Shown here: positions 1 through 32,000 of the stretch, piece by piece
Layout: every line of letters begins with the position of its first letter
How positions within the stretch are numbered: position 1 is the stretch's first letter
Source of the DNA: Xanthomonas campestris pv. campestris str. ATCC 33913
GTDB lineage: Bacteria > Pseudomonadota > Gammaproteobacteria > Xanthomonadales > Xanthomonadaceae
Assembly: GCF_000007145.1 (NCBI RefSeq)
Contig: NC_003902.1
Span: forward strand, 907,436 to 939,435
DNA: 32,000 nt
Reading direction: 5' to 3'
Notes under the pieces: generated by a model
Seen by the model: only the letters and a program-made list of their open reading frames with translations
Told to the model about the DNA's origin: nothing
Databases searched by the model: none
Program-made: the position numbers and the translations under genes

Positions 1-72
1 TTTCACTGCGCGTGCGCACGCCGCAGACCGCGCCGAAGATTTCTCCGCGCGCATCCGTGCAGGCATGCCGCA

Positions 73-96
73 GGCACCGGCACCGGCACCGGCATC
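73..96. repeat. Hexanucleotide tandem repeat (GGCACC x3 + GGCATC)
   Basis: Read directly: ggcacc ggcacc ggcacc ggcatc. It ends 18 nt upstream of the ATG at 115. Confidence 0.8.
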
Positions 97-114
97 TGCA
101 GCGAGCGCACACCG

Positions 115-2178
115 ATGAGCCGCAGCACCTGGGCGCGGCGCGCCGTGGCAGGCGTGGCCGTGCTGGCCTGTGTGTGGCTCAGCGGCTGCGCCATGGTCAC
201 GGTGAAGGCGCGCAGCAGCGGCGATTACATCGCCCAGACCCGCGGCGACATCCTCAGTGCCGGCACGCTCAGCCAGGCCGGCAGCGAGACGCTGCAGGTG
301 GCCGGGCTGGATCCCCAAACCTGCCGCAAGACGCCACTGCCCTGCATCGAACAGCTGCGCACGGTGGCCGGCATCGGCGATGAGCGCCGGCTGGCGACCC
401 AGGCCGAGCTGTGGACCACGCAGGCCATTGCGTTGAGCGGGCGCACCCCCGCACAGATGAGCGACGCGGCACTGGAAGCATGGCTGGAAGCGGCGCGGCA
501 TGCGTACGCGTATCTGTTCTTCACCACGCGCGCGCCCAGCGAGCGGGCCTTCGAAAACCGCCAGACCCAGGTGCGCGATTACTACAACTACGCCGTACAG
601 CAGGTGGTCGAACGCCTGTTCGTGCGCGCCCAGCAGGCCGGCGCCAGCGCACCTGCAGCCACCACGGTGGGCCGCTGGCGCGTAAATGTGGATCTGGCCG
701 CCTACCGGTTGCCCGGCGATGGCAATACGCCGCGTGCGTTGTTCGCGGCATCGTCGCTGCGCTTCGGCGGGCTGCGTAGCACCTATCGCCGCGACGGCTT
801 CGGTGCAGATCTGGTGGCCGAGGTAGACCCGGCGGTGGTCGGCGACCCTGCCGGCCTGGCCGTGCAGCAGGCGCTGCCCGCGCCAAAAGACCCGCAGCGG
901 CCGTTGCCCACCTTCAGCGAGATGCCGTATGCACCGGCCACGGTCCTGCTGCGTTTTGCAGGCGACACGCTGGATGCGGTGCTGCACACCGACAGCGCCA
1001 CGGTCGCGCCCTACGACCCGTATCGCCAGACCGCAGTGATGCTGCATGGCCAGCGCGTGCCATTGGCGGCCAACTTCACTGCGGCGTACGGCCTGTGGCT
1101 TGCGAAGTCGGGCTTTGCCGCGCAATCGCTGCGCTCGATGCTGGGCCGCGCGCGCGGCATCGATCGCCCGCATCTATACCTGATGCAGCCCTACGACCCG
1201 AACCGGCGCGTGCTGCTGATGCTGCACGGCCTGGCCAGCAGCCCGGAGGCCTGGGTGAATGTCGCCAATGAAGTGATGGGCGATGAAACGCTGCGGCAGC
1301 ACTATCAGATCTGGCAGGTGTATTACCCCACCAACGCGCCGCTGGCGGTCAACCGCGCCGAAATCCAGGAACTGGTGCAACGCAGCCTGCGGCATTTCGA
1401 CCCGCAGGGTGATGCGCCGGCCTCGCACGACATGGTGTTGATCGGTCACAGCATGGGCGGGGTGATCGGCCGCTTGCTGGTGTCCTCGTCTGGCGAGCAG
1501 ATCTGGAGCAGCCTGCTGGCCGACTACCGGCTGGAAGGCGAGCGCGGTGCGCGGATCCGGCAGAAGCTGTCGCCGCTGCTGCATTTTTCGCCGATGCCGC
1601 AGATCGACCGCGCGATCTTCATCGCCGCGCCGCACCGCGGCACGCCGTTGGCCGAAGGCGGGCTGGGGCGCTTCGTCGGCCGCCTGGTGCGCCTGCCGAT
1701 CGCCTTGCTGGATCGGTTCGGCGATGTGCTGCAGGACCTGGCCAACAGCGAGCGCGATGCACCGGGCGAGCCGCAACGCAAGCGGCGCCTGTTGCCGCCG
1801 ACCAGCATCGACAACCTGCGCGATACCGACCCGTTCGTGCGCGCGGCCGCGGATCTGCCGATCGCGCCCTCGGTGCGCTACCACACCATCATCGGCCGCG
1901 AAAAACCGCAGGTGCCGCTACCCATGTCCGACGACGGTCTGGTGCCGTATCGCAGCGCGCATCTGGACGGCGCCGCCTCCGAACTGGTGGTGACGTCCTG
2001 GCATAGCGTGCAGGAAACGCCGCAGGCGATCCTGGAGATCCGCCGCATCCTGCACGCAGAGTTGCAGGGTGCGGCATCGTCGCCGGTGCCCGCGGCGGTG
2101 CAATCCGCGACGGATGCACCGCCCGATGCTTCGGCCCAATTGGCTACCGACGCACCGACTGATCTGGCCACGCACTGA
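115..2178 (+). CDS. Lipoprotein with C-terminal alpha/beta-hydrolase (lipase/esterase, PGAP1-like) domain and a roughly 350-aa N-terminal region of unknown function
   Basis: 687-aa ORF. The N-terminus MSRSTWARRAVAGVAVLACVWLSGC has a canonical lipobox (LSGC). Nucleophile elbow GHSMGG; candidate acid DDGLVPY and His in SWHSVQ. Ala/Pro/Asp-rich low-complexity tail. Codon usage is typical for the window. Confidence 0.85.
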   Translation: MSRSTWARRAVAGVAVLACVWLSGCAMVTVKARSSGDYIAQTRGDILSAGTLSQAGSETLQVAGLDPQTCRKTPLPCIEQLRTVAGIGDERRLATQAELWTTQAIALSGRTPAQMSDAALEAWLEAARHAYAYLFFTTRAPSERAFENRQTQVRDYYNYAVQQVVERLFVRAQQAGASAPAATTVGRWRVNVDLAAYRLPGDGNTPRALFAASSLRFGGLRSTYRRDGFGADLVAEVDPAVVGDPAGLAVQQALPAPKDPQRPLPTFSEMPYAPATVLLRFAGDTLDAVLHTDSATVAPYDPYRQTAVMLHGQRVPLAANFTAAYGLWLAKSGFAAQSLRSMLGRARGIDRPHLYLMQPYDPNRRVLLMLHGLASSPEAWVNVANEVMGDETLRQHYQIWQVYYPTNAPLAVNRAEIQELVQRSLRHFDPQGDAPASHDMVLIGHSMGGVIGRLLVSSSGEQIWSSLLADYRLEGERGARIRQKLSPLLHFSPMPQIDRAIFIAAPHRGTPLAEGGLGRFVGRLVRLPIALLDRFGDVLQDLANSERDAPGEPQRKRRLLPPTSIDNLRDTDPFVRAAADLPIAPSVRYHTIIGREKPQVPLPMSDDGLVPYRSAHLDGAASELVVTSWHSVQETPQAILEIRRILHAELQGAASSPVPAAVQSATDAPPDASAQLATDAPTDLATH

Positions 2179-2363
2179 CGATCTGTCACGGCTGCGCAAT
2201 TGCCTGGGCGGTCGTTGAGTGATGGTGTGCTGCAACGGGTCGCACGGCGTCGGCGCCCCAGCAACGCAGGCTTCAGTGCATGCCTGCAGGGCCGCAGGCC
2301 CGGCTTAGCGCATTGTTTACCGCACCCGTGCTATCAGGCGGTTCCTCGAACAAGGAAGGTGCG

Positions 2364-3575
2364 ATGCGCAAGACGCTGTTGGCAGTGCTGTGGGTGCCCA
2401 TGTTGCTGCTGGGCTGCAGCCGCGGGGAGGGGCAGCAGGATCAGGCAGCTGCCGTGCCGGAATCTGCACCAACGGCGCAGAGAGCGTCTGCGTCCGCACC
2501 AGCTCCGGCGGCTGAGCCAGCCAGCAGCCCGGCAGTTCCCGAGTTCCCGGCCATTCCGCAGATCGTGGTGCCCGACATCGCCGGCGTAACTCCGGCGCAG
2601 CGCGCATTGGAAGCGTCGCTGCAGGACATCCTCGACCCGATCGACGGCGTGCGCGTGGCGCCGGCGCGCTGTGACACCGGCGGAACGCTGATCAACGATG
2701 CCGGCATTACCAGCGTGGATGCCGATGGGAATCTGCTGCGCAACAGTGCGGCTGGCCTGTTCGCGCTCAAGGCCGACGGCAGTGGCACCGCCAACGTCGA
2801 TGGCAGCCTGGTCCAGGTCAACGCCGATGGCAGCGGCACCATCAACAGCGCCGATGACGGCCAGAGCGAGGGCGCATTGATCCAGGTCGAAGCGTCGGGC
2901 GCGGGCACCTACAACGGCCCGGCCGGGCTGATCAGCCTGGACGGCAAGGGCGCCGGCACCTGGAACGGCAAGCACGGCCTGGTGGATAACCACGGCGACG
3001 GCAGCGGCACCTGGAACGGGCCGCGTGGCCTGGTGACCATCAACGCCGACGGTTCGGGTCTGTGGAACGGCCCCGATGGCCTGGTGCAAAACCATGGCGA
3101 TGGCACCGGCACGGTGGGCACGCCGCCACGGCAGGTACGGATGCCGCCGCTGCCCAAGGTGCCGCCCGCGGGCCGGTTCCCGCTGCTGCAGAAGTTCGCG
3201 CCGCCCGGTGCGCCATGCGGGTATGTGATCACCCTGAGCGACCGCATCCTCTTCGACTTCGACAAGGCAGACATCCGCCCGGACGCGGCACGCGTGCTGG
3301 ACACGCTGGCGGCTGCACTCGGCAAGGTCAGCGTCGCGCAGATGGAAGTCCGTGGGCATACCGATGCCAAGGGCGGCGATGACTACAACCAGGCGCTATC
3401 CGAGCGCCGCGCCAACGCGGTGCTCGCCGCGTTGCGCACGCGCGGCACCGCGCAGTCTGCCAGTGCCAAGGGCTATGGCGAGTCGCAGCCGTTGGCGCCC
3501 AATACCGTCAAAGGGCAGGACAATCCGGGCGGGCGCCAGTTGAATCGGCGCGTGGAGTTGTTCCTGCGCACTTAG
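2364..3575 (+). CDS. OmpA-family (peptidoglycan-binding) lipoprotein with Gly/Asp/Asn-rich tandem repeats
   Basis: I chose the internal ATG at 2364, which is preceded by aaggaagg 4-11 nt upstream. The N-terminus is MRKTLLAVLWVPMLLLGC (lipobox LLGC). The C-terminal OmpA_C motifs are ILFDFDKADIRPDA, VRGHTDAKGGDDYNQALSERRANAV and NRRVELFL. The central region has about seven roughly 17-aa repeats of the form xxDGSGTWNGPxGLVxx. Confidence 0.9.
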   Translation: MRKTLLAVLWVPMLLLGCSRGEGQQDQAAAVPESAPTAQRASASAPAPAAEPASSPAVPEFPAIPQIVVPDIAGVTPAQRALEASLQDILDPIDGVRVAPARCDTGGTLINDAGITSVDADGNLLRNSAAGLFALKADGSGTANVDGSLVQVNADGSGTINSADDGQSEGALIQVEASGAGTYNGPAGLISLDGKGAGTWNGKHGLVDNHGDGSGTWNGPRGLVTINADGSGLWNGPDGLVQNHGDGTGTVGTPPRQVRMPPLPKVPPAGRFPLLQKFAPPGAPCGYVITLSDRILFDFDKADIRPDAARVLDTLAAALGKVSVAQMEVRGHTDAKGGDDYNQALSERRANAVLAALRTRGTAQSASAKGYGESQPLAPNTVKGQDNPGGRQLNRRVELFLRT

Positions 3576-3963
3576 CGCAGCGATCAAAACGCCTGCGCAG
3601 CCGCCAGTCGGGCGCGGCCGATGCTCGGAATCCTCAGGTACTGGCGGACACTCCGGTTCTTCCGCGTCGTCCGCACCCACCTGACGGCTGCTCGCTACGT
3701 TTTGTTGGCCACTCTTAGTGGACTACGCCACGCCACGCATCGCTTGCGTGGCAGCGGTGGGCACGTTTTGCCTGACTCGGCTTCGATGCGTGTCTGGTGG
3801 CATCACTGCGTGCGATCACAGCGGATTGCAGGTTCCCAAGGCTGACTTGCATCAGACCGGCTGTGATGCGGAAGCGCACACATGCGCTGTCATGGGAATT
3901 CACGACTGATCCTGCAGGCACTGCCGGCGTTGCGCATGCTCGCGGTGATGCTCTTCTGTCTTG

Positions 3964-4082
3964 CAAGCAGCAAGCAGCAAGCAGCAAGCAGCACACAGCA
4001 CACAGCACACAGCACACAGCAGACAGCAGACAGCAGACAGCACACAGCACACAGCACACAGCACACAGCAGACAGCAGACAG
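3964..4082. repeat. Compound heptanucleotide VNTR, 17 units (4x CAAGCAG, 4x CACACAG, 3x CAGACAG, 4x CACACAG, 2x CAGACAG)
   Basis: Counted unit by unit from the sequence. It is 119 bp with no T on the + strand. It lies in the roughly 900-bp non-coding gap between the OmpA-like gene and the TBDR. Confidence 0.95.
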
Positions 4083-4480
4083 CACGCGGCGGCGGTGCGT
4101 CAGCGCATCCACTACGCAATGCAGCTGCGAATCACGTCGCCGCACCGAATTCCTAAAATAGAGACCTGGTAGTCATAAAGATTCATGCACACAAACCGGC
4201 GATTCGGTCTTTCTCATTGCAGGAGCGATGCCAGCGTGACCGCTCGCGCACTTCAACGGCGCACGCCACCCGCCGCGCCCTCGACTATGCGCAATTCCGC
4301 ATCACCCGCGCGTGTTTGCACCGCATCGCGTACGCGTCACCGCACTGAAATATGCCCCGGCCACCATGCGCCGCGCCTGCTTGCAGGTGGCGCGCCGAGG
4401 AGCCGGTCGCGTCGAATGCCCCCACTTCCCGGTGGTCGTCATGTAGAGGCATGGCAGGCCGCTGCACTTTTGGATCTTTC

Positions 4481-7252
4481 ATGATGCGTCGTTGTGTGTT
4501 GTTGCGTCCCTCGCGCCTGTCGCAGGCGCTGTGCCTTTCGTTGTGCATCGTGGGTGGCCATGCCGCTGCGCAAGACACCCAGGCCAACGCGCCCGCGCAG
4601 GGCCAGATGGCCACCTTGGACAAGGTCACCGTGGCGGCCACGCGTTACAACGCGACCGACATGCAGATGGCCGCCACCAACACCGTCAATGTGCTCTCTG
4701 CCGACGACCTCAAGACCACCGCGGTGCACAACGTGGCCGAAGCGCTGGGGCTGATGCCGGGCGTCAATGTCATCAACACCGGGCAATCGTATTTCGGCGG
4801 CATCGACGGTGCCGCGCGTGGCGAGGGCATGTTCTCCTCGGTACGCGGCCTCAATGCCGAATACAACGTCAACCTGATCAACGGCGTCAACGTCGCGCAA
4901 GGCATGCCGTACAGCCGCGGCGTGCAACTGAGCCTGCTGCCGCCCTCCGGCTTGCAGACCATCGTGTTGAACAAGACCTCCACCGCCGACATGGATGGCG
5001 ATGCGATCGGCGGCACCATCGATTACCGCACCCCCAGTGCGTTCGATTCGCCAGACCGCCGGGGCGGCAGCATCACCCTGAGCGGGCGCATGGAAAGCCG
5101 CGCGCGTGATTACGGCGAGTCCGGGCTGGGCAGTGGTGCCGCCGGCGATTGGCATGCGCGCTTCGGCGCCGATGGCCAATTCGGCGTGGCCGTCAGTGCG
5201 TACTACGACGAGCGCCATTTCGTGAACAGCGAAGTGGCCGGCGCCTCTGCCGCGCGCAGCGATGGCTCCTGGGAATTTGCCCGCACCGATGCCAGTGGCG
5301 CGCTGGCGGCAGGCACCGATTCGCAGGACGCGTTGCAGAGCACCGGCGTGAACATCGGTTATTCGCAAGGCGATACCCGCCGCTACGGTGGCAACGCTGC
5401 ATTCGACTGGCGCGTGGACCCCAGCCTGCATCTGTACGCCCGCATGACCTACGCGTTTGCCAAGACCGAACAGAACACCGGCTACACGCAATTTGTGCCG
5501 GCCAATGTCAGCTATACGCAGATCGGTACCAGCGGCATCTACCAGCCGCAGATCAATCGCGTGGCCGTGCGCTACTGGTACGAAACCAACCCGGAAGAAG
5601 CAGACCTGGCCACCATCCAGTTCGGTGCCGAGAAACAGCTGGGGCACTGGACGTTCGCACCGAATGTGTTTTACGGCACCGGCAATAACGATCGCCCGGA
5701 CCATGTGGAAATTTCCGCGCGCAACGATCAATACAGCTCCACCAACTTTGCCTACGGTGCCAACCGCTTCATCAGCTACGACGGCGACGGCTTCCCGATT
5801 CCGTTGCTGACGCCGGCGATGCAGGCGCAGGCCTCGGATGTCGGCAGCCTGTTTGCACGGCGGACGGGGCAGATCTCCAAGCAATACAGCGGCCAGGACA
5901 AGGGCGGCGGCAAGCTCGATGTGAGCTACGACTTCGACGACGGCGTGCTGAGCCGGATTGCATTCGGCGTGAAGTATGTGGACAGCTCGCGCAGCTTCAC
6001 CGACCGCGACTGGACCAACGCCAAGTACACCGATGGCACCTTGCTGCGCGATACCGGCCTGGTGGCGCAGCGCTACGATGCGGTGTACCCGGGCCAGTAC
6101 GCGCTGCCCACGCTGCGCCTGAGCAACGATGCCCTCAATGCCTTGATCGCGCGCACGCTCACGCCGGAGAGTTTCGACAGCTGCGGGCGGCTGGCGGTGA
6201 ACAATCTCAACTGCAACACCATGCGCGCCACCGAAGCGGTGAGCGCGGCCTATGTGATGGCCACGCTGCGCACCGGCAACTGGGAAATCCTCCCCGGCCT
6301 GCGTTTTGAGCACACCAGCATCGACAACACCTTCTGGGCGCAGCCAGCCGCTGTGGGCGGCGTGGAGCAGGTGGGCGCCTTCGCCAACAACCAGACCCGC
6401 TACAACGTGGTGCTGCCCAGCGTGTTCGTGAATTACCGCCCCGACGGCGATGGCGCGGTCTATCGCGGCTCGGTGTGGACCAGTTACACGCGCCCGGCCT
6501 TCGTACAACTCGGCGGGGGCCGCTCCACCGATATTTCTGCCGATGGCCAGACCACCATCACCGAAGGCAACCCGGATCTGAAGCCGATCAAGTCGCTCAA
6601 CGTGGATCTGTCCGGCGAGTGGCAGAACGATGCGGGCGGCCACGCCATGCTGGCCGGCTACTACAAGCGCCTCACCGACTACATCTACGAAAGCGGTTCG
6701 GATGCCGCCAACGCCGGCGAGAGTGGAACCGCCAGCACGCGCTTCGTGCGCCCGCAAAACGGTGGCGACGGCCGCGTGCTCGGCATGGAAGCGGCGGTGC
6801 GGCAGACCTTCCAGGGCCTGCCGGCACCGTTGGACGGCTTCGGCATCGGTGGCAACGTGACGCGCCAGACCACGCGCGTGGATCTGGGCGAGGAAGGCTT
6901 CGCGCACGAGCGCATCCAGAACGCGCCGGACCTGCTCGCCAACGCCGAGGTGTTCTACGAAAAAGGCCCGTGGTCGGTGAATCTGAGTTACCACTATTCC
7001 GGCGAATACGTGTCGGTCTACGACTACCTCAACCAGGGCGCGCGTTGGGACAACCTGTGGATCAAGCCAATCACCCGCGTGGACCTGCACGTGGGCTACG
7101 CGCCCACCGACCATCTGCGCGTGGACCTGTCCGTGGCCAACCTCACCAGGCAGCACAGCTACTGGGCGCACGTGGGCCACGACAACACAGCCATCTCCGA
7201 CATCGTCGATTCCGGCATGACCAGTCTGGTGACGGCCAAGTATGTGTTCTGA
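4481..7252 (+). CDS. TonB-dependent outer-membrane receptor
   Basis: I chose the start at ATG 4481 (MMRRCVLLRPSRLSQALCLSLCIVGGHAAAQ signal peptide); the ORF track extends to 4352. There is a TonB-box-like ATLDKVTVAATR and plug-domain motifs (LGLMPGVNV, VRGLN). The long barrel ends ...LVTAKYVF with a terminal aromatic residue. Confidence 0.9.
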   Translation: MMRRCVLLRPSRLSQALCLSLCIVGGHAAAQDTQANAPAQGQMATLDKVTVAATRYNATDMQMAATNTVNVLSADDLKTTAVHNVAEALGLMPGVNVINTGQSYFGGIDGAARGEGMFSSVRGLNAEYNVNLINGVNVAQGMPYSRGVQLSLLPPSGLQTIVLNKTSTADMDGDAIGGTIDYRTPSAFDSPDRRGGSITLSGRMESRARDYGESGLGSGAAGDWHARFGADGQFGVAVSAYYDERHFVNSEVAGASAARSDGSWEFARTDASGALAAGTDSQDALQSTGVNIGYSQGDTRRYGGNAAFDWRVDPSLHLYARMTYAFAKTEQNTGYTQFVPANVSYTQIGTSGIYQPQINRVAVRYWYETNPEEADLATIQFGAEKQLGHWTFAPNVFYGTGNNDRPDHVEISARNDQYSSTNFAYGANRFISYDGDGFPIPLLTPAMQAQASDVGSLFARRTGQISKQYSGQDKGGGKLDVSYDFDDGVLSRIAFGVKYVDSSRSFTDRDWTNAKYTDGTLLRDTGLVAQRYDAVYPGQYALPTLRLSNDALNALIARTLTPESFDSCGRLAVNNLNCNTMRATEAVSAAYVMATLRTGNWEILPGLRFEHTSIDNTFWAQPAAVGGVEQVGAFANNQTRYNVVLPSVFVNYRPDGDGAVYRGSVWTSYTRPAFVQLGGGRSTDISADGQTTITEGNPDLKPIKSLNVDLSGEWQNDAGGHAMLAGYYKRLTDYIYESGSDAANAGESGTASTRFVRPQNGGDGRVLGMEAAVRQTFQGLPAPLDGFGIGGNVTRQTTRVDLGEEGFAHERIQNAPDLLANAEVFYEKGPWSVNLSYHYSGEYVSVYDYLNQGARWDNLWIKPITRVDLHVGYAPTDHLRVDLSVANLTRQHSYWAHVGHDNTAISDIVDSGMTSLVTAKYVF

Positions 7253-8573
7253 TCCCGCTGCAGTGGTGGTTGCAGAGTTGAAGTCACTGCAGACGTTCGC
7301 GCGCAGGCCAGCGCGGCCGCGGGCAGCTGCAGCTCCTCTGCGCTGGCAAACGCTCGGCGTGCTGCTGGTGGCCGCGCTGTCGCTGGGCTGTACGCCACGG
7401 CCGACCCCGGCGGCGTCAGCTGCCAGCGCGACCCTGGAACGGGTGGTGGTGGTGTTCCGGCACGGCGTACGTGCGCCGCTGCAAGGGGAAGCGGCCGCGG
7501 CGCATTACGCCGACGCACCCTGGCCGCAATGGTCCACGCCAGCGAGCCTGGTCACCCCGCATGGCCGCAAGGCGGTGCAGCTGAGTGGCGAGTATCTGCG
7601 GCAGTGGTTGATGCAACAGGCGCTGCTGCCCCGCAATGGCTGCCCGGCGCGGGGCAGCCTGACAGTCTGGGCCAATACCGACCAACGCACCATCGACAGT
7701 GGCGCGTTGCTGGCCGACGCCCTGGCGCCTGGCTGCAACGTGCAGGCAGGACATCGCGCGGTCGGGAGTAACGATCCGTTGTTCCGGCCGATCGAAGCCG
7801 GTGCCGTGCCTTTCGATGCGAACGCAGCGGTTGCAGCGATCCAGCGTGAAACCGGCGGCCCGGCCGCCTTGCTGCAAGGGCATGGCGCGGAATTGCAGGC
7901 CTTGCAGCAGATCCTGGGCTGCACCAAAACGCCTTGTGAATTCGCACGCATGCCATCCACTTTGAAACCTTCGGCGGACGGTCGCGGCCTGGCGCTGGGC
8001 GGGCCGATCGACCTGGCCTCCGGCACCGGTGAAGTACTGCTGCTGCAATACGCCGAAGGCATGCCGCTGTCGCAGGTCGGCTGGGGGCGCGCCACTCCCG
8101 AGCGCCTGGCGCAAGTTTCGCGCCTGCACGCGCTGCTGTTCGACATCTATGCGCGGCCGCATTACATGGCCTCGCGCTCGGGTGCGCCGCTGGCGCGCGA
8201 GGTGCTGCAGCGCTTCGGCGACGCGGGCGCGCCGAAGGTGTCTGTCTTCGTCGGCAGCGACACGCATATCGCGGCGTTGAGCAGTCTGTTGGGCGTGCAT
8301 TTTCATTTACCCGGTTATGGCGCAGACGACCCACCGCCGGGTGGCGCGTTGGTGCTGGGTTTGTGGCGCACGCCCGACGGCCAACGCAGCGTGCGCGCGC
8401 AGTACCTGGCGCAATCGCTGGAGCAATTGCGCACAGTGGCACCGCTGGATCTGGACCACCCACCGTTGCAGCAGACGTTGGCGTTAGGCGTTTGCGCTGG
8501 TGAGCAGCGGATGGCGTGCCCGTTGCCGGCGTTTACGCAGGCGCTGGAGCGGCAGCTGCAGCCCTCGCCGTGA
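7242..8573 (+). CDS. Histidine acid phosphatase family protein (phytase/AppA-like), exported
   Basis: Catalytic RHGxRxP motif (VVVFRHGVRAPL). N-terminal hydrophobic segment LGVLLVAALSLGC (signal or possible lipoprotein). The ATG at 7242 overlaps the TBDR stop by 11 nt. In-frame GTG 7263/7266 or TTG 7278 are alternative starts. The region normally carrying the HD motif reads GSDTHIAAL. Confidence 0.8.
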   Translation: MCSDPAAVVVAELKSLQTFARRPARPRAAAAPLRWQTLGVLLVAALSLGCTPRPTPAASAASATLERVVVVFRHGVRAPLQGEAAAAHYADAPWPQWSTPASLVTPHGRKAVQLSGEYLRQWLMQQALLPRNGCPARGSLTVWANTDQRTIDSGALLADALAPGCNVQAGHRAVGSNDPLFRPIEAGAVPFDANAAVAAIQRETGGPAALLQGHGAELQALQQILGCTKTPCEFARMPSTLKPSADGRGLALGGPIDLASGTGEVLLLQYAEGMPLSQVGWGRATPERLAQVSRLHALLFDIYARPHYMASRSGAPLAREVLQRFGDAGAPKVSVFVGSDTHIAALSSLLGVHFHLPGYGADDPPPGGALVLGLWRTPDGQRSVRAQYLAQSLEQLRTVAPLDLDHPPLQQTLALGVCAGEQRMACPLPAFTQALERQLQPSP

Positions 8574-8861
8574 GGTGATGGAGTTGCGTTGGCTGTGTGG
8601 TCGCATTCTTGGGGCGGTGCTGCGTGGCAAGCATTTTGCAAATGGAGGACGTACGCGTTTTTAGCCTCGGCTGCTAACGAGAGCTACTGGTGCGCGCACG
8701 CGTGTCGGTATCGGACCTCTTGCTGGGTAGGGGCTGCGTAGGGGCCTGCAAGGACTTACGTGGCATATCGAGCCCTTTCCACGCGCGGGCGTCCCAGTGA
8801 CCGATGCGCGCGCCCCGGTAGCTCCCGTGCGCGACTTTGGTCGATACGCGCGGCGCCGCAT

Positions 8862-8940
8862 CCGGGAGCGGGACACGCCGTGAATCCGTCCATGGAGGCT
8901 CGGTAGCGGCATCCATGCCGCTACACGGTCCCGCTCCCGG
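8862..8940. repeat. REP-like nested palindrome (unit 1 of a local family)
   Basis: The outer arms ccgggagcgggac / gtcccgctcccgg (13 bp) enclose an inner gtagcggcat-cc-atgccgctac palindrome. It shares the blocks GGGACACGCCG, CGTCCATG and CCATGCCGC with units at 9252-9315 (inverted) and 9415-9467. Confidence 0.55.
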
Positions 8941-9251
8941 ACGCGACGCCGCGCTGCCAAGCCGTACCATGGCTGATCGCACCGCGAGCATTTTTTCAAG
9001 CGAGCGGAGATATCCGAATTCCGCCGTTTATTAGGGGCGGCATTGAGGCGAATTTTTTATCGTCAATGAAGGTCACGGTCCGAACATCGCTACGCCGATA
9101 CGGAACAGATCGATCTGCGCCAACAGGCTGTCCGCCATTAGCGCGACATGTGTGGCCGGTGACGACGCTACGTTGGCGATCGCCTGGAAACCCGGCAACG
9201 CCGTTCCTTCCGCCATCGACCACAACCGGCGGTGCTTGTGCGCGTGCCGGC

Positions 9252-9315
9252 GCGGGATCCTATGCGGCATGGGTCCCGCATGGGAATCTACATGGACGTA
9301 CTTGCGGCGTGTCCC
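9252..9315. repeat. REP-like element (unit 2, inverted orientation)
   Basis: Its reverse complement, gggacacgccgcaagtacgtccatgtagattcccatgcgggacccatgccgcataggatcccgc, aligns by eye with unit 1 at about two-thirds of positions. Confidence 0.5.
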
Positions 9316-9414
9316 ATGCCGGCATGCGTGCAAGCGCCTTCGCTATCCGAAGCCGTCGCACATCACTTGCAGGCGTCGCGCGTAAGACTGTGCGGTGTAC
9401 GGCATCCGAAGACG

Positions 9415-9467
9415 GGGACACGCCGCGCCTCCATCGCTACAAGTTCACCAGCGGCGTCCATGCCGCC
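9415..9467. repeat. REP-like element (unit 3, partial)
   Basis: gggacacgccgcgcctccatcgc...gcggcgtccatgccgcc shares the terminal blocks of units 1 and 2. Confidence 0.4.
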
Positions 9468-9502
9468 AAAACGCAAATGGGCCGCATCAGCGGCCCATTT
9501 GC
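9466..9502 (-). terminator. Rho-independent terminator of metK
   Basis: Perfect 13-bp stem gcaaatgggccgc / gcggcccatttgc with a 4-nt loop (9473-9502). On the minus strand it is followed by GTTTTGG. It sits 34 nt downstream of the metK stop. Confidence 0.8.
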
Positions 9503-9535
9503 ATTACCAAGCACGCTCCCGAGGAAGCAGCCGGC

Positions 9536-10747
<1,212 letters not shown>

Positions 10748-10981
10748 CAGGCTTATATCCCTTAATTCGGATGAAAAGATGGGTGCGGATGATACACGCC
10801 CACGGTGACCGTTGCATTGTGCGCCTGAACGGGCATCGGTGGGGTTAAGCCACGTCGATTGGCCGCAGCGGCCAGGGCGAGGGTAGGTGATTTGCACCTG
10901 CATGCGGGGCCGGTGTCAGACATCCCCGCGTCGGGCCTCGGCGGCACCGCGCAAGCAGGTTCGGCCTGCTAGCATCCGGCG

Positions 10982-12073
10982 ATGGATTCCTTGACCCAGA
11001 TCGTACTCGGCGGCGCGATTGCCGCCGCCATCGCGCCGGCCGGTCAGCGTCGCGCGGCCTTGCTGGCCGGCGCGGCGCTGGGCACCTTGCCCGACCTCGA
11101 CTCGCTGGCGCTGCTGCCGCTCACCGACGACCCGGTCACCCTGATGACCGTGCACCGCAGTGTCAGCCATTCGCTGTTCGTGCTGCCGCTGGTGGGCTGG
11201 CTGATCTGGTGGCTGTTTCGGCGCTATGGCGACGGCCGCGTGGCCGGTGCGCCCAAGCGTTGGTTCTGGGCGATCCAGCTGGCCTTGATCACCCATCCGC
11301 TACTGGACGCCTTCACCGTGTACGGCACCCAGCTGTGGTGGCCGCTACACCCGCATCCGGCCATGTGGTCGAGTGTGTTCATCATCGACCCGGCCTACAC
11401 GCTGTGGCTGCTGCTGGCCTGCGCGGTGGCCTGGTTTGCGCGCGCACGGCCGCTGGCCCAGCGTGCGTTGGTTGCCGGGCTGGTGCTGAGCTCGGCCTAC
11501 CTGGGCTGGTCGCTGCTGGCCAAGCAGCTGGTCGACCAGGAGGCCGACCGCGCGCTCGCTGCGCTGGGGCTGGGCGATGCGCCGCGCTTCTCGGTGCCGA
11601 TGCCGCTCAACACGCTGCTGTGGCGGGTGGTGGCGATGACCCCGAATGGCTACGTGATTGGCGAGCGTTCGCTGGTGGCCGATAGCGGCCCGATGCAGTT
11701 CCGCGGTTTTTCCAGCAATACCCAGGCGCTGGGCGAGGTGGCTGCGTTCGACTCGGTGCGCCGGCTCACCTGGTTCAATCGCGGCTTCATGCGCGCACGG
11801 CTGGTTGACGACGACCTGATGCTCAGTGACCTGCGCATGGGCCTGGAGCCGGACTACAACTTCAACTTCGTGGTCGCCCATCGCGATGGTGGGCAATGGA
11901 AGCCGATCGTGCCGCGCCAGGTCCAGGCGGCGTACCGTGCGCCGGTGGCGCGCGACCAGATCGGCGCGGTGCTGGCACAGATGTGGTACCGCATCTGGCA
12001 CGCGCCAACTGGCAAGGCGCTGACCGGCGATCTGGATGACAGCGCTGCGCCGGCCTCGGCCAAGGTGCAATAA
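10982..12073 (+). CDS. Membrane-bound metal-dependent hydrolase family protein (DUF457/YdjM-like)
   Basis: 363-aa ORF divergent from metK. The N-terminus MDSLTQIVLGGAIAAA...LPDLDSL...HRSVSHSL is typical of the DUF457 family. Several TM segments are followed by a soluble C-terminal half. Confidence 0.75.
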   Translation: MDSLTQIVLGGAIAAAIAPAGQRRAALLAGAALGTLPDLDSLALLPLTDDPVTLMTVHRSVSHSLFVLPLVGWLIWWLFRRYGDGRVAGAPKRWFWAIQLALITHPLLDAFTVYGTQLWWPLHPHPAMWSSVFIIDPAYTLWLLLACAVAWFARARPLAQRALVAGLVLSSAYLGWSLLAKQLVDQEADRALAALGLGDAPRFSVPMPLNTLLWRVVAMTPNGYVIGERSLVADSGPMQFRGFSSNTQALGEVAAFDSVRRLTWFNRGFMRARLVDDDLMLSDLRMGLEPDYNFNFVVAHRDGGQWKPIVPRQVQAAYRAPVARDQIGAVLAQMWYRIWHAPTGKALTGDLDDSAAPASAKVQ

Positions 12074-12234
12074 CACCGGTCTCGCGCTACGGCTTTATGC
12101 GGCTGCGCGGCGCATCTGCGATGTGCCATGCATGACGATGCGATCAGGTGTGGCTGCATTTGCGGAAAGGTGACTAGCCTGCTGGTGTGCGCCGCGTGGT
12201 CTTCGCGCGGCGACCGCAAACACGGTGAACTGGC

Positions 12235-13233
12235 TCAGGCAGCAGCGTGCAGCGGCGGCGGCACGCCGGCAATCAAGGCGTCGAAGTAATCGCGGGTCAG
12301 TGCCAGCTGCGCCTCGGGTGTTTCGGCGCGATTGACCACTGCGCGGAAGTCCGCACTCTGCGGATGATCCTTCGCATACCACCCCAGATGCTTGCGCGCG
12401 ATGCGCACGCCCTGCGGCTGCCCGTAGAAGGCGTGCAGCGCTTCCAGATGCCCGAGCAAGGTGTCGCGCACGAAGGCCAGCGATGGCGGCGGCAGCAACG
12501 CGCCGGTCGCCAGGTAATGCGCTACCTCGCCAAAGATCCACGGCCGGCCCTGCGCAGCGCGGCCAATCATCACCGCGTCCACGCCGGTGTCGCGCAGCAC
12601 CTGCGCGGCCTTCTGCGGCGAATCGATATCGCCGTTGGCGATCACCGGAATCTGTAGCGCGGCCTTGATCTGCGCGATGGTGGCGTACTCGGCCGTACCG
12701 GTGTAATGCTGGTCGCGGGTGCGCCCATGCACGGCCAGCGCGGCGATGCCGCAATCCTGCGCGATGCGTGCGATGGTCGGACCGTTGCGGTGGTCGCAGT
12801 CCCAGCCGGTACGGATCTTCAAGGTCACCGGCACATCCACCGCACGCACCACCGCGCTCAGGATGCGTGCCACCAGGTCTTCATCGCGCATCAGCGCCGA
12901 GCCGGCCCAGGCATTGCAGACCTTCTTGGCCGGGCAGCCCATGTTGATATCAATCAGCTGCGCGCCGTGGTCGACGTTGTAGCGCGCCGCTTCGGCCAGC
13001 TGCTGCGGTTCGGTACCGGCGATCTGCACGCTGATCGGATCCGGCTCGCCGGCATGGTCCATGCGATGCAGCGATTTGCGCGTGCCCCAGAACCGCGGAT
13101 CGGAGATGGTCATCTCCGACACCGCCAGGCCCGCACCCAGCCGCTTGCACAGCAAGCGGAACGGCTTGTCGGTGACGCCCGCCATGGGGGCGAGGATCAC
13201 CTTGGGGGCGATGGTGTAGGGGCCGATCTGCAT
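12235..13233 (-). CDS. dusB: tRNA-dihydrouridine synthase B
   Basis: Internal ATG at 13233 gives MQIGPYTIAPKVILAPMAGVTDKPFRLLCKRLGAGLAVSEM. Dus motifs GCPAKKV, LKIRTGWD and HGRTR are present. The product is 332 aa. The upstream 136 codons of the ORF run through repeats and are not coding. Confidence 0.93.
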   Translation of the reverse strand: MQIGPYTIAPKVILAPMAGVTDKPFRLLCKRLGAGLAVSEMTISDPRFWGTRKSLHRMDHAGEPDPISVQIAGTEPQQLAEAARYNVDHGAQLIDINMGCPAKKVCNAWAGSALMRDEDLVARILSAVVRAVDVPVTLKIRTGWDCDHRNGPTIARIAQDCGIAALAVHGRTRDQHYTGTAEYATIAQIKAALQIPVIANGDIDSPQKAAQVLRDTGVDAVMIGRAAQGRPWIFGEVAHYLATGALLPPPSLAFVRDTLLGHLEALHAFYGQPQGVRIARKHLGWYAKDHPQSADFRAVVNRAETPEAQLALTRDYFDALIAGVPPPLHAAA

Positions 13234-13248
13234 GCGGGCATTGTAGCT

Positions 13249-13283
13249 GGGGTGGGGAAGGGAGTCGGGAATGGGGGTTGGGG
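13249..13283 (+). repeat. G-tract cluster (six G3-5 runs), a degenerate relative of the C-rich heptamer VNTR
   Basis: ggggtggggaagggagtcgggaatgggggttgggg. The complement reads ccccaacccccattcccgactcccttccccacccc. It lies 16 nt upstream of the dusB ATG. Confidence 0.7.
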
Positions 13284-13446
13284 AATCGTAAGAGCGCTTG
13301 CGGGCTTCGGCCTGAGCGATTGCTAGGAGTCGTTCGAGCGATGTCGGCGTGATTGGCAAAGTGCGACGTGTAGAGGACGACAGTGGCGGGAGTATTGGTT
13401 GGCCGTACCTCACTCCAACTGTGCTGTGGAGTTGACTGTCTTCCGT

Positions 13447-13621
13447 CGTACCCTCACCCCAACCCCCGCTTCGCGCCCCTGCCCGCGCTTGCGGCGCGGG
13501 CGCTCCAAGGCACACGCGCCACTGGCGCGAAAGCAGCGCCTTTTCGCCCCGCGGGGAGAGGGACTTCTCCATCCTTCTCCCCTCGGAAGAAGCTGGCGCG
13601 TCAGCGCCGGATGAGGGTACG
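13447..13621. repeat. MITE/REP-like element bounded by 10-bp terminal inverted repeats
   Basis: cgtaccctca (13447-13456) is the exact reverse complement of tgagggtacg (13612-13621). The interior has GC-rich palindromes (gcccgcgcttgcggcgcgggc, ccccgcgggg) and no coding signal. Confidence 0.4.
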
Positions 13622-13791
13622 GGCGCCCGACGCTGCATCATGCCTCGCCTCCTTACCCGAGCGACTGTCCGAGGAAGAAGACCGAAGTTCCGCTGGGAGC
13701 GCGGTTCGCAGCATCCGTCGGCAGACAGGTCTCAACATGCCGTTCGCCAATCAAAAACAGTCTCTAACATGCAGGCCAATGCCCTGAACGC

Positions 13792-13819
13792 AAAAGGCGA
13801 CCGCATCGCTGCGGTCGCC
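13792..13819 (-). terminator. Rho-independent terminator of the nucleoside transporter-ribokinase operon
   Basis: 9-bp stem ggcgaccgc / gcggtcgcc with a 6-nt loop. On the minus strand it is followed by TTTTGCGTT. It sits 25 nt downstream of the ribokinase stop. Confidence 0.8.
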
Positions 13820-13844
13820 TTCGTCGTCGCGTAAAGCGTGCGGC

Positions 13845-14801
13845 TCACACCGCCGGTTCGGGCACCATGCGCGGCATTGAGGTCGCCGCGCCTTCCACTT
13901 CGGTGGAGCGTGCGGCGTAGCGCGTGGCAAAGCGCACGTGGGTGATGAAGCTTGCATTGGGCGAGTGCGCCAGCGAAGCCACCAGCGCGCCGTTGAAGGC
14001 ATCGCCAGCACCGGTGGTATCCACCGTCTGCGCGCTTTCCGCGCCCACGCGGTAATGCGCCTGGGTGTCGCCGCGCAGCTGTTCTTCGGCGTGCGAAATG
14101 AAGGCGCCCACCGCACCCAGCGTCACCACCACGGTGCCGCCCGGCAGCAGCTTGCGGCACAGCGAATGCAGCGTATTGCCGTCCAGCGCCGCCACATCGT
14201 CGGCGTTGATGCGCTCGCCAACGTGGCGGCCGAGCAGCGCAGCAAACTCGGTTTCGTTCGGCGTCAATACGTCGGAGAGCTTGAGCAGGCTGATCGAGGT
14301 CGGCGCGTTGGCCGGCGCGGCGTTGAGCACGGTGAGCACACCGCATTCGCGTGCCAGCGCCAGCGCCGATTCCACCGTTTCGGCCGGCGATTCCAGCTGC
14401 GCCAGCAGCACGCGCGCCGAGGTCACCAGCGCGCGCTGGTTGTCGACAAACCCGGCGCTCAGCACCGAATTGGCGCCGGCACCGATCACGATGGTGTTGC
14501 GGCCATGCGCGTCGACATAGATGCCGCCGGTGCCGGTGGGCTCATTGCTGGGCTCGGCGATCAGCGCAAACCCGTCTTGCGCGGCCAGCGAACGCGCCAG
14601 TGCACCGCCGGCATCGTCGCCCAGCGCGCACAGGAAGTGCGTCTTGGCGCCGGCACGTGCGGCTGCAACGGCCTGGTTGAACCCCTTGCCGCCGGGACCA
14701 GTGCTGTAGCGACCGGCGATGGTGGCGCCCGGCGCGGGCAGGGCATCACAGCGCCACACGTGATCGACATTGAAGGACCCGACAACGACGACCGAACTCA
14801 T
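13845..14801 (-). CDS. rbsK: Ribokinase (PfkB family carbohydrate kinase)
   Basis: 318 aa. The N-terminus VVVGSFNVDHV...GPGGKGFNQAVAAARAGA and the C-terminal VDTTGAGDAFNGALV are the two PfkB/ribokinase signatures. Confidence 0.88.
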   Translation of the reverse strand: MSSVVVVGSFNVDHVWRCDALPAPGATIAGRYSTGPGGKGFNQAVAAARAGAKTHFLCALGDDAGGALARSLAAQDGFALIAEPSNEPTGTGGIYVDAHGRNTIVIGAGANSVLSAGFVDNQRALVTSARVLLAQLESPAETVESALALARECGVLTVLNAAPANAPTSISLLKLSDVLTPNETEFAALLGRHVGERINADDVAALDGNTLHSLCRKLLPGGTVVVTLGAVGAFISHAEEQLRGDTQAHYRVGAESAQTVDTTGAGDAFNGALVASLAHSPNASFITHVRFATRYAARSTEVEGAATSMPRMVPEPAV

Positions 14802-14881
14802 AAATACCTGCTTGCTTGAATGACTAAGATGACACGTGGCGTGCAGTGATTAGACCGGCACGCCGATGAACCGGCGCCGCC

Positions 14882-16180
14882 TCACCCGAAGTGCGACAGC
14901 ACCCCGGCAATGGTAGCGGTCATGAACGTGGCGATCGAACCGCCGAGCACCGCGCGCAGGCCGAACTTGGCCAGATCGTGACGGCGTTCCGGTGCCAGGC
15001 CGCCGATCCCGCCGATCTGGATCGCGATCGAGCTGAAGTTGGCGAAGCCGCACAGCGCATAGGTGGCGATCAGCCGGCCTTCTTCGCTCAGGCGCACGCC
15101 GGGTACCTGGCCCTTCACGATCTGCGACAGCTCGGTGTAGGCGACGAACTCATTGATCACCACCTTCTGCCCGATCAGCGAACCGACCGTGGTCGCGTCC
15201 GCCCACGGCGTGCCGATCACCCAGGCCACCGGTGCGAGCACGTAGCCGAAGATGGTCGACAGGTTGGTCGGGCGGCCCAGCGCGGCGGCCGCGCCGGTGA
15301 TCTCGCCCAGCCAGGTGAGCGGTGCGTTGATCAGCGCGATCAGCGCAATGAAGGCCAGCAGCATCGCGCCGATGTTCAGCGCCAGGCGCAGGCCATCGCC
15401 CGCGCCGGCCGCGGCCGCGTCGATGACGTTGCTGGTGGTCTTTTCCACTTCCATCTTGACCGTGCCGCGGGTCAGCGGGGTGCCAGTTTCCGGCACCAGC
15501 AGCTTGGCCACCACCAGCGTTGCCGGCGCGGCCATGATGCTGGCAGCCAGCAGATGCTTGGCGTAGAACGCCTGCTGCGCCGGGTCGCTGCCACCGAGCA
15601 TGCCCACGTACGCGGCCAACACGCCGCCGGCGATGTGCGCCATGCCGCCGATCATCATGGTCAGCAGCTCGGACTGGGTCATCTTCGGGATATACGGGCG
15701 CACCGTCAGCGGCGCCTCGGTCTGGCCGATGAACACGCTGGCGCACACGCTGGTGGTTTCGGCGCCGGACACGCGCATCACCTTGGTGATCGCCCACGCC
15801 ATCGCCCGCACGATCACCTGCATCACACCCAGGTGGTAGAGCACGCCCATCAGCGCGGAGAAAAAGATGATGGTGGGCAATACCTGGAACGCAAAGATGA
15901 AGCCGTAGCTGTCGATGTTCATCAGGTTGCCGAAAATGAAGGTGGACCCCTCATTGACGAAGCTCAGCACCTTCACGAACCCCTTGCCCAGCGAGTCGAA
16001 TACGTCGCGTCCACCCGGCACCAGCAACACCAGCGCGGCGAACGAGATCTGCAACAACAGGCCGGTGGCGACCAGCTTCCAGTCGATCGCACGGCGGTTG
16101 GTCGAAAACAGCCAGGTAATGCCGATAAGCACCACCAGACCGAACAGGCCGAACCCGATCCTCCCCAAACCTTCGACCAT
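14882..16180 (-). CDS. nupC: Concentrative nucleoside transporter (NupC/NupG-CNT family)
   Basis: 432-aa polytopic membrane protein. It has an N-terminal NupC-like segment (STNRRAIDWKLVATGLLLQISFAALVL) and conserved C-terminal domain motifs (GFANFSSIAIQIGG). It lies 80 nt upstream of rbsK on the same strand. Confidence 0.85.
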   Translation of the reverse strand: MVEGLGRIGFGLFGLVVLIGITWLFSTNRRAIDWKLVATGLLLQISFAALVLLVPGGRDVFDSLGKGFVKVLSFVNEGSTFIFGNLMNIDSYGFIFAFQVLPTIIFFSALMGVLYHLGVMQVIVRAMAWAITKVMRVSGAETTSVCASVFIGQTEAPLTVRPYIPKMTQSELLTMMIGGMAHIAGGVLAAYVGMLGGSDPAQQAFYAKHLLAASIMAAPATLVVAKLLVPETGTPLTRGTVKMEVEKTTSNVIDAAAAGAGDGLRLALNIGAMLLAFIALIALINAPLTWLGEITGAAAALGRPTNLSTIFGYVLAPVAWVIGTPWADATTVGSLIGQKVVINEFVAYTELSQIVKGQVPGVRLSEEGRLIATYALCGFANFSSIAIQIGGIGGLAPERRHDLAKFGLRAVLGGSIATFMTATIAGVLSHFG

Positions 16181-16636
16181 TCCAATCCCCGGGCTGCTGA
16201 CGGCAAAACGGGAAGCCTAGAGCAGGGGGTGTCGGTGGGCAAGGCGAGGGGTGTTCAGACGCCGCCGCCGGCCGCAGAGCGTGGCGCATCGGGCAGGGCG
16301 ATCGCGCTCCGTGCCGCGGTGCCGGCGGCTGTGCGCAAATCGGCCGGTACGCTGCGGGTGCTGGCGCATGGCGTGAAGGGGGGAATGCGGCGCGCTGATG
16401 GCCTCCAAGAGCGTGCGTTCGAGTGAGCGGAGCATGTGTGCAATCAAGCGAAATGCCTTGAAGCGCCGAGGTGACGCCTGGAAGAAGTGGAGGTGGATGC
16501 CGGCAGCCGCGCATGCGTGCAACCCGGACCCACATCCAGGCGGCGTCCGCCTGCTGGCCACCAAGCTGCCCACACATCCGGGCAGCCCCGCCTCGTCACA
16601 TGCCTGGCTGGCTCGCAGCCAAGCTGCAACGCTGCA

Positions 16637-16699
16637 CCCGATTCCCGATTCCCGATTCCCGATTCCCGATTCCCCAATCCCCAATCCCCAATCCCCAAT
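16637..16699. repeat. Compound heptanucleotide VNTR (4x CCCGATT + 5x CCCCAAT)
   Basis: Counted directly. It ends 77 nt upstream of the aldo/keto reductase ATG, inside the divergent nupC/AKR intergenic region. Confidence 0.95.
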
Positions 16700-16776
16700 C
16701 CCCAATCCAACGCCATCTCCTACACTGCGCACGCCGGTCCGGGGCGCGGTGCGCCGGAGGCTGCTGGAGTCTGCCA

Positions 16777-17745
16777 ATGCATTACCGTCGTCTGGGATCC
16801 ACCGGGCTGCAATTGTCGGCCTTGTCGTTCGGTGCCTGGGTCACCTTTGGCAAGCAGATCGGCCGCAGCGAGGCGCGCAACCTGATCGCCGCAGCGTGGG
16901 ACAACGGGATCAATTTCTTCGACAACGCCGAGGTCTATGCACGCGGGCGCGCCGAGGAGGTCATGGGCGATGTGATCGGCGACCTGCGGCTGCCGCGCGA
17001 TGGCTACTGCGTGTCCAGCAAGGTGTTCTTCGGTGCGGTGGACGACCCGCGGCCCACCCAGCGCGGGTTGTCGCGCAAGCACGTCACCGACGCCTGCCAT
17101 GCCGCGTTGCGCCGGCTGCGGGTGGATTACCTGGACCTGTACTTCTGCCACCGGCCCGACCCGGACACCCCGATCCAGGAAACCGTACGTGCCATGGACG
17201 CGCTGATCCGCCAGGGCAAGGTGCTGTACTGGGGCACCTCCGAGTGGAGCGCCGAGCAGCTGCGCACTGCGCTGGAGATCGCCGCGCGCGAACACCTGCA
17301 TGCGCCGGCGATGGAGCAGCCGGAGTACAACCTGCTGCACCGCAGCCGCCTGGAGCAGGAATACGCGCCGCTGTGCGAGGCCGGCCTGGGCACCACGATC
17401 TGGTCGCCGTTGGCCTCTGGCCTGTTGACCGGCAAGTACAACGCCGGCGTGGATGCCGACAGCCGCCTGGGCCAGCCCGGCAATGCCTGGCTGCAGGACG
17501 AAGTGCTGGGCACGCCGGAAAGCCGACGGCTCGAGCGCGCGCGTGCATTCAGCGCCGTGGCGGCCGAGCTGGGGCAGTCGCCGGCGCGGCTTGCCATCGC
17601 CTGGTGCCTGCGCAACCCGCATGTGTCCACGGTGATCCTGGGCGCCAGCCGGGTCGCGCAACTGGAAGAAAACCTGGCTGCATTGCAGACCCTGGAGCAG
17701 GTGGATGCCGCCGGCTGGGCGCAGGTGGACGCGGCGACGCGGTGA
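16777..17745 (+). CDS. Aldo/keto reductase (Kv-beta-subunit-like AKR)
   Basis: Internal ATG at 16777, with ggag 8 nt upstream, gives MHYRRLGSTGLQLSALSFGAWVTFG. Motifs FFDNAEVYARGRAEEVMG, YLDLYFCHRPD and GASRVAQLEENL are present. The product is 322 aa. The upstream part of ORF 16471 only translates the VNTR. Confidence 0.9.
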   Translation: MHYRRLGSTGLQLSALSFGAWVTFGKQIGRSEARNLIAAAWDNGINFFDNAEVYARGRAEEVMGDVIGDLRLPRDGYCVSSKVFFGAVDDPRPTQRGLSRKHVTDACHAALRRLRVDYLDLYFCHRPDPDTPIQETVRAMDALIRQGKVLYWGTSEWSAEQLRTALEIAAREHLHAPAMEQPEYNLLHRSRLEQEYAPLCEAGLGTTIWSPLASGLLTGKYNAGVDADSRLGQPGNAWLQDEVLGTPESRRLERARAFSAVAAELGQSPARLAIAWCLRNPHVSTVILGASRVAQLEENLAALQTLEQVDAAGWAQVDAATR

Positions 17746-18191
17746 AGCGGCACGGCTGAGACGTCGCAGCGCTTGGTGGCGGTGTTGGGGTCCTGGCGAG
17801 CGGGTGGTTTGTTTCCGGAACGGCTTGGCCGCTGGCGTCGAGCGCATCGTGCCGCCCAGGCCGGTTTGGACGCACGCACGGCCTGCGCGCGTCCCCAATT
17901 CCGCCCGCAGACCCGGCGCTGAGCGGCTGTGCCGGTCAGCTGGTGCGAGCGCTGCGCGCCGCATCGATGACAAGCCGTACATCGTTGCCACAGTTAGGTG
18001 GCCATGACCGCAAGGAAGCCAAGTCCGGGGGCAGCGTCATTGCCTGCGCACTGCCGCCATCCAGGTCTCGTCGCCGCAAGCCCGATGGGGCATACGAGAT
18101 GCGCTTCATTGCGCACACGTACGCCAAAATGCCGAGCTTCGATTGACAGTTCCAATCGAAAACATGACCCAATGCAAAGATCCAGCCATCC

Positions 18192-18237
18192 AAATGAGAA
18201 TGGCTCTTGATCAATAAATGAGAATGGTTATTATTTG
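18192..18237 (+). promoter_or_regulatory. Putative Fur box(es) overlapping a sigma70-like promoter of the hemP operon
   Basis: An AT-rich island in GC-rich DNA. The direct repeat AAATGAGAATGG occurs at 18192 and 18216. ATAAATGAGAATGGTTATT matches the GATAATGATAATCATTATC Fur consensus at 12/19 positions. Candidate -35 TTGATC (18207-12) and -10 TATTAT (18229-34) have 16-nt spacing. A GGAGA RBS sits at 18253-57. Confidence 0.6.
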
Positions 18238-18265
18238 TCTGGCCAACCGACTGGAGATCCAGATC

Positions 18266-18463
18266 ATGACCGCTCATCCCGTGCTGCTCCGCTCCGAACC
18301 GGTCAACCTGCGCGACCGCGCTGCGCCGCGTGCCGTTCCTGCCGAAGACCTCTTCAGCAGCGAGGCGCTGCTCAAGGGCCGTCGCGAAGTGCTGATCCAG
18401 CATGGCGACCGCATCTATCGCCTGCGCCACACCAGCAACGACAAGCTGATCCTGACCAAGTAA
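18266..18463 (+). CDS. hemP: Hemin uptake protein HemP family (small regulator)
   Basis: ATG 18266 follows GGAGA. The 65-aa product ends HGDRIYRLRHTSNDKLILTK, matching the HemP C-terminal signature (Y-x-L-R-x-T-x-x-G/D-K-L-I/L-L-T-K). Confidence 0.85.
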   Translation: MTAHPVLLRSEPVNLRDRAAPRAVPAEDLFSSEALLKGRREVLIQHGDRIYRLRHTSNDKLILTK

Positions 18464-18608
18464 GTCCTGGCGAAGGCCGCGCCTGCGCGCGCCTTCCGCT
18501 GCCTGCCACGGGCGTTGCCATCGCCGTCCGTGCGTTCTCTCTCCACCCTCGGCTAACGGTCGCGGCGATTGCCGTCTGCGTGGCCGAGGGTTCTCCCAAA
18601 GGTTACCG

Positions 18609-20840
18609 ATGATCCGCCTGCATCCGCTGGTGGTTGCGCTGTCACTGGCGCTGCCCGTTGTTCCCCTGTGCGCCATTGCTGCCGAAGCCGATGCCGGCGC
18701 TGCCGCGGCGCGCGACGTGCATGACTTCGACCGTCTGCAGGTCACCGCCACGCGCACCCAGCGCGCCTTGGTGGAGGTGCCGGGCACCGTGGATGTGATC
18801 GACCGCGAGCAGCTGGACAACCAGTTGGTGCGCGAGCTCAAGGATCTGTTCCGTTACACGCCCGGCGTGTCGGTCACCAGCACCAGCGGGCGCTTCACCG
18901 GTGCCAGCGGCGTGCGCATCCGCGGTCTGGATGGCAACCGCGTGGCGATCCTGGTCGACAACGTGCCGGTGTCGGACACCTTCAATTTCGGCAGTTATCT
19001 CAACGCCAACCGCAATTTCGTGGACCTGGAAACGCTCAAGCGGGTCGAGGTGGTGCGTGGCCCGGCCAGTTCGCTGTATGGCTCCGATGCACTGGGCGGT
19101 GTGGTGGCCTTCGTGACCAAGGATCCGTCGGATTACCTCAGCGCCGACAAGCACAGCTATGTGGGATTGAAGTTCGGCTACGAAGGCGACTGGAACGGCC
19201 TGTTCGCCGGCGCCACCGGCGCATTCGGTGGCGAGCGCTGGAGCGGCATGGTCGCGGTGAGCCATCGCCAGGGTCAGGAAGCGCAGAACCAGGGCGACAA
19301 CCGCAGCCGTAACTACACCCGCACCGCACCCAATCCGCAGCAGGTCGATGGCCGCAGCGTGCTGGGCAAGCTGGTGTACGCGCCCAACGCGCAGCAGCGC
19401 TTCAAGCTCACCGTGGAGGGCAATGAAGACGACGGCCGCATCGAGGCGTTGAGCGGTATCGATGCGCGCAGCCCCAGCGCATCGCAACGCATCCTGTCGC
19501 AGGACGGCCGCGACCATCAGACCCGCGCGCGGGTGTCGCTGCGCCACGAACTGGATGCGCTTGATACCGCGCTCGCCGACGACCTGTTCTGGCAGCTCTA
19601 CCGCCAGGACAGCGCAAGCCTGCAGCGCACCGACGAGTTGCGCGGCAACAACACGCGCCGGCACAACGAGCATCACTTCGACCAACGCGTCTACGGCCTG
19701 TTGGTCAATGCGCACAAGGCGATCGACACCGGCACGCTGCGGCACGACATTACCTACGGGCTGGAAGGCTCCTGGACCGACACCCGCGAGAAGCGCGATG
19801 GGTATTCGCTCAACCTGGCCAACGGCGCGGTGAGCAAGCTGGTGGGGCAGGACGTGTTCCCGGTGCGCGATTTCCCGATGAGCGAGACCACCAAGCTGGG
19901 CGCGTACGCGCAGGACGAAATGCGGCTGCTGGACGGACGGTTGTCGCTGATTCCCGGCGTGCGCGTGGATTATTTCCGGCTGTCGCCGCGCGTGGATGAC
20001 ATCTTCCGCCAGGACAATCCGGGCGTGGCCGCCGAAACCATCGACGAGCAGCAGGTGTCACCCAAGTTCGGCGCGGTGTGGCGGTTCTCGGATGCGTGGT
20101 CGGCGTATGCCAACTATGCGCACGGGTTTCGCGCGCCGCCGTACAACGACGTCAATATCGGCTTCACCAATCTGCAGGCGCGCTACACCGCCATCGCCAA
20201 TCCGGACCTGAAATCGGAAACCAGCCGCGGTGGCGAGCTGGGCCTGCGCTTCAATGACACCGTCGGCTACCTCGGCGTCAATGTGTATTACACCGATTAC
20301 CGCAACTTCATCGAATCGTATGCACCGGCCGGCGTCAACGCCGAAGGCTTGCTGCTGTTCCAGTCGCGCAACGTGGACGATGTGGTGATCAAGGGTGCCG
20401 AGGCGCGTGCCGGTGTCGACCTGGGCGCGCTGGCCGGCTGGCAGGGCTGGTCGGTCAATAGCGCGGTGGCGTATTCGCAAGGCGACAACCTCACCGACGA
20501 CACGCCGCTCAATTCGGTTGACCCATTGCGCGGCACGCTGGGCGTGGCGTTCGACAGCGAGCGCTGGGGTGCGGAAGTGATCGGCACGTTCGTGGCGCGC
20601 AAGCGCCGCCCGCAACTGGCCAGCTATTACACGCCTGCCGGTTACGCCACGCTGGACCTGATGGGCCACTGGGAATTCGCACCGGGTGCCAAGGTCACCG
20701 GCGGCATCTTCAATCTTGCCGATCGCCGCTATGTCGACTGGAACGCGCTGCCCAACGGCACGCTGGACAGCAGCACGGTGCTCGATCGCTTCACCGGCGC
20801 CGGGCGTACCGCCTCGGTCAGCCTCGCTGTGAGCTGGTAG
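18609..20840 (+). CDS. TonB-dependent heme/hemoglobin receptor family protein
   Basis: 743 aa. Signal peptide ...LCAIAAEA. TonB box/plug (FDRLQVTATRTQ, VDVIDRE, RGPASSLYGSDALGGVV). FRAP...NPDL boxes (YAHGFRAPPYND...IANPDLKSE) are characteristic of heme receptors. The C-terminus is ...SLAVSW. Confidence 0.88.
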   Translation: MIRLHPLVVALSLALPVVPLCAIAAEADAGAAAARDVHDFDRLQVTATRTQRALVEVPGTVDVIDREQLDNQLVRELKDLFRYTPGVSVTSTSGRFTGASGVRIRGLDGNRVAILVDNVPVSDTFNFGSYLNANRNFVDLETLKRVEVVRGPASSLYGSDALGGVVAFVTKDPSDYLSADKHSYVGLKFGYEGDWNGLFAGATGAFGGERWSGMVAVSHRQGQEAQNQGDNRSRNYTRTAPNPQQVDGRSVLGKLVYAPNAQQRFKLTVEGNEDDGRIEALSGIDARSPSASQRILSQDGRDHQTRARVSLRHELDALDTALADDLFWQLYRQDSASLQRTDELRGNNTRRHNEHHFDQRVYGLLVNAHKAIDTGTLRHDITYGLEGSWTDTREKRDGYSLNLANGAVSKLVGQDVFPVRDFPMSETTKLGAYAQDEMRLLDGRLSLIPGVRVDYFRLSPRVDDIFRQDNPGVAAETIDEQQVSPKFGAVWRFSDAWSAYANYAHGFRAPPYNDVNIGFTNLQARYTAIANPDLKSETSRGGELGLRFNDTVGYLGVNVYYTDYRNFIESYAPAGVNAEGLLLFQSRNVDDVVIKGAEARAGVDLGALAGWQGWSVNSAVAYSQGDNLTDDTPLNSVDPLRGTLGVAFDSERWGAEVIGTFVARKRRPQLASYYTPAGYATLDLMGHWEFAPGAKVTGGIFNLADRRYVDWNALPNGTLDSSTVLDRFTGAGRTASVSLAVSW

Positions 20841-20845
20841 CGGCC

Positions 20846-21487
20846 ATGCCGATCGCCCACCCAATGCCGCTCGCGCATGCGCGCACTGCCCATCGCGCCT
20901 TGCCGCAACCACGGCAGCTGATGGCCCTGGGCACAGTGCTGTGCGTCTATCGCCCTTCGCTCGGCGATGAACGCGATGGCTGGCAGCATGCGGTGTCGGC
21001 GGCAGCGTTCCGCCAGGTCAACAGCGATGGCCTGCGCGAAAGCATCTGGTTCTTCGATGCTGGCGGCAGCAGCTGCTGGCGCCTGTGCCTGCTGCCCGAC
21101 AGCGATTTTCTGGCCTGGGATCGCCTGGTCTCGCGGTTGCCGGCGTTGCCGATCGACGGCCAGGAACTAGGCGTGGGCGAGCGCCTGTGGCGGCGCATGG
21201 CCGGGCGGATGCGTGGCGACAGCTGGCGGCTGAGCGCGCTGCGGCTGCATGCCGGTAGTAGCCGTGATCGCCCGCTGGGCGCCACGTTGGCCAGTGTCTC
21301 TGCGCTCGGCGCGGAAGTGGCCGCACGCCTGGCGCGCGAAGAAGGCATCGACGGCCGCGTGGCGGTGGATGATTGCTGCTGCGCACGCGCCGCCGCCCTG
21401 CGCCATGCTGCTGCCAGCGCCACTGCGCCGGGCACCGGCAGTGATCCGCAGGCCATGACGGCCTCCTTGTTGCGGCTGCGCCGCTGA
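20846..21487 (+). CDS. Hypothetical protein, heme-locus associated, no signal peptide
   Basis: 213-aa ORF starting 5 nt after the TBDR stop. It has strong GC3 and window-typical codon usage. I recognise no motif. It contains DDCCCARAA (three consecutive Cys). Met26 (20921) is an alternative start. Confidence 0.7.
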   Translation: MPIAHPMPLAHARTAHRALPQPRQLMALGTVLCVYRPSLGDERDGWQHAVSAAAFRQVNSDGLRESIWFFDAGGSSCWRLCLLPDSDFLAWDRLVSRLPALPIDGQELGVGERLWRRMAGRMRGDSWRLSALRLHAGSSRDRPLGATLASVSALGAEVAARLAREEGIDGRVAVDDCCCARAAALRHAAASATAPGTGSDPQAMTASLLRLRR

Positions 21488-21503
21488 CGTTCACCCTTTA
21501 CAG

Positions 21504-22439
21504 ATGAGCCTTCCGATGATCCGAGCGTTTCCCCGTTATCTTGCCGCGGCCTTGGCGCTGTTGCCGCTGGTGGCTGCCGCCGATGCCCAGCGTGACCGTG
21601 CCAGCATCCTGGCGATGCAGGGCGAGTACGCCGTGGACTTTGCCTTCGACGAAACCGTGCTGCTCAAGCCGGGCTACGAACGCGCCTCGGCGATGCGCAG
21701 TGGCGCCAACGAAGTGGTCATCGTGGTGGAAGATTCGCCGCGCAAGGTGGTGCTGCAGCATCTGCTGGTGGACGAGAAAACCAAGCATGTGACCAAGCAC
21801 TGGCGGCAGGACTGGACCTATGAAGCACCACAACGTTTCGAGTTCAGCGCCGAACAGACCTGGCAGGTGCGCGCGCTGCCTGCGGCCGTGACACAGGGAG
21901 CGTGGACGCAATGCGTGTTCGAAGTCAGCGATGCCCCGCGCTACTGCGGCACTGGCCGTTGGGACTATGCCGAGGGACATCCCACCTGGACCAGCGACCT
22001 GAGCTGGCGCCCGTTGCCGCGTCGCGAGTACACCAAACGCAGCGACTACAACGCATTGTCGGTCATCAACCGGCACACGCTCACGCCCAACGGCTGGACC
22101 CACGAACAGTTCAACACCAAGGTGCTGCGCAAGCCAGACGGCAGCCAGGACGCCATCGCCCGCGAGTTCGGTTTCAACGAGTACCGCAAGACCACCGAGG
22201 TGGACTTCGCACCGGCCTATGCATACTGGAAGGGCACGCAGGGCTACTGGGCAAAGGTGCGTGCGCGTTGGGCGAAGTTCCTCGACACACCGCCGGGCCT
22301 GCATCTGAAAACCAAGCCGGACGGCATGGCGATGATCATGCCGATGTTCGAACAGGCCGAGACGGTGCAGGGCGGCAAACGCGTCACCGATGCGCAGATC
22401 GATGCGGTCTTCATGCAGTGGGTGGAACCGGCGAACTAA
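21504..22439 (+). CDS. Hypothetical secreted protein, heme-locus associated
   Basis: 311-aa ORF starting 16 nt after the previous stop. It has a Sec signal (RYLAAALALLPLVAAADA/Q), is Trp/Tyr/His-rich, and has no TM segments after the signal. The start could be ATG 21516. Confidence 0.75.
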   Translation: MSLPMIRAFPRYLAAALALLPLVAAADAQRDRASILAMQGEYAVDFAFDETVLLKPGYERASAMRSGANEVVIVVEDSPRKVVLQHLLVDEKTKHVTKHWRQDWTYEAPQRFEFSAEQTWQVRALPAAVTQGAWTQCVFEVSDAPRYCGTGRWDYAEGHPTWTSDLSWRPLPRREYTKRSDYNALSVINRHTLTPNGWTHEQFNTKVLRKPDGSQDAIAREFGFNEYRKTTEVDFAPAYAYWKGTQGYWAKVRARWAKFLDTPPGLHLKTKPDGMAMIMPMFEQAETVQGGKRVTDAQIDAVFMQWVEPAN

Positions 22440-22471
22440 GCGTGCATCAGCCAACCAGGCATGCAGCTGTC

Positions 22472-22537
22472 GTAGGAGCGCGCTTGCGCGCGAGGGGCAC
22501 TCCCGAGAACGGCCCTCGCGCGCAAGCGCGCTCCTAC
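22472..22537. repeat. REP palindrome (GTAG...CTAC type), copy A
   Basis: 23-bp perfect arms gtaggagcgcgcttgcgcgcgag / ctcgcgcgcaagcgcgctcctac around a 20-nt loop. Confidence 0.9.
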
Positions 22538-22689
22538 GTGCAAGACGGGTTTATTCCTTGAACATCAAGAACGCTGCGACCAGGATCAGCCCGAACGCGG
22601 CCCAGTGGTTTCACTGCATCGATGTGGTTCTCACACGGTGGGGTGGAACCGGCGAACTAGGCACACCGCGAATCAAACATGCCGGTGTC

Positions 22690-22755
22690 GTAGGAGCGCG
22701 CTTGCGCGCGAAGGGCATTGCCGATAACGGCTCTCGCGCGCAAGCGCGCTCCTAC
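22690..22755. repeat. REP palindrome, copy B
   Basis: It has the same arms (gtaggagcgcgcttgcgcgcga ... tcgcgcgcaagcgcgctcctac) with a diverged loop. Confidence 0.9.
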
Positions 22756-22911
22756 GTGCAAGGCAGGTGTATTCCTTGAACGTCAAGAACGCCGCGACCA
22801 GGATCAGCCCGAACGCGGCCCTGTAATTTCACTGCATCGATGTGGTTCTCACACAGTGGGGTGGAACCAGCGAACTAGGCGTGTATCAGCCAGCCAGGCA
22901 TGCAGCTGTCG

Positions 22912-22977
22912 TAGGTTGTGGGTTACACATGACGGGCATTCCCGAGAATGGCCCTCGCGCGCAAGCGCGCTCCTACG
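22912..22977. repeat. REP palindrome, copy C, with the left arm destroyed
   Basis: The right arm ctcgcgcgcaagcgcgctcctac is intact. The left arm is replaced by gtaggttgtgggttacacatgac. Confidence 0.8.
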
Positions 22978-22989
22978 TGCAAGACGGGT

Positions 22990-23343
22990 TTATTCCTTGA
23001 ACATCAAGAACGCTGCGACCAGGATCAGCCCGAACGCGGCCCAGTGGTTCCACTTCAACGACTGGCCCAGGTAGAACGTCGAGAACCCGGCGAACACCAG
23101 CAGGGTGATCACTTCCTGCATGCCCTTGAGCTGCGGAGCGGAATACACTGCGCTGCCCAGGCGGTTACCCGGCACCTGCAGGCAGTATTCGAAGAAGGCG
23201 ATGCCCCAGCTGACCAGGATCGCGATCATCAGCGGCGTGCTCTTGTACTTCAGATGCCCGTACCACGCGAAGGTCATGAAGACGTTGCTGGCGAGCAGCA
23301 GCAGGATCGGATACAGGTAGGCGGTGAAGGGCGCGGTAGGCAT
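22990..23343 (-). CDS. Small DMT-superfamily membrane protein (DUF486 family)
   Basis: ATG 23343 gives a 117-aa product, MPTAPFTAYLYPILLLLASNVFMTFAWYGHLKY...GLILVAAFLMFKE, with four predicted TM segments. FMTFAWYGHLK is typical of DUF486. The track's longer start at 23400 is a GTG. Confidence 0.75.
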   Translation of the reverse strand: MPTAPFTAYLYPILLLLASNVFMTFAWYGHLKYKSTPLMIAILVSWGIAFFEYCLQVPGNRLGSAVYSAPQLKGMQEVITLLVFAGFSTFYLGQSLKWNHWAAFGLILVAAFLMFKE

Positions 23344-23431
23344 GACGGCAGGCGGCGGCAGGACGGGGCCGGCAGCATAAGCCAGCCTCGTTAAGCGCAC
23401 GCGACCATGCCGGCCTAGGCCATAGCAGGGT

Positions 23432-24313
23432 TCAGCGTTGCATGCCCCAGCGGCGTACGGTCAGTCGTTCGATCGCCTGGAACACCACGCCTTCCACCAG
23501 CAGCCCCAACGCGATCACCATGGCCAGGCCGGCGAATACGCGGTCGGTGTACAGCTCGTTGCGGTTCTGGAAGATGTACCAGCCCAGCCCGCCTTGCCCG
23601 GACGTGGCGCCGAATACCAGCTCGGCGGCGATCAAGGTGCGCCAGGCAAATGCCCAGCCGATCTTCAGCCCGGACAGGATCGCCGGCAGGGCCGCGGGAA
23701 TCAGCAACTGCACCACGTAGCGCGGGCCGCGCAGGCCGTAGTTGCGGCCAGCCATGCGCAGGGTGTCCGGCACCGCCTGGAACCGGGCGTAGGTGGTCAG
23801 CGCCAGCGGCCACAGCACCGAGTGCACCAGCACGAACACCAGGCTGCCGGTGCCCAGGCCAAACCACAGCAGCGCCAGCGGCAGCAGCGCGATCGCCGGC
23901 AGCGGATTGAACATGGCCGTCAGCGTGCCGAGCAGATCGCGGCCCCAGCGCGTGGAGGCGGCCAACGCGGTCAGCACGAAGGCCAGCACCACGCCCACCA
24001 CGTAGCCTTGTGCCAGCACCCGCAACGAGGTGCCGACCCGGCGCAGCAATTCGCCCGACAGCAGGCCGGTGTAGAACGCCTGCGCGGTCTGCCACGGGCT
24101 TGGCAGCATCAGATCGTCGGCCACCACGCGCGCGGCCACGTACCAGGCGGCCACCAGCACCGCCAGCACCAGCGCCTTGCGCAACCAGCCAGGCGCCTGC
24201 CAACGCGCCTGTGCATGCACCTGCAGCAGCGCCGGATCCAGCGGCTGCAGCGCGACCTCGTATTCCGGCCGCACCGGCGGGGTTGCCGGCAACGCCGTGC
24301 CGCGCGTGCTCAT
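23432..24313 (-). CDS. ABC transporter permease (nitrate/sulfonate/taurine TauC/SsuC type)
   Basis: The ATG at 24313 overlaps the stop of the upstream ATPase gene (ATGA). The EAA-like loop MAGRNYGLRGPRYVVQLLIPAALP and six hydrophobic segments are present. The product is 293 aa. Confidence 0.9.
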   Translation of the reverse strand: MSTRGTALPATPPVRPEYEVALQPLDPALLQVHAQARWQAPGWLRKALVLAVLVAAWYVAARVVADDLMLPSPWQTAQAFYTGLLSGELLRRVGTSLRVLAQGYVVGVVLAFVLTALAASTRWGRDLLGTLTAMFNPLPAIALLPLALLWFGLGTGSLVFVLVHSVLWPLALTTYARFQAVPDTLRMAGRNYGLRGPRYVVQLLIPAALPAILSGLKIGWAFAWRTLIAAELVFGATSGQGGLGWYIFQNRNELYTDRVFAGLAMVIALGLLVEGVVFQAIERLTVRRWGMQR

Positions 24314-25149
24314 GGCAAGGCCTCGCGTTGACGCACGGCCGGCCTGCGCAGCGGCGCCACTTTGGCATCGTCCAGGGCGGCATCGGGTAGGTCGAACAAC
24401 AGGCGGTGAATGCGCTGCGCGGTCTGCTGGAACGCCACGCTGCCGGCGCTCTGCGGGCCGAACGCATGCGCGTTGAGTTCGGCTCGCACCTGGCCGGGAT
24501 GCGGCGACAACAGCAGCACGCGGTTGCCCACCACCAATGCTTCCTCGATGGAATGGGTGACGAACAGCAGCGTGAAGCGCAGTTGTTCCCACAACTCCAG
24601 CACCTGCTCCTGCATGCGTGCACGGGTGAGCGCATCCAGTGCGGCGAACGGTTCGTCCATCAGCAGCACGCGCGGGCGCATCGCCAGCGCACGTGCAATG
24701 GCCACGCGTTGCTTCATGCCGCCGGACAAGGTGTGCGGGTAGGCATCGGCAAAACCGGTCAATCCCACCTGCGCCAGGCTCTCGTCGGCGCGCTCCCGTG
24801 CTTCGGCACGCGATAGGGTGCGGGTGGCGCGCAGGCCGAACACCACGTTCTCGCGCACGGTCTTCCAGGGAGCCAGTTGGTCGAACTCCTGGAACACCAC
24901 CACCCGGTCCGGCCCCGGTCCGGTGACGGCTGCGCCATCCAGCCGGATCTGGCCCTCGCGTGGCGTCACGAAACCGGCCACCGCCTTGAGCAAGGTGGAC
25001 TTGCCGCAGCCCGACGGACCAAGCAGCACGAAGCGATCCGCCGCGTGCACGTCGAAACGCACCCGATGCGTGGCACGGACCACGCGCTGCGCGGAGGCGT
25101 ATTCCAGGCTGACGTTATCGACCTGCAGCAGTGGCGCGGCGGTGGTCAT
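24310..25149 (-). CDS. ABC transporter ATP-binding protein (TauB/SsuB type)
   Basis: Walker A GPSGCGKST, signature LSGGMKQRVAIARAL, and Walker B LLMDEPFAALD. ATG 25149 is preceded by GGGAG. A GTG at 25152 directly abuts the SBP stop. Confidence 0.93.
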   Translation of the reverse strand: MTTAAPLLQVDNVSLEYASAQRVVRATHRVRFDVHAADRFVLLGPSGCGKSTLLKAVAGFVTPREGQIRLDGAAVTGPGPDRVVVFQEFDQLAPWKTVRENVVFGLRATRTLSRAEARERADESLAQVGLTGFADAYPHTLSGGMKQRVAIARALAMRPRVLLMDEPFAALDALTRARMQEQVLELWEQLRFTLLFVTHSIEEALVVGNRVLLLSPHPGQVRAELNAHAFGPQSAGSVAFQQTAQRIHRLLFDLPDAALDDAKVAPLRRPAVRQREALP

Positions 25150-25152
25150 CAC

Positions 25153-26196
25153 TCAGCTCCCGCCCGCGATCAACGGGTCGTCGAAGAAGTAGTCGCCCAC
25201 CTTCGCGGGCGCCTGCTTGATCGCACCGCTGCGCTGCATGAAGGTGCCCAGTTTCAGCGTGTTTTGCGGCACCACGGTGAACTGCACCTTGGGGTCCTTG
25301 AGGATCTGCAGCACCAGCGCGCGGTCGATGCCCGAGCCGTTGCGTCGCAGGAAAATATCGGTGGCCTGTTCCGGGTGCGCGGTAACGAACTTCGCCGCCT
25401 GATCCAGCGCAGCGACAAAAGCGCGATAGGTCTTGGGGTTGTCGCGGCGGAACTTTTCGGTGGCGTACAACACCGTGGCCGACGATGGGCCGCCTTCGAT
25501 GTCGTAGGAACTGGTCACGATATGCGCGGCCGGATTGCGCGCCAGTTCCTGTTCCTGAAACGGCGGGCTGGCGAAGTGCGCGGTGATCTCGGTCCGTCCA
25601 CGGATGATGGCCGCCGCCGCATCCGGATGCGGCAACGCCACCTGCAGCGGATCGAGCTGATGGGTGCCCTTGTCGCCCCAGCGCTGTTGCGAGGCATGCT
25701 GCAGGAAGCGCGACTGCACCGACACGCCGGTGGCCGGCACCGCGATGCGGTCCTGTGGCGTGAAGTCGCCGATACTCTTGATACGCGGATTGTTGCTGAT
25801 CAGGTAGTACGGAAAGTTGCCCAGCGACGCCACGCCGCGCACGTTCTGGCGGCCACGGGTGCGGTCCCAGATGGTGAACAACGGGCCGACGCCGGCACCG
25901 GCAATGTCGATCGACCCGGTGAGCAACGCATCATTCACGGCGGCACCGCCAGACAGCTGCAGGAACTGCACATCGATGTCCACGCCGGCGGCCTTGCCCT
26001 GCTGCTCGATGAGCTTCTGGTCTTGCGCCACGTCCAGCAGCAGATACACGATGCCGAATTGCTTGGCGATGCGCAGTTTTCCTTCGGCCTGCGCGTGCGC
26101 GCTGTGTAGCAGCGGCAACGCGGCCAGCAACAACCAGGCCATGCGGGGCGCCTTGCGGCGATGGGGGATGGCGTCACCAACAACGGTCAAGCGCAT
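25153..26196 (-). CDS. ABC transporter periplasmic substrate-binding protein (NMT1/SsuA/TauA-like)
   Basis: 347 aa. ATG 26196 has GGAG 8 nt upstream. The signal-like region is ...MAWLLLAALPLLHSAHA/QAEG. Operon context places it with the TauB/C-type genes. ATG 26142 is an alternative start. Confidence 0.82.
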   Translation of the reverse strand: MRLTVVGDAIPHRRKAPRMAWLLLAALPLLHSAHAQAEGKLRIAKQFGIVYLLLDVAQDQKLIEQQGKAAGVDIDVQFLQLSGGAAVNDALLTGSIDIAGAGVGPLFTIWDRTRGRQNVRGVASLGNFPYYLISNNPRIKSIGDFTPQDRIAVPATGVSVQSRFLQHASQQRWGDKGTHQLDPLQVALPHPDAAAAIIRGRTEITAHFASPPFQEQELARNPAAHIVTSSYDIEGGPSSATVLYATEKFRRDNPKTYRAFVAALDQAAKFVTAHPEQATDIFLRRNGSGIDRALVLQILKDPKVQFTVVPQNTLKLGTFMQRSGAIKQAPAKVGDYFFDDPLIAGGS

Positions 26197-26241
26197 GCGA
26201 CGCTCCAGTGGGGAAGGAGAGGGAAACGGCGTGCGTGCAGG

Positions 26242-27144
26242 TCAGAACGGCACGTCGCCTTCGATGGTGGTGCGATTGAGCCGGCGACGCAGATGGTCTG
26301 GCGTGCCGGCCGCCAGATGCATCACCGAGCGGTTGTCCCAGAACACCATGTCGTGCGGCTGCCAGCGGTGGCGATACACCAGCGCATCGCGCGTGCTGTG
26401 GTCAAACAGCGCCTGCAGCAATGCGTGGCTTTCGTCGTCCGGCAAGCCGACGATGCGGGTGGTGAAGTGTTCGCTGACGAACAGCGCCTTGCGGCCGGTT
26501 GCCGGGTGCGTGCGCACGATCGGATGCTGCACCGGTGTGACTTCGGCAATCTGCTCGGCCGTCAACGCTGGGCGCCACGGGTTGCGCGCACGCAGTTCCT
26601 CGTACTTGGCGAGATAACTGTGCTCGGCCTGCCGGCCTTCCACCGCGCGTTTGAGTGCGTCGGGCAGGGTCTGCCAGGCCAGATGCTGGTTGGCGAACAA
26701 GGTGTCGCCACCCTCGGCTGGAAGCTCCTGCGCGTGCAGCAGCGAGCCCAGGCTCGGCGTTTCCTTGTACGACAGATCCGAGTGCCAGTAATGGCCGGCA
26801 TCACCGAGCCCGATGGGCTGGCCGTTTTCCTTGATGTTGGAGACCACCAGCACTTCCGGATGCCCGCGCAGCTGGAAATTGCGCAGCACATGGATCTGCA
26901 ACGGGCCGAACCGCCGGCTGAATTCGACCTGCTGCGCCGGGGTGATGCGTTGATCGCGGAACACCAGCACGTGGTGGTCCAGGTGCGCGCGGTGAAGGCG
27001 CGCGAACGTGTCTGCATCCAGCGGCTGCGACAACGCCAGGCCGATGACTTCCGCACCCAGGGGCGCGTCGAAGGGCACGATCTGCACGCCGGACGCGTGG
27101 CCGTGCGGGTTGGGCGCGCGCGCTGCGGATGTGGCACTGGCCAT
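26242..27144 (-). CDS. tauD: TauD/TfdA-family Fe(II)/2-oxoglutarate-dependent dioxygenase (taurine dioxygenase-like)
   Basis: HxD iron motif in YWHSDLSY, distal His in WDNRSVMHLA, and an Arg near the C-terminus. ATG 27144 has GAGG 8 nt upstream; the track start at 27153 is a GTG. Confidence 0.85.
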   Translation of the reverse strand: MASATSAARAPNPHGHASGVQIVPFDAPLGAEVIGLALSQPLDADTFARLHRAHLDHHVLVFRDQRITPAQQVEFSRRFGPLQIHVLRNFQLRGHPEVLVVSNIKENGQPIGLGDAGHYWHSDLSYKETPSLGSLLHAQELPAEGGDTLFANQHLAWQTLPDALKRAVEGRQAEHSYLAKYEELRARNPWRPALTAEQIAEVTPVQHPIVRTHPATGRKALFVSEHFTTRIVGLPDDESHALLQALFDHSTRDALVYRHRWQPHDMVFWDNRSVMHLAAGTPDHLRRRLNRTTIEGDVPF

Positions 27145-27314
27145 GACGAACACCTCGGAGGCAATGAAGGGCCGCCGGCATGCCGGCGACCAGACACCTC
27201 ACTCTAGGCAGTCGTTGCCAGGCTGCGAACCAACCATTGGCAACTTCGTCATGCGCTGCGGATATATGCAGCGACGGCGGACGCGCACGCGTTGCGGCCG
27301 TGTCCGCCCGAGTG

Positions 27315-29798
27315 TTACTGCGTACGTAAGGCCAACGCCGGTGGCGTAGACAAAATGCGCCGCGTCCCGGACCAACCGGCGAGCAGGCTCAGCGCCAGGC
27401 CGAACGCGCCGCCAATCAGCAGGCGTGGCCAATCCGGAGTCAGCGCGATCTCGAACGCCTGCTGCCCGACCACTGCACCGATCACCGCTGCGGCCGTGAC
27501 TGCCAACAGCGCCGCCAGCAGGCCCAACGCACCGAATTCCACCAGCACCGCACCACGCAACTGGCCGCGCCGTGCGCCCAGTGTGCGCAGCACGGCGCTG
27601 TCGTAACGGCGTTCGCCTGCGGTGGCCTGCAATGCCGCCAGCAGCACCAGCACGCCGGCCAGCAGGCTGAAGCCCATCACCAACTGCACCGCCTGCGCCA
27701 CCTGATCAATCACCTCGCGCACCCGGCCCAGGATGGCGTCGATATCCAGCACCGAGATGTTCGGGTAATCGCGGCTGAGCGTGGCCAGCTTGGGCGCGTT
27801 GCCCGGCGGCAGGTGGAAGCTGGAAATCAGGTTGTATGGCGCATCGCCCACGGCGCCCTGGTTGAGTAGCAGGAAGAAATTGACCCGGAACGAATCCCAA
27901 TCGGCCTTGCGGATGCTGGTCACGGTGAAGCTGCGCTGTTGTTCGCCCAGCAACAAGGTGATGCGGTCGCCCAGCTTGAGTTGGTAGCGCTGCGCCCAGC
28001 CTTCTTCCACCGAGGCTTCCGGCGCCGTGCTGTCGGCACTCCAGAATTTCCCCTGCAATAGCGTGTTTGCCGGCGGAAAGGCATACCGCCAGGAGAAGTT
28101 CACCGGGCGGTTGTCGCCGTCGCCATCGTCCTGCGGATCGCGATCGCCGCGCAGCGGTGGCTTGTCGTTGATCGCCACCAGCCGCCCGGTCGAAAACGGC
28201 TCCACCGCTGCACCTTCCACGCCAAGGCTGCGCAAGGTTTGCAGCACCGGTTCGGTCTGTTCGGGCTGGATGTTCATCAGGAAGTAGTTGGGCGTGTCCA
28301 CCGGCAGGCGGTCGCGCCATTGCCCGAGCAGGCCGGGGCCGACGACGGCCAGCAGCAACAGCGCGCACAACGACAGCGAAAGCCCCACCAGCTGCACCAC
28401 GCTCAGCCCACGGCGCCGGGTCAGCGAGGCCAGGCCCAGCTTCCAGGCGCCGCGCAGGCGGTGCTGGATCGGCCGTAGCGCCGCCAGCAGGCCCAGGCCG
28501 AGCAGCATCGCCACCACGGCCAGTGCCGCCAATCCGCCCAACACCCAGCCGGCCAGCACCAGGTTGCCGGTGGCATAGACGGTCAGCGCCAGGGTCGCCG
28601 CCAACGCAGCGGCGTAGACCAGCAAGGAGCTCGGCGGCACCGCGGCAAAGCTGCGGTTGAGCACGCGCATCGGCGGCACATTGCGCAGCCGCAACAGCGG
28701 CGGCAGCCCGAAGCCCAGTAGCAGCACCAAACCGATGCCGGCGCCCGCCAGGGCCGGGGTGGCCTGTGGCAGTGGCAGCCGGTTCGGGATCAGGCTACCC
28801 AGTGCCTGCACCAGGCCTTCCTGCGCCAGCATGCCCAGGCCGATGCCGACCAGGCAGGCGGGGATCGCGGTCAACAGCAACTGCAGCGACAGCATCGCCA
28901 GGATGTCGCGCTGGCGCGCACCCAGGCAGCGCAGCACGGCCACGGTGTCGATGCGGCGCATCGCAAACCGGTTCGCTGCCAGCGCGGTTGCCACGCCCGA
29001 CAGCAACACCGCCAGCAACGCCGACAGGGCCAGGAAACGGCCTGCCCGGTCGAACGCGGCGCGCATGCCGCGCTGGGTGTCTTCGATGCCCACCAGCCGG
29101 TATTCGCTGGCGCGCGGCTTGAGCCAGGCGCGCAGGTCGGCAATGGCTTGCGGCGTACCGGCGAACATCAACCGGTAGGAGGCGCGGCTGCCCGGGCCGA
29201 GCAGTCCGGCGCGATCGATATCTGCGCGGTTGACCAGCAACGGCGGCGACAGCTGCATCAGCTCGCCGGAGGCATCGGGTTCGGCACGCAACACGCCGGT
29301 GATGGTGAGATGGCCGGCGCCGAATTCCAGCTGTTCGCCAACGCGCAGGCCCAGCGCGTCGAGCAGGCGTGGATCGGCATAGGCCTGGCCCGGCGGCGGT
29401 GCCGAAGATGCCTGCGCTTGCGTGCCGGCCGCGTCCTTGGATACCAGCAGCTCGCCGCGCAGGGGATACCCGGCGCCGACGCCGCGAATGTTGGCCATCT
29501 GGCTGGATTCGCCATGGAACAACACGCTGGGGAAACTGACCAGGCGGGTGGTCTGCAGCCCGCGCCGCTGCGCTTCGTCGGCAAAGGAGGCGGGAATCTC
29601 CTGGCGCCCGGTGACGCCCAGGTCGCCGCCCAGCACCTCGGCCGCGCTGGATGTCAGCGCCAGGGTGACGCGGTCCACCAACGTGCCCACGGCAGTCATC
29701 ACCGCCACGCCCAGCACCAGCGCGGCAAAGACGGTCAGCAGGTCGCCGGCCAGGAACTCGCGGCGCACCGCACGTGCGGCCTGTTTGAGGACGTTCAT
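27315..29798 (-). CDS. FtsX-like ABC transporter permease, YbbP-like (two FtsX domains)
   Basis: 827-aa ORF with about 10 TM segments in two blocks separated by large periplasmic loops. Its ATG overlaps the upstream ATPase stop (ATGA). The synteny with ybbA and a divergent tesA matches the E. coli tesA-ybbA-ybbP arrangement. Confidence 0.88.
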   Translation of the reverse strand: MNVLKQAARAVRREFLAGDLLTVFAALVLGVAVMTAVGTLVDRVTLALTSSAAEVLGGDLGVTGRQEIPASFADEAQRRGLQTTRLVSFPSVLFHGESSQMANIRGVGAGYPLRGELLVSKDAAGTQAQASSAPPPGQAYADPRLLDALGLRVGEQLEFGAGHLTITGVLRAEPDASGELMQLSPPLLVNRADIDRAGLLGPGSRASYRLMFAGTPQAIADLRAWLKPRASEYRLVGIEDTQRGMRAAFDRAGRFLALSALLAVLLSGVATALAANRFAMRRIDTVAVLRCLGARQRDILAMLSLQLLLTAIPACLVGIGLGMLAQEGLVQALGSLIPNRLPLPQATPALAGAGIGLVLLLGFGLPPLLRLRNVPPMRVLNRSFAAVPPSSLLVYAAALAATLALTVYATGNLVLAGWVLGGLAALAVVAMLLGLGLLAALRPIQHRLRGAWKLGLASLTRRRGLSVVQLVGLSLSLCALLLLAVVGPGLLGQWRDRLPVDTPNYFLMNIQPEQTEPVLQTLRSLGVEGAAVEPFSTGRLVAINDKPPLRGDRDPQDDGDGDNRPVNFSWRYAFPPANTLLQGKFWSADSTAPEASVEEGWAQRYQLKLGDRITLLLGEQQRSFTVTSIRKADWDSFRVNFFLLLNQGAVGDAPYNLISSFHLPPGNAPKLATLSRDYPNISVLDIDAILGRVREVIDQVAQAVQLVMGFSLLAGVLVLLAALQATAGERRYDSAVLRTLGARRGQLRGAVLVEFGALGLLAALLAVTAAAVIGAVVGQQAFEIALTPDWPRLLIGGAFGLALSLLAGWSGTRRILSTPPALALRTQ

Positions 29799-30499
29799 GC
29801 CGCCGCGCCGGGCTGCTGTGCGTGCAGGCGCCCGCCATCGATGCGGTAGATATGGCGGCAGCGCTGCGCCAGGGTCATGTCGTGGGTGACCAGCACCAGC
29901 GTGGTCTCGCTGGTGGCATTGAGCGCGAACAGCAGGTCGCTGATCTGCGCGCCGGTGGCCTGGTCCAGGCTGCCGGTGGGCTCATCGGCAAACAGAATGC
30001 GCGGCTTGGCCACGAACGCGCGCGCCAGTGCCACGCGTTGCTGCTCGCCGCCGGAGAGCTGGCGTGGGTAATGCCGCGCACGCGCGCTCAGGCCAACCGC
30101 CTGCAGCACCTCGCGCACCCGCGCCGGATCTTCGCGCCCGGCCAGTTCCAGCGGCAGCGCGATGTTTTCTTCGGCCGTCAGCGCTGGCAGCAGGTGGAAG
30201 CTCTGGAACACGAAGCCCACCTCGCGGGCGCGCAGGGCCGCGCGTGCTTCCTCATCGAGCTGGCCCAGGTCCTGCCCGGCCAGCGCGATGCTGCCGCGGC
30301 TGGGCAGGTCCAGCCCGGCGAGCAGGCCGAGCAGGGTGGTCTTGCCTGACCCCGAGGCGCCGACGATGGCGATACTGTCGCCTTCACTGACCGTCAAGCT
30401 GATGTTGTCGAGGATGTGGAGTGTTCCCTCCGGTCCGCTGACGGACTTGCCGACCTCGCGGACGTCGATGGCGGTGCGGGTGCTGGAGTGGGGGGCCAG
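29795..30499 (-). CDS. ABC transporter ATP-binding protein, YbbA-like (start codon uncertain)
   Basis: Walker A GASGSGKTT, signature LSGGEQQRVALARAF, and Walker B ILFADEPTGSLD. There is no in-frame ATG, GTG or TTG between the ABC domain and the divergent tesA start. I placed the 5' end provisionally at the CTG at 30499; an in-frame ATT lies at 30523. Confidence 0.8.
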   Translation of the reverse strand: MAPHSSTRTAIDVREVGKSVSGPEGTLHILDNISLTVSEGDSIAIVGASGSGKTTLLGLLAGLDLPSRGSIALAGQDLGQLDEEARAALRAREVGFVFQSFHLLPALTAEENIALPLELAGREDPARVREVLQAVGLSARARHYPRQLSGGEQQRVALARAFVAKPRILFADEPTGSLDQATGAQISDLLFALNATSETTLVLVTHDMTLAQRCRHIYRIDGGRLHAQQPGAAA

Positions 30500-30521
30500 A
30501 CTGTCGATGAGGAATCTCCGA

Positions 30522-31175
30522 ATGCGTGAAAGAACACTGCGGTACAGCGTGATGAGCCTGTGGCTGCTGACACTCTCCCTGCTTGCGCCGGGGATTGCCT
30601 CTGCCAAAAGTCCGGCCACTGCCGCGCCGATCCTGGTAGTGGGCGACAGCCTGAGCGCCGCGCACAACATCCCGGTGCAGTCCGGCTGGGTCACCCTGCT
30701 GGACCAGCGCCTGAAGCGTGACATGGCGACGCCACCGCCGGTCGTCAATGCCAGCATCAGCGGCGAAACCACCTCCGGCGCCTTGACCCGGCTGCCTGGG
30801 CTGCTGCAAAAGCACCGCCCCGGCGTGGTCGTCATCGAGCTGGGTGGCAACGATGCCTTGCGTGGCCTCACGCCGGCCCAGCTCAAGGGCAACCTGGAGA
30901 AGATGATCCAGTTCAGCCGTCAGGCGGGCGCGAAGGTCTTGCTGCTGGGCATCGATGTGCCGCCCAACTATGGCCCGGCCTATCGCGAGCGGCTGAAGGC
31001 GACCTATGCCGACCTCTCCAAGCAATACCAGACCGCGCTGGTGCCGTTCTTTCTCGAGAAGGTCGCCCTGCAGCCGGGCCTGATGCAGGCCGACGGCCTG
31101 CACCCCACCGCCGCCGCACAGCCCAAGGTGCTGGAAACGGTCTGGCCAGCACTGCAGCCGCTGCTCAAACCCTGA
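30522..31175 (+). CDS. tesA: SGNH/GDSL arylesterase, acyl-CoA thioesterase I / lysophospholipase L1
   Basis: ATG 30522 has GAGGA 10 nt upstream. The signal peptide is ...LLTLSLLAPGIASA. Block I VVGDSLSA, block III ELGGNDALRG and block V DGLHP are present. It is divergent from the ybbA-like gene, as in E. coli. Confidence 0.9.
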   Translation: MRERTLRYSVMSLWLLTLSLLAPGIASAKSPATAAPILVVGDSLSAAHNIPVQSGWVTLLDQRLKRDMATPPPVVNASISGETTSGALTRLPGLLQKHRPGVVVIELGGNDALRGLTPAQLKGNLEKMIQFSRQAGAKVLLLGIDVPPNYGPAYRERLKATYADLSKQYQTALVPFFLEKVALQPGLMQADGLHPTAAAQPKVLETVWPALQPLLKP

Positions 31176-31274
31176 GTAAGCGGCCTCGAGCGACCCGAAT
31201 CCGACGCGAAGTCTTCACGCCATTTCCACCGCCAATCCGGCATGTTTCACAAAGCTGAAGACCGAGGAAAGTCC

Positions 31275-31988
31275 ATGCGTCAGACCAAGGAAACGTCCGG
31301 CCTCGTGCTGGTCGTCGAAGACAATCGCAATATCTCAGAAATGATCGGCGAGTACCTGGAAGGCCGCGGCTTCGAGGTCGACTATGCCGTGGACGGACTG
31401 GACGGCTACCGTCTGGCCGCCGAAAACAGCTATGACGTGGTGGTGCTGGACCTCATGCTGCCGCGGCTGGACGGTATCGAAGTCTGCCGCCGCCTGCGTA
31501 ACGACGCACGCAAGTCGACCCCGGTGCTGATGCTGACCGCACGCGACACGTTGGACGACAAGCTCACCGGTCTGGGCTTCGGCGCCGACGACTACCTGAC
31601 CAAGCCGTTCGCGATCCAGGAACTGGAAGCACGCCTGCGTGCCCTGATCCGTCGTGAGCGCCGCCAGGTGGGTTCGGAAGTGCTCAAGGTCGCCGACCTG
31701 GTGCTGGATCCGGTGAGCATGCGCGCCACCCGCGCCGGCACCGAGCTGCAGCTGTCGCCGATCGGTCTGCGCCTGCGGACCATCCTGATGCGCGAATCGC
31801 CGCGTGTGGTGACGCGTCAGGAAATCGAACGCGAGATCTGGGGCAACGGCCTGCCGGACTCGGACACCTTGCGCAGCCATCTGTACAACCTGCGCAAGAT
31901 CATCGACAAGCCGTTCGACCGCCCGCTGCTGCACACCGTGCAGAGCGCCGGCTATCGCATTGCCGACATCGCACAGCCGATGGCCTGA
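31275..31988 (+). CDS. OmpR/PhoB-family two-component response regulator
   Basis: ATG 31275 has GAGGAAA 5 nt upstream. The receiver domain shows LVVEDN, VVVLDLMLPRLDG, LMLTARD and YLTKPF. The winged-helix C-terminus ends VQSAGYRI. The stop TGA overlaps an ATG at 31988 (TGATG), consistent with a coupled sensor kinase gene running off the window. Confidence 0.92.
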   Translation: MRQTKETSGLVLVVEDNRNISEMIGEYLEGRGFEVDYAVDGLDGYRLAAENSYDVVVLDLMLPRLDGIEVCRRLRNDARKSTPVLMLTARDTLDDKLTGLGFGADDYLTKPFAIQELEARLRALIRRERRQVGSEVLKVADLVLDPVSMRATRAGTELQLSPIGLRLRTILMRESPRVVTRQEIEREIWGNGLPDSDTLRSHLYNLRKIIDKPFDRPLLHTVQSAGYRIADIAQPMA

Positions 31989-32000
31989 TGTCGCTGGCCG

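Follow-up and report, generated by a model that had tools for sequence, protein, structure and literature searches.

The locus studied here lies in a 32-kb window, the whole stretch of the Xanthomonas campestris pv. campestris ATCC 33913 genome that was analysed, and comprises four genes on the forward strand. The first, hemP (18266..18463), is predicted to encode a protein of 65 aa matching Pfam PF10636 (6e-18) and is followed by the gene of a TonB-dependent outer-membrane haem receptor of the HemA/PhuR type (18609..20840; 743 aa). ORF3 (20846..21487; 213 aa) begins after a gap of 5 nt and ORF4 (21504..22439; 311 aa) after a further 16 nt, while the next gene, a DMT_6/DUF486 gene on the reverse strand (22990-23400), is convergent with ORF4. 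Neither a haem ABC transporter nor a haem oxygenase was found in the 32-kb window. The first-pass annotation of this region had described the same layout, namely a Fur-box-like promoter, a 65-aa HemP, a 743-aa receptor with FRAP and NPDL boxes, the two short gaps, a convergent neighbour and the lack of a local haem ABC transporter or oxygenase, and all of these elements were confirmed.

A promoter with a Fur-box-like operator was located at 18193..18238 on the forward strand, the sole sigma-70-like site detected within 17900-23500, with the -35 element TTGATC at 18207-18212 and the -10 element TATTAT at 18229-18234. When both strands of the 32-kb window were scored against a 19-nt Fur consensus, the top match (13/19) was obtained at 18220-18238, overlapping the -10 element, and a second element, TGAGAATGG, is present at 18196-18204. 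The hemP open reading frame spans 18218-18463; since its first ATG sits within the promoter, the internal ATG at 18266, which yields the 65-aa product, is the likelier start. The Fur element TGAGAATCATTATCAT is retained at 14-16 of its 19 positions across Xanthomonas, Stenotrophomonas, Pseudoxanthomonas, Lysobacter and Luteimonas, while the rest of the spacer is divergent, and one of the compared loci (L045) carries the published Stenotrophomonas maltophilia promoter repeat TGATTGTCAACTGAGAATCA exactly. The orthologous promoter of S. maltophilia is regulated by Fur and iron (PMC9241770); the Xanthomonas operator is further from the Fur consensus (13/19 versus 14/19).

At the other end of the unit a GC-rich, near-perfect palindrome of 66 nt (22472..22537, a REP/GTAG-type hairpin not assigned to either strand) starts 33 nt past the ORF4 stop codon and forms part of a 218-bp repeat present in three tandem copies (22398-23045). 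The surrounding region (22436-22560) is predicted to fold as RNA with -78 kcal/mol (z = -8.2), none of 200 shuffled sequences being equally stable, whereas the spacer between hemP and the receptor gene reached a z of -2.5 only. The palindrome is likely to act as the transcript 3' end or as a stabiliser common to the operon and the convergent gene. Rfam matches within 17800-23200 paired the REP hairpins with plant miRNA models below threshold and were rejected as chance.

HemP carries YRLRHTSNDKLILTK at its C-terminus. The receptor exceeds the curated cut-offs of both TIGR01786 (408.8 versus 323.75 bits) and TIGR01785 (346.8 versus 316.85 bits), possesses a signal peptide as well as the Pfam plug and barrel domains, and carries a FRAP box at residue 507 and an NPDL box at residue 531. 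No histidine occurs between the two boxes in its sequence, and the corresponding histidine is likewise only partly conserved in HemA of S. maltophilia, a receptor which is needed for hemin utilisation in that organism (PMC9241770).

Judged by sequence, the four-gene unit is the X. campestris orthologue of the S. maltophilia operon hemP-hemA-smlt0796-smlt0797, which has been shown to be controlled by Fur and iron and, by RT-PCR, to be co-transcribed (PMC9241770). Both share the four genes, their order and orientation and the Fur-box promoter element, and both lack ABC transporter or oxygenase genes at the locus; the encoded proteins are 77% (HemP), 61% (receptor), 58% (ORF3 and Smlt0796) and 75% (ORF4 and Smlt0797) identical. 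Database hits of 98-100% place the window in X. campestris pv. campestris. The organisms differ in lifestyle, S. maltophilia being an opportunistic human pathogen and the Xanthomonas host of the locus a plant pathogen. The first-pass annotation had pointed to an S. maltophilia precedent with this architecture, and such an operon does exist, but the name given to it, hemP-hemA-smlt3896-hemU, conflated two operons (PMC9241770, PMC11002078), since smlt3896-hemU-exbB2-exbD2-tonB2 forms a separate one elsewhere in that genome (PMC11002078). The accompanying statement that the last gene contributes to hemin use does not hold either: single deletions of smlt0796 or smlt0797 caused no defect in hemin utilisation (PMC9241770), and it was the deletion of hemU, encoding a 155-aa membrane protein, that produced a hemin phenotype.

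The arrangement was compared among 80 species-level Lysobacteraceae loci. A gene of the DUF6607 family, to which ORF4 belongs as detailed below, and the receptor gene share one operon in roughly 70 of these; three loci are situated on contigs too short to judge and four are devoid of the receptor. The pair of hemP and DUF6607 is kept without a receptor in L005, L040, L062 and L078, and the ORF3 gene has been lost in about 12 loci retaining the rest of the operon. In the S. maltophilia loci the gene order is identical to that in Xanthomonas. As the order recurs in most of the 80 loci, it is not due to chance, and the linkage to the receptor proposed for the two proteins of the first-pass annotation is thus upheld in related genomes. 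ORF4 is the best-conserved protein of the unit (71-91% identity, compared with 52-90% for the receptor and 37-73% for ORF3).

ORF4 can be assigned to the DUF6607/RhuH family. It matches Pfam PF20311 with 4e-72 (243.3 bits at a cut-off of 27), its family profile retrieves PDB entry 8XJC at E 2.5e-64, and a BLASTP comparison with RhuH of Riemerella anatipestifer gave 41% identity over 257 aa (E 7e-64). An AlphaFold2 model (pLDDT 88.5, pTM 0.85) was superimposed by Foldseek on 8xjc_A with TM-scores of 0.80/0.89, an rmsd of 3.0 Å and an E value of 6e-26, reproducing the RhuH fold with its 11-stranded barrel-like domain and C-terminal helical domain; the next structural neighbours were nitrobindins. 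A scan of ORF3 and ORF4 against NCBIfam returned no family for either protein. In the literature searched, we found no paper on DUF6607 and none which connects smlt0797 or Xanthomonas with RhuH or such a haemophore.

RhuH is a haemophore of known crystal structure (8XJC) that binds haem with a Kd of 3.4e-11 M through the axial ligand His96, with propionate contacts by R143, Y144, R170, R183 and Q198; its affinity for protoporphyrin IX is a million-fold lower (PMC11967795). It was detected in the culture supernatant and in vesicles, the evidence for its extracellular occurrence being vesicle association, and it extracts haem from haemoglobin (PMC11967795). Deletion of rhuH impaired haem and haemoglobin utilisation, the H96A variant behaved similarly, and the phenotype was seen at 0.5 µM hemin or 0.3 µM haemoglobin (PMC11967795). 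Homologues have been reported predominantly from Weeksellaceae and Flavobacteriaceae (Flavobacteriales), with no mention of Lysobacteraceae (PMC11967795).

Five of the six haem-site residues of RhuH are retained in ORF4, including the axial histidine as the sole experimentally validated one; H99, R146, Y147, R174 and Q202 are the residues in question, and none of them varies among the 30 sequences compared. It is therefore predicted by analogy that His99 serves as the axial haem ligand and that Arg146, Tyr147, Arg174 and Gln202 contact the propionates. The fifth propionate contact, Arg183 of RhuH, is replaced by Val or Ala (position 187) in the ORF4 clade, so that four of five are kept, and the proteobacterial clade has gained an invariant cysteine pair (Cys137 and Cys148). 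The proteins further agree in a Sec signal without membrane anchor and in the position of their genes next to that of a haem TonB-dependent receptor, under Fur control in the case of rhuH, which has a Fur box in common with the adjoining receptor gene rhuR (PMC11967795), and beside a Fur-box-like element here. Since rhuH also lies beside a Fur-controlled receptor gene, the pairing of DUF6607 with such receptors spans two phyla. The arrangements differ in that rhuH is divergent from rhuR-rhuA, while ORF4 closes the operon to which the receptor gene itself belongs; RhuA is absent here, and hemP and ORF3 are without counterpart in Riemerella.

The N-terminus of ORF4 is of the Sec type (…LLPLVAA/ADAQ) without a lipobox, and its composition (12 Trp, 12 Tyr, 7 His) agrees with the earlier description of a Sec-exported, W/Y/H-rich protein. 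Its signal is a plain Sec signal and the sequence reveals no route past the periplasm; we infer both the final location of ORF4 and, by analogy with RhuH, its binding of haem. It had been proposed to be an uncharacterised periplasmic haem handler, of which the exported haem handler is supported by the RhuH family while “uncharacterised” no longer applies in view of 8XJC.

ORF3 is best described as a remote, truncated homologue of the N-terminal HemS/ChuX domain. Its direct match to the Pfam HemS family (PF05171; E = 0.012, 16 bits) covers only profile positions 80-128 and stays below the 24-bit cut-off, and some of its homologues carry a precomputed PF05171 match. Searched against the PDB, the family profile of ORF3 placed HemS, ChuS and PhuS in the top seven positions (E 1.6e-3 to 1.2e-2), and the best Foldseek matches of its AlphaFold2 model (pLDDT 79.7) were PhuS, HemS and ChuS followed by ChuX and HutX, the top nine with a probability of 0.90-1.00 at a weak TMq of about 0.3. 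An hhalign comparison with 10 HemS-type proteins, whose open reading frames were taken from the annotated coordinates of 10 annotated regions found by tblastn against plasmid records, yielded a probability of 94.8% (E 5e-8), compared with 0% for the reversed control. HemS, ChuS, PhuS, ChuX and HutX thus provide the top matches by profile, by fold and by profile-profile comparison. Residues 21-101 of ORF3 correspond in the alignment to the final part of the N-terminal HemS domain (…SiQFFD.G.a..KVy…sD..AW..L); the core motif of ORF3 reads LLPDSDFLAWD.

In HemS, ChuS and PhuS haem is contacted by a distal Arg in the N-terminal domain and a proximal His in the C-terminal domain. ORF3 has a deletion of about 25 residues inside the domain, including the segment with the distal Arg of HemS (IDLR), and is devoid of the C-terminal domain that harbours the proximal His; no invariant His or Tyr was observed in its family. 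Because the haem-contact residues of HemS are missing, any role of ORF3 in haem handling is only presumed. Six cysteines are specific to the Lysobacteraceae clade (C33, C77, C81 and C177-179), the last three belonging to the DDCCC motif (D175-D176-C177-C178-C179) noted before. This CCC is a clade-specific C-terminal addition outside the family core, and as it is absent from many members it was ruled out as the defining site of the family. Export of ORF3 was likewise ruled out, as the hydrophobic stretch 25-35 lies within the modelled fold (pLDDT above 90), and so was a lipoprotein, the residue preceding Cys33 being Leu rather than Gly, Ala or Ser. SignalP 6 detected no signal in Smlt0796 (PMC9241770). 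The protein is accordingly leaderless, as had been claimed, and presumably cytoplasmic; of the earlier view of ORF3 as an unknown cytoplasmic handler or regulator, the relation to haem and the presumed compartment stand, whereas a protein without relatives it is not. The family comprises 251 representatives among 1.84 billion proteins, and its distant members also adjoin the gene of a TonB-dependent receptor and/or a DUF6607 gene.

Compared with the classical Hem/Hmu/Phu/Chu loci, the unit shares a hemP-type regulator, a haem receptor dependent on TonB and, presumably, control by Fur, and ORF3 is encoded directly 3' of the receptor like hemS/hmuS. It differs in lacking a periplasmic binding protein, an ABC permease/ATPase, a full-length HemS and an oxygenase; in their place it offers a RhuH-type protein and, with ORF3, a protein of 213 aa with a Cys-rich tail instead of the two-domain HemS type of about 345 aa. 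The report on the S. maltophilia operon (PMC9241770) stated no homology for smlt0796 and smlt0797, and the present analysis supplies it for both, in each case to a haem-related family.

The locus probably represents a Fur-repressed haem-acquisition operon with a single transcript, which combines an exported scavenger of the RhuH family with a cut-down, cytoplasmic protein of the HemS/ChuX type. Under iron-replete conditions Fur would occupy the operator overlapping the -10 element, and under iron limitation the four genes would be transcribed together, HemP presumably serving as a small haem-responsive regulator. While the receptor would bring haem across the outer membrane, ORF4 would be exported via Sec and bind haem very tightly in its barrel-like pocket by His99 and a propionate clamp of Arg, Tyr and Gln. 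In this way ORF4 would scavenge haem for the adjacent receptor as a haemophore that leaves the periplasm, perhaps within outer-membrane vesicles like those reported for RhuH, and would then matter mainly when haem is scarce or protein-bound. ORF3 would most likely receive or sense the incoming haem in the cytoplasm, as an accessory part that was lost in some lineages, and passage of the inner membrane and iron release would be encoded elsewhere, as by the HemU- and HemO-type genes of S. maltophilia. Regulation by Fur, co-transcription and the function of the receptor have been shown in S. maltophilia, and RhuH has been shown to bind haem, to use the His ligand and to be secreted; all of this is presumed for Xanthomonas by analogy with these relatives.

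The negative genetics in S. maltophilia has a simple potential reason: hemin was supplied at 150 µM, some 300 times the concentration that revealed the rhuH phenotype, and such an excess could mask the phenotype of a haemophore. Another conceivable function of ORF4 is that of the missing periplasmic haem carrier, which would replace HmuT/PhuT and pass haem from the receptor to a non-ABC permease of the HemU type. The plain Sec/SPase-I signal without lipobox, the lack of a dedicated secretion gene in the unit, the invariant Cys137/Cys148 pair, which suits the oxidising periplasm, and the lack of a local periplasmic haem-binding protein or ABC transporter are in agreement with such a carrier. 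The HmuTUV homologues of S. maltophilia are reported to play no part in its hemin use, the authors working on that species state that its periplasmic haem-binding protein is yet to be found, and the vesicles in which RhuH was found enclose periplasmic content. However, RhuH is also present in the culture supernatant and strips haem from haemoglobin, its Kd (about 3e-11 M) lies where that of a scavenger is typically found, and deletion of a sole carrier should show a phenotype even at high hemin, which that of smlt0797 did not. A periplasmic carrier is therefore regarded as possible but rather doubtful.

That ORF3 and/or ORF4 buffer or detoxify haem, or act on another tetrapyrrole, instead of serving iron acquisition would explain the absent growth phenotype of both S. 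maltophilia deletions on hemin. The authors of that work stressed haem toxicity and the tight negative control by HemP, the nitrobindins next to ORF4 in structure are haem proteins but not transporters, and some genomes keep DUF6607 without a receptor. Given the clear defect of the rhuH deletion and the H96A variant in haem and haemoglobin use, the tight and deep linkage, observed in two phyla, of DUF6607 to haem receptors preceded by a Fur box, and the million-fold preference of RhuH for haem over protoporphyrin IX, such a function seems quite improbable. For ORF3 a regulatory or redox function was considered as well, either as a Cys-rich metal or Fe-S sensor acting on the output of HemP and Fur or as a backup haem-degrading factor that masks the loss of the HemO-type oxygenase. 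The six cysteines with the DDCCC motif and the missing HemS haem ligands would fit, as would the growth on hemin of the smlt3896 (HemO-like) deletion, for which the S. maltophilia authors suspect a redundant iron-releasing activity, and the annotation of HemS, ChuS and PhuS as hemin-degrading factors. Since, however, many members of the family without the CCC adjoin receptor or DUF6607 genes all the same, ORF3 contains no DNA-binding or known cluster-binding motif and about 12 lineages dispense with it while keeping the other genes of the operon, such a function appears unlikely.

With the scavenger operon as the preferred reading, the Xanthomonas locus does not amount to a new system, and its use lies in the annotations that it links. 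The papers on the S. maltophilia operon (2022-2025), in which smlt0796 and smlt0797 continue to appear without a function, and the 2025 paper on RhuH do not cite each other and are joined by this link, which provides ORF4 with a testable function and with named residues (His99; Arg146, Tyr147, Arg174, Gln202). It also defines a small new HemS-like family that travels with DUF6607 and places a haemophore-type gene in a plant pathogen. Rather speculatively, Lysobacteraceae (among them Xanthomonas, Stenotrophomonas and Lysobacter) might run an ABC-independent haem import in which a RhuH-type barrel protein carries haem for the receptor in the periplasm or in vesicles, and a truncated, Cys-rich HemS-like protein takes care of cytoplasmic haem handling or iron release. 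If true, this route would account for two components missed by the S. maltophilia genetics, a periplasmic binding protein and a redundant activity that degrades haem, and RhuH-type haemophores would form a family that spans phyla and is employed by plant pathogens rather than a speciality of the Flavobacteriales.

The unit comprises four genes on the + strand. hemP (18266-18463; 65 aa from the ATG at 18266; Pfam hemP 6e-18) is followed by the gene encoding the TonB-dependent haem receptor (18609-20840; 743 aa, FRAP at residue 507 and NPDL at residue 531), for which both NCBIfam haem-receptor models give scores above their curated cut-offs, by ORF3 after a gap of 5 nt (20846-21487; 213 aa, with D175-D176-C177-C178-C179) and by ORF4 after a further 16 nt (21504-22439; 311 aa, Sec-type leader). 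A DMT_6/DUF486 gene on the - strand (22990-23400) is convergent to the unit and lies 3' of ORF4. ORF listing and translation thereby reproduced every element of the layout described in the first-pass annotation. hemP and the receptor gene are separated by a 145-nt spacer (18464-18608) that folds into three GC-rich hairpins, of which the first follows the hemP stop immediately and has no T-run. The fold is only modestly more stable than those of shuffled sequences (z = -2.5); at this spacer, expression of hemP could diverge from that of the distal genes.

At the ORF4/DMT_6 junction a 218-bp unit occurs three times in tandem (22398-23045, 84% match). Each unit contains the final ~40 nt of ORF4, a palindrome of 66 nt and the terminal ~65 nt of the convergent DMT_6 gene; therefore the convergent-gene junction was duplicated, both gene ends included. 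The palindrome at 22472-22537 is GC-rich, near-perfect and of the REP/GTAG type (z = -8.2). Xanthomonas species differ in copy number at this junction (1 to about 4), with multiple copies in five of the compared loci (L002, L003, L012, L025 and L028).

The sole sigma-70-like promoter found in 17900-23500 lies on the + strand upstream of hemP (-35 at 18207, -10 ending at 18234). Because its -10 element sits downstream of another ATG at 18218, the start yielding the 65-aa protein is considered the real one. The -10 element is overlapped by a match to the 19-nt Fur consensus (18220-18238, 13 of 19 positions), which is the best Fur-consensus match of the whole window on both strands. Upstream of hemP in 13 other genomes, TTGAc…TGAGAATCATTATCAT is kept at 14-16 of 19 positions amid otherwise unalignable spacers, a conservation that represents a phylogenetic footprint. 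This agrees with the AT-rich Fur-box-like promoter proposed at the outset. Furthermore, TGAGAATGG is present twice, at 18196-18204 and 18220-18228, 24 nt apart and on either side of the -35 hexamer. Promoters of Xanthomonas and Stenotrophomonas likewise keep the upstream copy, which might serve as an additional Fur site or correspond to the HemP site postulated in S. maltophilia.

ORF4, initially regarded as uncharacterised, belongs to Pfam DUF6607 (4e-72), and this family has a solved and biochemically characterised member. A profile of 30 homologues matched one solved structure only, the "haemophore" 8XJC (E 2.5e-64; 41% pairwise identity over 257 residues), which is RhuH of Riemerella anatipestifer (PMC11967795). 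The AlphaFold2 model of ORF4 (pLDDT 88.5, pTM 0.85) superimposes on 8xjc_A with TM 0.80/0.89 and E 6e-26, and ORF4 is accordingly predicted to be a RhuH-family haem-binding protein. The next solved folds, far behind RhuH, are the haem-binding beta-barrels of nitrobindins and Rv2717c (probability about 1.0, TM 0.45-0.57 on target). The RhuH fold, which was called unique in its original description (PMC11967795), may on these model comparisons be a decorated nitrobindin/calycin-like barrel, as they hint.

RhuH is iron- and Fur-regulated, and its gene adjoins the haem receptor genes rhuR-rhuA with a Fur box in common. The protein is secreted, was detected in outer-membrane vesicles, binds haem with a Kd of 3.4e-11 M, takes haem from haemoglobin and is required for growth on 0.5 µM hemin or 0.3 µM haemoglobin. 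Its His96 holds the haem iron (H96A causes an affinity loss of about six orders of magnitude), and an AlphaFold3 haem model assigned the propionate contacts to Arg143, Tyr144, Arg170, Arg183 and Gln198 (PMC11967795). After confirmation of the numbering, with conservation scored over 30 aligned sequences, His96 maps to His99 of ORF4 (in KHWRQDW), Arg143 to Arg146, Tyr144 to Tyr147, Arg170 to Arg174 and Gln198 to Gln202, all of them invariant; Arg183 corresponds to Val187, a position occupied by Val or Ala. Unlike RhuH, the proteobacterial clade of ORF4 has an invariant Cys137/Cys148 pair, which is compatible with a disulphide in an exported protein. ORF4 is also the best conserved of the operon's proteins across genera (71-91% identity; receptor 52-90%, ORF3 37-73%).

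ORF3 is probably a truncated remote relative of HemS/ChuX, as supported by four agreeing lines of sequence and model evidence that are each weak or moderate singly. It matches the last third of the Pfam HemS/ChuX domain below threshold (16 bits versus a cut-off of 24), and the seven best hits of its family profile among all PDB sequences are HemS, ChuS and PhuS (E 1.6e-3 to 1.2e-2). The nine top Foldseek hits of its AlphaFold2 model (pLDDT 79.7) are PhuS, HemS and ChuS, at a weak E of about 1e-3 and TM of about 0.3; next in rank come ChuX, HutX and similar haem binders with a single domain. For hhalign, ten HemS/PhuS-type proteins of full length were collected from plasmid and chromid annotations, and the family aligned to them at a probability of 94.8% (E 5e-8; reversed-sequence control 0%), ORF3 residues 21-101 matching the end of the N-terminal HemS domain. 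In comparison with HemS, about 25 residues inside the domain are missing, among them the stretch with the distal Arg of HemS/ChuS, as is the whole second domain, the carrier of the proximal His. The ORF3 family alignment furthermore contains no invariant His or Tyr. Homology to HemS/ChuX is thus supported, functional membership is not, and haem binding by ORF3 is inferred.

The ORF3 family is a small one: a search of 1.84 billion proteins yielded 251 representatives at E <= 1e-3. They share the universal core LLPD[ST]D[FY]LAW[DE]; only a subset carries the CCC tail and the CC pair. Of four distant members that were placed on contigs, three adjoin a TonB-dependent receptor and/or a DUF6607 gene, and the ORF3-DUF6607-receptor association is therefore an old one.

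A genome scan detected 348 relatives of ORF4, and the flanks of the best 80 loci were compared by profile searches. All 80 are from Lysobacteraceae, including one labelled Nocardiopsis (L060, N. yanglingensis), which carries a Stenotrophomonas-type hemP-receptor-ORF3-DUF6607 locus with 75% ORF4 identity and probably reflects assembly contamination. Among these 80, the same gene order occurs in Xanthomonas, the S. maltophilia group and Pseudoxanthomonas, and about twelve loci (Luteimonas, several Lysobacter and S. humi-like strains) have hemP, receptor and DUF6607 without ORF3. The receptor is missing, with hemP and DUF6607 kept, in L005, L040, L062 and L078, the genomes being X. arboricola CFBP 7645, Stenotrophomonas sp. 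MMGLT7, a S. rhizophila strain and a Pseudoxanthomonas MAG. Reading frames are split in L015, L018 and L022, with ORF4 affected in X. populi, the receptor in X. phaseoli and ORF3 in X. euvesicatoria. The operon is eroding in some lineages. Linkage of ORF4 to the receptor is kept in most of the 80 loci, and the constant core consists of hemP, receptor and DUF6607, ORF3 being accessory.

Database entries from X. campestris pv. campestris are 98-100% identical to ORF3 and ORF4. The S. maltophilia precedent given in the first-pass annotation as hemP-hemA-smlt3896-hemU does exist, but under another name, hemP-hemA-smlt0796-smlt0797 (PMC9241770); smlt3896-hemU-exbB2-exbD2-tonB2 is a separate operon with a HemO-like protein and a 155-aa membrane protein (PMC11002078). 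S. maltophilia loci found by similarity have the four genes in the same order (identities 77%, 61%, 58% and 75%), and the unit in the window is directly orthologous to that operon. The exact promoter repeat TGATTGTCAACTGAGAATCA printed in PMC9241770 is present in locus L045. Shih et al. found no homology for smlt0796 and smlt0797. In their assays, which used 150 µM hemin on agar, hemA was needed for hemin use, and single deletions of hemP, smlt0796 or smlt0797 had no hemin phenotype, contrary to the supposed contribution of the last gene (PMC9241770). This concentration is roughly 300-fold above the level where the rhuH deletion shows a defect. Haemophores are generally dispensable with abundant free haem, as in HasA-type systems. 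Given the hemin concentration used, the missing phenotypes do not disprove a scavenger role.

In the model with the best support, the locus is a polycistronic operon for haem uptake that would be repressed by Fur and tuned in its expression by HemP. ORF4 would bind haem with very high affinity via His99 and feed the receptor, which would import it, and ORF3 would handle haem in the cytoplasm. A rather unlikely but serious rival is that ORF4 acts as a periplasmic haem carrier, since its signal peptide directs it to the periplasm only and the extracellular evidence for RhuH is largely vesicle association. Under the uptake model with ORF4 as scavenger, inner-membrane transport and iron release would be provided by genes elsewhere. 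As noted initially for the locus, no haem ABC transporter or haem oxygenase is encoded in the window.

The remaining genes of the window have unrelated functions, among them SAM synthetase, Dus, PfkB-family carbohydrate kinase, nucleoside transporter, aldo-keto reductase, a TauD-type dioxygenase accompanied by an ABC system, and an ABC system of the MacB type. Downstream of the DMT_6 gene, the genes for the TauD-family dioxygenase, an NMT1-type binding protein, an ABC ATPase and a permease (23432-27198, - strand) form a sulfonate/taurine-type uptake cluster that has no relation to the haem unit. A Pfam scan identified plug and barrel domains in another, larger TonB-dependent receptor gene (4349-7252; 967-aa stop-to-stop frame), located 11 kb upstream.

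The unit does not constitute a new system: its operon architecture has been described before, ORF4 falls in a curated Pfam family with a solved, biochemically characterised member, and ORF3 falls distantly within a known superfamily. New are the connection of the operon with RhuH and HemS/ChuX, the prediction at residue level, the delineation of the ORF3 family with its co-occurrence, and the explanation offered for the missing S. maltophilia phenotype, which are of moderate practical value for work on iron uptake in Xanthomonas and Stenotrophomonas.
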